Virus record (IMG/VR): IMGVR_UViG_3300043823_000198
Coordinates: 64,001 to 128,000 of that record
From: a virus
DNA length: 64,000 bases
Strand: one strand, 5' to 3'
How positions within the stretch are numbered: position 1 is the first letter of the stretch; every line of letters begins with the position of its first letter. Below the pieces are notes generated by a model. It was not told where the DNA came from. It worked only from the letters and a program-made list of their open reading frames with translations, and searched no databases. A program made the translations under genes and the position numbers. Of the stretch, positions 1-64,000 are shown one piece after another.

Positions 1-608
1 CTCTTGGTTTAGTTATTGGTACCAACGTTCAGGCTTATTCATCAAATTTGGCGGCAACATCTAGTGTTTCTTCTGGTATTATCGCAATGCAAGGAACAGG
101 ATCTGCTTCTGGTGTAACAATCACGGCTGGCTCTGGTATCTCTGTTTCTAACGGTAACGGTGTTGGTGGTAACCCAACTATTTCTGCAGCTGTTACATCT
201 GTTCAGGGTATGACTGGCGCAGTTTCTGTTTCTGTTCCTGTTACTTCTGTTCAGGGTATGACTGGAAATTTGACAGTTACTAATATTTCTGGTAGTGCTG
301 GATACGCATCTTCAGCTGGATACGCATCTTCAGCTGGATACGCATCTTCAGCTGGTGGTGGATGGCCAGGTGCGTTATCATCATTCCATAATAACTTGGG
401 TAACTATGGTGGATGGGTTCCGCATGGAAATAAGGGAACTGGCAACAACCCTAGCAATGCATGGGGGCGTAACGCTGGAGCATATAATCATGGTCATATT
501 CCTGGTTCTCACCACTCATATAACTGTCACAATCAAATGCATTTAGACACAGGTCAAGGATTGGATCACTATCACCATTTCATTAATTGCAGAAATTGTA
601 ACTGCTAA
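1..608 (+). CDS. Tail fibre-like protein, 5'-truncated by window; His-rich C-terminal tip ending NCRNCNC
   Basis: Frame is open from position 3 (LGLVIGTNVQAYSSNLAATSS...), so the listed TTG at 48 is not the true start; Gly/Ser/Thr-rich with VTSVQGMTG x2 fibre-type repeats; last ~83 aa contain 11 His and 4 Cys. Confidence 0.7.
   Translation, partial: LGLVIGTNVQAYSSNLAATSSVSSGIIAMQGTGSASGVTITAGSGISVSNGNGVGGNPTISAAVTSVQGMTGAVSVSVPVTSVQGMTGNLTVTNISGSAGYASSAGYASSAGYASSAGGGWPGALSSFHNNLGNYGGWVPHGNKGTGNNPSNAWGRNAGAYNHGHIPGSHHSYNCHNQMHLDTGQGLDHYHHFINCRNCNC
297..355 (+). repeat. Perfect 18-bp tandem repeat GCTGGATACGCATCTTCA x3 (+5 bp), encodes AGYASS x3
   Basis: Read directly; forms a linker immediately before the His/Cys-rich tip. 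Confidence 0.95.
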
Positions 609-618
609 GGAATAATAA

Positions 619-1551
619 ATGTCAATAAAATATGTAACCCAGAAAGTTGACCCATTAAGATTATCGTATCCAGGTAGATATGGAACACAGTCGTTTGTTT
701 CTCAATCGTATGTCGATCAAACCACAGATCCAACATCAACATTTGAAGCTCAACTTAATACACCACAAGCGCAAAGAAAAACGACAACATCGAATTGGCA
801 TACTACTCCAATTCAATTTGAGTATAAATTTGATACTGTTGATGCAAATAACATTCAAGTTACATTCACAAATGTAACTGAGAATAAAATATTTTTCACA
901 TATATTATTAATTTTACTCAAACTCTTCTAAATACATTTGTTGCACAGACAGTTTATGGAGTAGCAACAGAGTATCATGCAGAAAATAATGGCAAAACAG
1001 AAGTTGTAAGTCCTGGAGATATTGTTAATTATTCTGATACTACATTTTCAACCAAAGATGAAGCGCCACATTTTGTTGGTAAATCTATTGTAAAATTCTT
1101 TTGCACAAAAAATAATCCAACAATCAATGATTTGATTTTTATGGTTTATGCTCCAGTGGCACCAAATGATCCTTCTGCGCCAAATACATATGGCGCACAA
1201 AATGTAGATCCAACATGGGCGCCACATACTATAACAGTCGATGGAACTGCAATTGATTCGACTTCTTTCGTAAAAGAAATTGCTTCTATTAAAGATTTAT
1301 TATATCCAATCACAACTTCTTACACTACTTCTGGAAATGTTATTACAGTTAATGTTACAACAAATCCAGCAATTACAGAAGTATATTTAAGTTCTACTGT
1401 TGGATATATTGCTAAGACTGTAGTTCCAATAACAAATGGAACTGGAACATTCAATGTTGTTACTACTGGCTTAAATTCTGGTGATGTTGTTAATGTTAAA
1501 ATTGGTTATAAATATTGGAGTAACGTAGTTACTTTTAATACAACAATCTAA
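619..1551 (+). CDS. Hypothetical protein, Thr/Val-rich beta-sandwich-like C-terminus; candidate partner of the radical SAM enzyme
   Basis: 310-aa ORF, AAGGA SD at ~607-611, 10 nt after fibre stop. Confidence 0.6.
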   Translation: MSIKYVTQKVDPLRLSYPGRYGTQSFVSQSYVDQTTDPTSTFEAQLNTPQAQRKTTTSNWHTTPIQFEYKFDTVDANNIQVTFTNVTENKIFFTYIINFTQTLLNTFVAQTVYGVATEYHAENNGKTEVVSPGDIVNYSDTTFSTKDEAPHFVGKSIVKFFCTKNNPTINDLIFMVYAPVAPNDPSAPNTYGAQNVDPTWAPHTITVDGTAIDSTSFVKEIASIKDLLYPITTSYTTSGNVITVNVTTNPAITEVYLSSTVGYIAKTVVPITNGTGTFNVVTTGLNSGDVVNVKIGYKYWSNVVTFNTTI

Positions 1552-1571
1552 TTTAAACAACTTGGAATGAT

Positions 1572-2963
1572 ATGGCGAAATTTGTTATAACTGTAAAACA
1601 CCCTGAAAAAGATGAACTTAAAAAAGTAGTATACGACAGCTCCATCAGTACCTTAACATGGGAAGATGGAACTCCTGTTGTAGAAAATACTCTTACTCAA
1701 GTAGAAGTTCAAAACCCTGCTAAAATTGAAAATGGAAAGAAAGACCTAAAGACTGTAAAAATACAGCTAGGTCTTTCATGCAATTTTGAATGCGATTATT
1801 GTAATCAGAGATTCGTACCTCATGCAGATTCAACTAATCCAGAAGACGTTCAGCCGTTCGTTGATAATATGTCTTCATGGTTTCCAGGTGGGAGGGATGG
1901 TTTAGGCAATGGTACTAAAATTGAATTTTGGGGAGGAGAACCATTAGTTTATTGGAAAACTCTAAAACCATTGGCAGAAGCATTAAGAGAAAAATATCCA
2001 AATGCAATTTTTGGTATAGTAACAAATGGTAGTTTGTTAGATTCAGAAAAAAATGCATGGTTAGACAGACTTGGTTTTGGAGTCGCAGTTTCTCATGATG
2101 GTCCAGGTCAATTTGTTCGAGGACCAGACCCTCTACTAGACGAATTATCAAAATCTGGAATTATTGAATTATATAAAATTCTTGCGCCTAAAGATAGGTT
2201 TACATTTAATTCTATGATCAACTCTAAAAATATTAGTAGAGCTGATATTGAACAGTTTTTTGTAAAATTTGTATCAGAAAATATCGGAGAAGAATATCTT
2301 GAATATTTAATAATTGGAGAGGGCGGTTTCGTTGATGCTTATGACGAAGGTGGAATGGCTAATTCTTTATTAGACGAAGAAGAAGATATTCGATATCGAA
2401 ATATTGCATTAAATGATCTTCGTTCTGGAAATGTAAAACGATTTGAAGTTATACAAAGCAAATATCATGAGTTTGCTAATACAATTATGAATGGTATTCG
2501 AATAGAATCAGTTCCACAAAAATGTGGTATGGACAAATCTAATCAGATGGCAGTTGATCTAAATGGTAATGTTCTGACATGTCAGAACGTCAGTGCTGTT
2601 TCTAATAATCCAGCAGGAGTTTCACATAAAATTGGACATGTTTCTGATTTATCTTCTGTAGAATTAAAGACAGCCACTCATTGGAGCGATAGAAGCGAAT
2701 GCCCAAACTGCCCAGTAGTTCATATATGCAAAGGAGCATGTATGTTTCTCAGTGGTGATCTTTGGGAAGCGAGTTGTAACAATGCGTTTAGCGACAATAT
2801 TTTAATATTCACTCTTGCTATTGAAGATGCTACAGGTGGTTGGATTCCAGGATATATTGATGGTCCATTAAGGGAAGATAGAAAAGATATCTACTGGTGG
2901 ATCAACGGTAAGCCAGAAAAAACACGAAAAGCAAAGAAATTTATTCCTATAATGGCGGTTTAA
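1572..2963 (+). CDS. Radical SAM protein with C-terminal SPASM domain (anSME/peptide-maturase-like)
   Basis: CNFECDYC (CxxxCxxC), FWGGEPL, TNG, SHDG motifs; C-terminal KCGMD...TCQN...CPNCPVVHICKGAC...C. Confidence 0.92.
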   Translation: MAKFVITVKHPEKDELKKVVYDSSISTLTWEDGTPVVENTLTQVEVQNPAKIENGKKDLKTVKIQLGLSCNFECDYCNQRFVPHADSTNPEDVQPFVDNMSSWFPGGRDGLGNGTKIEFWGGEPLVYWKTLKPLAEALREKYPNAIFGIVTNGSLLDSEKNAWLDRLGFGVAVSHDGPGQFVRGPDPLLDELSKSGIIELYKILAPKDRFTFNSMINSKNISRADIEQFFVKFVSENIGEEYLEYLIIGEGGFVDAYDEGGMANSLLDEEEDIRYRNIALNDLRSGNVKRFEVIQSKYHEFANTIMNGIRIESVPQKCGMDKSNQMAVDLNGNVLTCQNVSAVSNNPAGVSHKIGHVSDLSSVELKTATHWSDRSECPNCPVVHICKGACMFLSGDLWEASCNNAFSDNILIFTLAIEDATGGWIPGYIDGPLREDRKDIYWWINGKPEKTRKAKKFIPIMAV

Positions 2964-2964
2964 T

Positions 2965-3234
2965 ATGAGTTACATTGACGGATATTTGGTTGAGATAAAT
3001 CAGTTTCCAAGATTTGGAGAAAGGTTTACAATAAAAAGTTATTTCTATTACAACTCAAATACAAAAGAATATGGTTACAGGGATACAGTTATCCCAAAAG
3101 AACAAATTATAAATAATGATGATATGACGGAAGAATTAGTTGCAAACATTATAAATAATAATATACCTGCAATGAGAAGGGTCATTGACCCAATAAATTT
3201 AACAGAAAGTTGGATTTTTGAGCCAACAGCATAA
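2965..3234 (+). CDS. Hypothetical protein (89 aa)
   Basis: Starts 1 nt after radical SAM stop; fills gap to next gene. Confidence 0.55.
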   Translation: MSYIDGYLVEINQFPRFGERFTIKSYFYYNSNTKEYGYRDTVIPKEQIINNDDMTEELVANIINNNIPAMRRVIDPINLTESWIFEPTA

Positions 3235-3244
3235 GGAAAACAAA

Positions 3245-4192
3245 ATGAATTCTAAACATGTAAAATGGGTTATTGCTCACGAACCTATTGGTTTGTTTTT
3301 AAAAGTAGCCGAACATTTTGCTAAAGAAGTTAACGAAAAAACCAACGGTATGTTTAATATCGAAGTTCTTTCATTGTCTGATTATACAGCAAAATACAAT
3401 GATGGCAAAGCAATTACCAAGTATGATCTAATGGAATTGATCAATACTGGTAAGATCGAAATGAGTCACATCTATACCACTTGGCTTGGCGATTATAACA
3501 AAGATCTACATGCTTTAGATCTACCATTCCTATTCCGCGACCATGCTCATGCTGACGCTGTTTTAGAAGGTGAGGTTGGTGCTGAGTTATTAGCTGGCGT
3601 TTCTAAGAATAGCAATATCCATGCTATGTCTTTCACTTACTCTGGTGGTTATCGTGTTGTTCCAGCGAACTTCCGTGCTGACACTGTTGAGTCATGGAAA
3701 GGTCAAGCTGTTCGTACTTCTCGTTCTCCAGTTGCTGTTGAAACATTCAAGCTACTTGGCGCTGAACCAAAAGAGAACATCGCTCTAGAAGAAATGAACG
3801 AATTTGCCGATCGTGGCGAAATCGCTGCTGGTGAATCAACATACGTTCGTATTTTCCCACTCGATCAATATAAGTCGTTCAAGGTTGTTAATGACACTGC
3901 TCACAGCTTGTTCTTAACTTCTATTATTGTTAACAAAGATTTCATGGCTCAATTCGATAAGCAGACTCAAGAGATTATGGCTCAGGCTGCATTTAATGCT
4001 GCTCGTGCTGAACGTCGCGAATCTGTTGCTGATATTCCTAACATTCTTGCTGAATGTAAAGAGAAGGGTGTTGAAGTTGTTCGTATGAATGAAACCGAAG
4101 AGAAGAAATTTAAAGAGATTACTTCTAAGGTTTATGATGTCTTCGCTGATTATTTTACACCTGGACTTGTGCATAAGATCCAATTACATTAA
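3245..4192 (+). CDS. dctP: DctP-like TRAP solute-binding protein lacking a signal peptide
   Basis: ALDLPFLFRD, GGYRVV, GQAVRTS (conserved Arg), LLGAEP, TAHSLFLTSIIVNKDF, AARAER segments typical of DctP; ATG 3245 preceded by AAGGA. Confidence 0.8.
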   Translation: MNSKHVKWVIAHEPIGLFLKVAEHFAKEVNEKTNGMFNIEVLSLSDYTAKYNDGKAITKYDLMELINTGKIEMSHIYTTWLGDYNKDLHALDLPFLFRDHAHADAVLEGEVGAELLAGVSKNSNIHAMSFTYSGGYRVVPANFRADTVESWKGQAVRTSRSPVAVETFKLLGAEPKENIALEEMNEFADRGEIAAGESTYVRIFPLDQYKSFKVVNDTAHSLFLTSIIVNKDFMAQFDKQTQEIMAQAAFNAARAERRESVADIPNILAECKEKGVEVVRMNETEEKKFKEITSKVYDVFADYFTPGLVHKIQLH

Positions 4193-4209
4193 TCTGAATG
4201 ATGATAAAT

Positions 4210-4233
4210 AAAGGGAGCTTCGGCTCCCTTTTT
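4210..4233 (+). terminator. Rho-independent terminator AAAGGGAGC-TTCG-GCTCCCTTT(TT)
   Basis: Perfect stem, C(UUCG)G tetraloop, T-tract; same hairpin recurs at 28306. Confidence 0.85.
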
Positions 4234-4248
4234 ATTTTGAGGAAAATT

Positions 4249-5295
4249 ATGGAACAAGATTTTAAAGAATCAATTTTATACTATGATAAGAAGAATGTGT
4301 CTAATTTTGCGCAAAACGATTATACAAAAATTTATAGATTTTTGAATCCAATCACGGATTATAAAGTTTTTCACACATATCTAAGACTTGGTTTAATGGA
4401 ACACAATGCTGTTTATGATAGGAGTGGAGAAATCCCACACTTTCTTAATATGGCAGAAGATTTACATCCATTACCAAAACACATAGAAGGTTATAACAAA
4501 TCTTTTTATGAAGTCGCAGAAAATAGAGCAAAAGAACTACTAGCGTTAAATCAACCGATTAATGTTATGTGGTCTGGTGGTCTTGATAGCACATTCGCAT
4601 TGTTCATGTTACGTAAATTTGCAAACGACAAAGATCAAGTTCGAGTATATGGAACATATAACTCTATCATTGAATCTGGCGACATGTTCGACCGTGTCAT
4701 TAAAGATAATTTCAAATACGAGATATCAACTGCAACACGCAACGACTTAAATTTAAATTCTGAAGGAATTTACGTTAGTGGTATGTGTGGTAATCAATTG
4801 TTTGGTCCAACAGATGATATGTTTGGTAATAATATGTTATTTCATCATACACTTGGAACACCTGAAACAATTTATGAATCATATGAAAAAAATATTGATC
4901 CAGAGTTACTTGAATTTTTATATCCAGCAATTAAGGTTAGCCCAAGAAAAATTGAAACAGTTGCAGATTTAAGATGGTATTGTATATTTAATTTAGACTG
5001 GTATACAGCAATATACGAACATAAAATTTTATTACCAAAAGAAAAAGCTGAGAAAATTTATGGATTTTTTGATTCTATTGAGTTTCAGGAATGGGCTGCT
5101 AACACAAAAGAACCTTTTACAAAAGTGCAAGGAGATCCAAATACTCATCGCTGGCAAATGAGAGAGATTCTTAGTGATATTTTTGGTGAAGTTGAATATG
5201 CAAAAAATAAAGAAAAGAAAATCTCTAATTTTTCAATAACTGAACCAGGCTGGATTGCGCTTTTAGAAGATTATCGAAATGTTTTTATCGATTAA
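4249..5295 (+). CDS. PP-loop ATP pyrophosphatase / asparagine synthetase C-domain-like protein
   Basis: VMWSGGLDS and VSGMCGNQLFG (cf. SGEGADELFG) motifs; no glutaminase N-domain; ATG 4249 follows GAGGA, upstream ATGs run through the terminator. Confidence 0.65.
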   Translation: MEQDFKESILYYDKKNVSNFAQNDYTKIYRFLNPITDYKVFHTYLRLGLMEHNAVYDRSGEIPHFLNMAEDLHPLPKHIEGYNKSFYEVAENRAKELLALNQPINVMWSGGLDSTFALFMLRKFANDKDQVRVYGTYNSIIESGDMFDRVIKDNFKYEISTATRNDLNLNSEGIYVSGMCGNQLFGPTDDMFGNNMLFHHTLGTPETIYESYEKNIDPELLEFLYPAIKVSPRKIETVADLRWYCIFNLDWYTAIYEHKILLPKEKAEKIYGFFDSIEFQEWAANTKEPFTKVQGDPNTHRWQMREILSDIFGEVEYAKNKEKKISNFSITEPGWIALLEDYRNVFID

Positions 5296-5315
5296 TAGCA
5301 TTAAATTGCATATAT

Positions 5316-5323
5316 TATAAATA
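5316..5323 (+). promoter_or_regulatory. T4-type late promoter TATAAATA
   Basis: Exact gp55 consensus in intergenic DNA upstream of virion gene block. Confidence 0.8.
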
Positions 5324-5353
5324 AAAGGGTATAGAAACATTGGGAAATAGTAA

Positions 5354-5686
5354 ATGGCGACAATTAGCAACCTTTTTGTTGATGCGGGGAGCGACTACAG
5401 CAACATAATTACTGTTGCTGGAAGTAATGGCCAAGCATTGAATTTGACTGGTTATACTGTGGCTTCTCAGATGAGAAAGTCATATCTTTCATCGACTTCA
5501 TATCCATTTACAGCTTCAATTTACAATGCTACAACTGGTCAGGTAAGTATACAGTTATCTTCTGCTTCTTCAGCTGCTATGTGGCCAGGAAGATACCTTT
5601 ACGATGTAGAAATAACATCACCGTCTGGAACACGAACAAGAGTCGTTGAAGGCATTGTAACAATTACCCCTGAGATAACAAAATAA
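5354..5686 (+). CDS. Small virion structural protein of T4-like phages
   Basis: NLTGYT..SQMRKSY...GRYLYDVEI...RVVEGIVTITP pattern; follows late promoter. Confidence 0.65.
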   Translation: MATISNLFVDAGSDYSNIITVAGSNGQALNLTGYTVASQMRKSYLSSTSYPFTASIYNATTGQVSIQLSSASSAAMWPGRYLYDVEITSPSGTRTRVVEGIVTITPEITK

Positions 5687-5937
5687 TGACAGACGTAGTA
5701 GCAACAGTAACACCAGTAAGTACAGTTACAGTTTCAGTATCTTCTGCAGATCTTATTACAGCACAATCAAATTTAGCATCACCTTCTGTTGTTGAGTCAA
5801 TATCAGATATCGCCAACGTAGACACAACAACAAATGGTGTTGAGCAGGGATCGGTTTTGGTGTACCAAACAGCAACAAACAAATGGACATCTTCCACTAT
5901 TCTGCAAGATCAGGATATGGAAGGTGGCGAATTTTAA
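5686..5937 (+). CDS. Small virion-associated protein (ends EGGEF)
   Basis: Coupled to previous gene (TAATG); GSVLVY...KW motif, DGG-type terminus like adjacent fibre. Confidence 0.55.
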   Translation: MTDVVATVTPVSTVTVSVSSADLITAQSNLASPSVVESISDIANVDTTTNGVEQGSVLVYQTATNKWTSSTILQDQDMEGGEF

Positions 5938-5951
5938 TCGGAGAATAAAAG

Positions 5952-8888
5952 ATGGCATCAACAATTAGAATTAAAAGATCATCGGTTAATGGTAACCCAA
6001 GTACCCTTGCCGCAGGTGAATTAGCGTATTCATCATATACTGGCTCAGGTGGTAATAGACTTTACGTTGGTACTGGAACAGAAACTGCAGGTAACGCAGC
6101 GAACCACGTTGTTATTGGCGGTCAATACTACACTGGTCTTATCGATGCATCCACTGCTGGCACATTAACAACAAACCAATCTTCAATTCCTGTTCTTTCT
6201 GCAACTGGTACGATTAATCAGTGGTTGGTTGGTAACTTAGGTCTTACTGGTAATACACTAAGCTCTACTAACACCAATGGTAATATTAATATTGCTCCAA
6301 ATGGATCTGGTGCAGTTCAAATTTCTGGTGCTTATACATTACCTACTACTGCTGGCACTAACGGATATGCTCTTATTACCAATGGTAGCTCTGCTGCTTC
6401 ATGGCAAGCAATTTCAACTATCCTTAACTTGGCTGCTGGTGGTGCCACTACAAGCTCTGTAAACCTTCTTAACCAGACACTAACAATTGCTGGTGGTAAC
6501 GGTATTACCACTTCTGTTTCTGGTCAAACTGTTACAATTTCTTCTATTGGTGCGGGTGGTTACACTTCTACTGCAACTGGTGGAACTACAACTACTTTAA
6601 CATCAAGTTCTTCAGCTAATCAATTCTTTGTTGGTACAACTACTCAGACTGTTAAGTTACCTGATTGTACAACTCTTACAATTGGTCAAGAGTATATCAT
6701 CACTAACAATAGTACTGGTGCTCTAACAATTCAAACATCTGCAGGTGGTGCTCTTGCCACAATTAACGCTGGCACTCAAGTAACATTCACTGTTGCTTCT
6801 ACTTCAACTCAGACTTGGGTCCAAGAAATTACTGGTTTCAATAGTTCAACTGGTACTGGTGCTGCTGTATTTGCTTCTAACGCATCATTAACTGGCACTT
6901 CAATTACTAATGCCAGCTTAACAACTCCAACTATTGGTTCTGCTGGCGCATCATTCTCTGGTTCTACATCTGGAACTACAACTCTTGTTGCTTCAGCCAC
7001 TGCTTCTGGTACTCTAACATTACCAGCTGCAACTGATCAGTTGATTGGTCGCGCAACAACTGACACATTAACTAACAAGACATTTGATACTGCTGGAACT
7101 GGTAACGTATTAAAGATTAACGGAAACCAAGTATCTTCTTACACTGGTTCTGGCGCCAATGTTATGTTGTCATCCCAGCCATCTGTTACTGGTGGTATTA
7201 ACTTTAGTGGATCTGGTTCTGGTCAGACTACTGTTTCTGCATCAGCTACTGCTTCTGGTACTCTAACATTACCAGCTGCAACTGATACTTTAGTTGGTCG
7301 TGCCACTACTGACACGCTAACCAATAAAACGATTAATCTTACTAGTAACACTCTAGTTGCCACATCAGCTCAACTTAGATCAGCAGTTAGCGATGAAACA
7401 GGTACTGGTTCATTAGTATTCGCCAACACTCCAACTCTTGTAACTCCAGTTCTTGGTGCAGCAACTGCCACTAGCGTTGTCGCTTCTGCTGGTTTAGTTT
7501 CTACTGGCGCATTTGGTGGTACGTTCTCTGGTGGTATCGTTCTTGATTATTCTGGAAGTACTGGTCGTATTTCTGTTGGTTCAGGTAGCGGTATTGCGTT
7601 ATACAACAATACTGATACTACTCGACAGGCTATATTTGCTGTTGGTTCCACTGGCGCAGTTACGCTTCTAGGTGGTTCAATCACTGGTACTACAGCAGTT
7701 ACAATTAACGCTGGTGGCACAAACTCAAATATCAATTTTGTTCCAACAGGAACTGGAACTGTTGACGTTGGTAGCGCAAGAATTACTTCAGTTGCAACAC
7801 CAGTAAATGCAACTGATGCTGCTAATAAAGCGTATGTTGATGGTCTCAAATCTGGTCTAGATGTTAAGTACCCAGTTCGTTTAGCGACTACTGGTTCTAA
7901 TCTTACAGTAACTGCCTCTGGTTCTGGTGCAGGTAAAACACTTACTAACTCTGGCACTCAAGCAGCCTTTACTCTTGACTCTGTTCCAGCTAATGTTGGC
8001 GACCGTATCCTTGTTAAAGATCAGTCAACTGCCAAAGATAATGGTATCTATACTGTTACTAACATTGGTTCTTCTTCTACAAACTGGGTTCTTACTCGCG
8101 CAACAGATGCTGATGGTTCATCTACCACTGCCACTGTTACTCCAGGTATGTTCTGTTTCGTTACAGAAGGTACTCTGAACGCCAACTCTGGTTATGTTCT
8201 AGCAGAATTCTCTGCTGACGTTGCCACTATCACTGTTGACACTAACCCACAAAACTGGATGCAGTTCTCTGGTGCTGGTGAAATTAACGCTGGTTCTGGT
8301 TTATCTAAGTCTGGTAACACTCTAAGTGCAGTTGTTGATAACTCAACTCTTGCTATCGTAAGCAATCAGTTACAAATTAACTCATCTTACGTTGGTCAAT
8401 CTTCTATCACTACTCTTGGTACTATTACTACTGGCACTTGGCATGGTGGTGTAATTGGCGCAACTTATGGTGGTACTGGTGTTAATAATGGTTCTAATAC
8501 TATTACTCTTGGTGGTAATATTTCTACTGCTGGTTCATTAACTACTACTGGCGCATATTCTCTAGGTCTAACAGTTACTGGCGCAACTAGCGTAACATTA
8601 CCAACTTCTGGTACTCTTGCTACTCTAGCCAACAGCGAAACATTAACTAACAAGACACTTGGTTCTGGTTCTACTTGGAATGGTAACACTGTTGCTGTTG
8701 GTTATGGTGGTACTGGCACTACTTCTTTCACTGCAAATGGTATCGTTTTTGGTAACGGTACTGGTGCTCTTCAGGTTACTGCCGCTGCATCTGGTGGAAC
8801 TGGTAGTGATTACAGCTATCAAATTTTGACAGTGAATGCTTCTGGTGTTCCGCAGTGGTCAAGCTCAATTGACGGTGGCACGTACTAA
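5952..8888 (+). CDS. Tail fibre protein (978 aa)
   Basis: N-terminal IRIKRSS...LAAGELAY fibre-attachment motif, TLTNKT repeats, DAANKAYVD, GDRILVKDQ...NGIY module, YGGTG repeats, ends IDGGTY. Confidence 0.8.
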   Translation: MASTIRIKRSSVNGNPSTLAAGELAYSSYTGSGGNRLYVGTGTETAGNAANHVVIGGQYYTGLIDASTAGTLTTNQSSIPVLSATGTINQWLVGNLGLTGNTLSSTNTNGNINIAPNGSGAVQISGAYTLPTTAGTNGYALITNGSSAASWQAISTILNLAAGGATTSSVNLLNQTLTIAGGNGITTSVSGQTVTISSIGAGGYTSTATGGTTTTLTSSSSANQFFVGTTTQTVKLPDCTTLTIGQEYIITNNSTGALTIQTSAGGALATINAGTQVTFTVASTSTQTWVQEITGFNSSTGTGAAVFASNASLTGTSITNASLTTPTIGSAGASFSGSTSGTTTLVASATASGTLTLPAATDQLIGRATTDTLTNKTFDTAGTGNVLKINGNQVSSYTGSGANVMLSSQPSVTGGINFSGSGSGQTTVSASATASGTLTLPAATDTLVGRATTDTLTNKTINLTSNTLVATSAQLRSAVSDETGTGSLVFANTPTLVTPVLGAATATSVVASAGLVSTGAFGGTFSGGIVLDYSGSTGRISVGSGSGIALYNNTDTTRQAIFAVGSTGAVTLLGGSITGTTAVTINAGGTNSNINFVPTGTGTVDVGSARITSVATPVNATDAANKAYVDGLKSGLDVKYPVRLATTGSNLTVTASGSGAGKTLTNSGTQAAFTLDSVPANVGDRILVKDQSTAKDNGIYTVTNIGSSSTNWVLTRATDADGSSTTATVTPGMFCFVTEGTLNANSGYVLAEFSADVATITVDTNPQNWMQFSGAGEINAGSGLSKSGNTLSAVVDNSTLAIVSNQLQINSSYVGQSSITTLGTITTGTWHGGVIGATYGGTGVNNGSNTITLGGNISTAGSLTTTGAYSLGLTVTGATSVTLPTSGTLATLANSETLTNKTLGSGSTWNGNTVAVGYGGTGTTSFTANGIVFGNGTGALQVTAAASGGTGSDYSYQILTVNASGVPQWSSSIDGGTY

Positions 8889-8962
8889 TAAATAAAACAG
8901 GTGGGTGTAAGCCCCACCCTCAGTATATACTGAGTAATGATTTTCTAAATAGAAGGTAGATA

Positions 8963-11536
8963 ATGGCAACGCCACTATTATTAAAACGATCATCCGTTCA
9001 AGGAAAAGTCCCAGCAACAACTTCGCTTCAGTTGGGTGAACTTGCACTTAACACGTATGATGGTAATATTTTCTTTAAGAAATCTCCAAATGGAACAGAC
9101 TCTTTAATTACTGTTTCAACAAACAATAATCTACTTTCTTACATTGTTGTAACATCAAATACAACAGCAGTCGCCAGACAATCCTATATTGCGAATACAT
9201 CTGCAGGTAATTTTACAATTACATTGCCAGCTACACCCAACTCTGGTGATTGGGTAGTTGTTGCTGATGGTGCAAATTTTAGCACAACTCCAGTAACAAT
9301 CGGAGCGAATGGTCAATCTATTGACGGTATCTCTCAAAACTTAAATCTAGACATCGCTGGTGTTTCAGTTACATTGACTTTCAACGGAACAACTTGGTTA
9401 GTATATACTCAGGTTGGCGCCAACGGTGGAGTTGCTAGTGGAGGTGGTTCTGGATCAACATCTTGGACAAGCATAACAGGTAAACCTACATTCGCAACTG
9501 TTGCCACTAGCGGTAGTTATACTGATTTAATAAATCAACCAACTCTGGCACCTTCAGCTACTACTGATACAACAAATGCTTCTAATATTACAAGCGGAAC
9601 ATTGCCAAACGCTCGTCTGAGTTCAGTTCCTAATTCTGCTCTTGCTAATAGTTCTGTTACTATTGGCACAACTACTATCGCATTAGGCGCTTCCAGCACT
9701 ACTCTTACTGGTTTAACATCAGTAACTTCTACATCTTTCGTTGGCGCTTTAACTGGTAATGCGTCAACAGTAACTAATGGTGTTTATACTACTGATACTG
9801 GCACAGTAACCAACACTATGCTTGCTGGTTCAATCGCTAATGCTAAATTAGCAAACAGCACAATTTCTGGTGTTTCTCTTGGTTCAAACTTAAATACATT
9901 GACGTTTGGAACTGGGTTAACAGGAACATCGTATAATGGATCAAGTGCAGTTACTATTGCTCTTGACACAACTGCAGTTAAAAACCTATTCAGCGTTACA
10001 TCTAACTCTGCTGGCACAGAGGCTCTATCATATAGTGGTGGTGTGTTTACATTCACCCCATACGCATTACCAACAGCAACAACATCAACACTTGGTGGTG
10101 TAACTGTTGATGGATCTACTATTACTATCTCTGGAAGCACAATTAGTGCAACATCTTTCCAACCTAATGGTGTATATAATATTACATCATCGGGTGGAAC
10201 AACAACGCTTACTGCTTCCACTGCAACTAACGTAACAGTTACTGGTTCTGCAACGCAAACTATTAAGATGCCAGATGCAACTACGCTAAAGGCTGGTTGG
10301 ATATTCCGTATTAACAATAACACATCATCTGCATCAAGTTTAAATCTACAAGATAGCACTGGGGCTCAAATTGGAACAGTACCTCAGGGTGGTGATTCTC
10401 AGGTAATTCTGTTAACCAATTCCACTGCCGCTGGAACATGGGACGTGCATGGTTGGATTCCGTCCAACATATTAATGGGCTCAAGTATACTACAACTTGG
10501 ATCAAGTAGTTATAGTATCGGTCCATATAATTCATCATTAACCATTGGCTCGGCAAGTTCAGTATCAACAACATATAACTTTGGTACTGGGGCTACTACT
10601 AGCGGAAACACTAAAGCGATTAACATCGGCACAGCTGGTGTTAGTGGCTCAACTACTACAATTACATTGGGCAGCAACGTAAGTGGCGCTACTTCTTCTA
10701 CGGTTGTTAACGGATCGCTTTCCGTAACAACAAGCGGATCAACTGGTTCAATAACAGTTACTGATACTGGAACAAACGGTGGCAATATTGCATTAGTTGG
10801 CAACGGTTCAACTACTCCCAACAAATATCTTCGTTCTTACAATGGTAGCTTTGGAATTGTTAACAGTGGATATACAGCAAGCATAATTAACATTTCTGAT
10901 GCTGGTATGATTTCAACAGGTGGTGCATCCACCGCAAGTAATAATATACCAACTGGTAATGCGATTTCGTTGAATAGTAATGGTTACATCAGTGATGACG
11001 GTAACCTTCACATTACAAGTAGTAGTGGTTCTATTTGGATTAATCCAGTGGATAGTTCCGCAGTTCGCATTGGAACACAATACAATAGCGGATCTGGCGC
11101 AGGTTTAGTTGTTCAGGGTGGTATCACATCTAATACAACAGATCCATCGCAGGGAACTTACTTTACCAAAGTTCAAACCAATTGGAACGTTAATCAACCA
11201 TCACTGGCTATGGATAACTTAAACGTGAGGTTGAATAATAGTAGTGGGAATAACTTATTGATACAGGCCAGTGCAGTCAGTGGATCATTTACTGCTTATA
11301 TAACTACTTTTGAAAGCTGTGCAGGAAATCCACTTACTAGCCAAACCAACTCTGGTGGTATTACATTTACAGCAGGAACTTGGACCAGCATCAATGCCGT
11401 TCACACATTAAGTTCTGGTGGTGATGTTATCTTTTTCTTTCTTTCTGATACTACATCTGGTAAAATATATCGTGTTACTTGTTTACACACCAATGGCGCA
11501 ACCAATGGATCTATCTTTATTGAGCGTATGGTGTAA
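8963..11536 (+). CDS. Tail fibre protein (857 aa)
   Basis: LLKRSS...LGELALNTYDG N-terminus, WTSITGKPTFATVATSGSYTDL, LANS repeats; CTAAATA late-like box at 8945. Confidence 0.78.
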   Translation: MATPLLLKRSSVQGKVPATTSLQLGELALNTYDGNIFFKKSPNGTDSLITVSTNNNLLSYIVVTSNTTAVARQSYIANTSAGNFTITLPATPNSGDWVVVADGANFSTTPVTIGANGQSIDGISQNLNLDIAGVSVTLTFNGTTWLVYTQVGANGGVASGGGSGSTSWTSITGKPTFATVATSGSYTDLINQPTLAPSATTDTTNASNITSGTLPNARLSSVPNSALANSSVTIGTTTIALGASSTTLTGLTSVTSTSFVGALTGNASTVTNGVYTTDTGTVTNTMLAGSIANAKLANSTISGVSLGSNLNTLTFGTGLTGTSYNGSSAVTIALDTTAVKNLFSVTSNSAGTEALSYSGGVFTFTPYALPTATTSTLGGVTVDGSTITISGSTISATSFQPNGVYNITSSGGTTTLTASTATNVTVTGSATQTIKMPDATTLKAGWIFRINNNTSSASSLNLQDSTGAQIGTVPQGGDSQVILLTNSTAAGTWDVHGWIPSNILMGSSILQLGSSSYSIGPYNSSLTIGSASSVSTTYNFGTGATTSGNTKAINIGTAGVSGSTTTITLGSNVSGATSSTVVNGSLSVTTSGSTGSITVTDTGTNGGNIALVGNGSTTPNKYLRSYNGSFGIVNSGYTASIINISDAGMISTGGASTASNNIPTGNAISLNSNGYISDDGNLHITSSSGSIWINPVDSSAVRIGTQYNSGSGAGLVVQGGITSNTTDPSQGTYFTKVQTNWNVNQPSLAMDNLNVRLNNSSGNNLLIQASAVSGSFTAYITTFESCAGNPLTSQTNSGGITFTAGTWTSINAVHTLSSGGDVIFFFLSDTTSGKIYRVTCLHTNGATNGSIFIERMV

Positions 11537-11538
11537 TA

Positions 11539-12129
11539 ATGTCTAATACTCTATTATCCAACATTGTTGCTCCTAGTTCTATTGTTCAACTAACAGCAGC
11601 ACAAACTCTTACAAATAAAACTCTTACCAGCCCTACGATTAACAGTGGTACTGAAAATAATTTAACTCTCACTGGAAGTCTTACTGCTGGTGGTAGCACT
11701 GGAACCGCTGGGCAATTTTTACAAACAACAGGAACTGGCACCACTTGGGGATACCCAACGACATTCGGTTCTGGTACAAGTACTTTACAATTTGGAACAG
11801 ACAGTAGCGGTAATCCAACTCTAGTATTTACTCTTGCTAATAGTGTAATTGCCACAATGACAGTTAATGGTCTGACGATGTCTCAGCCTATTAACATGAG
11901 TAACAATACAATTTCTGCTCTTGGCAATCCAGTTCTTTCAACTGATGCAGCCACTAAGGGATATGCCGATGGCGCTGCCACGGCAAGCCAATATCCTAGT
12001 GGGGATTATGGTGGGTTCTCTGCTACAACAGAAGATGCTTTTGGTGTAAGTTTGACACCGATTATTCAATACGATAACATGTCGCCATCTGGGACTCTAC
12101 TTGCAGTAGATTTTGGCGTATTAACATAA
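11539..12129 (+). CDS. Short fibre/virion protein
   Basis: TLTNKT, GTAGQFLQTTGTG, DAATKGYAD fibre motifs. Confidence 0.65.
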   Translation: MSNTLLSNIVAPSSIVQLTAAQTLTNKTLTSPTINSGTENNLTLTGSLTAGGSTGTAGQFLQTTGTGTTWGYPTTFGSGTSTLQFGTDSSGNPTLVFTLANSVIATMTVNGLTMSQPINMSNNTISALGNPVLSTDAATKGYADGAATASQYPSGDYGGFSATTEDAFGVSLTPIIQYDNMSPSGTLLAVDFGVLT

Positions 12130-12141
12130 TAAGGAATAGAA

Positions 12142-14895
12142 ATGCCAACACAAGTACAGTTACGAAGAGGTACGGCTTCTCAAAATAATGCGTTTACTGG
12201 CGCACAGGGTGAACAAACAGTAGATACAGATAATTATATCATTCGTCTACACGACGGTAGTACTCCTGGTGGTCATCAGGTTGCGATGGCAACAGCGACA
12301 CAAACCCTTACCAATAAGACGCTAACAACACCAACTGTTACATCTCCAGTAGTTTCTGGTGGTACAATTGATAATGCTGTTATTGGTGGAACAACACCAG
12401 CAGCTGGTACATTCACAACAATTACATCTACTGGACTTACAACTGTTAACTCGTTGTTGGTTCAAAACCAAATTCAAATCGGTGCGACTCAAATTACTGG
12501 TTCGTTGATTCTTTCTCCAAATTATATGTTGTCAGGTGGATCATCCACTGTAACGTCACCAACCACACAGAACGTAGGATGGAACTACGCATGGGGTTAT
12601 AATATTACAAATTATGTATATGAATTTACTGGTAATGGTTCAACTACTGTAACTGTAACATTAACTGGTTCTGGTGTAACAAATTCCTCTCTTGGTATCA
12701 CTGTTGGACAAATTATTAACTTCACTGGAACTGGTGTAACTAATTTAGATGGTACTTGGACAGTTAATAATGCAACTGCAGGAGCCACATCCTTTGCTGT
12801 AACAACCAACTCTGCTGTTGCTCCTGGTGTATATGTGCAACCTGTTAATTTGGTGGCAACTCTTAGTAAGAAGGGTTGGTTTGGTGTTGGGTCTGATAGA
12901 ATTTTCTCAGTAATACCAGATGCTTCTGGCTTCACAAATCAAATTTTAAGTGGACAATTAGGCGACGCTCGTTTCGGTAATTTAGCATTAAATGGAAGTT
13001 ACAGTGGACCAGTTACACTATCAACGACAGCAACTACTGCTAACGTATTTAATACTGGAGCAACAACAGTAAATGCATTCGGTGCTGCCACTGTATTATC
13101 TCTTGGCGCAACTACTGGTACAACAACAATAAACAACCCAACTGTTCTTGGTTCACAAACTACTCAGAACCTTTGGAATACTGTTGCGACTACTATTAAC
13201 TTTGCTGGTGCTGCAACTACTCTTTCTGTTGGTGCTTCTACTGGTACAACTACCGTTAATAATAACTTATCAGTATCTGGAACTTCTTCTCATACTGGTA
13301 ATGCAACGTTCAGTGGAACACTTGGTGTTACTGGTGCGACTACTCTAAGTTCTACTTTAGGTGTTACTGGTCAAACAACTTTATCAAGTAACCTAGCAGT
13401 AAATGGTGGCAGTATTACTACCACAGCAACTACTGCGAATTTGATTAACAGTACAGCAACTACTCTTAACATTGGTGGCGCTGCGACTTCCATCAATATG
13501 GGCGCATCTACTGGTACAACTACTGTTAATAATGCGCTGTATACACTTAGCACATTATATGTCGGTTCTGGTTCTACAACAACAGCATTAACAAGCCCAA
13601 TTAGTATTTTCCGTGGTACAAGTTCAACTGGTGCTGGTAATCAGTATACACAATCTGCTCTATTGAACGGAACATCAACTGGTTCTACTGACTTTATTGC
13701 TTATGGCGATAACTATCCAGGTCCAAGTAACGACCATGGCTGGGTTGATGTGGGTTATACTGGTTCAGCGTTCAATGACCCAGACTTTACAATTACAGGT
13801 AAGAACGATGGTTATTTGTTTGCTGGTGCGGTGTCTGGCGCTTCTGGCGCAACAGGTAACTTAGTTCTAGCAACAGACTCTACTGGTAGTACTGCCGATA
13901 TCGTATTGGCCACTGGTGGTTTCTTATCGTCGAACGAAAAACTACGTTTAGTAAACTCAACTGGTGAACTTAAATTCAAGACACCAACATTAACATCTTC
14001 TGGCGCAACTACTGCAAACGTATTCAATGCAGTTGTTACGACTCTAAACATTGGTGGCGCTGCCACTACTATTGGTATCGGTGCTTCTACTGGTACAACT
14101 ACTGTTAACAATAACTTAACTGTTACTGGTAACTTAACTGTTAACGGAACAACTACCACTGTTAACCAAACAACTACTAATACGTCGTTTGTTGCCACAC
14201 AAGGTCTTGAGATTTCTGGATCCTATACTGGTTCTTATTCTGATGGTCTATTGTTAGATTATTCATCAGGAAATGGTCGTATTACTGTTGGTGGTGGTGA
14301 TGGTCTAACAATCTATAACAATGGCGATACAACTCGTCAGGCTCTATTAACAATTGACCAATACGGTAATACTACTCAACTTGGTGGAACAATTGTTTCT
14401 GGCGCAACTACTGCAAACGTATTTAACACTACATCAACTACTGTTAATGCGTTCGGTGCGGCAACTACGTTAAATATTGGTGCTTCTACTGGTACAACTA
14501 CTGTTAACAATAACTTAACTCTTGGTTCCAACACTTTAACTGTATCAACAATTACTGATAGTATCCGTAAGAAACAAACATTTACGTTAACAACTTCTGG
14601 AACATCACCAATCTCTATGTATACTTGGTCGATTGGCGCATATCGTTCTGGCGAACTTTTAATGTCTGTAACTAACGGAACTGTTTATGAAATTCTACGA
14701 TTAATGATTGTTCATGATGGAACAAACGTATATCTATCACAGAACTATGATGCAACAAACCAAGTTCAATCTTCGCAATCTGCCTCTAACGTGGCATTTA
14801 CATCAAGCATTACTGGTGGCATATTGACTGTTTACGCAGCATGCGCCAGTGGCACTGCTACAATCAAGGGCGAAGCAACTATTTTCGCTATCTAA
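12142..14895 (+). CDS. Tail fibre protein with Mtd_N-like N-terminus (917 aa)
   Basis: MPTQVQLRRGT...FTGAQGE..VDTD....RLHDGSTPGG N-terminus; multiple ANVFNT.ATTVNAFGAATTLNIGASTGTTTVNNNL repeats; C-terminal YRSGE...HDGTNVYL domain. Confidence 0.8.
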   Translation: MPTQVQLRRGTASQNNAFTGAQGEQTVDTDNYIIRLHDGSTPGGHQVAMATATQTLTNKTLTTPTVTSPVVSGGTIDNAVIGGTTPAAGTFTTITSTGLTTVNSLLVQNQIQIGATQITGSLILSPNYMLSGGSSTVTSPTTQNVGWNYAWGYNITNYVYEFTGNGSTTVTVTLTGSGVTNSSLGITVGQIINFTGTGVTNLDGTWTVNNATAGATSFAVTTNSAVAPGVYVQPVNLVATLSKKGWFGVGSDRIFSVIPDASGFTNQILSGQLGDARFGNLALNGSYSGPVTLSTTATTANVFNTGATTVNAFGAATVLSLGATTGTTTINNPTVLGSQTTQNLWNTVATTINFAGAATTLSVGASTGTTTVNNNLSVSGTSSHTGNATFSGTLGVTGATTLSSTLGVTGQTTLSSNLAVNGGSITTTATTANLINSTATTLNIGGAATSINMGASTGTTTVNNALYTLSTLYVGSGSTTTALTSPISIFRGTSSTGAGNQYTQSALLNGTSTGSTDFIAYGDNYPGPSNDHGWVDVGYTGSAFNDPDFTITGKNDGYLFAGAVSGASGATGNLVLATDSTGSTADIVLATGGFLSSNEKLRLVNSTGELKFKTPTLTSSGATTANVFNAVVTTLNIGGAATTIGIGASTGTTTVNNNLTVTGNLTVNGTTTTVNQTTTNTSFVATQGLEISGSYTGSYSDGLLLDYSSGNGRITVGGGDGLTIYNNGDTTRQALLTIDQYGNTTQLGGTIVSGATTANVFNTTSTTVNAFGAATTLNIGASTGTTTVNNNLTLGSNTLTVSTITDSIRKKQTFTLTTSGTSPISMYTWSIGAYRSGELLMSVTNGTVYEILRLMIVHDGTNVYLSQNYDATNQVQSSQSASNVAFTSSITGGILTVYAACASGTATIKGEATIFAI

Positions 14896-14905
14896 GGATA
14901 ATTAA

Positions 14906-16003
14906 ATGGCCATTCCAACAACTAGAGAAGAATTTAAGTGGTATTGTCTTAGAACTCTTGGCGCACCTGTCATTGAGATTAACGTTGATGACGATCAAAT
15001 TGAAGATCGTATCGACGAGGTTCTAGACTACTGGCAACTATATCACTATGATGGCATTGAGCAATTATACATTGCTCAGGCTATTAGCGCATCATCAATG
15101 TTTCTTACTACAAATAATGCGCAGAATTTTAATGATAACGATACTATTACAGGATTAACTTCTGGTGCGCAGTGTACAGTAACTCAAGAAACTGTTAGAA
15201 CATCAAACGGTAATCTACTTCTTGTCAAGAATTTTACCAGTACAGTTAATGCTCCAACAGAAAATATTTACTATTCAAACCAAACATTTGATCCAACAAA
15301 ACCAGGTGTTACTTACGGTAGTACCTTGGCTCCATTTGGCGGATTTCTTCCAGGCGAAACTATCACAAACGCAATTCCAGGTCCAGGAGGTTTAACTCCT
15401 GCGAATCCTGTTACTGCTACATTAAATGCAACTACTCCTGTCTCTTACGGTCAATATGATAATCGCTATATAACTTTACCAGATAACATTTATGGTATCA
15501 AGAAAGTTTATAGCATTGGTCAGGCATCTTCTTCTAAGAATATTTTCGACCTTCAGTATCAGTTACGTTTGAATGACTTATATGATTTAACATCTACATC
15601 TATTGTTTATTATAACACTGTTATGAATCATCTAGATCTATTAGATTTTGAGTTGAATGGTCATGATCTTTATCGTTTTAATAGATTACAGAATCGTTTA
15701 TACTTAGATGTTAATTGGGCAACAGATTTAACATTTGGTCAATATGTTTTGATTGAAGGATACGGTATTATGGATCCAAATAATTGGTCAAATATATGGA
15801 ACGAAAACTGGTTGAAGCGTTATGGTGTCGCTGTTTTCAAACGTCAATGGGCAACTAATATCAAAAAATTCTCTGGTATACAACTTCCGGGCGGTGTAAC
15901 TTTAGATGGTGATAAATTATATGCTGAGGCGATCTCTGAAATTAAAGAATTGCAAGACGAATTGCAGAACAAATCTGCTCCATTAGATTTTATGATGGGA
16001 TAA
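14906..16003 (+). CDS. gp13: Neck protein gp13
   Basis: LRTLGAPVIEINVDDDQIEDRID, KRQWATNIKKFSGIQLPGGVTLDG; synteny. Confidence 0.92.
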   Translation: MAIPTTREEFKWYCLRTLGAPVIEINVDDDQIEDRIDEVLDYWQLYHYDGIEQLYIAQAISASSMFLTTNNAQNFNDNDTITGLTSGAQCTVTQETVRTSNGNLLLVKNFTSTVNAPTENIYYSNQTFDPTKPGVTYGSTLAPFGGFLPGETITNAIPGPGGLTPANPVTATLNATTPVSYGQYDNRYITLPDNIYGIKKVYSIGQASSSKNIFDLQYQLRLNDLYDLTSTSIVYYNTVMNHLDLLDFELNGHDLYRFNRLQNRLYLDVNWATDLTFGQYVLIEGYGIMDPNNWSNIWNENWLKRYGVAVFKRQWATNIKKFSGIQLPGGVTLDGDKLYAEAISEIKELQDELQNKSAPLDFMMG

Positions 16004-16004
16004 T

Positions 16005-16910
16005 ATGAGTACCGTAAACGTATACTTTACGCAAGGAACAAGTGGTGAGCAAGAACTCATCGAGGATATTATCATTGAATCATTAAAGATTTATGGTAAT
16101 GAGGTTTTTTACATTCCAAGAACACTCGTTTCTTTGGACAATGTGCTCGGCGAAGATCGTTTATCTCAATTTAAAACAGCATTCCCAATTGAAATGTATT
16201 TTGAAAATGTTGATTCATTTAGTGGACAGGGTGCATTTATTCAGAAGTTCGGTTTAACTATTGAACAATCAGCTACACTTGTTGTTTCTCGTAGACGTTG
16301 GCAACAGTTTATTGGTCGCTATAATGTAACCAATATCCCAACAAGACCAAACGAAGGCGATTTAATCTATTTCCCACTATCAGGTGGATTGTTTGAAATT
16401 AAATTCGTGCAACACCAAGACCCATTCTATCAATTGGGTAAATTGTACGTATACAAACTACAGATTGAATTGTTCCAATATTCTTCAGAGTTTATCGATA
16501 CTGGTGTTCCTGAGATCGATGCGTTTGAAACTCTTAAGACTTTCAATACAAATGTTACACGAAATGGTTTCGGTGGAGTTGCTGCCATTACATTAACTAA
16601 TGGCGGATCTAATTATTCAGCTACTCCTACTATTATAATAACAAGCCCAACTGGTATTAATGCAGCTGCAACAGCAACTGTTACTAATGGCGTTATTACT
16701 GCGATTAATGTAACAAACGCAGGAACTGGATACCAAACAGCTCCTGTTATAACAATCACAGACACCACTGGGACTGGTGCGCTTGCAACAGCAAGTGTTG
16801 GTATTGACGTTGATCAATCAGATGGTTTCGGAGAAAATACTACATTTAAATCAGCTGCATCGCCAGTTTTGAGTTTCAGTGAAACTAATCCGTTCGGAGA
16901 AATACAATAA
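16005..16910 (+). CDS. gp14: Neck protein gp14
   Basis: EQELIEDIIIESLKIYG, RPNEGDLIYFP, PFYQLGK, FSETNPFG; synteny. Confidence 0.92.
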   Translation: MSTVNVYFTQGTSGEQELIEDIIIESLKIYGNEVFYIPRTLVSLDNVLGEDRLSQFKTAFPIEMYFENVDSFSGQGAFIQKFGLTIEQSATLVVSRRRWQQFIGRYNVTNIPTRPNEGDLIYFPLSGGLFEIKFVQHQDPFYQLGKLYVYKLQIELFQYSSEFIDTGVPEIDAFETLKTFNTNVTRNGFGGVAAITLTNGGSNYSATPTIIITSPTGINAAATATVTNGVITAINVTNAGTGYQTAPVITITDTTGTGALATASVGIDVDQSDGFGENTTFKSAASPVLSFSETNPFGEIQ

Positions 16911-17656
16911 TGTTAAGCGGAAATGTTTACTATCATGGTTCTATAAGAAAAGCAATTGTAGCCTTTGGTCGCCTATTCAGCGATGTTTATATTGACCGCA
17001 GACAGGGCGACTCTGTCAACGGAACTGTTCTTGAACGTCTACAAATACCCATCACATATGCTCCAAAAGAGAAGTGGTTGGTGCGTATTGAACAACAACC
17101 AGATATTGAAAACAATGTCACAATGGTGTCATTACCAAGAATGTCGTTTGAGATAAATGGTTATCAATACGACTCTAATCGTAAACTTGGTAAGATGACT
17201 CAGATTAAAACATCTGGCACCACTACAACTCCAACAGTGTATACCCCAGTCCCTTACAATTTAGACCTTTCTTTGTATGTTATTACAAAAACTCAAGAAG
17301 ATGGTCTTCAAATTATTGAACAAATTCTTCCAACATTTACGCCAGAATACACACTTCAGGTTAACATGGTTCCTGAGATGGGTATTACTATGGACGTACC
17401 AATTATTTTAAATAGTGTACAGGTTGTTGATGAGTTTGATGGGAATTTCCAAGACAGAAGATATGTGACTCATACGCTAAATTTTGAAATGAAACTTAAT
17501 CTATATGGTCCAGTTAGTAATCAGGGTGTTATTACTCAGGTTAATGCTAATATTGGAGAAAACGAATCAACAGGAACGCAGACAATCTATACTGCCACTG
17601 GCGATGTTACTACAGCAACAGTAACATCGGAACAATGGACTGGTCAGGGGTTATAA
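16910..17656 (+). CDS. gp15: Tail sheath stabiliser/terminator gp15
   Basis: AFGRLF, PITYAPKEK, LPRMSFE, PVPYNL, QIIEQILPTF. Confidence 0.92.
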   Translation: MLSGNVYYHGSIRKAIVAFGRLFSDVYIDRRQGDSVNGTVLERLQIPITYAPKEKWLVRIEQQPDIENNVTMVSLPRMSFEINGYQYDSNRKLGKMTQIKTSGTTTTPTVYTPVPYNLDLSLYVITKTQEDGLQIIEQILPTFTPEYTLQVNMVPEMGITMDVPIILNSVQVVDEFDGNFQDRRYVTHTLNFEMKLNLYGPVSNQGVITQVNANIGENESTGTQTIYTATGDVTTATVTSEQWTGQGL

Positions 17657-19234
17657 TTGGCTGAAATTTATAATTCGAATTCGAACTTAAAATCTGCTGG
17701 CGTTTCGTTTAATTTTACACCAGAACAAGTACAAGAGTATGTTAAGTGCGCTCAGGATTACATATACTTTATTGAAAACTATTGCTACATCGTTACACTT
17801 GACCATGGTCTACAGTTGTTCAAATTGTATGACTGTCAGAAAAATAAACTAAATGTAATCCATAATAATCGTAGAGTTATTCTTATGGAAGGACGTCAGC
17901 AGGGTAAAACGACAACTTCCGCTGCGTATATTTTATGGTACACTCTTTTCCAAGAAAGTAAAACAGTTGCTATTCTTGCCAATAAGGCAACTGCTGCTCG
18001 CGAGGTTTTGGATCGTTATCAAACTATGTATGAACAGCTTCCATCTTGGATGCAGGCTGGTGTCACTGGTTGGAACAAGGGTGATATCGAACTAGAAAAT
18101 GGTTCAAAGGTATTTACTGCTGCCACTGGTAAATCTGGTATTCGTGGTAAATCTGTTAACATGCTTTATGTTGACGAGGCTGCGATTATCCCAAACAATG
18201 TTGCCGAAGAATTTTTCACTTCCGTTTATCCAACTATTTCTGCTGGTCAAACAACTAAGATTCTACTGTCTTCAACTCCACTTGGTTATAACCATTTCTG
18301 GAAATTTTGGACAGATGCCGAAACAGGAAGAAATGGTTTCGTTCCACTATTCATCCCTTACTGGGAAATTCCAGGACGCGACGATAAATGGGCTGCTGAA
18401 CAAAAGGCGATGCTTGGTGAACTTAAATATAACCAAGAGGTTGCATGTAAATTCCTTGGTTCTAGTTTAACATTAGTATCTGCCGATGTTATTGCAAGAA
18501 TGCCAATTGATATAAAAATCTACGAGAAAGATGGTCTTGATGTATATGCAAGACCACAGGCTAAACATACATACTGTATAATAGCTGACGTAGCGAAAGG
18601 TGTTGGTGGAGACTATTCCGCATTCCAAGTAATTGATATCACAGAAGTTCCATATAGAATAGTTGCTAAATACAGAAACAATGAGATTAGTCCACTTTTG
18701 TATCCTAATGTGTTATACAAAGTTGGTAAAGAATATAATGAAGCGTATCTCTTAATTGAGATTAACGCAAGCGAACAGGTTGCGCATATTATTTACAACG
18801 AATTAGAGTATGAGAATATTTTGTTTGTAAATAGACACAATCAGGGTCAATATGTTGGTGGGGGTTTCGGTGGGGGTAAAACTCAACTCGGAGTTAACAC
18901 TGATAAAAAAGTAAAACGAATTGGTTGTCACAATTTTAAATCCTTGGTGGAAGAGAATAAACTTCTAATTATGGACGCTGATACTATTTCAGAAATCTCA
19001 ACTTTTATTGAGAAAAAAGGATCTTACGAAGCGGATGAAGGATATCATGATGACTTAGTTATGCCGTTGGTCTTGTTTGGTTGGCTTACAACACAGCCAT
19101 ATTTTAAAGACCTAAATAACATAAACCTTAGAGAGATTATGTATCAGAAACAGATTCAAGCAATTGAAGATGAACTGACTCCTTTTGGATTTTATGACGA
19201 TGGAAAAGGTGATTCAGACCCATTAAACTTTTGA
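17657..19234 (+). CDS. gp17: Terminase large subunit gp17 (TTG start)
   Basis: GRQQGKTT Walker A, YVDEAA Walker B, STPLG, ADVAKGVGGDYS and HDDLVM nuclease motifs. Confidence 0.97.
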   Translation: MAEIYNSNSNLKSAGVSFNFTPEQVQEYVKCAQDYIYFIENYCYIVTLDHGLQLFKLYDCQKNKLNVIHNNRRVILMEGRQQGKTTTSAAYILWYTLFQESKTVAILANKATAAREVLDRYQTMYEQLPSWMQAGVTGWNKGDIELENGSKVFTAATGKSGIRGKSVNMLYVDEAAIIPNNVAEEFFTSVYPTISAGQTTKILLSSTPLGYNHFWKFWTDAETGRNGFVPLFIPYWEIPGRDDKWAAEQKAMLGELKYNQEVACKFLGSSLTLVSADVIARMPIDIKIYEKDGLDVYARPQAKHTYCIIADVAKGVGGDYSAFQVIDITEVPYRIVAKYRNNEISPLLYPNVLYKVGKEYNEAYLLIEINASEQVAHIIYNELEYENILFVNRHNQGQYVGGGFGGGKTQLGVNTDKKVKRIGCHNFKSLVEENKLLIMDADTISEISTFIEKKGSYEADEGYHDDLVMPLVLFGWLTTQPYFKDLNNINLREIMYQKQIQAIEDELTPFGFYDDGKGDSDPLNF

Positions 19235-19312
19235 GAAAACCAATAAAAACTAAATAAATGGTAGACACGAATTTCTGTCTAAAGTAAAACTTATTAAACA
19301 AGGAGAATTACA

Positions 19313-21490
19313 ATGCCTTTTCAATTATCTCCAGGCGTTGCAGTCGTAGAAAAAGATTTCTCAGCGATCGTTCCAGCTATTTCTAGTTCAGCAGGTGCAT
19401 TCGTTGGCGCATTCCAATGGGGTCCAGTTATGGCTCCGACTCAAGTTGTTTCCGAAAACGACTTAGTTAATCAGTTTGGTCAACCAAATGATTTAAATTG
19501 CACATCTTTCTTTACTGCAGCTAACTTCCTAAGCTACACTAATAATATGTTAGTGGTTCGTGCTGACACTGCAGGGCAACGTAACGCTGTTGCGTCACAA
19601 TCTGGTGGTATTACTTCTATCGTTAAAACTTCTGCTGGAACTGGATATACTTCAGTACCAACAGTAACTATTAGCGCACCAAATGTTACTGGTGGTATTC
19701 AAGCAACTGCCACTGTTACTTTAACAGGTGGTGGTGTTACTGCCGTTGCTATTTCTGCTGGTGGTACTGGTTATACTGGAACTCCAACTGTTGTGTTTAG
19801 CGCACCTCAGGTTAGCGGTGGAACTACTGCTACTGGTACTGTAACAACTTCTGCTGGTGTTATTACTGGTATAACTATTACTAATGCAGGTTCTGGTTAT
19901 ACTTCTGCTCCTACTGCCACTATTACTGGTGTTGGTACTGGTGTTGTTATCGGAACAATCACTATTTCTGGTAGTGGTATCAACACTATCACTATTACTA
20001 ATGCAGGTTCTGGTTATACTACTAACCCAACAGTTACTGTTACTGGCGGTAATGGAAGTGGTGCTGTATTAACTGCAACTGCAACTGAATCTGGTGTTAA
20101 GATTAACAACAATACAGTTTATCTAACTGAATTCTCTACTGGTCAGGGAACATATGGTTCTTTTGCTGCCAAGTATCCAGGTTCTCTAGGTAACTCTATT
20201 CAAGTTCAATTGGTTGATTCTGCTTCTTATACTGGTTGGCAGTATGCCTCTAGCTTCCCAGTTGCTCCAGGAACTTCTAACTACGCTGCTGGTGTTGGTG
20301 GATCTAATGATGAATTGCATGCTGTTGTTATTGACGAATTAGGATTATGGACTGGTACTCCTGGTACTGTTCTAGAAACTTTTGCGTTTATGTCTAAGGC
20401 TTCTGATGCAGTTGGTTCAGATGGTACTAATGAATACTACGTAAACGTACTTAACGCACAATCAAACTACATTTGGTGGATGGATCATCCACAAGGTGTT
20501 GGCACTAACTGGGGTAATACTGCTCATAACACTTCATTCTCTCAAACAACTACTGGTACTCCATTGGTATTCCAATTATCAGGTGGTGTTGACGACTACG
20601 CTCTAACTGATGCTATGTTAGAAAATGGTTGGGCTTTATTCCTAGATGATGCTACTTACGACATCAATCTATGCCCACTAGGCGCTGCTTCTTCTAACGT
20701 GGCAAACTACGTTATTAACAACATCGCTGAAGTTCGTCTAGACTGCGTTGTATTCTGCTCTCCACAAAACTCTGATGGTTCACCAATCATCGGTTCTGGT
20801 TCAGCTGCAACTACTCCAATGATCGCTTACCGTAACGCTCTTCCAAGCACTTCTTATGGTGTTATGGACTCTGGTTGGAAATATCAGTATGATCGTTATA
20901 ACGATAAGTATCGTTTTGTTCCATTGAACGGCGATATTGCTGGTCTATGTGCTCGTACTGATTACACTAATGACCCATGGTTCTCACCAGCTGGTCTAAA
21001 TCGTGGTCAGATTAAGAATGTTGTTAAGTTGGCAGTTAACCCATCTCAAGCTGATCGCGATACTCTATACTCTGCTGGTATTAATCCTGTTGTTACATTC
21101 CCAGGAGACGGTACAGTTCTATTCGGCGACAAGACTTTAATGGCTAAACCAAGCGCATTTGATCGTATTAACGTTCGTCGCTTGTTCATCGTTCTTGAGA
21201 AATCAATTGCAACTGCTGCTAAATTCCAGTTGTTCGAATTTAACGACAGCTTCACTCAAGCTCAGTTCAACAACCTAGTAACTCCATTCCTACGCATTGT
21301 TCAAGGTCGTCGTGGTATTACTGATTTCTTGGTTGTTTGTGATGGAACTAATAATACACCTGACGTTATAGACGCAAATCAATTCGTTGGTGATATTTAC
21401 ATCAAGCCAAATCGTTCTATCAACTTTATTACTCTGAACTTTATTGCTGCTCGCTCTTCAGTAAGTTTTACTGAACTTGCAGGTGGTTAA
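19313..21490 (+). CDS. gp18: Tail sheath protein gp18
   Basis: LSPGVAVVEKD, FQWGP, PWFSPAG, FDRINVRRLF, IKPNRSINFI; ACTAAATA box at 19249. Confidence 0.96.
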   Translation: MPFQLSPGVAVVEKDFSAIVPAISSSAGAFVGAFQWGPVMAPTQVVSENDLVNQFGQPNDLNCTSFFTAANFLSYTNNMLVVRADTAGQRNAVASQSGGITSIVKTSAGTGYTSVPTVTISAPNVTGGIQATATVTLTGGGVTAVAISAGGTGYTGTPTVVFSAPQVSGGTTATGTVTTSAGVITGITITNAGSGYTSAPTATITGVGTGVVIGTITISGSGINTITITNAGSGYTTNPTVTVTGGNGSGAVLTATATESGVKINNNTVYLTEFSTGQGTYGSFAAKYPGSLGNSIQVQLVDSASYTGWQYASSFPVAPGTSNYAAGVGGSNDELHAVVIDELGLWTGTPGTVLETFAFMSKASDAVGSDGTNEYYVNVLNAQSNYIWWMDHPQGVGTNWGNTAHNTSFSQTTTGTPLVFQLSGGVDDYALTDAMLENGWALFLDDATYDINLCPLGAASSNVANYVINNIAEVRLDCVVFCSPQNSDGSPIIGSGSAATTPMIAYRNALPSTSYGVMDSGWKYQYDRYNDKYRFVPLNGDIAGLCARTDYTNDPWFSPAGLNRGQIKNVVKLAVNPSQADRDTLYSAGINPVVTFPGDGTVLFGDKTLMAKPSAFDRINVRRLFIVLEKSIATAAKFQLFEFNDSFTQAQFNNLVTPFLRIVQGRRGITDFLVVCDGTNNTPDVIDANQFVGDIYIKPNRSINFITLNFIAARSSVSFTELAGG

Positions 21491-21531
21491 TTCGAAGATA
21501 AATAAAGAAGAAGAATAACAAGGAGATATAA

Positions 21532-22125
21532 ATGGCAAATATTGCTGATTTCAAAGCCCAGATGATTGGTGGGGGTGCTCGCCCTAACCAATTCTACGTG
21601 CAGTTAACTTTCCCAACTTTCGTAACTCTTGGAGCTGTTGCTGGGCAAAGAGCACAGTTCCTATGTAAAGCTGCTCAACTACCAGCTTCTACTATTGAAA
21701 ACATCGGTCTATTATACAAGGGTCGTCCAGTAAATTTCGCTGGCGAACGTACATTCCAACCATGGACTGTAACAATTTATAACGATACTAGTTTCGGTAT
21801 CCGTAATGCCCTTGAGCAATGGCAGTCTGGCATTCAAAATTACGACACAACAGATGGTCGCGTAAACCCAGTTGATTACCAAGTTGACTTGGCTGTTTAT
21901 CAATTAGATCGTTCTGGTTCAATTATTAAGACTTACAACTTTGTTGACGCATTCCCAACTAACATTTCCGCTATTGGTTTGGATTACGAACAACAAAATG
22001 CAATTGAACAGTTTGACGTAGAATTCCAATACAACTACTTCACTTCTGATACTGGTGCTCAGTCTGGATTTGGTGCTTCTGCGGCGGTAAATACCCCACT
22101 AGGCACTTTCCCAGTCAGCACTTAA
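21532..22125 (+). CDS. gp19: Tail tube protein gp19
   Basis: GGARPNQF, CKAAQLP, AGERTFQPWTVT, IEQFDVEFQY; GATAAATA at 21497. Confidence 0.95.
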   Translation: MANIADFKAQMIGGGARPNQFYVQLTFPTFVTLGAVAGQRAQFLCKAAQLPASTIENIGLLYKGRPVNFAGERTFQPWTVTIYNDTSFGIRNALEQWQSGIQNYDTTDGRVNPVDYQVDLAVYQLDRSGSIIKTYNFVDAFPTNISAIGLDYEQQNAIEQFDVEFQYNYFTSDTGAQSGFGASAAVNTPLGTFPVST

Positions 22126-22147
22126 TTTTAACTGAAGGTCTTATATA

Positions 22148-23737
22148 ATGCAACTATTTGGTTTCGAGATATTACGTAAAAAAGATAGGGGCGTTGATAC
22201 AATCGTATCTCCGTCTCCATCCGATGGATCGACCGTAATCAACACTGGCGTAAATGCTGGTGGGTATTATGGTATGGTCATGGATCTTGATGGTGTTATC
22301 AAGAATGAAAATGATTTAATTAGACGTTATCGTGAGATCTCTCAATATAGCGATTGTGACAATGCAATTGAAGACATTGTTTCTGAGTGTATTGTTTATG
22401 ATGAAGAAGATCAAACAGTTACAATCAATTTAGATGATACCAATTTATCTGAAACGATTAAGAAAAAAGTTCGCGACGAATTTAATAAAGTTTTAAAGTT
22501 ATTAAAATTTTCTGAAAAGGGGCATGATATTTTCCGTTCATGGTATATTGACGGAAGAATTTATTATCATGTTCTTCTTGATGAGAAAAATTTAAAAGCT
22601 GGTATTCAAGAGTTACGTTACATTGATCCACGTAAAATTCGTAGAATTAAGAACGTAATTAAAGAGAGAACTCCGCGAGGAGTTGAAGTCGTTAAACAGA
22701 TCGAAGAATTTTATCTGTATAATGACAAAGGTATTACTGAGCAGACAACTCAAGGTGTTAAACTGTCACTAGATTCTGTTGTTTATGTACCATCAGGATA
22801 CATGGACGCAAATACTGGTATGATGATGTCTTATCTACATAAGGCAATTAAACCAGTGAACCAACTAAAAATGTTAGAAGACTCAATGGTCATCTATCGT
22901 ATTAGTCGTGCTCCTGAACGTAGAATTTTCTACGTTGACGTTGGTAATCTACCAAAAATTAAAGCCGAACAGTACGTAAACGACATTATGAATAAATTTC
23001 GTAATAAGATTGTTTATGATGCTGACACAGGCGAAACAAGAAACGATCGTCGCCATCTGTCAATGATGGAAGATTTCTGGATGCCTCGTCGCGAGGGTGG
23101 TAAAGGAACTGAAATTACTACACTTCCAGGTGGCCAAAACTTGGGTCAGATCGAAGATATCGAATACTTCCAAAAGAAATTGTATCATGCTCTAAACGTA
23201 CCTATTGGTCGTATGCAAGAGCAACAAGGCTTCAGCATTGGTCGTTCTCAAGAAATTAGTCGCGATGAAGTAAAGTTCAATAAATTCATTGTGCGTATTC
23301 GTAATAAATTTGCATCATTATTTACTGAAGCATTACGAGTTCAATTAATTGCAAAAAATATAATTCTTCCTGAAGAATGGGATGATATTGCAGCAGATAT
23401 TCGTTATAATTATGTTGAGGATAATCATTACGCTGAATTAAAAGATGCTGAAGTGATGGGTGGTCGTTTAGCATTACTTCAACAAATTGAACCATATCTC
23501 GGTAAATTCTATTCTATGGACTGGGTTCGTAGAAATGTTCTTCAACTTACAGAAGATGAGATTGAAGAAATGCAGAAGGAAATGGATTCAGAAGAAGAAT
23601 ATCATATGGATAATGCTGAGCGAGATGGTATTGTTGCTGGTGCTACGCAAGCAGCTCAACAAAATTATTTACAGAAATACGCACCACAGGCAGCTGAAGC
23701 ACCAACTGGTGATGCACCTCTGCCAATGGGTCAATAA
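22148..23737 (+). CDS. gp20: Portal vertex protein gp20
   Basis: YRISRAPERRIFYVDVGNLPK, EDFWMPRREGGKGTEITTLPGG. Confidence 0.98.
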   Translation: MQLFGFEILRKKDRGVDTIVSPSPSDGSTVINTGVNAGGYYGMVMDLDGVIKNENDLIRRYREISQYSDCDNAIEDIVSECIVYDEEDQTVTINLDDTNLSETIKKKVRDEFNKVLKLLKFSEKGHDIFRSWYIDGRIYYHVLLDEKNLKAGIQELRYIDPRKIRRIKNVIKERTPRGVEVVKQIEEFYLYNDKGITEQTTQGVKLSLDSVVYVPSGYMDANTGMMMSYLHKAIKPVNQLKMLEDSMVIYRISRAPERRIFYVDVGNLPKIKAEQYVNDIMNKFRNKIVYDADTGETRNDRRHLSMMEDFWMPRREGGKGTEITTLPGGQNLGQIEDIEYFQKKLYHALNVPIGRMQEQQGFSIGRSQEISRDEVKFNKFIVRIRNKFASLFTEALRVQLIAKNIILPEEWDDIAADIRYNYVEDNHYAELKDAEVMGGRLALLQQIEPYLGKFYSMDWVRRNVLQLTEDEIEEMQKEMDSEEEYHMDNAERDGIVAGATQAAQQNYLQKYAPQAAEAPTGDAPLPMGQ

Positions 23738-23752
23738 TTAAAGGAGAATAAT

Positions 23753-24088
23753 ATGAGCACAACTTTAGATTTGGTACACGCTATTATCAACAAAGACGCA
23801 GTTGCAACTGAAACTGCATTTAATGCAGCAATGGCAGAAAGAATTTCTGCAAATATCGATACACTAAGAACAGATATTGCCCAATCAATGTTTAATACTG
23901 TTAGCGAAGAAGACCTATCTGAAAAGAACTGGATCGCTGGGGCAATCAAGCACCCAGGAGCTGAAACAAAAGCTGCACATAAAGCTGGTGAATCTACTCA
24001 TGAGTATATGGAAAAACATAAACATGATTCTGGTAAAGCAGGTAAGCGTGCTCGTCTTGGTTTAACCTTATCTAAACTGAATAAGTAA
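23753..24088 (+). CDS. Prohead core protein (gp67-like) with basic C-terminal extension
   Basis: Position after gp20; helical N-half (FNAAMAERIS); C-half KNWIAGAIKHPGA...GKRARLGLTLSKL. Confidence 0.6.
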   Translation: MSTTLDLVHAIINKDAVATETAFNAAMAERISANIDTLRTDIAQSMFNTVSEEDLSEKNWIAGAIKHPGAETKAAHKAGESTHEYMEKHKHDSGKAGKRARLGLTLSKLNK

Positions 24089-24552
24089 TGCAGTACAGTC
24101 AGTTTATTTCTTCTCTAAAAAATACTTCTGGATATAAAACATTAGAAGAAGCGAAGAAACACACTAAAGAAACAACGCAAAAACAAAAGCTGGCAGAGGC
24201 AATCGCTAAAGATAATTATCAAGAAATTTCAGAACATACTATTGCCAGTATTATTAAAGAATATCACGAAGTTAAAGTTACCGATACGCTAATTGAATCA
24301 TATTTAGATTTCGCTTCTTCTAATACGTTTACTATTGATCCAGTTGTTCATAAGATTCGTTCTTTGAATAAACTTGATAGAGTTGTTGAAGGTAAGTTAC
24401 ACTACGTGCTTACTGATGGTTCTACAGTTGCAATAAACGAGGCAACACAAGATAACCTAAATAAATTATTGGAAAATGAAAAAGAGATTATCGAGTTCAT
24501 GAGAGAATCTAAAGAAAATTTCTTTTATGTGCTTGAACAAATAGAGGAATAA
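24088..24552 (+). CDS. Prohead core-region protein (gp68-like position)
   Basis: Coupled to previous gene; between gp20 and gp21. Confidence 0.45.
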   Translation: MQYSQFISSLKNTSGYKTLEEAKKHTKETTQKQKLAEAIAKDNYQEISEHTIASIIKEYHEVKVTDTLIESYLDFASSNTFTIDPVVHKIRSLNKLDRVVEGKLHYVLTDGSTVAINEATQDNLNKLLENEKEIIEFMRESKENFFYVLEQIEE

Positions 24553-24554
24553 AA

Positions 24555-25043
24555 ATGGCTGTTTTATTTACAACTGTTAAAAACACAAACCAAGAAGTAA
24601 TCATCCACTTTGATACAGTGGCTGCTGAAACTGGTACAATCGCATTAAACACACTTGGGGCTGCTACTCAAACTCTAACTCCAGGAGGCACTCCCACTGT
24701 TAATATCGTTAAGTTCTTCTCTACAGGTGAACTTGGCGCTGGTCTAAGAATTACTCGTAACAGTGGCGCTAAAAACATTATCGCATGCGCACCAGAAAAC
24801 GCACCATTCTTGGATTTAAATTCAAATGGTTTTTCTGACACAACTTATAACACAACTGACATTCAAGTAACTAACGATGTTGCTAAACCAGTAACTGGTT
24901 ATCTAGTTCTACGTAAAGTTTCAGGTTGGGATACTAATGTTGAAACTGCATGGTACGGTGCTTATGACGATCCAACTGTTGTTGGCGCTTCTTCAACTTT
25001 ATCTGGTAGTCCAGGCGCTCCAGGTGCAACTCCAATAGGTTAA
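24555..25043 (+). CDS. Hypothetical virion protein
   Basis: GAGGA SD, high-expression codon usage, between core genes and gp21. Confidence 0.55.
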   Translation: MAVLFTTVKNTNQEVIIHFDTVAAETGTIALNTLGAATQTLTPGGTPTVNIVKFFSTGELGAGLRITRNSGAKNIIACAPENAPFLDLNSNGFSDTTYNTTDIQVTNDVAKPVTGYLVLRKVSGWDTNVETAWYGAYDDPTVVGASSTLSGSPGAPGATPIG

Positions 25044-25046
25044 TAG

Positions 25047-25700
25047 ATGAAACTAATTAGAGAAGAGTTTAACGATACTCATCTTATCGTTGAAGAAAAA
25101 TTAGGTAAAGGTAAAACATACTTCATTGAAGGTGTTTTCCTTCAATCTGAACTTGTTAACCGTAATGGTCGTATGTACAAAGAAAGCACAATGGATCGCG
25201 AAGTAAGTCGCTATCTAAAAGAAGCTGTTCTATGTAATCGTGCGTATGGCGAACTTGGTCATCCAGAAGGTCCAGGTATTAACCTTGATCGCGTATCACA
25301 CATTATTACTTCATTACGTAAAGAAGGCACAAACTATATTGGTCGTGCCAAAATTTTAGAAACCCCAATGGGTAACATCGCTCGTGGTCTCTTAGAGGGC
25401 GGTGCGAACCTTGGAGTTTCAAGCAGAGCAATGGGATCACTCGTTCAAAATAACGAAGGTGTTCAAATTGTTCAAGACGATTTTCATCTAGCAACTGCTG
25501 CTGATATCGTCGCTGATCCTTCTGCTCCAGATGCTTACGTACGTGGCATTATGGAAGGTAAGGAGTGGACATTTGTTGATGGAAAGTTTGTGGAACAAAA
25601 CATTGAAGAGACTAAAAAGTTTATTAAGAAAACTTCTTCTAGAAAATTAGAAGAAGCAAAAATTCTGGCTTTCCAACACTTTCTGAGCAAAATCAGATAA
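25047..25700 (+). CDS. gp21: Prohead protease gp21
   Basis: NRNGRMY, GELGHP, GVSSRAMGS, DIVADPSAPDA. Confidence 0.97.
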   Translation: MKLIREEFNDTHLIVEEKLGKGKTYFIEGVFLQSELVNRNGRMYKESTMDREVSRYLKEAVLCNRAYGELGHPEGPGINLDRVSHIITSLRKEGTNYIGRAKILETPMGNIARGLLEGGANLGVSSRAMGSLVQNNEGVQIVQDDFHLATAADIVADPSAPDAYVRGIMEGKEWTFVDGKFVEQNIEETKKFIKKTSSRKLEEAKILAFQHFLSKIR

Positions 25701-25702
25701 TT

Positions 25703-25710
25703 TATAAATA
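25703..25710 (+). promoter_or_regulatory. T4-type late promoter TATAAATA
   Basis: Exact consensus upstream of gp22. Confidence 0.85.
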
Positions 25711-25741
25711 ATTACAGAACTATCCAGTTAGGAGAATAACA

Positions 25742-26938
25742 ATGTCAATCGAACAAAAAATCGCTGAAATTTTAGCAGAGTCTAGAAAGAAACAATTAGA
25801 CGAAGCTAATCCAGCTACTAAGAACGCAGAACCAGGTGATCAAAAGCCTGTCCACAAAGGTCCAACTTCTGATCAAAGAAGCAAAGAAGTTAAGCCAACT
25901 GGATCTGGCAATACACCAGCTGAACACAGCCACTTATTAGATCAAGGTTCTCATGAAGCCAACCCTGATAACGCACGTGGATTCCTAGATCACGAAGACA
26001 ATCTTGGCAACGAAGGCGACGAAGGCGAAGTAGTGCAGAATGACGTACAAGATAAACGTGGTTCTAATCCAGCTTCTCGTAATGCCGTTGCTGGCGATAA
26101 AGCAGTTGTTCGTAAGGGCAACGCTATTGACCGTGGCGATGAAGAAAAAGGCGATGGACCAATGGTTCCATTTCGTCCAACTGGAAAAGTTAACGACAAG
26201 AAAGATCACAGCGACGAAGGCATTAAAGAAGATATCGATGCTATGTTAGCTGGCGAAGATCTATCAGAAACATTTAAATCTAAAGCTGCTACTATTTTTG
26301 AAGCGGCAGTTATGTCCCGTGTAAACCGTGAAGTTGCACGTTTAGAAGAAGAGTTTGAAGCAACTGTTGCTGAGACAGTTGCCGAACAAATTGAGGGTAT
26401 TGTTGAGCAAGTTGATGGATATCTTGGCTATATTGCCGAGCAGTGGATGGCACAGAATGAAATTGCCCTTGAGCGTGGTGTTAAGAATGAAATTCTTGAG
26501 AGTTTTGTTGGTGGATTGAAAGATCTATTCGAAGAACACTATATTGATATTCCAGAAGAAAAGTATGACCTACTTGGCGAAATGGAAGAAACAATTAGCG
26601 AATTAGAAGAAAAACTAAATGAAGAAGTTGCTACTAATGTTGAATTAACTAAGCTAGTTAGTGAAGCAAAACGTAACGAAATCATTGCTTCTATTAGCGA
26701 AGGTTTAACAGCTACTGAAACTGAAAAGTTCAATAGTCTTGTTAACGAAATCGCCTTTGAAGATACTGAATCTTTTGAAACAAAAGCAAAAACTATCCGT
26801 GAATCTTATTTCGTTAAAACTACATCAGGTGTTAAATCCGTTGTAACTGATGCTCCAGTTGAAGTTCTAACTGAATCTGGCGCTAAAGTTGTTGACGCTA
26901 AAATGTCAGCTTATCTATCAGTGCTTAACAACAAATAA
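25742..26938 (+). CDS. gp22: Prohead scaffold protein gp22 with long N-terminal extension
   Basis: FKSKAATIFEAAV, YIAEQWMAQNEIALERG, LFEEHYIDIP, IRESYF; synteny. Confidence 0.9.
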   Translation: MSIEQKIAEILAESRKKQLDEANPATKNAEPGDQKPVHKGPTSDQRSKEVKPTGSGNTPAEHSHLLDQGSHEANPDNARGFLDHEDNLGNEGDEGEVVQNDVQDKRGSNPASRNAVAGDKAVVRKGNAIDRGDEEKGDGPMVPFRPTGKVNDKKDHSDEGIKEDIDAMLAGEDLSETFKSKAATIFEAAVMSRVNREVARLEEEFEATVAETVAEQIEGIVEQVDGYLGYIAEQWMAQNEIALERGVKNEILESFVGGLKDLFEEHYIDIPEEKYDLLGEMEETISELEEKLNEEVATNVELTKLVSEAKRNEIIASISEGLTATETEKFNSLVNEIAFEDTESFETKAKTIRESYFVKTTSGVKSVVTDAPVEVLTESGAKVVDAKMSAYLSVLNNK

Positions 26939-26960
26939 TCAATTAAAAGGAAATCCAAAA

Positions 26961-28265
26961 ATGGATCGTAAAGACTTATTAAAAAAATGGGCTCCAATCC
27001 TTGAACATGAAGGTTCAGCCCCAATCCGCGATAACTATCGTAAAGAAGTTACAGCCGTTCTTCTAGAAAACCAAGAACGTGAAATGCAAAAACAAGCTGA
27101 GGCAATTTTCGAAGCTGCTCCAGCTAACAGCGTTGGTTCATATCCAGACGCTGGTGGTATGGCTAAGTTTGACCCAGTGTTGATCAGTCTAGTACGTCGT
27201 GCTATGCCACAATTGATCGCTTATGATATCGCTGGCGTTCAACCAATGACTCAACCAACTGGTTTGATCTTCGCGATGAAATCACGTTATACTACACAAA
27301 GTGGTACTGAAGCGTTATTCAACGCAGCTAACACTGCTTTCGCAGGTACTGGTACTGATTCTGGACCATTTACTTTCTCTGGTTCAGATACTACTGGTTC
27401 TGGTCTAATTACTTCTGCAGCTGAACGTCTTGGTCAAGGTGGTTCTGGTGATGGTTCTTTTGCTCAAATGGCATTCTCAATCGAGAAGTCAAGCGTAACT
27501 GCTAAGACTCGTGCTCTAAAAGCTGAATACTCAGTTGAATTGGCACAAGACTTGAAATCAGTTCATGGTCTTGATGCTGAAGGCGAACTAAGCAACATTC
27601 TCTCTACTGAGATTCTTGCTGAGATCAACCGTGAAGTTATCCGTACTGTTTACACTTCATCTGTTCCAGGTGCTGCTGTTGGTACTGCTACTGCTGGTAC
27701 TTTCGACTTAGACGTTGACTCTAATGGTCGTTGGTCTGTTGAGAAATTTAAAGGTCTAATGTTCCAAATTGAACGTGAAGCTAACGCTATCGGCGAACAA
27801 ACTCGTCGTGGTCGTGGTAACTTCATCATCACTTCTGCTGACGTTGCGTCTGCATTAGCGATGGCTGGAGTTCTAGACTACAATTCTGGTCTAACAGGTA
27901 AAAACAATCTGACTGTTGATGATACTAGCACTACTTTCGCTGGTGTTCTAAATGGCAAGTACAAAGTTTATGTTGACCCATATACTTCTAACGTATCTGC
28001 TACTCAGTTCTTCGTTGTTGGTTACAAAGGCGCTTCTGCTTTTGATGCTGGCTTGTTCTACTGCCCATACGTTCCATTACAAATGGTTCGTGCTGTTGAT
28101 CCAGAAAGTTTCCAACCTAAGATTGGCTTCAAGACTCGTTACGGTCTAGTTGCTAACCCATTCGTTGATCTAGACGATGGTACTGGTACTTCTGCTCTTG
28201 GTGGCACTATTACTGCTAACAAGAACTACTACTACCGTAAAGTTAAGGTTGTAAACTTACTGTAA
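26961..28265 (+). CDS. gp23: Major capsid protein gp23
   Basis: KWAPILE, DPVLISLVRR, GVQPM, ELAQDLKSVHGLDAE, YCPYVPLQ, FQPKIGFKTRYG; ATG 26961 after AAGGA. Confidence 0.98.
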   Translation: MDRKDLLKKWAPILEHEGSAPIRDNYRKEVTAVLLENQEREMQKQAEAIFEAAPANSVGSYPDAGGMAKFDPVLISLVRRAMPQLIAYDIAGVQPMTQPTGLIFAMKSRYTTQSGTEALFNAANTAFAGTGTDSGPFTFSGSDTTGSGLITSAAERLGQGGSGDGSFAQMAFSIEKSSVTAKTRALKAEYSVELAQDLKSVHGLDAEGELSNILSTEILAEINREVIRTVYTSSVPGAAVGTATAGTFDLDVDSNGRWSVEKFKGLMFQIEREANAIGEQTRRGRGNFIITSADVASALAMAGVLDYNSGLTGKNNLTVDDTSTTFAGVLNGKYKVYVDPYTSNVSATQFFVVGYKGASAFDAGLFYCPYVPLQMVRAVDPESFQPKIGFKTRYGLVANPFVDLDDGTGTSALGGTITANKNYYYRKVKVVNLL

Positions 28266-28305
28266 TAGTAAGGACAACGGAAACCTACTTAAAGATAGGT
28301 ACTTC

Positions 28306-28331
28306 AAAGGGAGCTTCGGCTCCCTTTTTTT
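28306..28331 (+). terminator. Rho-independent terminator after gp23
   Basis: AAAGGGAGC-TTCG-GCTCCCTTTTTTT. Confidence 0.9.
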
Positions 28332-28335
28332 CCAT

Positions 28336-28343
28336 TATAAATA
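28336..28343 (+). promoter_or_regulatory. T4-type late promoter TATAAATA, 5 nt before gp3 ATG
   Basis: Exact consensus. Confidence 0.85.
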
Positions 28344-28348
28344 ACAAT

Positions 28349-28870
28349 ATGACAATAACATCTCTACCTGCTGGCTTAAATCCATTATCGCCGAATGGGT
28401 TTAATTTCGCCATTACAAAAATTCCAGACGTAACTTTCTTCTGTCAAGAGGCAAACCTTCCAGGTATTACTCTTGGAGATCCTGCGTTTTCAACTCCATT
28501 TGCAACTGCTCCAATTCCAGGAGATCATCTTTCATACGACACTTTACAAATTAAATTTTTGATCGATGAGCAAATGTTAAACTATAACGTAATCTATAAC
28601 TGGATTGTTGCTCTTGGTTTCCCTAGCTCATACAGCCAATATATAACACTACTATCTGGTGATACGACTGCTTATGGTGACTTGGCAGCGAATTACTCTG
28701 ACGCCACTATGCAGATTCTTGACTCAAATAACAATGCAATTAGAACAATTACATTTACTGATTGTTTTCCAGTTTCTTTAGAATCAGTTACCTTCGCATC
28801 AACTAACGACGGTGTCAACTATCTTGTTGGTTCCGCTACATTTAAATTTACCCTATACGAATTCGCATAA
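28349..28870 (+). CDS. gp3: Tail completion/tube terminator gp3
   Basis: NPLSPNGF, FFCQEANLPGI, PGD, SDAT, FPVSL; position after gp23. Confidence 0.88.
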   Translation: MTITSLPAGLNPLSPNGFNFAITKIPDVTFFCQEANLPGITLGDPAFSTPFATAPIPGDHLSYDTLQIKFLIDEQMLNYNVIYNWIVALGFPSSYSQYITLLSGDTTAYGDLAANYSDATMQILDSNNNAIRTITFTDCFPVSLESVTFASTNDGVNYLVGSATFKFTLYEFA

Positions 28871-28900
28871 ATATTAAATTAATGATATATTGAGGTTATT

Positions 28901-29338
28901 ATGAATCTTGAACAATTACAAGAAGCGTGGGACATTGACTGTCAGATAGACGATAACTATCTTGGCGAAACTACTACAGCAACTCCAAAACTCCACGCAA
29001 AGTATTTAAAAATACTGGTCAATATCAAACTCAAGCATACCAAGCTAAGTTCTGATTACAACATACTCCGTAAAAATAAATTCAGACTTTATCGTGGGGA
29101 ACTCTCACGTCAAGAATTAACTGATCTTGGATGGGAACAATGGCAGGGCGTTAAACCATTAAAGAATGAGATGGACGAATTTCTTTCTGGCGACAACGAT
29201 CTTAACGTAATGCGTGTTAAAATTGACTATCTTGAAACAATGATATATTTCCTTGAGTCAGTTCTTGGGCAAATTAAAGCAAGAGACTGGCAAATTAAAA
29301 CAGCAGTTGAATGGAAAAAATTCCTATCTGGAATGTAA
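28901..29338 (+). CDS. uvsY: Recombination mediator UvsY
   Basis: PKLHAKY, RDWQIKTAVEWKKFLSG; upstream of uvsW. Confidence 0.88.
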   Translation: MNLEQLQEAWDIDCQIDDNYLGETTTATPKLHAKYLKILVNIKLKHTKLSSDYNILRKNKFRLYRGELSRQELTDLGWEQWQGVKPLKNEMDEFLSGDNDLNVMRVKIDYLETMIYFLESVLGQIKARDWQIKTAVEWKKFLSGM

Positions 29339-30813
29339 TGAAATTAAAAATTGAAAAACTTGATGAGGTCTTTGTTCGTGTCTTTTCAGAACCAGGTATT
29401 GAAAAAGAATTAGTAGACTTCTTTACTTATGAATATCCAGGTGCTAGATTTACACCTCAATTTAGAGCACGTCTATGGGATGGTAAGGTAAGATTATATG
29501 ATGCTCTAAGAAAAACACTTTATCTTGGTTTGGTTCCATACGTTGAACAATTCGCAATTAATAATGGATACGAACTCGAATATGTTAATCAGGTAAACAA
29601 TAAAAACAACATAACACCAGCTGTTATGACTAAGTTCGTTACTGCTCTAAACTTACCAGAAAAGATTGAAATCCGCGACTATCAAATTGAGGCAATGACA
29701 GTTGCCGTTGATGAAGAACGCACACTACTTTTATCGCCAACTGCCTCTGGTAAATCTTTTATTATCTATTCTATCATGCGCTGGCATCTTAACGCTGGAC
29801 GTAAATGCATTATTATTGTTCCAACTACATCGTTGGTTGAACAGTTATATGCTGACTTTAAAGACTACTCAGAAATAAACCAATGGTTAGTTGATGTCCA
29901 TTGTCAAAAACTTTACAGTGGTTTCAGTAAAGATTTTTCTAAAGACGTATTGATTACAACATGGCAGTCTGTCTATCTACAACCAAAGTCATGGTTTAGG
30001 CAGTTTAATGTAATGTTTGGAGATGAGGCTCATAACTTTAAGGCGAAATCCCTTACAACAGTTATGGAAAAGATGGATACTACTCGATATCGTATCGGAA
30101 CCACAGGTACGTTAGATAATAAGAAGGTTCATAAACTTGTTCTGGAAGGTGTGTTCGGTCCAGTCCATAGAGTTACAACTACCAAAAAATTAATGGATAG
30201 TGGAAAACTCGCTGACCTAAATATTATGTGCGTGGTACTGAAATACAATGATGAGATTCGTAAAGAACGAAAAAACAAAACGTACCAAGAAGAAATGGAT
30301 TGGCTTGTGTCTTGCGAACCAAGAAATAAGTTTATTCGAAACTTGGCAATAAAATCTAAAGGTAATACGCTGGTTCTTTTTCAATACGTTGAAAAGCATG
30401 GCAAAGTTCTTTATGATCTAATCAAAAATAAAGTACACGAAGATAGAAAAATATTTTTTGTGTATGGTGGAACTGAAACTTCTGATAGAGAAGCAATCCG
30501 TCATATAACTGAAGGCGAAAGCGATGCGATAATAATTGCATCATTTGGAACCTTTAGTACTGGTATTAATATACCATCAATCGAAAATGTAATTTTTGCT
30601 TCGCCTTCTAAATCCAAGATTAGGAATTTACAATCTATCGGTAGAGGTTTGCGTTTGAAAGATGGGAAAAGTAAGTGTAATTTGTATGATATCGCAGATG
30701 ATCTGCACTGGAAATCTTGGAAAAATCATACATTAAATCATGCAGCAGAGCGTTATAAAACTTACGCTGAAGAAGAGTTTAAAATTAAACTTGTTGAGGT
30801 AGAATTATGTTAA
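29338..30813 (+). CDS. uvsW: SF2 helicase UvsW
   Basis: WDGKVRL, RDYQ, SPTASGKS, DEAH, LQSIGRGLR; TAATG coupling gives start 29338. Confidence 0.96.
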   Translation: MKLKIEKLDEVFVRVFSEPGIEKELVDFFTYEYPGARFTPQFRARLWDGKVRLYDALRKTLYLGLVPYVEQFAINNGYELEYVNQVNNKNNITPAVMTKFVTALNLPEKIEIRDYQIEAMTVAVDEERTLLLSPTASGKSFIIYSIMRWHLNAGRKCIIIVPTTSLVEQLYADFKDYSEINQWLVDVHCQKLYSGFSKDFSKDVLITTWQSVYLQPKSWFRQFNVMFGDEAHNFKAKSLTTVMEKMDTTRYRIGTTGTLDNKKVHKLVLEGVFGPVHRVTTTKKLMDSGKLADLNIMCVVLKYNDEIRKERKNKTYQEEMDWLVSCEPRNKFIRNLAIKSKGNTLVLFQYVEKHGKVLYDLIKNKVHEDRKIFFVYGGTETSDREAIRHITEGESDAIIIASFGTFSTGINIPSIENVIFASPSKSKIRNLQSIGRGLRLKDGKSKCNLYDIADDLHWKSWKNHTLNHAAERYKTYAEEEFKIKLVEVELC

Positions 30814-31256
30814 CTGGTAACGAATATTATGTTGTAATTAAATTGAACACTGGTGAACAGATCATGGGAGTTCTTGAAACTGAAGATGAAAATATATTTC
30901 AGATTGTTGATCCAATGATTATTAGAACTATACCTGTTATAAGTGAAGGTAGAGAACACATTACAGCTCATCCGTACTGCCAATTCACAGACGATAATGT
31001 ATTTGATATAGATAAGAAGAATGTGATTTTTATTAAACCTCTTAAAGAGATTATGATTCCACATTATAAAAGAATCGTTATGCAACATGTTGCAGAAGGG
31101 GAAGTGCAACAAGAGAGAATTTCTCCTGAAGAAGCAAGAGAGCGCATCAAAATGCTCGTTGACGTTTTCGGACAAAAGCTAGAGGACGAATATGACGAAG
31201 ACCCTGTCCCTGACGAAATGGGATGGTTTGTAGAAGGAAACGATACTAAACACTAA
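30807..31256 (+). CDS. Hypothetical protein (Sm-like pattern) downstream of uvsW
   Basis: IKLNTGEQIMG motif; GAGG SD. Confidence 0.55.
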   Translation: MLTGNEYYVVIKLNTGEQIMGVLETEDENIFQIVDPMIIRTIPVISEGREHITAHPYCQFTDDNVFDIDKKNVIFIKPLKEIMIPHYKRIVMQHVAEGEVQQERISPEEARERIKMLVDVFGQKLEDEYDEDPVPDEMGWFVEGNDTKH

Positions 31257-31280
31257 TCTATCATCAAACCCAACATGGTT

Positions 31281-31309
31281 ATTATACAGGGTTTCAAAAA
31301 TTAAAGCAA
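31281..31309 (-). promoter_or_regulatory. Leftward sigma70-like promoter TTGCTT-N17-TATAAT
   Basis: Minus strand: -35 at 31309-31304, -10 at 31286-31281. Confidence 0.55.
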
Positions 31310-31344
31310 ATTTATTTTAATTGTATTATTGCAATAATTTAAAT

Positions 31345-31373
31345 TTGCTTTATTTATTTGGATGTAGTATACT
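31345..31373 (+). promoter_or_regulatory. Rightward sigma70-like promoter TTGCTT-N17-TATACT for gp55
   Basis: -35 31345-31350, -10 31368-31373. Confidence 0.65.
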
Positions 31374-31408
31374 TCTACTATGTTAAATTTTTAGGATATT
31401 AAAATGTT

Positions 31409-32023
31409 ATGGCTCACTATGTAAACAATGCTGACTTTCTCGCAGCACTTGTTGAGATGAAAGAAAAAATAAAACATGCTGAAGAAAATGGTTTACCTAA
31501 ACCAATTGTTAGCAATTATATTGGTGAGTGTATTTTAAAGATTGCAACACATCTTTCTTACAAACCAAATTTTATAAACTACTCATATCGCGATGATATG
31601 ATTCTAGATGGAATTGAAAATTGCATTCAATACATCGACAACTTTGATCCCACTAAATCTAAAAACCCTTTCGCTTATTTTACTCAAATAATATATTACG
31701 CATTCTTACGTAGAATTGCTAAAGAAAAGAAACAATCTTATATTAAGGGTAAATTAATTCAAAACATGCCTTTTGAAGCGTTTGAGTTGCAGGAACAAGA
31801 TGAGAGTGGAGAATTTCATAATGCCTATCTTGAGTTTATGCAACAAAATAATAATTTTGATGATTTTATTGACAGGAAAAAAGAAAAAGCTGGAAAGAAA
31901 AATCAAAATTCATTGAACGAATTTATTGAAGAGACTGATAATGGGAACATCAACACAATCGATACAACAATGGTTAGCGAACCTGACGGCATCGACTCGG
32001 GACTATCCTCCGATAAGGAGTAG
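31409..32023 (+). CDS. gp55: Late-transcription sigma factor gp55
   Basis: HYVNNADF, YIGECILKIA, NFDPTKSKNPFAYFTQIIYYAFLRRIAKEKKQ. Confidence 0.96.
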   Translation: MAHYVNNADFLAALVEMKEKIKHAEENGLPKPIVSNYIGECILKIATHLSYKPNFINYSYRDDMILDGIENCIQYIDNFDPTKSKNPFAYFTQIIYYAFLRRIAKEKKQSYIKGKLIQNMPFEAFELQEQDESGEFHNAYLEFMQQNNNFDDFIDRKKEKAGKKNQNSLNEFIEETDNGNINTIDTTMVSEPDGIDSGLSSDKE

Positions 32024-33122
32024 CGCTATTGCACGTAGACGTAGAAGCAGACGTCGCGCTGAAAGAACTCTAAGACATATTACGTGGGATGCGTGGGACA
32101 ACCTTTTACCTTTGAATAATATTATGAACGAAACTACTGATAATAAAATTTTCCTTGGCGTTTCTGATTTCGACGATTTAGTTGTATCAGAAATTTTAAA
32201 GCGTCGTGTTGATTCTGGTCAACGCACTGTTCATCGAGAAACCAATGTTCTTTGTAATAGAGAGCACTGGGCTGAGTGGTCTGAAGATGAATTCAAGAAC
32301 GACCTTCATGTTCAGGGTAATTCTTCTAATGGAATTATTATTGAGAGGGAAACAAACAATTATATTCGGTTTGATGTGAATAGTAACACAACGACTGTTC
32401 GTGCTTATGGTGATGCTGAATTTGCTGACGCAATAATTTCGTTGGTTGAATCAAAATTTTCTGTTGTTACTTCTCATATCGAATGGGTTTATAGTAGCGA
32501 CGGACAATCAGTTAATGTCCCATTAAATCGAGATCGCCTTCCAGTTGCTGAGATGTACCCTTTTCTTAAAGGCGAATCTCTTGAGTCTTACTATGATCGG
32601 TATATGGAGTCTTCAGCAAATATTCTTTTGTTGATTGGACCTCCAGGTACTGGTAAAACTACCTTCATCCGTGGTTTACTTGCCCATACAAACTCCTCGG
32701 CTATTGTTTCCTATGACTCAGGTATTTTAGACAAAGATGGATTCTTTGCTCGTTTTATTGAGAGCGATGATAATATCATGGTTCTTGAAGACTCTGATGC
32801 TTTTCTTAAATCTCGTAGTGATGGTAATACAATGATGCATCGATTCTTAAATGTTGGCGATGGGCTTGTCACAACTAAAGGTAAGAAAATGATTTTCTCT
32901 ACCAACCTTCCATCTATCCGTGATATTGATTCAGCATTGGTTCGCCCAGGACGTTGTTTCGATATCGTTACCTTCGCTGAACTCAACCATGATGAGGCTA
33001 ATGCGTTGTCTGATCGTCTAGGTGCTGGCAAAGTCGAGTCGGGTAAATCTAAGTATAGCATTGCAGAGATTTTCAACAAACAAACTAATAAGCCATCTGA
33101 GAGAAAGGTAGGTTTTATTTGA
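31941..33122 (+). CDS. AAA+ ATPase (BCS1-like pattern); start 31941 or 32124
   Basis: GPPGTGKT, VLEDSD, FLNVGDG, STN, DSALVRPGRCFD. Confidence 0.85.
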   Translation: MGTSTQSIQQWLANLTASTRDYPPIRSSAIARRRRSRRRAERTLRHITWDAWDNLLPLNNIMNETTDNKIFLGVSDFDDLVVSEILKRRVDSGQRTVHRETNVLCNREHWAEWSEDEFKNDLHVQGNSSNGIIIERETNNYIRFDVNSNTTTVRAYGDAEFADAIISLVESKFSVVTSHIEWVYSSDGQSVNVPLNRDRLPVAEMYPFLKGESLESYYDRYMESSANILLLIGPPGTGKTTFIRGLLAHTNSSAIVSYDSGILDKDGFFARFIESDDNIMVLEDSDAFLKSRSDGNTMMHRFLNVGDGLVTTKGKKMIFSTNLPSIRDIDSALVRPGRCFDIVTFAELNHDEANALSDRLGAGKVESGKSKYSIAEIFNKQTNKPSERKVGFI

Positions 33123-34177
33123 AAGTAGCAATTATTACAGACCAGCACTTCGGTGCTCGTAATGACAGTGTTGCGTTTCTTGATTTCTTTGAGGATTTTT
33201 ACACCAACGCTTTCTTTCCTGCGTTGGAAAAGAACAACATTGATACTGTTCTTATTCTTGGCGATACCTTCGACAGAAGAAAGTATGTAAACTTTTACAC
33301 ACTACGTAGAACAAAAGAGATGTTCTTTGATGAGTTGGCTAAAAGAAACATTGATGTTTATATGTTGGCTGGCAATCACGATACTTACTTTAAAAATACC
33401 AATGAAACAAACTCAATTCGTTTACTATTACAAGAGTATAAAAATATCACCATCATAGATAAACCATCACACATTTGGTTTGGTGAAGATAACTTTATTT
33501 GTATGATGCCTTGGATTTGTGCAGATAACTATGATGAATCTTTAGATTTTATTAAGAATAGTGAATCAGCGATTTGCATGGGGCATTTCGAGATTTCTGG
33601 TTTTGCAATGTATAGAGGTATGGAAGCGCATGAGGGACTTTCTAAAGAAACATTTAAAAAATTTGACATGGTTTTTTCAGGTCATTATCATCATCGTAGT
33701 AATGACGGACATATTTACTACCTTGGAAATCCATACGAACTTACATGGCAGGATTATAATGATCCCAGAGGATTCCACCTGTTCGACTTTAGTACAAGAC
33801 AACTCGAATTCATACAGAATCCTTATACAATGTATGAAAGAGTCGAGTACTCCGACAAAGAATCAGACCCTGTCGATTTAGATACTCTGAGTTTAAAAAA
33901 CAAATATGTTAAACTAATTGTAGTTGACAAAACTGATTACTATAAATTTGACAAATTTATTCAGAAGCTGTATAATAAAGGATGTCATGAGATTAAAATC
34001 GTTGAAGATCTTTCTGAATTTGAATCTGGAGAACTCAATGAGGAAATTAATCTAGAAGATACAGTTTCTGTCCTTGGGAATTATATCGAATCGATTGAAA
34101 CTGATGTTGATAAAGAACGAATTAAAACTTACATGCGAAGTTTATATACTGAGGCAATTAATATAGAGGTTGTATAA
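33119..34177 (+). CDS. gp47: Recombination endonuclease gp47 (Mre11-like)
   Basis: TDQHFG, LGDTFD, GNHD, SGHYH. Confidence 0.95.
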   Translation: MKVAIITDQHFGARNDSVAFLDFFEDFYTNAFFPALEKNNIDTVLILGDTFDRRKYVNFYTLRRTKEMFFDELAKRNIDVYMLAGNHDTYFKNTNETNSIRLLLQEYKNITIIDKPSHIWFGEDNFICMMPWICADNYDESLDFIKNSESAICMGHFEISGFAMYRGMEAHEGLSKETFKKFDMVFSGHYHHRSNDGHIYYLGNPYELTWQDYNDPRGFHLFDFSTRQLEFIQNPYTMYERVEYSDKESDPVDLDTLSLKNKYVKLIVVDKTDYYKFDKFIQKLYNKGCHEIKIVEDLSEFESGELNEEINLEDTVSVLGNYIESIETDVDKERIKTYMRSLYTEAINIEVV

Positions 34178-34515
34178 TGTATCAACAAGAGATTCAGTTC
34201 TTTTGGCCATTGACTGAGCAGATTAATCTTGACTTAGACTTTACCCCATGTGAAGAATATGAAAAGAAAAAACGTGAAGAGATGATTGCCAATAGCATTA
34301 CAAGCACTAATGGTATGTTGTTAACTGCTAATGGTGGTATTTCTACTTGGGCTATCTCTGACCCAAGTTATAAAACATTCCAAATTTTACCAGATGGCGC
34401 AGTTGGATCATGGCATGTAACACCAACCTTGACAGTTGGTCGTAAATCAAAACCCAATTTACTACATAGAATCTTTACTAAGATGATGCTTGGTTGGGAA
34501 TGGAAAGATAAATGA
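34177..34515 (+). CDS. Hypothetical protein between gp47 and gp46
   Basis: Coupled at both ends. Confidence 0.55.
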   Translation: MYQQEIQFFWPLTEQINLDLDFTPCEEYEKKKREEMIANSITSTNGMLLTANGGISTWAISDPSYKTFQILPDGAVGSWHVTPTLTVGRKSKPNLLHRIFTKMMLGWEWKDK

Positions 34516-36224
34516 TTAATTTTACAAGTGTGAGTTGGAAAAACTTTTTATCAACAGGTAATTCTCCAAATAAAGTTTTATTGAATAAATCTACAACTAC
34601 ATTGATTATAGGAAAGAATGGTGAAGGGAAAAGCACAATCCTAGATGCATTGTGCTTTTCATTGTTTGGAAAACCATTCCGTAATATTAACAAAGGTCAG
34701 CTGGTTAACTCTATCAATGGTAAAGGTTGTTTAGTTGAAATTGAATTTACAACTAATGGAAAAGACTATAAAATTATTCGTGGAATTAAACCAAACGTAT
34801 TTGAAATTTGGTGTGATAATGAACTATTAAATCAAGATGCTGCCAGTAGAGACTATCAAAAAGTTCTTGAACAACAAATCCTTCGTCTGAATTATAAGAC
34901 ATTTACTCAGGTTGTTATTCTAGGTTCAGCTTCCTTTGTTCCGTTTATGCAATTGTCATCGTCCCAAAGACGTGATGTTATTGAAGACATCCTTGACATT
35001 CGCATTTTCTCTACAATGAATCAGTTATTAAAAGAAAAGGCACAGGAGACTAAAGATGTCATCGCTAGAATTGAGAATGAAATATCCTCGGCTAAGAACA
35101 AGGTTGATGCTCAATCGACTCTCATCAAAACTATCTCGGACGCAAAGACCGAAACGATCAAAGCGCTCGATACAAAGATATCTAATAACGAACATCAAAT
35201 CGCTGAGATCAATGGCGAGATATCAGCCCTCATCGAGGAGATCGGCTTACTTAAAGTCAGCATCGGAACTAAGGACAAGGTTGTTGACGATATCGATAAA
35301 GCCAAATCTCTCATGTCAAAGTTACTTCAACGAATCGAAACTTGCGAGCACAACACAGAATTTTTTAGTGAGCATGATGTTTGCCCATCGTGCAGCCAAG
35401 ATATTGCAGAGGAATACAAAGAGTCGATCATCAAAGATCTCAATGAAAAATTGTTGGAACAAAATGGAAAAGTTGGTGAACTCGAAAAGATCTTATCCAA
35501 TCTTAATGAAAAACTATCTGACATTACTAAAATCCAATCGCAGATTACCGACAAAAACATTGAACTATCTACAAGAAACTCTACGATCACCTTACTCAAT
35601 AAACAAATTAAAGAGATGCGGGTTGAAATTGAAAGCGCAAAAAATGATACAACAAATATCGATGAAGAGAAATCTAAACTAAAACAACTGGCTCAAGACG
35701 CATTATCTAAAATTTCTCAGAAAAATGGATTGCTGGAAGAACGAAATATCGAAGAAGTTGCATCAATTCTATTGAAAGATACTGGTATTAAAACTGCTAT
35801 CATTCGGGAATACCTTCCAGTAATGAACAAGTTGATCAACAAGTATTTAAATGCAATGGATACTTACATCCACTTTGAATTGGACGAAGCATTCAACGAA
35901 GTTATCAAATCTCGATATCGCGATGAGTTTACGTATGCTAGTTTCTCTGAAGGTGAGAAAATGCGTATTGACTTGGCTATCCTTTTTACTTGGCGCCAGA
36001 TTGCTAAGATGAAGAACTCTGTTAACACAAACCTATTACTGCTTGATGAAATTTTTGACTCATCTTTGGATACAGCAGGAACAGATTACTTTTTAAACCT
36101 CATGGACCAGTTCGGCGAAAACTCAAACATCTTCGTGATTAGCCACAAAGGCGACCAGTTGTTTGATAAGTTTCGCTCGGTTATTAAGTTTGAGAAGCGC
36201 AATGACTTCTCTGTAATAATTTAA
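34512..36224 (+). CDS. gp46: Recombination ATPase gp46 (Rad50-like)
   Basis: GKNGEGKS, CPSC hook, FSEGEK, LLDEIFD, ISH. Confidence 0.96.
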   Translation: MINFTSVSWKNFLSTGNSPNKVLLNKSTTTLIIGKNGEGKSTILDALCFSLFGKPFRNINKGQLVNSINGKGCLVEIEFTTNGKDYKIIRGIKPNVFEIWCDNELLNQDAASRDYQKVLEQQILRLNYKTFTQVVILGSASFVPFMQLSSSQRRDVIEDILDIRIFSTMNQLLKEKAQETKDVIARIENEISSAKNKVDAQSTLIKTISDAKTETIKALDTKISNNEHQIAEINGEISALIEEIGLLKVSIGTKDKVVDDIDKAKSLMSKLLQRIETCEHNTEFFSEHDVCPSCSQDIAEEYKESIIKDLNEKLLEQNGKVGELEKILSNLNEKLSDITKIQSQITDKNIELSTRNSTITLLNKQIKEMRVEIESAKNDTTNIDEEKSKLKQLAQDALSKISQKNGLLEERNIEEVASILLKDTGIKTAIIREYLPVMNKLINKYLNAMDTYIHFELDEAFNEVIKSRYRDEFTYASFSEGEKMRIDLAILFTWRQIAKMKNSVNTNLLLLDEIFDSSLDTAGTDYFLNLMDQFGENSNIFVISHKGDQLFDKFRSVIKFEKRNDFSVII

Positions 36225-36239
36225 AACCAAAAGTTTCCG

Positions 36240-36331
36240 TAAGTTATTGATATTAAACCAAAAGTATTAACCCTACAACCTGTAGGGTTATTTCACATAG
36301 TGCTTGACATTTATCCAAATACGGGTATAAT
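36240..36331 (+). promoter_or_regulatory. Early promoter cassette 1: IHF-consensus site + TAACCCTA-N7-TAGGGTTA palindrome + TTGACA-N16-TATAAT
   Basis: IHF-like 36240-36252 (minus), palindrome 36268-36290, -35 36304-36309, -10 36326-36331. Confidence 0.8.
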
Positions 36332-36360
36332 TACTGTATAAATTGATAAAAAGGATCGTT

Positions 36361-36519
36361 ATGTGGGATGAGTTTAGTGACTTCGAGCTGGCTGAGCTGG
36401 CTGGTTCGTATGGGCTTGAAGACTTTTTGATTTTTGCCTGCGACCTAAGTTTGGCCAATCGTGAAGAAATTGAAACGCAACTGACAGCAGTTGAATATAA
36501 AATGGCATTTGGAGAGTAA
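36361..36519 (+). CDS. Small acidic early protein (52 aa, MWDEFSDFELAELAG...MAFGE), not in ORF track
   Basis: AAGGA SD, first ORF after promoter, ends 1 nt before next ATG. Confidence 0.65.
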   Translation: MWDEFSDFELAELAGSYGLEDFLIFACDLSLANREEIETQLTAVEYKMAFGE

Positions 36520-36520
36520 T

Positions 36521-38650
36521 ATGGAAATTAAAGCAACAGACCTATCAGCTAGATTGCTAGCAACAGAAAATTTATCTGTTGTTCGTGCTCGTGCTCGCAC
36601 TGCATCTTTTGACATTAAGTCCCGTGTTCTCACATTACCTTTGTGGAAAGACATGACTCCTGAGATCGAGGACATGTTAGTTGGTCATGAAGTTGGTCAT
36701 GCGTTATTTACTGATGGTGAATCATATTTTGAACCTATACGTAAAAACCCAAAATTGATGGGTTACTTCAATATTATTGAAGATGTTCGTATTGAAAAAT
36801 TGATAAAGCGTAAGTATCCTGGTCTGCGTAAACGTATGAACGAAGGTTACAAACAATTAAACGATCGAGATTTTTTTGGCGTAAAACAAGTCCAAGATTT
36901 AAACAGCATGATTTTGATCGACAAAATAAATCTATATTTCAAGGCTGGTTTTCAATGTGGTGTAACATTTACTCCTGAAGAAAAGAATTTTGTAAATCGT
37001 GCTGAGCGTATCGAAACAATTGATGAGGTAATTACTCTTGCCAATGAAATCTTTGCTTATACAAAAGAAAAGATTGAATCTGAAAAGAAAGAACAAAAGA
37101 ATTCTCTAACACAAGAAGAACTAGAAGATCTTGATGAAGAAAATCAAGAATTTGATGATATTGATTATGACGACTTTGAAGAAGATGAAAATGATGTTCC
37201 AAAAACAAATCCAGTTGATTCAAAAAAATCTTCTAGTAACGAAGCTACTGATGCAGAGATGGAATCTAAGACAGAAAGATCTTTTGCCAAACAACTAGAA
37301 GACCTCGCTGATGATACGACTGAATATGTTTATCATGAACTTGATACTGAATATTACAAAAGTCCAATAATTCCATATCATCAAATTCTTTCTGAAACAA
37401 ACGCGATCGCAGTTTCAGATGACATGATTGGCGATGTAGTAGAATATAAAAATAAACAAATCCAAGAATACGAAAAGTTTAAAACAGAAACTACACGTGC
37501 TGTAAACTATTTGGTAAAAGAGTTTGAGATGCGTAAATCAGCTCAACTTTACAAACGTGCGCAGACATCTAAATCTGGTTCTTTAGATATGAAACGTGTT
37601 TGGTCTTATAAAATCCAAGATGATTTATTCAAACGTGTTACTGTTCTTCCTGAAGGTAAAAACCATGGTATGATGTTTTTATTAGATTGGTCTGGTTCAA
37701 TGGATAATGTTATACACGATACATTAAAACAGGTTATTAATCTTGCAATGTTTTGTACAAGAATTAATATTCCATATCGTGTGTTTGCTTTTACTACACA
37801 GTATGACGGACATAATAGAAATTTTGATCCGCAAAAATATGACAAATTCTTAAAAAGAAAAGAGGCTTTACAACAGGGTAAAAATATTTTAGGGAACGCC
37901 ACTACATCATTTAATCTCTTAGAATTATTTTCCAATAAAATGTCAACAAGTGAATTTCACTCAATGGCAAAACGTGTTATTCAAAGAGATTTTCAATGGA
38001 ATCCTGGATATTCAATGGGAGGAACACCTTTAAATGAAGCGCTTGCATGGGTTTATTTGAACATTGGTGAGTATATTAAATCAAATTCCATTGAGAAAAT
38101 GACTTTCATTACTCTTACTGATGGTGAAGGTAGTTCTTTGTATTCTACTGGTAGTCTTGAAGAGCATTCTTATGCTTACGATGAATATCGCCGATACAAA
38201 ACTGTAAAAAGAAAACATTTTATTCGTGATGCTGTTACACAGAAAACTTATGGATTTTCTAGATATAATAGTGCTCAAACTGAAACACTGTTGCGCATGA
38301 TCAAAGATCGTCATAATATTAATGTTCTTGGTTTTTATATCTGCCGAAACACACGAAATGAATTGATTTCTGCAATCCGTTCAAATCTTGCTAATTTTTC
38401 TGGAAACGAAAATACTCAGGTAGATCTTTGGAGGAAAGATTTTAAACAACAGGGGTTTGCTTCTATTAAAAATACTGGTCGCGATGAGTTGTTTTTGATA
38501 CCAAAAGAATCAACTAAAATTGAAGAAGGCGATTTGAATGTATCATCAGATACCAGCGCAAAATCAATTGCATCAAAATTTGGTAAATTCCTCAATACAA
38601 AGAAGACTTCCCGAGTCCTCTTGAACCGATTTATCGGTTATGTTGCGTAA
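36521..38650 (+). CDS. CobT-like protein: N-terminal HExxH domain, acidic linker, vWA domain
   Basis: HEVGH, NIIEDVRIE, DWSGSM MIDAS, GGTPL, LTDGE. Confidence 0.85.
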   Translation: MEIKATDLSARLLATENLSVVRARARTASFDIKSRVLTLPLWKDMTPEIEDMLVGHEVGHALFTDGESYFEPIRKNPKLMGYFNIIEDVRIEKLIKRKYPGLRKRMNEGYKQLNDRDFFGVKQVQDLNSMILIDKINLYFKAGFQCGVTFTPEEKNFVNRAERIETIDEVITLANEIFAYTKEKIESEKKEQKNSLTQEELEDLDEENQEFDDIDYDDFEEDENDVPKTNPVDSKKSSSNEATDAEMESKTERSFAKQLEDLADDTTEYVYHELDTEYYKSPIIPYHQILSETNAIAVSDDMIGDVVEYKNKQIQEYEKFKTETTRAVNYLVKEFEMRKSAQLYKRAQTSKSGSLDMKRVWSYKIQDDLFKRVTVLPEGKNHGMMFLLDWSGSMDNVIHDTLKQVINLAMFCTRINIPYRVFAFTTQYDGHNRNFDPQKYDKFLKRKEALQQGKNILGNATTSFNLLELFSNKMSTSEFHSMAKRVIQRDFQWNPGYSMGGTPLNEALAWVYLNIGEYIKSNSIEKMTFITLTDGEGSSLYSTGSLEEHSYAYDEYRRYKTVKRKHFIRDAVTQKTYGFSRYNSAQTETLLRMIKDRHNINVLGFYICRNTRNELISAIRSNLANFSGNENTQVDLWRKDFKQQGFASIKNTGRDELFLIPKESTKIEEGDLNVSSDTSAKSIASKFGKFLNTKKTSRVLLNRFIGYVA

Positions 38651-38738
38651 GTTATTGATTTTTAAGGGTAAAAATAACCCTATTTCTTGTAGGGTTATTC
38701 TACAAAGTGCTTGACATTTACTCCAGTAGGAGTATAAT
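38648..38738 (+). promoter_or_regulatory. Early promoter cassette 2
   Basis: IHF-like 38648-38660 (minus), AATAACCCTA-N7-TAGGGTTATT 38673-38699, TTGACA 38711-38716, TATAAT 38733-38738. Confidence 0.8.
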
Positions 38739-38784
38739 TATTGTATAAATTGATTGAAAGTTGTATTATATTATGGAGAATTCT

Positions 38785-39933
38785 ATGGCCAAATTTGATG
38801 TTGCGTTCCAGTCCCAGTTTGAAAATACTCTAAATGAGATGTATCCTGATGTTCAAACAAAAGGTTCAGTTACACGTTCCCAACTGATTGAAGTGATGGA
38901 AAAGATCGGTACCAAAACTTATCCAACATGGTTGATGGAAAATAAAATCGGTCGTGGCTTATATGCGATTGGTGGTAAACCTGCTGTCGTTGGTAACACA
39001 GCTTTAAAAGAGAAAGAATCATTTGTTGTGGACTATACAGATACAGAATCTTTGATCCCATCCAAGGATCCAAACTTTGTTCCTTTCGGTAACTATACTG
39101 ACCTTGACTCAATCATCAAGGCAAAATTATTCTACCCTGCATACATCAGTGGTCCAACTGGTAATGGTAAATCTACCATGATCGAGCAGATCTGCGCGAA
39201 ACACAAGCGTCCTCTGATTCGTGTTAACTTAAACATGATGACAGATGAAGAACAACTCATCGGTACCAAAACCCTTGAAGACGGTAACGTAAAAATTGTT
39301 GAAGGTCCAGTTCTTATCGCAATGCGTACTGGTTGTACCCTGTTGCTTGATGAAATTGACGCTGGTTCAGCAAACACTTTGCTTTGCTTACAACCTATTC
39401 TTGAGGGTAAACCTTATTACTTCAAACTTAAGAACGAGATGATCGTTCCTGCTCCTGGTTTCAATGTGTTCGCAACTGCCAACACAAAGGGTAAAGGTTC
39501 AGACGATGGTCGTTACATCGGTACAAACGTATTGAACGAAGCATTCTTGGAACGTTTCGCAGTTACCTTTGAACAAGACTATCCAAACTCAAAGGTGGAA
39601 TTGAAGATTATTGAGAATCTGATGATCTCTTTTGGTTGCGAAGATAAAGAGTTCGCAGAAACATTGGTAAAGTGGGCAGATGCAATTCGTCGCACTTTTG
39701 CCGATGGTGGTGTCGATGAGACAATTACAACTCGTCGTATGATTCACATTGTTCGTGCTTATGCAATCTTCAAGAAACGTGAGAAGGCTGTTGAGCTTTG
39801 CTGTAATCGTTTTGACTCTGCAACAAAAGCAGCGTTCATTGACCTTTACGATAAAGTTGCAACTCCTACTCCAGATCCTGTAGTTGTACCCGAACCCATT
39901 CCTGCAACACCTTCAGATGAAGTGCCATTTTAA
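38785..39933 (+). CDS. cobS: CobS/MoxR-like AAA+ ATPase
   Basis: GPTGNGKS, LLLDEID, ATANTKGKGSDDGRYIGTNVLNEAFLERF, ITTRR; ATG 38785 after GGAG. Confidence 0.9.
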   Translation: MAKFDVAFQSQFENTLNEMYPDVQTKGSVTRSQLIEVMEKIGTKTYPTWLMENKIGRGLYAIGGKPAVVGNTALKEKESFVVDYTDTESLIPSKDPNFVPFGNYTDLDSIIKAKLFYPAYISGPTGNGKSTMIEQICAKHKRPLIRVNLNMMTDEEQLIGTKTLEDGNVKIVEGPVLIAMRTGCTLLLDEIDAGSANTLLCLQPILEGKPYYFKLKNEMIVPAPGFNVFATANTKGKGSDDGRYIGTNVLNEAFLERFAVTFEQDYPNSKVELKIIENLMISFGCEDKEFAETLVKWADAIRRTFADGGVDETITTRRMIHIVRAYAIFKKREKAVELCCNRFDSATKAAFIDLYDKVATPTPDPVVVPEPIPATPSDEVPF

Positions 39934-39934
39934 T

Positions 39935-39963
39935 TTGACATTTACTATTTTTTGTAGTATAAT
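39935..39963 (+). promoter_or_regulatory. sigma70 consensus promoter TTGACA-N17-TATAAT
   Basis: Exact consensus, intergenic. Confidence 0.85.
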
Positions 39964-39994
39964 TGTGTTTGAAACTTGATAAAGGAAATTAATT

Positions 39995-40456
39995 ATGTTA
40001 AAATTCAAAGATCTTTCGAAGTCACAAAAAGACTTCATCGTCCGTACTCTTGAGAAATTCCCTGAGTATCGCACTGAGAAAACCTTGGGAGCGAAGCAAA
40101 TCCATGCTTCATATTATGCTCTGAAGGATGATCGAGGTTCAAGTGGTGAGAAGTTGGGTTATCCTAACTGGCTCCAGAAGGAGAACCGTGTAGGTCGTGG
40201 AACTTATGAGATGCCATGGCCAACTGAGTCAGAACTTTCTGACTATGCGAAACCTGTTGTTGCAAAGGCAAAGGTTAAAGTAGCAACTGCAAAAGTTGTT
40301 AAGAATAAAACAGTAGCAAAGGTTACTAAAGCGAAACCTGCTGCTGATCTTTCCGAGACTACTCGTCTTGAGAAGATCATTGATGACTCTGTTGAAGTTG
40401 ATGAAGATGTCGAAGACTTCAATCAGATTCTACGCGAAAACGGCATCGAAGTCTAA
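39995..40456 (+). CDS. Hypothetical early protein; N-domain resembles CobS-like N-terminus, Lys/Ala-rich linker
   Basis: AAGGA SD; YPNWLQKENRVGRGTY vs YPTWLMENKIGRGLY in upstream ATPase. Confidence 0.65.
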   Translation: MLKFKDLSKSQKDFIVRTLEKFPEYRTEKTLGAKQIHASYYALKDDRGSSGEKLGYPNWLQKENRVGRGTYEMPWPTESELSDYAKPVVAKAKVKVATAKVVKNKTVAKVTKAKPAADLSETTRLEKIIDDSVEVDEDVEDFNQILRENGIEV

Positions 40457-40468
40457 TCGCGTTCTTAT

Positions 40469-40508
40469 ACCAGAGAGGTTACTGCCATCTCCTCTCTGGT
40501 TTTTTTTT
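40469..40508 (+). terminator. Probable terminator CCAGAGAGG...CCTCTCTGG + T9
   Basis: 9-bp stem followed by long T-tract. Confidence 0.75.
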
Positions 40509-40536
40509 CATATGATGGTTTATTATGGAGATACTA

Positions 40537-40800
40537 ATGTCAAAGCAAGATACGTTGTTAAGTAATCTAAAAGCAGGTCGTGAATTTACTGCGAAACAAA
40601 TTAAGGGTTCATTTGGTATTGCACATCCAGCTTCTGCGATTCGTAACTTACGTGAGAAGGGTTATTGTGTATATTCAAATACAGCTACATTGTCCGATGG
40701 AACAAAGACTACCAAATATCGTTTGGGTGCACCAAGCAAACGTATGGTTCGTCTAGCGAATTTCATCTTGGGCGCATCTGCATTTAGAGCACAGAAGTAA
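40537..40800 (+). CDS. Small winged-HTH-like DNA-binding protein
   Basis: FTAKQIKGSFGIAHPASAIRNLREKGYCVY...YRLG pattern; GGAG SD. Confidence 0.65.
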   Translation: MSKQDTLLSNLKAGREFTAKQIKGSFGIAHPASAIRNLREKGYCVYSNTATLSDGTKTTKYRLGAPSKRMVRLANFILGASAFRAQK

Positions 40801-40836
40801 TTATGTGGGTCTGCGGTCCAGACCCTGGAGAATTTA

Positions 40837-40941
40837 ATGGCTGATCTTTTACCCTTCGTTATTGTTATTGGTGTTGTTGCTTATCTGGTATACAAACTGA
40901 TCAGCCATTGTAAAAATACAGATCTATCATCGGAGGATTAA
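40837..40941 (+). CDS. Small single-TM membrane peptide (34 aa), not in ORF track
   Basis: GGAG SD; MADLLPFVIVIGVVAYLVYKLISH...; TAATG coupling to next gene. Confidence 0.55.
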   Translation: MADLLPFVIVIGVVAYLVYKLISHCKNTDLSSED

Positions 40942-41294
40942 TGGCACGAGACACAATCGTTACTGTTAAAGATAAAGTAAAAGCAAGTCAGACTGCCACT
41001 ACTGGGGGCAGAAAATTTGATGGAGGTAAACCACAATATGGTTTACTTCCTCCCTTGGCGCTAGAAGAAACTGCGAAAGTGTTAACATTCGGAGCTCAGA
41101 AATATGAACCTGATAATTGGAAATATGTACCTGATTCTAAACGTCGCTATTTTGATGCCTTACAACGCCACCTATGGCAGTGGAAGCAAGGAGAACAGAA
41201 CGATGCAGAGACTGGATTGTCGCATTTGGGACACGCGATGTGTTGCCTAATGTTTTTGTATGAGCATGATGTGAAGTATTCTTTGGAGAAATGA
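40941..41294 (+). CDS. DUF5664-type (dATP/dGTP diphosphohydrolase-like) protein
   Basis: GRKFDGGKPQYGLLP, VLTFGAQKY..DNW, ALQRHL, ETGLSHLGHAMCCLMFL. Confidence 0.8.
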   Translation: MARDTIVTVKDKVKASQTATTGGRKFDGGKPQYGLLPPLALEETAKVLTFGAQKYEPDNWKYVPDSKRRYFDALQRHLWQWKQGEQNDAETGLSHLGHAMCCLMFLYEHDVKYSLEK

Positions 41295-41319
41295 TTGTGA
41301 ATATTTGGAATAAGAAATA

Positions 41320-41673
41320 ATGACAACTGAACAGATTGTTTACGGATCGCTGGTTTGGTTTATTGTAACGATTATTACCTATACACATTGTTCTTGGGAA
41401 AACATCAAGGAATGTTATGGGATGTTGCTGACCAAAGAGTATTGGACAAGTTATAATATTGTTGATGCTTCCGCATGGTTGGCAAAGGCAATGATTATTA
41501 TTCCAGGACTTATCTGGGGTGTTCAGGTTTGGCAACTATACTGGATTGCATTGGGAACTTCCGTTGCTTTAATCTGGTCAAGTTATAAGAGAGCAAGCCC
41601 AAACGTATTGGCGTTCAATACAATTTGGTGTTGGATCAGTTGCATGGTTCTGGCGCAACATTTAGTAAAATAA
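41320..41673 (+). CDS. Trp-rich multi-pass membrane protein
   Basis: 3-4 hydrophobic stretches. Confidence 0.6.
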   Translation: MTTEQIVYGSLVWFIVTIITYTHCSWENIKECYGMLLTKEYWTSYNIVDASAWLAKAMIIIPGLIWGVQVWQLYWIALGTSVALIWSSYKRASPNVLAFNTIWCWISCMVLAQHLVK

Positions 41674-41675
41674 AT

Positions 41676-41704
41676 TTGACAAACCGAGCGAAAATTAGTA
41701 TAAT
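41676..41704 (+). promoter_or_regulatory. sigma70 consensus promoter TTGACA-N17-TATAAT for gp45 operon
   Basis: Exact consensus. Confidence 0.85.
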
Positions 41705-41743
41705 CTTTTATACATATTATATAATCAACAAGAAGGAAACATA

Positions 41744-42400
41744 ATGAAATTAAGTAAAGAAACCGTAGGATTGATCAAGAACTTTGCTGGTATTAACAGC
41801 AACCTGTTGTTGAAGTCTGGTAATAAACTTGCCACAATCTCGGCTCAGAAAAATGTGATGGCTGACGCAACTGTCAAAGAAACATTCCCTGATTTTGGTA
41901 TCTATGATCTCAATGAGTTCCTGGGTGCTATGTCTATCTTTGAAGATCCTGAGTTGGTTTTCAGTGAGAAATATGTTACTATTAAGCAAGGTAACATGAG
42001 CATTAAATATTTTGCTGCAGAAGCGAGTGTATTAACTGCACCTCAGAAATCAATTACCTTTCCACAAGCAGAAATTGAATTTAAACTTACTGCAGGTGTT
42101 TTAGATATGATTCGAAGAACTGCTGGTGTACTCCGAGCATCTGATTTAACTATTTCTGGTGACGGTAAAAACATTACTGCGATTGTTGGTGATAAAAAGA
42201 ACGCAACAGGTAATACCTTTCAAGAACCAGTTGGAGAAACTGATAAGAAATTTACGGTTAATCTGAAAGTTGAAAATCTAAAAATGCTTCCAGGTGATTA
42301 TAATGTAAGTGTATCTTCAAAGAAAATCTCTCGTTTTTCTGGCGCAGGCGATTTGGTATATTACGTTGCTGTTGAAGCTGACTCTTCTTTCGATTTCTAA
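41744..42400 (+). CDS. gp45: Sliding clamp gp45
   Basis: MKLSKET...KNFAGIN, FGIYDLNEFL, ENLKMLPGDY, YYVAVE. Confidence 0.95.
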   Translation: MKLSKETVGLIKNFAGINSNLLLKSGNKLATISAQKNVMADATVKETFPDFGIYDLNEFLGAMSIFEDPELVFSEKYVTIKQGNMSIKYFAAEASVLTAPQKSITFPQAEIEFKLTAGVLDMIRRTAGVLRASDLTISGDGKNITAIVGDKKNATGNTFQEPVGETDKKFTVNLKVENLKMLPGDYNVSVSSKKISRFSGAGDLVYYVAVEADSSFDF

Positions 42401-42401
42401 G

Positions 42402-43886
42402 ATGAAGAAAACAATTATTCTTGGTGGTGGAACTGCTGGTCTTGTATCAGCACTTATCCTTAAGAAGGCATTCCCTCTCGACACAATCACAATCATCGAA
42501 TCTGATGAGATTGGAATTGTTGGAGTGGGAGAAGGTTCAACAGAACACTGGAGAAACTTCCTAGAATTTTGTGAGATTGATACCGCAACACTTGTCAGAG
42601 ATACAGATGCTACTCTGAAGAAGGGTATTAAATTTGAAAACTGGAATGGTGATGGTAAGAGTTATTTTCATGCTCTTGCTGAACCATTCTATACCGAATA
42701 TTCTAGGGCGTATCCTTCTGGTAATACGTTCATTCGAACATTAATTGCTCATGATATAAAAACTCAAGAGTTGTTAACAGACACAAATTTAATTTACTAC
42801 AATGGTGGTATTCGTTCAACGAACCAATATCAATTTAACACATTCAAACTGAATGCATTCCTACATAAAGTTGCTGCTGAACGTGGTGTTGAAATTGTAA
42901 AAGACACTATCTCCGATGTTCAATTGAACTCAGTTGGGGATGTTGAATCTCTACTTGGTTCGGAAGGTGTTGTTTATCGTGCTGATCTTTTCATTGATAG
43001 TAGCGGATTCAAGCGTGTGATCTCTTCTAAACTTGGAGCCAAATGGGTTTCATATAAGAAGTATCTACCAATGAATCATGCGTTGGCATTCCCAACTGAA
43101 GATGTATCAGATCTAAAGGCATATACGTTGTCGAGAGCTCTGTCTTCTGGATGGAACTGGAGAATTCCAACTCAAAGTCGATACGGTAATGGGTATGTTT
43201 TCTGTGATGAGTTTCAAACATCAGAACAGGCACTCGCAGAAGTCCAATCTTTTTACTCCGAAGAAGTAAAGGTTGTGAAAGATATTAAGTTTGAGGCAGG
43301 ACGTGTTGATCAATTCTGGATCAACAATTGTGTTTCAGTAGGGTTATCTGCTTCATTCGTTGAGCCATTGGAAGCTACAAGTATTGGTAATTCTATTCTT
43401 CAGGCATTTGGTCTTGTTGAGATGTTACAGACATGGTATTATGACAGAGGTGTCGCCAACATCTACAATAAAAAGTTCATCGGATGTTTCGATAACATTG
43501 TTGACTTTGTACAGTTACATTATGTTACTAAACGAGAAGACACTGAGTTTTGGAGAACTATAAAGAACACGATGGTAATGACAGATTTTAATGCTGCGAA
43601 CTTAGAAACATTTAAGAAAGCCATCCCTTGTCAGCAATACTTTGGTGGATATCATCAGTTTAACATGTTCAATGCTCCGAATTACATACAAGTAATGCAT
43701 GGGCTAGAAATGTTTGACCTTGATGCTATTCGAGAGTATAATAAAACCTATATGTCTCAGGAAACTGTTAACAAAGAACTAGAAACATACAATAAACATC
43801 TGGAGAATCTTAAGAAAGAATCTTTGATTGAACATAAAGTTTTGCTTGAACAGAACAGATATGTTCTACAATTTGAACCACAATAA
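42402..43886 (+). CDS. Flavin-dependent tryptophan halogenase-like protein
   Basis: GGGTAG, IVGVGEGST, ATLKKGIKFENW, FIDSSGF, WNWRIP (WxWxIP), FVEPLEATSI. Confidence 0.9.
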   Translation: MKKTIILGGGTAGLVSALILKKAFPLDTITIIESDEIGIVGVGEGSTEHWRNFLEFCEIDTATLVRDTDATLKKGIKFENWNGDGKSYFHALAEPFYTEYSRAYPSGNTFIRTLIAHDIKTQELLTDTNLIYYNGGIRSTNQYQFNTFKLNAFLHKVAAERGVEIVKDTISDVQLNSVGDVESLLGSEGVVYRADLFIDSSGFKRVISSKLGAKWVSYKKYLPMNHALAFPTEDVSDLKAYTLSRALSSGWNWRIPTQSRYGNGYVFCDEFQTSEQALAEVQSFYSEEVKVVKDIKFEAGRVDQFWINNCVSVGLSASFVEPLEATSIGNSILQAFGLVEMLQTWYYDRGVANIYNKKFIGCFDNIVDFVQLHYVTKREDTEFWRTIKNTMVMTDFNAANLETFKKAIPCQQYFGGYHQFNMFNAPNYIQVMHGLEMFDLDAIREYNKTYMSQETVNKELETYNKHLENLKKESLIEHKVLLEQNRYVLQFEPQ

Positions 43887-43921
43887 TAGCTACACTTGCA
43901 AAATTTATTTGAGGATTTGTA

Positions 43922-44872
43922 ATGATTGAATTTCGTGATGACCAATTTCTTTGGGTTGAGAAGTATCGCCCACAGAAGATTGATGACTGTGTTCTCCCTG
44001 ATAGTTTGAAAGAAACATTTAAGCAATACGTTGCTCAGGGCGAACTCCCGCACTTCCTGTTGTCTGGAACTGCTGGTATTGGAAAGACAACTATTGCCAA
44101 AGCTCTATGTAATGAGATTGGCGCTGAGTATATTATGATCAACGGCTCAGAGGAATCTGGTATCGACACTCTTCGAATTAAGATTAAAGGGTTCGCCTCA
44201 ACTGTATCTCTCACTGATTCGCCGAAGGTTATTATTATCGATGAGGCAGATTATCTGCAAGCGAACTCTACTCAACCTGCTCTTCGTAGCTTCATTGAAG
44301 AGTTCTCTTCAAATTGTCGTTTCATCTTTACGTGTAACTTTAAGAACCGAATTCTTGAAGCGATTCATTCGCGTTGCGCCTGTATTGACTTTAAGATTGA
44401 TCCAAAAGACAAACAGGTTCTACTTGGAACTTTCTTCAAGAGAGCATCTATCATCCTAAAGCAGGAAGGTGTTGAGTTTGATCCAAAGGTTGTGGCTGAA
44501 TTGATCACCAAACACTTTCCTGATTATCGTCGTGTTTTAAATGAACTCCAACGATACAGCGTGTCTGGTAAAATTGATTCTGGTATCCTTGTTAACATGA
44601 GCGAAGAATCTTTCAAAGACCTTATTAAGTTGATGAAAGAAAAAGACTTTACCAGTGTACGTAAGTGGGTCGGCAAACATTCTGATGCTGATACTGTTGC
44701 CTTGTTCCGAGAGTTCTATGATACGGCAGCAAACTTTATGGTTGCTGGAAGTATCCCTCAGATGGTTCTTATTCTTGCAGACTATCAGTACAAGGCAGCT
44801 TTCGTTGCTGACCATGAGTTAAATATCATGGCTGCGATGACTGAGATAATGGCTGACTGTAAATTTAAGTGA
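43922..44872 (+). CDS. gp44: Clamp loader large subunit gp44
   Basis: LWVEKYRP, GTAGIGKTT, IIDEAD, HSRC. Confidence 0.96.
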   Translation: MIEFRDDQFLWVEKYRPQKIDDCVLPDSLKETFKQYVAQGELPHFLLSGTAGIGKTTIAKALCNEIGAEYIMINGSEESGIDTLRIKIKGFASTVSLTDSPKVIIIDEADYLQANSTQPALRSFIEEFSSNCRFIFTCNFKNRILEAIHSRCACIDFKIDPKDKQVLLGTFFKRASIILKQEGVEFDPKVVAELITKHFPDYRRVLNELQRYSVSGKIDSGILVNMSEESFKDLIKLMKEKDFTSVRKWVGKHSDADTVALFREFYDTAANFMVAGSIPQMVLILADYQYKAAFVADHELNIMAAMTEIMADCKFK

Positions 44873-44879
44873 GATTGCC

Positions 44880-45200
44880 ATGGATTATTTGTTATATATA
44901 GTGGTATGGACAATGGGTGCAGTTTTTGGTTGGTATGCTAGGGAACGTCATGCGAGAAGACTTATTGATCGCTTGATTATAAATCATCATCAAGAATTAA
45001 AATCAACCAAACCATTAGAAGATACTGTCATTCATGTTGTAATTGAAAAGCATAATGGCTTTTTTTATGTTTGGGGTAAAAATAAGCATGATTTTATGGC
45101 TCAGGGTTCGACTAGAAAAGAACTCGAAGAAAATCTTGCAAAGAGATACCCCGATAAATTATTCGCAGCAACTACAGAAAATCTAAAGGTGTTCGAATGA
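44880..45200 (+). CDS. Hypothetical protein with N-terminal TM segment
   Basis: Between gp44 and gp62; FMAQG motif. Confidence 0.55.
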   Translation: MDYLLYIVVWTMGAVFGWYARERHARRLIDRLIINHHQELKSTKPLEDTVIHVVIEKHNGFFYVWGKNKHDFMAQGSTRKELEENLAKRYPDKLFAATTENLKVFE

Positions 45201-45580
45201 GCCCATTTGATTTTTTAAACGCAATAAATCTAACTAAGGAGGACTTGTTTAAAGATAATCCACAAGCAAGGAAAGATTATAGCGCATTTCTTATAAATAG
45301 AGGGTTATCATATTTTCCTGATACTATCTTTTATGCAAACGAGATGAATCAACGTCATAGTTTGGATGAAGATATGCAGTTTTCTTTTTGCCTAAATATT
45401 ATTTCAAAGAAGAAGAGATTCAGTAAATGGTCTAAAAAAGATCCAGCTACCGAAAACCTTCAACTGGTTAAAGAGTATTATGGATATTCAAGTGAAAAAG
45501 CGACAGAAGCGTTAAAGATTTTGTCAGATGAAGACTTGATTATGATAAAAGAAAAACTAAATAAAGGTGGAAAATCATGA
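45197..45580 (+). CDS. gp62: Clamp loader small subunit gp62
   Basis: FLINRGLSYFPDTIFYANEMN, KKRFSKW, VKEYYGYS. Confidence 0.93.
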   Translation: MSPFDFLNAINLTKEDLFKDNPQARKDYSAFLINRGLSYFPDTIFYANEMNQRHSLDEDMQFSFCLNIISKKKRFSKWSKKDPATENLQLVKEYYGYSSEKATEALKILSDEDLIMIKEKLNKGGKS

Positions 45581-45996
45581 CAGTTGAAATGATTTATTAC
45601 GACTGGACGCCAGAGTCTATGCTTGAAGTGGTCTTGCCAGAACCAGATGCGTTTCTGAAGGTTCGCGAAACTCTTACTCGCATTGGAATCGCATCCAGAA
45701 AAGAAAACAAACTTTATCAATCTTGCCATATTTTACATAAGCAAGGTAGATATTTTATCGTTCACTTCAAAGAATTATTTGCTTTGGACGGTAAAGAATC
45801 AAATATCACTGCTGGTGATATTGAGCGTAGAAATGCCATTGCCAGTCTGTTGGCTGATTGGGAACTTTTAAAGATACTAAATAGTTCGCAGGCTGAGCAA
45901 AAAGCATCTCTGTCGCAAATCAAGGTTGTCTCTTTTAAAGAGAAGGACCAATGGGAATTAGTACCGAAATACAACATAGGAAAGAAAACAAAATGA
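45577..45996 (+). CDS. regA: Translational repressor RegA
   Basis: FLKVRETLTRIGIAS, LYQSCHILHKQGRYFIVHFKELF. Confidence 0.96.
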   Translation: MTVEMIYYDWTPESMLEVVLPEPDAFLKVRETLTRIGIASRKENKLYQSCHILHKQGRYFIVHFKELFALDGKESNITAGDIERRNAIASLLADWELLKILNSSQAEQKASLSQIKVVSFKEKDQWELVPKYNIGKKTK

Positions 45997-46208
45997 TCAA
46001 ACTTGAACTTGAAATTAATGAAGTAAATATGATTCTTGCAGTTTTGGGTAAACATCCATTCGAGGAAGTTGTTGCTCTAGTAAGCAAAATCAAAACTCAG
46101 GGCGACCCACAAGCGCAAGCCATCGCTGATGCTGCAGCTGCTGCTCAGGCACCACAAGCACCTGCTGATCAAGCTGCTCAGGCACCACAAGCACCTGCTG
46201 CTCAATAA
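45993..46208 (+). CDS. Small protein with Ala/Gln/Pro-rich tail (28-bp direct repeat at 46140 and 46173)
   Basis: LEINEVNMILAVLGKHPFEEV..L..KIK.Q; ATGA-type overlap with regA. Confidence 0.65.
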   Translation: MIKLELEINEVNMILAVLGKHPFEEVVALVSKIKTQGDPQAQAIADAAAAAQAPQAPADQAAQAPQAPAAQ

Positions 46209-46219
46209 AGGAAACTAGA

Positions 46220-46414
46220 ATGACAGATTCAGTAGTAATACTTCCAGTAACAGAACCTAAAACAGTAGAACAACCCGACGTTGATTCTATAAAAAAACAA
46301 CTAGAAGCTAACGCTGCGACAGAACTCTCTACGCACCAAGCTAAAGTAGAAACTGATCGTATTGCTGCTCTTGCTGACTCTGCTACTAAGTTTCCTGAGT
46401 ATCATAAACAGTAA
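46220..46414 (+). CDS. Hypothetical protein (64 aa)
   Basis: AAGGA SD. Confidence 0.55.
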   Translation: MTDSVVILPVTEPKTVEQPDVDSIKKQLEANAATELSTHQAKVETDRIAALADSATKFPEYHKQ

Positions 46415-46417
46415 AAA

Positions 46418-46551
46418 GAATTCATCTTAGGACCGCTAAGTACGAATCGTTGGTAAAGCGGATGTGACGTACGACATCGCTGGAACTCGTAACCAGTATT
46501 AACTGTCTCGCCTTCGGGGAGATAATTTATATTAAACTCGCTTAATAGGAG
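46418..46551 (+). ncRNA. Putative structured RNA / 5' leader of Hsp20
   Basis: GC-enriched 145-nt intergenic region with consecutive hairpins incl. a UUCG-capped stem. Confidence 0.45.
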
Positions 46552-46559
46552 AAAACAAA

Positions 46560-47048
46560 ATGACAAAATCATTCATTCCAACATTTTTTAGTCAAGATTT
46601 ATTCAAAGACTTCGATAAAGTATTCGTAGGATTTGATGACAATTTCAAACGCATGCAGCAATTGCATGATGATCTGACTAAAGACATCCCAAACTATCCA
46701 CCATTTAATGTTCGTAAGAACGGAAACACATACACGATCGAGATCGCTGTAGCTGGTTTCGCTCAAAACGAAATTGATATTACAATTGATGGTGGTAAAT
46801 TAATTGTTAAGGGTAACTCTTCTTCGACAGAACCAGAAGACAACTTTTTATTCAAGGGTATTGCTAATCGTGCGTTTACTCGCGCATGGGCTATCGGTGA
46901 TACTTATGAAGTTAAAGACGCAGAAATTTTCAATGGTATTTTAAAAATTGCTCTTGATAAATTGGTTCCTGAAACACCAAAAGCAAAAAAAGTGCCAGTC
47001 AAAAATGGTAACGAAAAACAATATTTGACTGAGGAAAATTCTTTATGA
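46560..47048 (+). CDS. hsp20: Small heat-shock protein (Hsp20/IbpA-like)
   Basis: NYPPFNV, IEIAVAGF, KGIANRAFTR, AEIFNGILKI. Confidence 0.95.
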   Translation: MTKSFIPTFFSQDLFKDFDKVFVGFDDNFKRMQQLHDDLTKDIPNYPPFNVRKNGNTYTIEIAVAGFAQNEIDITIDGGKLIVKGNSSSTEPEDNFLFKGIANRAFTRAWAIGDTYEVKDAEIFNGILKIALDKLVPETPKAKKVPVKNGNEKQYLTEENSL

Positions 47049-47152
47049 AAGCACTAAATGCATTAAAGAGATTTTTAATTACTATGGGCGAAGCTGTTAT
47101 TGAAGCCAGAAAGGCTCGAGCATCAGCTATCGTTAAAGGTATCGGAAGATGA
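47045..47152 (+). CDS. Small basic peptide (35 aa)
   Basis: GAGGA SD; ATGA overlaps at both ends; not in ORF track. Confidence 0.5.
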   Translation: MKALNALKRFLITMGEAVIEARKARASAIVKGIGR

Positions 47153-47304
47153 TCTTATTTAATTTAATAACAAGATTATTTACTTTACCTTCTGAACAAA
47201 CGACCCTTGAAAATTTTATTACCAGTAAACGCCCAACAAATGGCGCAGAAGTTGATCATTGGATACGTTATTACTACGATAATAAGTCGAGGATTTTATT
47301 ATGA
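47149..47304 (+). CDS. Small hypothetical protein (51 aa)
   Basis: ATGA coupling; LENFITSKRPTNGAEVDHWIRYY. Confidence 0.5.
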   Translation: MILFNLITRLFTLPSEQTTLENFITSKRPTNGAEVDHWIRYYYDNKSRILL

Positions 47305-47387
47305 ACCAATGGATACCTATGACTGATGATGATTGGGATTGGGTTAATGGTAAAGTGCCAGCTAACCCAAATAACAAAACAAAGTGA
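47301..47387 (+). CDS. Small peptide (28 aa, MNQWIPMTDDDWDWVNGK...)
   Basis: GAGGA SD; ATGA coupling. Confidence 0.45.
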   Translation: MNQWIPMTDDDWDWVNGKVPANPNNKTK

Positions 47388-47394
47388 GAACAAT

Positions 47395-47844
47395 ATGTCT
47401 GTAACATTAAAAAATCTTGAGAGTGCATTGGCTGGCGAATCAATGGCTCATATCAAATATCGATATTTCGCTAAACTTGCACGTGCTGAAGGATATGAAG
47501 AAGTTGCTCAACACTTTGAACACACAGCTGATCAAGAAATATTACATGCTTGGGGTCATCTAGAATTGCTAATCGGTAAGCCATCTACTAAAGAATGTCT
47601 AGAGAAAGCAATTGAAGGTGAAACATATGAGTATACTCATATGTATCCACAAATGGAAGCTGAAGCAAGAGGTGAAGGACTGTTAGAAGCTGCTTCTGAG
47701 GCTGCAGAACAAATCGCAGAATCTAAAGAGCATGCTGAGCAATTTAAAGAAATTCTTGCTAAAGCACAAAAGCGTTTCAATGCTCTTAAGAAAGTTGAAC
47801 AACGTCATGCTGATGCATATAAACAAGTAAAGGATACATTATGA
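47395..47844 (+). CDS. rbr: Rubrerythrin (short, di-iron domain only)
   Basis: TLKNLESALAGESMAHIKYRYFA, QEILHA, AIEGETYEYTHMYP, ESKEHA. Confidence 0.92.
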   Translation: MSVTLKNLESALAGESMAHIKYRYFAKLARAEGYEEVAQHFEHTADQEILHAWGHLELLIGKPSTKECLEKAIEGETYEYTHMYPQMEAEARGEGLLEAASEAAEQIAESKEHAEQFKEILAKAQKRFNALKKVEQRHADAYKQVKDTL

Positions 47845-47972
47845 TCGAACATATATGTGTAGTATGTGGACATGTCCACGATGAAGAACTTGAAGGTAAA
47901 TGGGAAGAACTTCCAGAAACATTTACTTGTCCAGAGTGTGGTGTGGGTAAAGAGGACTACGAAGTAATCTAA
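47841..47972 (+). CDS. Rubredoxin (43 aa), not in ORF track
   Basis: MIEHICVVCGHVHDEELEGKWEELPETFTCPECGVGKEDYEVI: two CxxCG knuckles; AAGGA SD, ATGA coupling. Confidence 0.9.
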   Translation: MIEHICVVCGHVHDEELEGKWEELPETFTCPECGVGKEDYEVI

Positions 47973-48006
47973 CAGATATTGGGGAGTAAAATCCCTAAAT
48001 ATCTGT

Positions 48007-48210
48007 ATGAAAGCACGATTATCACCACATCTTATCTCTTTCTTTCTCGTTCGCAGAGGAAATTGGTATCTAAAAGTATCTGTCTATAAAAATAGGCAGA
48101 TACTTGTTTTGCTTCAGCATGCATATGATATGGATAACATTGTTATACAATACTTCCATGACCAAAACAAAGCAGCAGAATTTATTGAACACATTATAGA
48201 GGAAGTATAA
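48007..48210 (+). CDS. Hypothetical protein
   Basis: CCTAAATA late-like box 5 nt upstream. Confidence 0.5.
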   Translation: MKARLSPHLISFFLVRRGNWYLKVSVYKNRQILVLLQHAYDMDNIVIQYFHDQNKAAEFIEHIIEEV

Positions 48211-48211
48211 A

Positions 48212-48496
48212 ATGATTAAAGTATTTAAACTCGTGAATGGTGAAGAACTCATTTCCAATGCAACTGGCAATGGTGGAAACGCATACGTTCTAAAAGATCC
48301 AGCGGCAATCGTAATCCAGCAAACCCAAAAGGGTGTTGGCGTTGCGTTGGCTCCATATATGCCATATGCCAACAGTGAGATTACTTTGTACCTTACAGCC
48401 ATTGTTTCTGAGTCAACCCCCAATGTGGACATGGAAAACGAATACAACCGAATTTTTGGCTCTGGCATAGAGATTGTTTCATCTATACAGCGATGA
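48212..48496 (+). CDS. Conserved T4-like small protein (Sm-like pattern)
   Basis: KLVNGEELI, LAPYMPY, YNRIFGSGI. Confidence 0.65.
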   Translation: MIKVFKLVNGEELISNATGNGGNAYVLKDPAAIVIQQTQKGVGVALAPYMPYANSEITLYLTAIVSESTPNVDMENEYNRIFGSGIEIVSSIQR

Positions 48497-48546
48497 GGCT
48501 CCAAAGTCCTCCAAAAGGCTTACAAAGGTAATAAAAAAGGTTTACT

Positions 48547-48627
48547 TTTCAATGACTTACGAATAACCCTACTTTTTAGTAGGGTTTTCATCATTTTACT
48601 TGACATTTACCTTCATAAGAGTATAAT
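48547..48627 (+). promoter_or_regulatory. Early promoter cassette 3
   Basis: IHF-like TTTCAATGACTTA 48547-48559 (plus, 1 mismatch), AACCCTACT-N4-AGTAGGGTT 48565-48586, TTGACA 48600-48605, N16, TATAAT 48622-48627. Confidence 0.78.
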
Positions 48628-48652
48628 TACTCTATTGATTGAAAGGATACAA

Positions 48653-48850
48653 ATGTTATATAAGTCTAAAGCTGAACTTCGTGCTGAAACTGAAAAACAA
48701 ATTGCTTTGTTTTTGAAGAAAGGTGGTTCCATTGAAATTGTAAAACCTCGCAAAGCTCCACGTTCTAAGATGGTTGCTAGATCAACAAGAGTTGCATCCA
48801 CTGGCACCTCTGGTTTCGCTGTTGGTTTCCCTAGAAAATCATTTGTTTAA
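48653..48850 (+). CDS. Small basic early protein
   Basis: AAGGA SD; FLKKGGSIEIV motif. Confidence 0.65.
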   Translation: MLYKSKAELRAETEKQIALFLKKGGSIEIVKPRKAPRSKMVARSTRVASTGTSGFAVGFPRKSFV

Positions 48851-48862
48851 TAGGAGTTAATT

Positions 48863-49327
48863 ATGGGTTTGGATATGTACCTGTCGGGTAAACGTCATAT
48901 GAGCAAGTATTTTGATAAAGAAGACTCTGTTCGTATCAAGAAAGTCAATGAAGCATTTGGTATCGATGGTATCGAAGATGAGGATTATGCAGCTCAAGAG
49001 GTCACTTTCCGACTTGGTTACTGGCGTAAGGCAAACCAGATTCACAAGTGGTTCGTTGACAAGTGCCAAAATGGAGTCGATGAATGTCAGGAAACATTTA
49101 TTACTCGCGACCAATTGCTTGACCTACAGAATACCTGCAAGCAAGTTCTTGCGGATATTAGTAAGGCTGATGAATTGTTACCAACTGGAAGTGGTTTCTT
49201 CTTTGGCTCAACGGATTATGATGAATGGTACATGCAAGATCTTGAGTATACCGTTGAGCGAATCCAAAAGATTCTCGATGATGAGGCTCTTAAACGATGT
49301 GATTTTTACTATCAAGCGAGTTGGTAA
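48863..49327 (+). CDS. Conserved phage hypothetical protein
   Basis: MGLDMYL, YWRKANQIHKWF, LPT.SGFFFGSTDYDEWY, YQASW. Confidence 0.75.
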   Translation: MGLDMYLSGKRHMSKYFDKEDSVRIKKVNEAFGIDGIEDEDYAAQEVTFRLGYWRKANQIHKWFVDKCQNGVDECQETFITRDQLLDLQNTCKQVLADISKADELLPTGSGFFFGSTDYDEWYMQDLEYTVERIQKILDDEALKRCDFYYQASW

Positions 49328-49515
49328 TGAGAGCTTTTCAAGAGACAACTAAGGACTGGGTTGGTGATGTTGCTAACCATATATACTACCTTACGGACAA
49401 TAAGGAGTATATGGTTGCGTTCTATAACGTCAACACAAAAGAGATAAAGAAGTTTATCAAACCAATCCGATTTGACATGAGACACAGAACATTTAAGGAA
49501 CTGAAACACAAATGA
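49327..49515 (+). CDS. Hypothetical protein
   Basis: TAATG/ATGA coupling. Confidence 0.55.
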   Translation: MRAFQETTKDWVGDVANHIYYLTDNKEYMVAFYNVNTKEIKKFIKPIRFDMRHRTFKELKHK

Positions 49516-50819
49516 ATATCGATGCTTTTTTGACCTCTCTTGCTTCGAATGCCTCACGTAACTTTAAGAAAGAACAGTTACAGGACAACGCTGACAATGA
49601 AATTCTGCGTAACGTAGTTCGGTTGGCTCTTGATCCATTTACTCAATTTTATATTCGTAAGATTCCAACCTATACACCTAATAAGGGTAAAGGTATTGAT
49701 CTTTCGTTTGCTTTGGACTCTTTATATGACCTTTCTTCTCGTCAGGTAACTGGTAATGCTGGTATTGCACATTTAAAAGGTATGTTAGAAGCATTGAATG
49801 AATCAGACGCAAAGGTAATTGAGAGAATCATTCAGAAAGATCTTAAGTGTGGTGTTCAGGCATCAACTGCCAATGACGTTTGGATGGGATTGATTCATGA
49901 GTACCCATGTATGCTATGTTCTCCTTTTGAACAGAAGCTGGTTGATAAGATTCCTTACCCAGCCTACGCACAAATGAAGATGGATGGTATGCGATTCAAC
50001 GCAATTGTTCGTGATGGTCAGGTTGAATTTCGCAGTCGTAACGGTAAAGAGATTAACCTACTTGGACATCTTGAGAAAGAGTTTGCCGCATTGGCTGGTG
50101 ACACTGATTGTGTATTTGACGGAGAGTTGTTGGTAATGTTTGAAGACGACCATCAATTTGCTGATCGTCAGACTGGTAACGGAATTCTAAACAAAGCCAA
50201 CAAGGGAACTATCAGCGAAGCAGAAGCCAAGTTGGTTCATGCATCAGTATGGGACATGATTCCCTACATGTACTTTGTTGACGGATATTGTCCAACTCCA
50301 TACTCTCAGCGTTTCTCAAAACTTGAGAAGTTGGTAACTGGTCAGAAGGCAAAAGACAAACGTATCTGGGCTGTTACGTCAACCATTGTTCAATCCTTCG
50401 ACGAGGCGCAAGCAATCTTTGAAGAATACTTGAGTCTTGGTTACGAAGGCATCATCCTCAAGGATGGTTCTGGTTGCTGGGAAGACAAACGTGCCAAACA
50501 CCAGATTAAATTCAAGGGCGAACTTGAATGTGACCTGAAAATTGTTGATGTTGAAGAGGGTAACGGTAAGGCTGCAGGATCTCTTGGTGCAATTATTTGT
50601 GAATCTTCAGATGGTGTTGTAAAGGTTCGAGTTGGGTCAGGGTTCAGTGATTCTCAACGCAAAGCATACTGGTCTGAAAATATAGTTGACAAAATTGTGG
50701 CAGTTAAGTATAATAGTCGAATCAAGAATAAACTTGGTGAGAACAGCCTGTTCCTTCCTGTGTTTATTGAACTTCGAGAAGATAAAGAAGTAGCAGATGC
50801 TTCTAAGATTATTAAATAA
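49512..50819 (+). CDS. gp30: ATP-dependent DNA ligase gp30
   Basis: KMDGMR, FDGEL, EGIILK, WEDKR, VGSGF, SLFLP. Confidence 0.96.
   Translation: MNIDAFLTSLASNASRNFKKEQLQDNADNEILRNVVRLALDPFTQFYIRKIPTYTPNKGKGIDLSFALDSLYDLSSRQVTGNAGIAHLKGMLEALNESDAKVIERIIQKDLKCGVQASTANDVWMGLIHEYPCMLCSPFEQKLVDKIPYPAYAQMKMDGMRFNAIVRDGQVEFRSRNGKEINLLGHLEKEFAALAGDTDCVFDGELLVMFEDDHQFADRQTGNGILNKANKGTISEAEAKLVHASVWDMIPYMYFVDGYCPTPYSQRFSKLEKLVTGQKAKDKRIWAVTSTIVQSFDEAQAIFEEYLSLGYEGIILKDGSGCWEDKRAKHQIKFKGELECDLKIVDVEEGNGKAAGSLGAIICESSDGVVKVRVGSGFSDSQRKAYWSENIVDKIVAVKYNSRIKNKLGENSLFLPVFIELREDKEVADASKIIK
50686..50714 (+). promoter_or_regulatory. Perfect sigma70 promoter embedded in ligase coding sequence
   Basis: TTGACA 50686-50691, N17, TATAAT 50709-50714. 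Confidence 0.7.
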
Positions 50820-50828
50820 GGATTTATT

Positions 50829-51500
50829 ATGCCGAATTATTGTGATAACAATTTAAGACTGAAACATTCAGATCAATCAAAAATTGATTCATTAGAGAAG
50901 ATGCTTTCTTCTGACAATCAAGAGTTATTTAATTATCTAAGACCAAATCCCAATGGAGATTGGAATTATGACTGGTCAATTAATAATTGGGGTTCAAAGT
51001 GGGATGCTTCTATAATTGATTGGGATAGAAATGATAATGAAATTTGGATTTCGTTTGAATCTGCATGGTCTCCACCAACAAAGTTATACGACTTTCTAAC
51101 TGAGAATGGTTGGGAAGTTGATGCAATTTATTATGAACCTGGAATGGGATATGGTGGAATTTATTTAAATGGTAATGATGATTATTATGAATTTGATATG
51201 ACCAATCGTGAAGACATTGAAAGTTTACCATTAGATTTGATTGAATATGGTGATCTTTTAAATAAGTTTGATGAATATGAGATTGATCGTCTCGAGGAAG
51301 AATGGGTAGATGCCGAACGAACAGAATGGTACCCGATGAATATTTCTCCTGTTCGTGATGGGTATTATGAACTTAATGTAAAGGGATATGAGGATAAACT
51401 CTTTGTTCACTTTGCCAAGTTTGTTAATGGTGAATGGGACTGGTGGAATCTAGACAGTGTTATTGAATGGCGTGGATTAACGAAAGATTATACGATATGA
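50829..51500 (+). CDS. DUF1281/YubB-like protein
   Basis: MPNYCDN, WYDW-like NWGSKWD, FESAWSPP, YYEPGM. Confidence 0.7.
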   Translation: MPNYCDNNLRLKHSDQSKIDSLEKMLSSDNQELFNYLRPNPNGDWNYDWSINNWGSKWDASIIDWDRNDNEIWISFESAWSPPTKLYDFLTENGWEVDAIYYEPGMGYGGIYLNGNDDYYEFDMTNREDIESLPLDLIEYGDLLNKFDEYEIDRLEEEWVDAERTEWYPMNISPVRDGYYELNVKGYEDKLFVHFAKFVNGEWDWWNLDSVIEWRGLTKDYTI

Positions 51501-51721
51501 TACTAGAAAGCATACTAATTAAGAAACGATTCTTTGATGCGAAGTCAGAAGCTGACGTCAATGAGTTTAAGAAATTTGTTGAATCACATTCATGGGGTGG
51601 TAAGCCATGCCCATTTTTCTTGGAGTTTCCATATCTGACAATTCCAGATATGATTAAAGACAAGATTATACATAATGCGCTCGGTTTAGAATTTGACAAA
51701 TTCCATCACATTGGAGTGTAA
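51497..51721 (+). CDS. Hypothetical protein
   Basis: ATGA coupling; WGGKPCPFFLEFPYLTIPDM. Confidence 0.6.
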   Translation: MILESILIKKRFFDAKSEADVNEFKKFVESHSWGGKPCPFFLEFPYLTIPDMIKDKIIHNALGLEFDKFHHIGV

Positions 51722-52153
51722 ATGAAAATAGTTATTAATAATTGTTTCGGTGGTTTTTCTCTATCATCAGAAGGTATAAAGAGATACTGCGAACTTAAGG
51801 GTATACCACATTGGATTGAAATTGATACACAATTCAAGTCAATGGAATTATATACTGTTTTTACAGTTCCAAAAGAAGAGCGTATTCCTGAGAAAAGAGG
51901 TGAAGATTTTTACAGCATGAATACTCAAGATCGTATTGAATATAACAAAGCATATTCTAAACAGATATTGGATCATCATGATATTCCTAGAGACGATGCA
52001 GCGTTGGTTCAATTAGTTGAAGAAGATTCTGTAAAATACTCTGGTATGCATGCTGAACTTAAAGTTGTAGAAATACCTGATGGTATTAAATGGATTATTG
52101 AAGAATATGATGGCAACGAACATGTTGCTGAAGAACATAGGGTTTGGTACTAA
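51722..52153 (+). CDS. Conserved phage hypothetical protein
   Basis: KIVINNCFGGFSLS, LKVVEIPD, IEEYDGNEHVAE. Confidence 0.7.
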   Translation: MKIVINNCFGGFSLSSEGIKRYCELKGIPHWIEIDTQFKSMELYTVFTVPKEERIPEKRGEDFYSMNTQDRIEYNKAYSKQILDHHDIPRDDAALVQLVEEDSVKYSGMHAELKVVEIPDGIKWIIEEYDGNEHVAEEHRVWY

Positions 52154-52208
52154 TTTCAATTGCACAGAATGTGTAACTTACACTATACAAACAAATGATT
52201 GGTGCATT

Positions 52209-52745
52209 ATGAACGAAGACAACTATGAAGTTTTCTCAAAACACATGAAGGAAAAGTATCCTCGCTATTGTGGTGAGGGTAAACACTTCGGTGGGTTTGC
52301 GGTTGGATCAGGATGGTATCCTATCCTAGAAGCTCTGATTGGGCAAATTGATTCCTATACTAAATGGCGTCGCCGCATGCGTGCCGAAGATCTACGTAAC
52401 CAACGTCTGGCTCGTAAGGGTCGAGATGCGGTTGTTGACAAAATCACTAATGGTCGTGGAGTATCATACTCATGGGAAGAAGAACGTATCAATAAGATTA
52501 TGGTCGGTGCAGATATTACACCACGTGTAGATTATATTCACATTGAACAAATCAAAGAGAAGTTCGGTGGTCTACGATTCTATTATTCTGGTGGCGATGA
52601 CACGATTGGTGGTATGGTAACTATGGCTGAGGTATGGGCTTCACAATCATGCGAAACCTGCGGTAACAGAGGTAAGAGTCGTAATGGTGGATGGATTCGT
52701 ACTCTTTGCGATCAACATGAAGAAGAAAGAAGGGTAAATCAATGA
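52209..52745 (+). CDS. Conserved phage hypothetical protein with CxxC
   Basis: QIKEKFGGLRFY, CETCG, GWIRTLC. Confidence 0.7.
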   Translation: MNEDNYEVFSKHMKEKYPRYCGEGKHFGGFAVGSGWYPILEALIGQIDSYTKWRRRMRAEDLRNQRLARKGRDAVVDKITNGRGVSYSWEEERINKIMVGADITPRVDYIHIEQIKEKFGGLRFYYSGGDDTIGGMVTMAEVWASQSCETCGNRGKSRNGGWIRTLCDQHEEERRVNQ

Positions 52746-53053
52746 AAAAGTATGTTATGGTTGAGGCGATTTCACAATTTCGCCAACGATATGTAATTGA
52801 AGTGCCTGATGACCATGATAAAGGAGACTTCCCATGTTCTTCTATTGAGTGGGCTGAAGATACTGTTACGATGGAACAGATGACAGAGTTTTCTCAGAAA
52901 TGGCTCGGTGAAACTATTATTGGATCTCGTGAAGTTACAAAGGAAGAAATCCTGCGTATATGTGATGAAGATAATGAATATTGTAAATCTTGGACAGATG
53001 ATCATAAATTTGATACGTTCGTTACTCCAATTGGATATGAAAGAGAACTATAA
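52742..53053 (+). CDS. Hypothetical protein
   Basis: Coupled at both ends. Confidence 0.6.
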   Translation: MKKYVMVEAISQFRQRYVIEVPDDHDKGDFPCSSIEWAEDTVTMEQMTEFSQKWLGETIIGSREVTKEEILRICDEDNEYCKSWTDDHKFDTFVTPIGYEREL

Positions 53054-53622
53054 TGTTTATCTTTGATGTAGAAACTCTTGGTGTTGAATCTACTTCAGTT
53101 GTTCTATCAGCTGCATTGATTCACTTTGACCCAGAGAAACAACCAACATATCAAGATCTACTTGATTCTGCTTTGTTTGTTAAGTTTGATTCCAAGGATC
53201 AAATCCAAAGACTCAAGCGTATTATTGATAAGGACACTCTAGAGTGGTGGTCTAAGCAGCATGAGTATACTCGTAAAGTTTCTTTCGATGTAGACGAACA
53301 CGACGTAAGTGCTGAAGCTGGTATTAAACTATTGCATGAATACATGAAAAAGTTTCCAAAGGCTCATGGTCAAACTATGTGGGCACGTGGTTCTCTTGAC
53401 CAGTTGGTGATCGATTCGCTGTGTAAAAAAGTTGACATGGAACCAATTACGAACTATAATATGTGGAGGGACGTTAGAACTGCCGTTGATATTTTGTGCG
53501 GAACTACTAACGGATATTGTGAAGTCGATCACCCAAACTTCGACAGAGCTGCAGTTATTAAACACCACCCTGTTCATGACTGTGCCCTTGATGCGATGAT
53601 GTTAATGTACGGAAAAACTTAA
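53053..53622 (+). CDS. DEDDh 3'-5' exonuclease (DexA-like)
   Basis: FDVETLG, TLEWW, WARG..D, RDVRT, HHPVHDCALD. Confidence 0.85.
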   Translation: MFIFDVETLGVESTSVVLSAALIHFDPEKQPTYQDLLDSALFVKFDSKDQIQRLKRIIDKDTLEWWSKQHEYTRKVSFDVDEHDVSAEAGIKLLHEYMKKFPKAHGQTMWARGSLDQLVIDSLCKKVDMEPITNYNMWRDVRTAVDILCGTTNGYCEVDHPNFDRAAVIKHHPVHDCALDAMMLMYGKT

Positions 53623-56108
53623 TGGAATTTTATACTTCAGTAAACCCCATGGGCGACAAGATCTTCGTCAGGGGTATTGAAAATGGTAAACGATACCAAC
53701 GCAAAATAGACTTTAGTCCTACGCTGTATGTAAACTCGAAGAAACCCTCCAAGTGGAAAACACTGGAGGGAACATTCGTTGATGAAGTACAGCCTGGAAC
53801 TATCAAAGAAACTCGTGACTTCATTAAACGCTACGATGGTGTTCAGGGTTTTGAAGTTTATGGTAATACAAACTACGCATACCAATACATCAGCGACACC
53901 TATGAAGGTGATGTTAATTGGGATATGGAACAGATTAAAGTATTTACTATTGACATTGAAACCAGCACGGAGAATGGATTCCCAGACATCCGATCAGCGA
54001 ACGAAGAAGTCCTTCTAATCACTATCAAAGATCTTCAAACAAAACGAATCATTACTTTCGGTAGCAAGTCCTACGTGAACCCACGTGAGGATGTTATCTA
54101 TGTTACCTGTAAGAATGAACACGCACTTCTAACTCAATTCCTTGAGTTTTGGATAAAGAGTTATCCCGATGTTATCACTGGATGGAATACAGACTTCTTT
54201 GACGTTCCATATCTTGTCCGTCGCATTGAACGTGAACTTGGTGATGGCGAGTCCAATAAAATTAGCCCATGGGGATATGTTAATGAACGCAAGACATTTA
54301 TCAAGGGTAATGAAGAAATCCACTATGATATTGTAGGTATTGCTCAGCTGGATTATCTTGAACTCTATAAGAAGTATACTTATCAGAAACAAGAATCATA
54401 TCGCCTAGACTACATCGCAGAGCAAGAACTCGGTGACAAGAAGAAAGAAAATCCAGGAGAGTCTTTCAAGGATTTTTATACAAATTACTGGCAATCGTTT
54501 GTTGACTATAACATTCATGACGTAGAGTTGGTTGATAAACTCGAAGACAAGATGCGTTTGATTGAACTGCATCTGACCATGGCATATAATGCGAAGATTA
54601 ACTTTGAAGATGTTTACTCACAGGTTCGTATGTGGGATACCATCATCTATAATCACCTGCGCAAGAAGGGTATTGTTATTCCTGCCAAGAATCATTCTGG
54701 AAAGGATGCTCAGTTTGAAGGCGCTTTTGTTAAAGATCCTATCATTGGATTGCATAAATGGATGGCTTCTTTCGACTTGAACTCTCTATATCCTCACTTG
54801 ATTATGCAGTATAACATCAGCCCAGAGACTCTGACCTCAGAGAAGCTGAGTGTGACTGTTGATAAGCTACTCAATCAAGAAGTTGATACAAGCTACTTGA
54901 AGCAACGCGACCTTGCTCTTACTGCCAACGGATGGACATATACCAAAGAATTCAAAGGGTTTATGCCAGAACTAATGGAAAAGATGTATAAAGATCGATC
55001 TAAATTCAAGAAGCAGATGCTCAGCGTTCAGCAACAGTACGAAAAGGATAAGTCTCAAAAACATCTCCTAAAAGATATATCTCGTTTGAATAACCTTCAG
55101 ATGGCCATGAAGATTGCGTTGAACTCAGCGTATGGTGCCATGGGTAACCAGTACTTTCGTTACTTTGATATTCGTATGGCTGAAGGGATTACTACTTCTG
55201 GTCAGTTGTCTATTCGTTGGATGGCAAACAAATTAAATGCCTTCATGAACAAAACTCTGAAGACCGAAGGTATAGATTATGTCGTTGCCATTGACACTGA
55301 CTCAATCTACCTGACACTTGAACATTTAGTTGAGAAAACCTGCGAAGGTAAAACAACTGAACAGAAGATCAAGTTTATGGATAAGATCTGCGAAGATGTT
55401 TTCCAACCATTCATTGACTCTGGTTATCAAGAGTTGGCTGAATATATGAATGCATATTCTCAGAAGATGCAGATGAAGCGAGAAGTTCTTGCCGATAAAG
55501 GTATTTGGACTGCCAAGAAACGCTACGTTCTAAATGTTCATAACTCTGAGGGTGTTCAGTTTGCCAAGCCAAAGGTAAAGGTGATGGGTCTTGAGATGGT
55601 TAAGTCGTCTACTCCAGCAATCATTCGCGATAAATTAAAGGATTCCATTGATGTTATTCTTCAGGGAGATCAGAAACTACTACATAATTATGTTACTGAG
55701 TTTAGAAAAGAGTTTGATAAATTACCTGTTCAAGATATTGCGTTTCCACGTGGTGTGAATGGTATTAAACAGTATGCTGGTTCTCCAATCTACTCAAAGG
55801 GAACACCTATCCATGTTCGTGGGGCGCTATTGTTTAATCATTATGTAAAGAAGATGGGGCTTGATAAAAAATATCAACCGATTCGGGATGGCGACAAGAT
55901 TAAATTCGTTTATGTTCGCAAACCAAATCCATTTCAAGAGGATGTGATTGCTTTCAGTCAGAAACTACCCGATGAGTTTGATTTGAAAACATACATAGAT
56001 TATGATAAACAATTTGAGAAAGTTTTTCTTGATGCGCTTCAGATTGTTATTGAACCACTAGGATGGAAAACACAGGAAGAAAATTCTTTGGAGAATTTCT
56101 TTGGATAA
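53622..56108 (+). CDS. gp43: Family B DNA polymerase gp43 (unsplit)
   Basis: DIET, SFDLNSLYP, KIALNSAYG, IDTDS, KKRY. Confidence 0.98.
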   Translation: MEFYTSVNPMGDKIFVRGIENGKRYQRKIDFSPTLYVNSKKPSKWKTLEGTFVDEVQPGTIKETRDFIKRYDGVQGFEVYGNTNYAYQYISDTYEGDVNWDMEQIKVFTIDIETSTENGFPDIRSANEEVLLITIKDLQTKRIITFGSKSYVNPREDVIYVTCKNEHALLTQFLEFWIKSYPDVITGWNTDFFDVPYLVRRIERELGDGESNKISPWGYVNERKTFIKGNEEIHYDIVGIAQLDYLELYKKYTYQKQESYRLDYIAEQELGDKKKENPGESFKDFYTNYWQSFVDYNIHDVELVDKLEDKMRLIELHLTMAYNAKINFEDVYSQVRMWDTIIYNHLRKKGIVIPAKNHSGKDAQFEGAFVKDPIIGLHKWMASFDLNSLYPHLIMQYNISPETLTSEKLSVTVDKLLNQEVDTSYLKQRDLALTANGWTYTKEFKGFMPELMEKMYKDRSKFKKQMLSVQQQYEKDKSQKHLLKDISRLNNLQMAMKIALNSAYGAMGNQYFRYFDIRMAEGITTSGQLSIRWMANKLNAFMNKTLKTEGIDYVVAIDTDSIYLTLEHLVEKTCEGKTTEQKIKFMDKICEDVFQPFIDSGYQELAEYMNAYSQKMQMKREVLADKGIWTAKKRYVLNVHNSEGVQFAKPKVKVMGLEMVKSSTPAIIRDKLKDSIDVILQGDQKLLHNYVTEFRKEFDKLPVQDIAFPRGVNGIKQYAGSPIYSKGTPIHVRGALLFNHYVKKMGLDKKYQPIRDGDKIKFVYVRKPNPFQEDVIAFSQKLPDEFDLKTYIDYDKQFEKVFLDALQIVIEPLGWKTQEENSLENFFG

Positions 56109-56652
56109 TATCAGAATAATTAAGACTGGTTTAAATGTTTCTAAAATATTGAAACAATTAAAAGATCATCCAGAAGATTGGGGAGCCCAAAAGAATATTG
56201 AAGGCATCCATAATGTTCATGACGACCATGGGTTTCCTGAAATTAATGCAGGTGTTTTGCAATTAGTCATTGGTGGTATATCCAAGCAAGGAGAATATGT
56301 TGGTGACACTGAACTTTGCAAACCAACAGATGCATTTTATAAACATACACACATAGTTTCTTTTTTGAAAAGACACTTTCACACATTTCGTAGATGTGGG
56401 TTTCTTTCTTTGCCAATTGGTGGTGAAGTAGGAACTCACATTGACGTTGGTAGCTACTACCAAACAAAGGACAGGTATCATCTATCAATTCAGGGTAGAT
56501 ACATATACACAGTGGGAGATGAATCCGTAACTGTTGAACCTGGAACTTTGTTGTGGTTCAATAATAAACTACCTCATGGAACAAAGAACATTGGTGATTG
56601 TGTTCGTGTTACTTTTGTATTTGATGTTCCGCATCACAAGAGTAATCCATAG
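56101..56652 (+). CDS. Asp/Asn beta-hydroxylase-like 2OG-Fe(II) oxygenase
   Basis: HID, RYHLSI, WFNNKLPH, RVTFVFD. Confidence 0.8.
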   Translation: MDNIRIIKTGLNVSKILKQLKDHPEDWGAQKNIEGIHNVHDDHGFPEINAGVLQLVIGGISKQGEYVGDTELCKPTDAFYKHTHIVSFLKRHFHTFRRCGFLSLPIGGEVGTHIDVGSYYQTKDRYHLSIQGRYIYTVGDESVTVEPGTLLWFNNKLPHGTKNIGDCVRVTFVFDVPHHKSNP

Positions 56653-56681
56653 TTGCTTTGCAATTAAATTCATAGTATAAT
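56653..56681 (+). promoter_or_regulatory. sigma70-like promoter TTGCTT-N17-TATAAT
   Basis: Intergenic upstream of thioredoxins/uvsX. Confidence 0.7.
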
Positions 56682-56699
56682 ATATTAAAGGAGAATGAT

Positions 56700-57110
56700 A
56701 TGAAGATTTTACGTTTCTATGCTGAATGGTGCGCACCCTGCGCTCAATTTAGTGAGATTTTAAAAGAAGTTAAAGAAAAACTTGGTGGCTCTTTCCCTGT
56801 TCAAATTGACTCAGTCAATATCGAAGAAAACATTATGGAAAGTATTGCCTATGACATTAAAAATATTCCGACACTCGTTCTCATTGATGACAAACGCAAC
56901 GAAATTAAACGTAGCGTTGGTGTTATGAGTGTTGATCAAACAATTGCATGGTTGAATGATACGTCACCAGTTTCTAAGTCAGAAGTCAAGAAACCAGCAG
57001 CAAAGAAAGCTCCAGCTAAAAAGGTTGCAGCTAAAAAGGTTGCAGCTAAAAAGGTTGCAGCTAAAAAGGTTGCAGCAAAGAAAGTAGCAAAACCAAAGGC
57101 AAAGAAATGA
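56700..57110 (+). CDS. Thioredoxin-like protein (WCAPC) with histone-H1-like Lys/Ala tail
   Basis: FYAEWCAPC, IPTL cis-Pro motif, KKVAA repeats. Confidence 0.8.
   Translation: MKILRFYAEWCAPCAQFSEILKEVKEKLGGSFPVQIDSVNIEENIMESIAYDIKNIPTLVLIDDKRNEIKRSVGVMSVDQTIAWLNDTSPVSKSEVKKPAAKKAPAKKVAAKKVAAKKVAAKKVAAKKVAKPKAKK
57013..57076 (+). repeat. 15-bp tandem repeat CAGCTAAAAAGGTTG x4 (+4 bp), encodes AAKKV
   Basis: Read directly. Confidence 0.95.
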
Positions 57111-57355
57111 AGGTGTTAAAATTCTATGCTGACTGGTGTGGACCATGTAAAGCATTAAGTTCTACAATTGAGCAACATTATAAAGGTAATGTTCCAATTG
57201 AAAATATTAATATTGACACTGATCAAGAAACTGCTGTTACATATGGTATTCGTGGTGTTCCTACTTGTATTTTGATTGATGAACATGGCTCTGAAGTACG
57301 TCGTAAAAGTGGTGCTATGATGATAGATCAATTCGAAAAATTTATTAAAGGATAA
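57107..57355 (+). CDS. trx: Thioredoxin
   Basis: FYADWCGPCK, GIRGVPT. Confidence 0.92.
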   Translation: MKVLKFYADWCGPCKALSSTIEQHYKGNVPIENINIDTDQETAVTYGIRGVPTCILIDEHGSEVRRKSGAMMIDQFEKFIKG

Positions 57356-57358
57356 AAC

Positions 57359-58426
57359 ATGAGTATTCTAGATAAACTTAAAAAGAATTCTACCATTAAA
57401 GATACAAGCATCCTTTCTGGTTCTAAATTCTTTACTAAGAAAGATATGATTCCAACTACGATTCCTGTTATCAATGTTGCTCTTTCTGGTCGATTAGATG
57501 GTGGTTTAACTCCTGGTCTTACAATGTGGGCTGGTCCAAGTAAACATTTTAAAACCGCATTTTCTTTGTTAATGGCTAAAGCATATCTGGACAAATATCA
57601 TGATGGTGTTGTTTTGTTTTATGATAGTGAGTTTGGTACTCCTCAGTCCTATTTTGATTCTTTCGGTATTGATACTGATCGAGTTATTCATACACCAATA
57701 ACTGATATTGAACAGTTAAAGTTTGATATAATGAAACAGATTGAAGGTATTGAACGTGGCGATCATGTCATTGTTGTTATTGACTCAATTGGTAATTTGG
57801 CTTCAAAGAAAGAAGTTGAAGATGCTCTTGAAGGTAAATCTGCTGCAGACATGACTCGTGCCAAACAGTTGAAATCTTTGTTTCGTATGATCACACCCCA
57901 TCTTACACTTAAAGATATTCCATGCGTAGTTGTTAATCATACGTATATGGAAATTGGAATGTTTCCTAAAGCCATTGTTGGTGGTGGTACTGGCGCATAT
58001 TATTCTGCAGACAATATTTTTATCCTCGGTCGTCAGCAAGAGAAAGAAGGTACTGAAATCGTAGGATATAATTTTATTATCAATGTAGAAAAATCTCGTT
58101 ATGTCAAAGAAAAATCTAAAATCCCTGTTAGCGTATCTTTTGATGGTGGTATCAGCCGTTGGTCTGGTTTACTTGATATCGCTCTCGAATCTGGACATGT
58201 AATCAAGCCATCAAACGGATGGTATTCTAAGGTCAACAAAGATACTGGTGAAGTAGAAGATAGGAAGTATCGTATTAAAGATACAGATAATAAAGAATTT
58301 TGGATGTCAATTCTTACAACTAAATCTTTTAATGACTTTGTAAAGTCCAAATATTCAATTGGGCAGGGAGAAGCAATCATGCGCGATGATGTAGATGTTG
58401 CACTTGAGGCTCTCGAAGATGAGTGA
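57359..58426 (+). CDS. uvsX: RecA-like recombinase UvsX
   Basis: GPSKHFKT, YDSEFG, DSIGNLASKKE, ADMTRAK. Confidence 0.96.
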   Translation: MSILDKLKKNSTIKDTSILSGSKFFTKKDMIPTTIPVINVALSGRLDGGLTPGLTMWAGPSKHFKTAFSLLMAKAYLDKYHDGVVLFYDSEFGTPQSYFDSFGIDTDRVIHTPITDIEQLKFDIMKQIEGIERGDHVIVVIDSIGNLASKKEVEDALEGKSAADMTRAKQLKSLFRMITPHLTLKDIPCVVVNHTYMEIGMFPKAIVGGGTGAYYSADNIFILGRQQEKEGTEIVGYNFIINVEKSRYVKEKSKIPVSVSFDGGISRWSGLLDIALESGHVIKPSNGWYSKVNKDTGEVEDRKYRIKDTDNKEFWMSILTTKSFNDFVKSKYSIGQGEAIMRDDVDVALEALEDE

Positions 58427-58748
58427 TCATTTAGCATCTCCTCCTTTTATTGCAGTTGAAAATCGCAAAACAGGTACAGTTGCTTTAAAGTTGATATCTG
58501 GACCATATGAGGGTATAATATTTTCATATGGTAAGGTTGACTTTAACGAACAAGATGATACCTGTAAAATGCATTTTGAATATGATGTTCATGAAAACCC
58601 AATGGTATATGATCAAAAAGAATTTGAAAATTATCTTGGCGATTTATTAGTATTCATAATTGCTGACCAATTGCAGAAGAACGAAATTATTTACACTGGC
58701 GGAATTGATGAGAATAGAAACGAAGATTCTAAGCAATCTGATATATGA
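58419..58748 (+). CDS. gp40-like head assembly chaperone (positional)
   Basis: Between uvsX and gp41; GIIFSYGKV..FEYD pattern. Confidence 0.55.
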   Translation: MSDHLASPPFIAVENRKTGTVALKLISGPYEGIIFSYGKVDFNEQDDTCKMHFEYDVHENPMVYDQKEFENYLGDLLVFIIADQLQKNEIIYTGGIDENRNEDSKQSDI

Positions 58749-60102
58749 TGAGCAGTACTGTAGAAAAGTTATTCCATTTATCAAGAACGAATACTTTTCG
58801 GACAGGAAAGAAGCAATTCTTTCAAAGATAATTACTGACTTTTTTACGAAGTATAATAAACCACTAACAAAAGAAATCCTTTCGATTGAAGTTGGTAATA
58901 GAACTGACATAAACAACAAAGAACTTACAGAATTAAACACATACATTGACACACTGACCCATGAAGAAGTTAATGATTCATGGATGATTGAGCAAACTGA
59001 AAAGTTTTGTAAAGATAAGGCAGTATATAATGCAATTCTACACTCAATTAAAATCATCGATGGAGGAGATAAGATACACACCAAGGATTCAATTCCTTCT
59101 ATCCTCTCTGACGCTCTTGCCGTTTCTTTTGATAGCCATGTTGGCCATGATTACCTCGAAGACAGTAACTCTCGTTACGAATTTTACCATAGGGTTGAAG
59201 AAAAAATTGCTTTCGATTTGGACATGTTCAACAAGATTACTAAGGGTGGTCTTTCAAAGAAAACATTGAACATTGCTTTGGCTGGTACTGGAGTTGGTAA
59301 GTCTTTGTTTATGTGTCATGTTGGCGCATCTGTTCTGATTCAGGGAAAGAATGTTCTGTATATTACAATGGAAATGGCTGAGGAACGTATCGCTGAACGT
59401 ATCGACGCAAACCTTTTGAATCTAACAATGGATGAGTTGAAGGTTATCGACAAAGATATTTTCGACAGTCGTCTTCAAAAGATTTCCAAGAAAACGCAAG
59501 GTAAATTAATTGTCAAGGAGTATCCGACTGCTGGCGCTCATGCTGGACACTTCCGTGCTTTGCTTGAAGAACTTAAACTTAAGCGTGAATTTACTCCAGA
59601 TATTATCTTTATCGACTATCTTAACATCTGTGCCAGCCATCGTATGAAACAGGGAGCCAATGTAAACTCTTATACATATATTAAGAGTATCGCTGAAGAG
59701 TTGCGTGGTTTGGCTGTTGAATATAATGTTCCAATTGTTTCTGCCACACAAACAACCCGAAGCGGATACACTAATAGCGATCCAGGACTTGAAGATACTT
59801 CAGAGTCTTTTGGGTTACCAGCCACGGCTGACTTTATGTTTGCGTTAGTTTCAAATGAAGAACTCGAAGCGTTGAACCAGATTATTGTTAAACAGTTGAA
59901 GAATCGTTACAATGATCCAAGTTTTTATAAGCGTTTCGTTGTTGGGATTGATAGATCCAAAATGCGATTATATGATGTTGAAGCATCTGCTCAGGTAGGA
60001 TTGGCTGATTCTGGTCAAGAAAAACCTGATGTTCCTATGTTTGATAAGAGCGAATTTGGTAAACGTCAAAGGTCAGAAGGCTTCGATGGGTTTAAGTTTT
60101 AG
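58708..60102 (+). CDS. gp41: Replicative helicase gp41
   Basis: AGTGVGKS, TMEMAEE, IDYLNIC, SATQTTR, SESFGLPATAD, QLKNRY. Confidence 0.97.
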   Translation: MRIETKILSNLIYDEQYCRKVIPFIKNEYFSDRKEAILSKIITDFFTKYNKPLTKEILSIEVGNRTDINNKELTELNTYIDTLTHEEVNDSWMIEQTEKFCKDKAVYNAILHSIKIIDGGDKIHTKDSIPSILSDALAVSFDSHVGHDYLEDSNSRYEFYHRVEEKIAFDLDMFNKITKGGLSKKTLNIALAGTGVGKSLFMCHVGASVLIQGKNVLYITMEMAEERIAERIDANLLNLTMDELKVIDKDIFDSRLQKISKKTQGKLIVKEYPTAGAHAGHFRALLEELKLKREFTPDIIFIDYLNICASHRMKQGANVNSYTYIKSIAEELRGLAVEYNVPIVSATQTTRSGYTNSDPGLEDTSESFGLPATADFMFALVSNEELEALNQIIVKQLKNRYNDPSFYKRFVVGIDRSKMRLYDVEASAQVGLADSGQEKPDVPMFDKSEFGKRQRSEGFDGFKF

Positions 60103-60111
60103 GAGAAAGAT

Positions 60112-61482
60112 ATGGTAAAAGTAATTGTAGCTGAAAAGAAAATTGATTGTTCACATCTGTTGGGTAAATTCTTAGACGAAAGTCATTACGACATTTTGGT
60201 AGAGGAAGATGCTGACGTTTATATGCCAGCAACTTGCGATATCGCAACTCAAGCTACTTGCGAGTTGAATAAAGATTGTGCATCATGCTCCAAGGGTACT
60301 GATGAATTGCGCATCGCTTTCAAATTCCGCAAGAACTACTTTAGTAAAGAGCAACAAGACGCAGCGTATCTTGGTCTAAGAGAAGCTGCAGGTAGAACTG
60401 AGAATCGTGGACTTGCCTCTGGTATTAAAGATGGTGTTCTTGCTACTTCCGAAGGACGTGAGTGGGTTACCAATTATCAAGACGAGATGATGCAGATGAT
60501 TCTTAAAAACCGTGACGCTGCTATTACTGGTTTGGATGAAGACGTCATAGACACTATTCGTGGTAAATATCCTACAGAAACTGATAAGAAGATGGCTGGT
60601 GGCGACGGTAAAAACAACGTCTGGGTTATCTCTCGTTTCCGTGGTAAGTTTGACTTTGAACAATGGCTTGATTCTATCAAACCTTTGAGTCGCGAAGAAC
60701 GAGCAAAGGCAACTGAAGAAGTTATGAAGATGGTTAGTACAACTACTTACGGTAACGCAGTTAACTCTGGTATCGCTGGATGGTTTGACCGCTACCCACG
60801 TATTCCTTATGGACGTGCGACTTCTTATACTCGAGATAACTTTGATAAGTTTAAGATGGCTTACCCGTTCCTTCAAACACTTGCCAAAGGTTTCAAGGAT
60901 CTGTTACCATGGCGCTATAATAACCAAATGGAAGCTGCCAAGAAAGTTGATCCACGTTACTTGGTTCCAGAAACACCATTCACAACTATCACTGTAAATA
61001 AAACTTTCCGTACAGCGGCACACTTTGACGCAGGTGATTTACATACTGGTTTGTCTAACCTTCTAGTTCTATCTAACAATGGTAACTACAAAGGTGGGTA
61101 TCTTATCGCACCTGAGTACCGTGTTGCAGTCAACGTTCGTCCTGGCGATTTGCTATTGATTAACAACCACGAAGTTATGCACGGTAACACTCCAATTGAA
61201 TTGTTGGACGAGGAAGCTGAGCGTGTGTCGTTGGTTTGTTATTTCCGTGAGAAGATGTTGGAACTTGGTTCTTATGAATATGAAGAATGTCGTTACAACT
61301 TTGTTGAGAAACGCAGACTGAACAAAGAACACCCAATGTGGAAACATTTATGGAATGGTGTTTCTGAAGGTATGTGGGAAACAAAAGAGTGGTATGATTA
61401 TCTTGAAGAACAGCTTGGTCGCGATGTTCTTGTTAAGTATCATCCAAAGGCAAACGCAGGTTCTCTTGAAGGATTTTTCTGA
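60112..61482 (+). CDS. TET/JBP-like 2OG-Fe(II) dioxygenase (candidate DNA pyrimidine hydroxylase)
   Basis: TPFTTITVNKTFRTAAHFDAGD (HxD), GGYL..PEY, HEVMHGNTP, RVSLVCYFRE. Confidence 0.8.
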   Translation: MVKVIVAEKKIDCSHLLGKFLDESHYDILVEEDADVYMPATCDIATQATCELNKDCASCSKGTDELRIAFKFRKNYFSKEQQDAAYLGLREAAGRTENRGLASGIKDGVLATSEGREWVTNYQDEMMQMILKNRDAAITGLDEDVIDTIRGKYPTETDKKMAGGDGKNNVWVISRFRGKFDFEQWLDSIKPLSREERAKATEEVMKMVSTTTYGNAVNSGIAGWFDRYPRIPYGRATSYTRDNFDKFKMAYPFLQTLAKGFKDLLPWRYNNQMEAAKKVDPRYLVPETPFTTITVNKTFRTAAHFDAGDLHTGLSNLLVLSNNGNYKGGYLIAPEYRVAVNVRPGDLLLINNHEVMHGNTPIELLDEEAERVSLVCYFREKMLELGSYEYEECRYNFVEKRRLNKEHPMWKHLWNGVSEGMWETKEWYDYLEEQLGRDVLVKYHPKANAGSLEGFF

Positions 61483-61868
61483 TGACTCCTAATAATTCTG
61501 TTACCATTTCCTCCTCAACGTATGATATTACCAGCAACGGAACAGTATCAATAACAACACCATTGACTGTTAACAGTTTGATTGAAGACATTCTAGATCA
61601 ATATGAACTAAACGAAATGCTTGTGGAGCATCGTGTTCAAGAGCAAGAAATGTTAAAATTGAAAGAACAAAATGTTGATTTTGCAGAGATAATCAAGGAA
61701 AATATTTCTAAGAATATGGCTAGACAAATTATTAAAAAGATATCTTTTACAAAGAAGTATGAGGTAGACTCTGATGTTCATTCTTACCGTGGACGCTGCT
61801 GGGTATTCAATAAAGAAGAACTTATTCAATTTATAAAAGACAGTTGGAGTAAGGCTGGCCATGTTTGA
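61482..61868 (+). CDS. Hypothetical protein
   Basis: TGATG coupling to dioxygenase. Confidence 0.55.
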   Translation: MTPNNSVTISSSTYDITSNGTVSITTPLTVNSLIEDILDQYELNEMLVEHRVQEQEMLKLKEQNVDFAEIIKENISKNMARQIIKKISFTKKYEVDSDVHSYRGRCWVFNKEELIQFIKDSWSKAGHV

Positions 61869-62205
61869 TAAATTCGGTGTTGTTGATAAGATGACCTTGG
61901 GAAAAACAACAAGAGAAGTCATTACACGTAAAATTGTTTTCTCGGATTCTATTACGATTAATAATTATCTAGAAGGCAAACCACTGTTGTTTGCTTCTCC
62001 AAATCCAAGTATTGTAGGATACTACATAGAAGACAAACACCTATACATTATCTTATCATATGCTTCATTGGAAGATCTTATGAATTGGATCTCAGGAAAT
62101 AATGTAAATATTCTTTTGGTGCATGTTAAAGAAATTGTTGACCGTTGTAAAGTCTTGGTTAACACAGAAGTTTTTGAAAATCCTAACTTAGAGGAAGTAT
62201 TATGA
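61861..62205 (+). CDS. Hypothetical protein
   Basis: Overlaps both neighbours. Confidence 0.5.
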   Translation: MFDKFGVVDKMTLGKTTREVITRKIVFSDSITINNYLEGKPLLFASPNPSIVGYYIEDKHLYIILSYASLEDLMNWISGNNVNILLVHVKEIVDRCKVLVNTEVFENPNLEEVL

Positions 62206-63551
62206 AAATTATGATGGTAATGCATACCTTCAATAACTTTGGTGGTATTATTAATCACTGCGAGCATTTGATGGCTGGTTTGAAAGAACTTGGTCATGAA
62301 GTAACCTTCGCATATCTTAAACCAAATAAGCAGGTTAAAGCTGTAGAGATTCCAACAACTTTAGCAGAAGGCTATGAGATTGGCGTTGGTTCTGGATATC
62401 CTGTTCATCAGGGCGACGGATGGATTGCACCATATTACTCCTACAAAGTTAAAGAGTCTATTGATCAGTTTGTTAAAGATGCCAATGAACATGACCTAGT
62501 AATATGGCAGTCTATTTTTGGATTTAAAAACAAAGATACTGAGCAAGATCTTGGATGGCTCCCAATGATCGAGGACGTAACAACTACTCAGGTTCCAATT
62601 ATTCATGACGCAAACCTAAAGAAGTTGTATCCTTGGATCAAGTTGTTTGAGCATAAGTTTGCTGGTCTTGCTTGTGTGCATCCAGCTGCATATGAATCAG
62701 CTGATTTTATGAATGTTCCACGTGCATTGATTTTGAATCCTCAAGACATTGCTGGCGTTCCTGATACTCCACCTTTTGCAAATCGTGAGAACAAACTTCT
62801 ATCGATCCAAACCTTCAAGCGTTGGAAGCGTGTCGATGATTTAATTCGTGCCGTTCCGTACATGAAAGATGTTAAAACCCTTGTCGGTGGATATGGTATT
62901 GAGGCAGCTTATATGATGTCTAAAGACAAGTGTAAAGAAGAATATTTTGCAACTAAAGAATACGATCCTGACGTAACATCAGACAGAGAAGGTAAACGTA
63001 TCTGGGAGAATGCCGAGAACTCAGGTAATTTTGAATATCTTGGCTTTATTTCAGGAGCAAAACGTGATGAGATTCTGGCCACTTCTAAATTTTTGGTTGA
63101 TCCAAGCTGGTCTAATACTTTCGGGGAACACTTCAACAGAGTTGTTATTGATGCTATGCGTATTGGCACTGTTCCAATTGCTATCAATTTTGGTGTATCC
63201 AATAATGAAGAAGGTAATGGGGTTGTCCTAAAGGCAGGTGTAAACTATTGCATGATCAAGAAGGGATCCACTCCAAAGCAGTACGGAGAAGCGATTGCTA
63301 ACTTTTGCAATATGCCAGAAGATGAGTACAGACAGATTCAGCTAAATAACTATGAACTGATCAAACAGTTCGACAGGAAAGTTATTGCTCAGCACTATAT
63401 TGAGTTGGCGCAACAAACTCCTACAGGTTATCTAAAAGAGCTGAAAACAAAATCTAACCACAATCCAAAATTACAGAAAATTGCAAGGGATATGTTCGAT
63501 GATCACTTCCAAGTTAAAGAAGATTTTGATATGGAATCTTTATTTGGGTAA
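62202..63551 (+). CDS. GT-B fold glycosyltransferase (candidate DNA glycosyltransferase)
   Basis: MKIMMV...GGI...LKELGHEV, HD, FKRWKRVD, YLGFI, PSW...EHFNRVVIDAMRIGTVPI. Confidence 0.8.
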   Translation: MKIMMVMHTFNNFGGIINHCEHLMAGLKELGHEVTFAYLKPNKQVKAVEIPTTLAEGYEIGVGSGYPVHQGDGWIAPYYSYKVKESIDQFVKDANEHDLVIWQSIFGFKNKDTEQDLGWLPMIEDVTTTQVPIIHDANLKKLYPWIKLFEHKFAGLACVHPAAYESADFMNVPRALILNPQDIAGVPDTPPFANRENKLLSIQTFKRWKRVDDLIRAVPYMKDVKTLVGGYGIEAAYMMSKDKCKEEYFATKEYDPDVTSDREGKRIWENAENSGNFEYLGFISGAKRDEILATSKFLVDPSWSNTFGEHFNRVVIDAMRIGTVPIAINFGVSNNEEGNGVVLKAGVNYCMIKKGSTPKQYGEAIANFCNMPEDEYRQIQLNNYELIKQFDRKVIAQHYIELAQQTPTGYLKELKTKSNHNPKLQKIARDMFDDHFQVKEDFDMESLFG

Positions 63552-63554
63552 TGT

Positions 63555-64000
63555 ATGAACTACATTCAAAGTTTAGATTTCGATTTTGTTGATATGCTAA
63601 ACTTTGATGAACGTCCGTTCAGGGCAAAATTCGTTCCATCTAAAATTTGGAACGATCTGGATAAATATAAAAACGACGCCACTGGCTTGAGGAATTACTT
63701 CAAGAAGTGGCGTTTCAGCATTAGATTTTTAGTTGAAAAGAAACCAATTAAGAGTTTACTTATTGGTGGTGGATATTATACAGAAGAAGGTAGATCTGAG
63801 ATAGACATCTGGAATAGCCCAGATACTTCTTATGATACATATAAATTTACAGATAAATCTTGGGATAGATTTAAGTTTAGATGCATTCAGGTGGCTATGC
63901 ATGAACTTATCCACTGTAAACAATATTATGGTAAACCAGAAGAATACAATGCTACAAAGGTGTATTACAAGAAAACTGGTAAGGCTCAGCTAGATAATAC
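63555..64000 (+). CDS. HExxH (zincin-like) protein, 3'-truncated by window
   Basis: Open from ATG 63555 to window end; VAMHELIHCKQY. Confidence 0.6.
   Translation, partial: MNYIQSLDFDFVDMLNFDERPFRAKFVPSKIWNDLDKYKNDATGLRNYFKKWRFSIRFLVEKKPIKSLLIGGGYYTEEGRSEIDIWNSPDTSYDTYKFTDKSWDRFKFRCIQVAMHELIHCKQYYGKPEEYNATKVYYKKTGKAQLDN

Follow-up and report, generated by a model that had tools for sequence, protein, structure and literature searches.

The window analysed here is the whole 64,000-nucleotide stretch covering bases 64001-128000 of the 165,633-base (165.6-kb) record of a T4-like phage. Its first kilobases carry the end of a tail fibre gene, a gene for a 310-aa partner protein and a gene for a radical SAM/SPASM enzyme, followed by three accessory genes (Table 1). 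The ORF that is open at the left edge of the window belongs to a 411-aa gene, of which it forms the C-terminal half; this gene begins at genome position 63373, 628 bases to the left of the window, and is preceded by baseplate genes. The 411-aa protein matches PHROG tail-fibre families (E 4e-7 and 1e-6) and, with both fibre-family homology and a position in the tail module, is classed from its sequence as a phage tail fibre, for which trimerization, presence in the virion and receptor binding are predicted. Homologues of its shaft end in S74 chaperones or in other tips. The 84-aa tip (positions 354-605) contains every one of the 11 His and 4 Cys of the fibre protein, and the gaps between the genes are short, with 10 nt from fibre to partner and 20 nt from partner to enzyme.

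Table 1. Features of the fibre-partner-enzyme cassette and of the adjoining genes, in window coordinates
Feature	Position	Strand	Basis or remark
Tail fibre, C-terminal half	1..608	+	ORF read, PHROG matches, shaft homologues
18-bp tandem repeat, 3.3 exact copies	297..355	+	AGYASS linker joining shaft to tip
Conserved anchor LSxFxNNLGNYG	375..410	+	Start of variable tip; likely module-swap junction
Hypervariable tip body	411..584	+	Rich in His in this lineage, with HxH motifs as possible metal sites
Terminal Asn-Cys ladder NCRNCNC	585..605	+	Fibre residues 405-411; predicted enzyme substrate
310-aa partner	619..1551	+	Structure model, fold matches, profile
Intimin/invasin (Big-1)-like Ig domain of partner	1300-1548	+	C-terminal, residues 228-310
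T4 late-promoter consensus TATAAATA	1507..1514	+	65 nt before enzyme start, inside partner coding sequence
463-aa radical SAM/SPASM enzyme, phrog_1802	1572..2963	+	Profile matches, alignment, structure model
CxxxCxxC motif of enzyme	1779-1802	+	
Seven-Cys SPASM domain of enzyme	2523-2777	+	
89-aa ORF of no assigned function	2965..3234	+	Optional accessory; only in cassette-bearing phages
DctP-family solute-binding protein	3245..4192	+	Optional accessory; no evident N-terminal signal peptide
Asparagine-synthetase-like PP-loop ATPase	4198..5295	+	Optional accessory

An earlier reading of the letters alone (hereafter the sequence-only reading) had described this anatomy accurately, including the NCRNCNC end, the repeat linker, the His/Cys-containing tip and both gaps. 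Its tip signature holds for the Cys ladder, which is conserved, but not for the richness in His, which is specific to this lineage: the last 90 aa of homologous tips contain 0-12 His. For this reason, His-directed chemistry was rejected as a conserved theme; a triceptide or His-Xaa-Ser system would likewise be at odds with the lack of a conserved His motif across the tips and with family-model scores below the cut-offs.

A second copy of TATAAATA lies 168 nt before the fibre gene. With 14 copies, this consensus is not enriched in the genome as a whole; what is enriched is its placement ahead of the enzyme. In 27 of 32 T4-like loci, compared with 5.5 in shuffles, a TAAATA core precedes the enzyme by no more than 100 nt, and it is usually accompanied by a strong hairpin. 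These signals suggest that the cassette is expressed late, together with the virion proteins. Of the loci checked, about two-thirds of those with the cassette have the three accessory genes and the 12 without it have none of them, and the PP-loop ATPase could be a second tailoring enzyme. In other loci, oxygenase-like (2OG-Fe) genes are often located between the partner and the enzyme.

The enzyme and the partner protein

The enzyme, encoded by the only radical SAM gene of the genome, matches phrog_1802 (E 1e-65), a family with at least 588 candidate enzyme stretches in viral contigs. It has a CxxxCxxC motif, a GGEP motif and a partial TIM barrel, and its score for the SPASM model TIGR04085 is above the cut-off; its class is radical SAM/SPASM, and its reaction is predicted. 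Across 61 homologues, with identities down to 33%, the invariant Cys number exactly ten, namely three of the SAM cluster and seven of the SPASM domain (residues 318, 337, 377, 380, 386, 390 and 402), with no eighth conserved auxiliary Cys among these homologues. What had been read as a full SPASM Cys array is therefore a SPASM domain with seven Cys instead of the eight of anSME. The absence of a sulfatase, previously stated for the neighbourhood, extends to the whole genome, and an anSME role was rejected on both grounds. CteB, SuiB and TigE also have seven Cys, so that the fourth site of Aux I is available to the substrate or to another ligand (PMC10878394), and the Aux I site of the phage enzyme appears to be open, as in thioether synthases. 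Cyclopropyl synthases supply a Tyr ligand to Aux I through a GYW motif (PMC10878394), and this motif is absent upstream of C318 and the SPASM domain in the phage enzyme.

No curated NCBIfam maturase model was passed among PapB, SCIFF, RumMC and QhpD, the best being PapB with 58 bits against 340, and the scores for YhhB, FxsB and HxsB were far under their cut-offs. The structure model (pLDDT 93.6) was most similar in Foldseek to the thioether synthase CteB, with anSME, ChlB and TigE nearly tied, and the closest solved structure by sequence was TigE. Residues near the active site (N/S-W-T-S-Q-N) match those of CteB (F-F-T-S-H-Q) in part. The N-terminal extension of the model is short and all-beta, comprising three strands (residues 3-30) with no helix before the radical SAM core; with the RRE defined as three strands plus three helices (PMC10878394), the model contains no canonical RRE.

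The model of the partner (pTM 0.83) is mostly beta; its N-domain is variable and rich in beta structure, and its C-terminal Ig domain superposes on intimin (Z 9.6, rmsd 2.4, 79 residues aligned). Its structural relatives are uncharacterised phage proteins. Searches with the whole fold returned Ig-domain matches only, which bear little on whether the N-domain resembles a stand-alone RRE, a gp38 adhesin or a Tfa chaperone, and a BFVD match to a protein of phage RP12 was weak (E 6e-3). Pfam and PHROG searches gave no match for the partner, and none to the gp38 family for either the partner or the small ladder carriers described below. A word-based search gave one partner homologue and a profile search gave 730 clusters. 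A member of the partner family was detected in 102 of the 133 enzyme loci considered in the next section and was absent or replaced in the others; the partner-position genes of RP12 and locus L230 were not linked to the family by profile comparison. The partner diverges much faster than the enzyme (median normalised similarity of 0.12 vs 0.63). Similarity between partners follows that between tips when shaft and enzyme are controlled for (partial r 0.32), a correlation that could be explained by adjacency alone, and shaft similarity is nearly uncorrelated with tip, partner or enzyme. On these correlations, tip, partner and enzyme move as one cassette, probably exchanged near the anchor.

The suggestion that the partner serves as the recognition element of the enzyme is weakened by its Ig-domain beta fold, its hypervariability and its loss or replacement in some loci, because, with enzyme and motif both conserved, an element devoted to their recognition should be conserved too. 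A tip adhesin or a tip-specific chaperone is the better fit and the probable role on these comparisons. Both functions are found in gp38, which is a chaperone in T4 and an adhesin in T2 and S16 (PMC10175313).

Association of the Cys ladder with the enzyme

Homologues of the enzyme were gathered from viral contigs, bacterial genomes and cultured phages, and linkage was counted in the 133 enzyme loci, some of them near-duplicates, that had at least 3.5 kb of upstream DNA. The check proposed with the sequence-only reading, that proteins encoded upstream of such enzymes consistently end in NC-type motifs, was borne out, with an (xC)n ladder protein encoded on the same strand in 130 of the 133; the enzyme was found without a ladder in range in the other three (L109, L118 and L199). 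Across 105 distinct ladders, x is Asn in 74% of the positions, Asp in 10% and Ala in 8%, and Gly occurs at 1 of 452 positions. The codons are synonymously mixed, with AAT alternating with AAC and TGT with TGC, which rules out an origin as a DNA microsatellite, and the ladder is not a chance occurrence. Among the ORFs of at least 80 aa in the present genome, only the 411-aa fibre carries such a ladder; the statement that no short precursor is visible thus stands for this locus, but not for some others, which do encode short carriers.

The ladder carriers are non-homologous and range from 65 to 1082 aa. They include T4-like fibres, the side fibre of RSP15, the fibre of siphovirus JWF and an unannotated 65-aa ORF in the jumbo phage RP12, as well as tail-module fibres of prophages in Limnohabitans, Polynucleobacter, Burkholderia and alphaproteobacteria, the prophage tail modules with the system being alpha- or betaproteobacterial. 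In 143 of 151 cases, the ladder lies within 8 residues of the C-terminus. Where the shaft ends in an S74 chaperone, the ladder is encoded by a separate gene of 117-133 aa, usually directly downstream, and the enzyme is retained. At four loci, a Hint domain immediately follows the ladder. Hint domains cleave at their own first Cys, and such cleavage would leave the ladder terminal. The maintenance of the ladder at a free end in several unrelated architectures is consistent with an enzyme into which a free C-terminus is threaded, and with a structure located at the very tip of the fibre.

The smallest carriers, of 65-95 aa, occur in tandem triplets at L037, L043, L123 and L163 and in this resemble RiPP precursors. 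They raise the question of whether the modified ladder is a lasting part of the virion at all, or whether it is a peptide cut from its carrier, with the small carriers being free RiPP-like products that act in the infected cell. The virion proteomics of RP31 listed no protein of its cluster, a result compatible with release that comes from only 32 detected proteins and is too shallow to decide (PMC5468394). We consider release very unlikely: at most loci, the ladder forms part of a complete tail fibre and neither a leader nor a protease gene is evident, and the small carriers are encoded directly behind chaperone-tipped fibres in tail modules, with late expression signals.

In the converse test, phages were selected by the N-terminus of the fibre and not by the enzyme. 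Of the distinct loci selected by the shaft, ladder and enzyme occurred together in 24 and were both missing from 12, with no discordant case; no member of the enzyme family was present elsewhere on the negative contigs, most of which are fragments. On the shaft tree, this pattern corresponds to about two independent changes, so that the converse test is supportive but modest, and a Fisher p-value was rejected as independent support because it overstates the evidence. The spread over unrelated carriers is a stronger argument than the shaft-based test. Taking the linkage, the converse test and the terminal position together, the Cys-ladder C-terminus of the fibre is probably the substrate of the enzyme, as the sequence-only reading had proposed; the chemical change itself is predicted.

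A different role for the ladder would be to bind metal. Its Cys could remain unmodified and, along the axis of the fibre, hold Fe, Zn or an Fe-S cluster, with the enzyme modifying another residue or protein or helping to build the metal site. The CxC spacing mirrors that of the HxH motifs present in the tip, and T4 gp37 binds seven irons via HxH (PMC11705849). Moreover, one aligned internal column of the tip has Cys in 9 tips and His in 3, as expected if some of these Cys were metal ligands. The terminal ladder Cys, in contrast, are never replaced by His among the aligned tips, and metal binding leaves unexplained why an intact SPASM enzyme accompanies the ladder in nearly all loci and is missing where the ladder is missing. 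There is also no other conserved candidate substrate, the partner being variable or absent. These observations make an unmodified metal-binding ladder unlikely.

Predicted chemistry of the fibre end

The reading that we prefer is a late virion-maturation cassette in which the fibre end is stapled by Cys-to-Asn thioethers; in its entirety, we regard it as about evenly balanced between being right and wrong. The phage would make a tail fibre with a distal tip ending in the Asn-Cys ladder, and the radical SAM/SPASM enzyme would bind the free C-terminus before or during tail assembly. The thiol of a substrate Cys would be held on the open iron of auxiliary cluster I while a hydrogen is abstracted from a carbon of the neighbouring Asn (or Asp/Ala), and thioether cross-links of -2 Da each would form within one chain or between fibre chains. 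The fibre end would thereby be stapled into a rigid, redox-independent cap. The Ig-domain partner would be seated on this tip or fold it, and would travel along as a swappable host-range module. In this scheme, both the binding of the partner to the tip and the retention of the product in the virion are inferred. A role of the modification in diversifying the tip, as first suggested, is unlikely because modification would fall on the part that stays constant: the ladder is conserved, as is the enzyme, and diversity arises from the swapping of sequence upstream of the ladder.

Provided that the enzyme acts on the ladder, a thioether product is somewhat favoured. This is consistent with the seven invariant SPASM Cys without an eighth, with CteB as the best fold match and with PapB as the best NCBIfam match. 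For the streptococcal enzyme NxxcB, activation of the substrate thiol is proposed to take place at an auxiliary cluster; this enzyme uses Asn as acceptor and uses or tolerates Ala, Gln and Asp (PMC9389541). The composition of x in the ladder is close to these acceptors, and NCNC contains the NxxC spacing. Stapling of the fibre end in particular is further supported by the ladder-enzyme linkage, the unrelated carriers, the terminal, separately encoded and Hint-flanked ladders, the late-promoter core before the enzyme, and the lack of a sulfatase or a further ladder ORF in this genome. Against it stand the scores far below every NCBIfam maturase cut-off, the near tie among CteB, anSME, ChlB and TigE folds, the partial active-site match to CteB and the lack of a canonical three-helix RRE in the model. 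The three loci with enzyme and no ladder, a presence/absence pattern of only about two events with mostly fragmentary negative contigs, and the internal Cys/His exchange, which suggests that some Cys are metal ligands, also count against stapling.

The same linkage would be seen if the enzyme performed another chemistry on the ladder. It might, for example, form alpha-thioethers, oxidize the Cys or remove their sulfur, alter the backbone or the C-terminus, or join the partner covalently to the fibre, possibly with the help of the 2OG-Fe oxygenases or the PP-loop enzyme. The family stands apart from every curated maturase, its active-site profile differs from that of CteB, oxygenase-like genes are often found between partner and enzyme, and by sequence the nearest solved structure is that of TigE, a cyclopropyl synthase that works on repeats. 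We regard such chemistry as less likely than stapling, since the invariant residue of the ladder is Cys and the Aux I site looks open, like that of thioether synthases, while the GYW motif of cyclopropyl synthases and the eighth Cys of anSME are lacking.

On the genomic evidence, these phages probably modify the fibre tips with which they grip the host by chemical means. In its widest form, which we offer tentatively, the proposal is that many tailed phages covalently staple the receptor-binding fibre end with a dedicated radical SAM enzyme, through Cys-Asn links between chains or onto the Ig-domain adhesin, so that RiPP-type chemistry would act as a virion-assembly step on a short, portable C-terminal tag. 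Cross-linking of a structural protein of a virion by a radical SAM enzyme is not known to us. Literature searches for the system, for NCNCNC and for phage-RiPP combinations found no description, and papers on the cultured phages mention these enzymes only as annotations. If correct, the proposal adds an enzymatic maturation step to tail-fibre assembly and gives a function to the widespread, unexplained phage family phrog_1802, and such fibres may fail when expressed without the enzyme. The short C-terminal tag that the maturase seems to recognize is found on widely differing carriers, which would be useful for protein stapling, and the system is accessible in the cultured phages JWF, 2-1, RSP15 and RP12.

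Comparison with known systems

With CteB (SCIFF, PDB 5WGG/5WHY) and PapB (freyrasin), the phage enzyme shares a radical SAM core, a seven-Cys SPASM domain and a neighbouring substrate with Cys-rich repeats. It differs from them in scoring far below the family cut-offs and in lacking a canonical wHTH RRE in the model, and its substrate is the end of a structural fibre with Cys at every second residue, not a leader-core peptide. The streptococcal NxxcB/NxxcA system, which forms a Cys-Asn beta-thioether, resembles it when compared by published acceptors, in that an Asn acceptor with tolerance of Ala, Asp and Gln recalls the composition of the ladder (PMC9389541). The NxxcB product, in contrast, is a single cross-link on a short secreted peptide. 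QhpD, the maturase of the quinohemoprotein amine dehydrogenase gamma-subunit, is a SPASM enzyme that forms several thioethers in a protein subunit, which remains part of a larger complex. The phage enzyme matches its model TIGR03906 weakly (44 bits vs a cut-off of 453); the acceptors of QhpD are Asp/Glu, and its product is a periplasmic enzyme and not a virion.

The anSMEs also have the SPASM fold and act on a protein Cys, but their extra Cys after the first Aux I ligand is missing in the phage family, and no sulfatase is encoded in the genome. On the side of the fibre, the arrangement recalls the gp37/gp38 module of T-even phages, where the gene behind the fibre gene is variable and moves together with the tip, and the variant with an S74-tipped fibre and a small separate tip gene has the same layout. 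The phage partner differs from gp38 in having an Ig-like domain and in giving no gp38-family match, and to our knowledge no maturase enzyme occurs in T-even modules. On precursor, RRE and model cut-offs, the cassette falls outside the ranthipeptide/sactipeptide systems; in its proposed way of working, it is like a ranthipeptide or NxxcB system.

Minimal and extended ladder tips

In four loci collected around homologues of the radical SAM/SPASM enzyme (L154, L224, L228 and L271), the Cys ladder follows the conserved anchor of the tip almost directly, after about 10 residues, and the variable tip body is therefore dispensable. These minimal tips are well-suited test substrates. In the Hint-bearing fibres listed in the table, the Hint domain begins immediately past the ladder; in L085 and L086 its position is taken by a different domain with KIIC as first residues and no match in Pfam, whose L085 version spans about 175 aa.

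Features of the cassette loci and of the window
Feature	Location	Remark
Tail fibres with C-terminal Hint domain	L042:5670-7121; L081:3733-5262; L068:3229-4359; L122:1-864	
65-aa ORF ending in Asn-Cys ladder	L043:4948-5145 (Ralstonia phage RP12, NC_041911, about 82888-83085)	unannotated
Three tandem ladder-ended mini-fibres, 72-92 aa	L037:1799-5998; also L163, L123	adjoining enzyme
Two TATAAATA	window 3108 and 3150	5' of DctP-type gene
DctP-type binding protein	window 3245-4192	without evident signal peptide
Asparagine-synthetase-like PP-loop protein	window 4198-5295	
Terminator-like hairpin	window about 4211-4232	3' of DctP-type gene

Small carriers and ladder-less loci

The 65-aa ORF is a gene missed in the annotation of a cultured jumbo phage; it lies immediately 5' of the gene for a 295-aa unknown, followed by three radical SAM genes. 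L037 additionally carries a pair of partner paralogues, along with three oxygenase-like genes. No ladder protein was found within range of the enzyme homologues of L109, L118 and L199, which are possibly remnants. The L109 homologue adjoins a type I secretion pair, and L118 retains a partner.

Signals and genes flanking the enzyme

A late-promoter core, strong hairpin and T run form a conserved arrangement within the 50-70 nt immediately 5' of the enzyme gene (L004-L156, e.g. L134, L038 and L025), whose hairpin is not present in the window. Downstream, the DctP-type gene was restricted to cassette-bearing phages in the sample examined. The PP-loop protein may act as a second tailoring enzyme; its family is mostly viral, with an Atlas cluster that counts 804 members.
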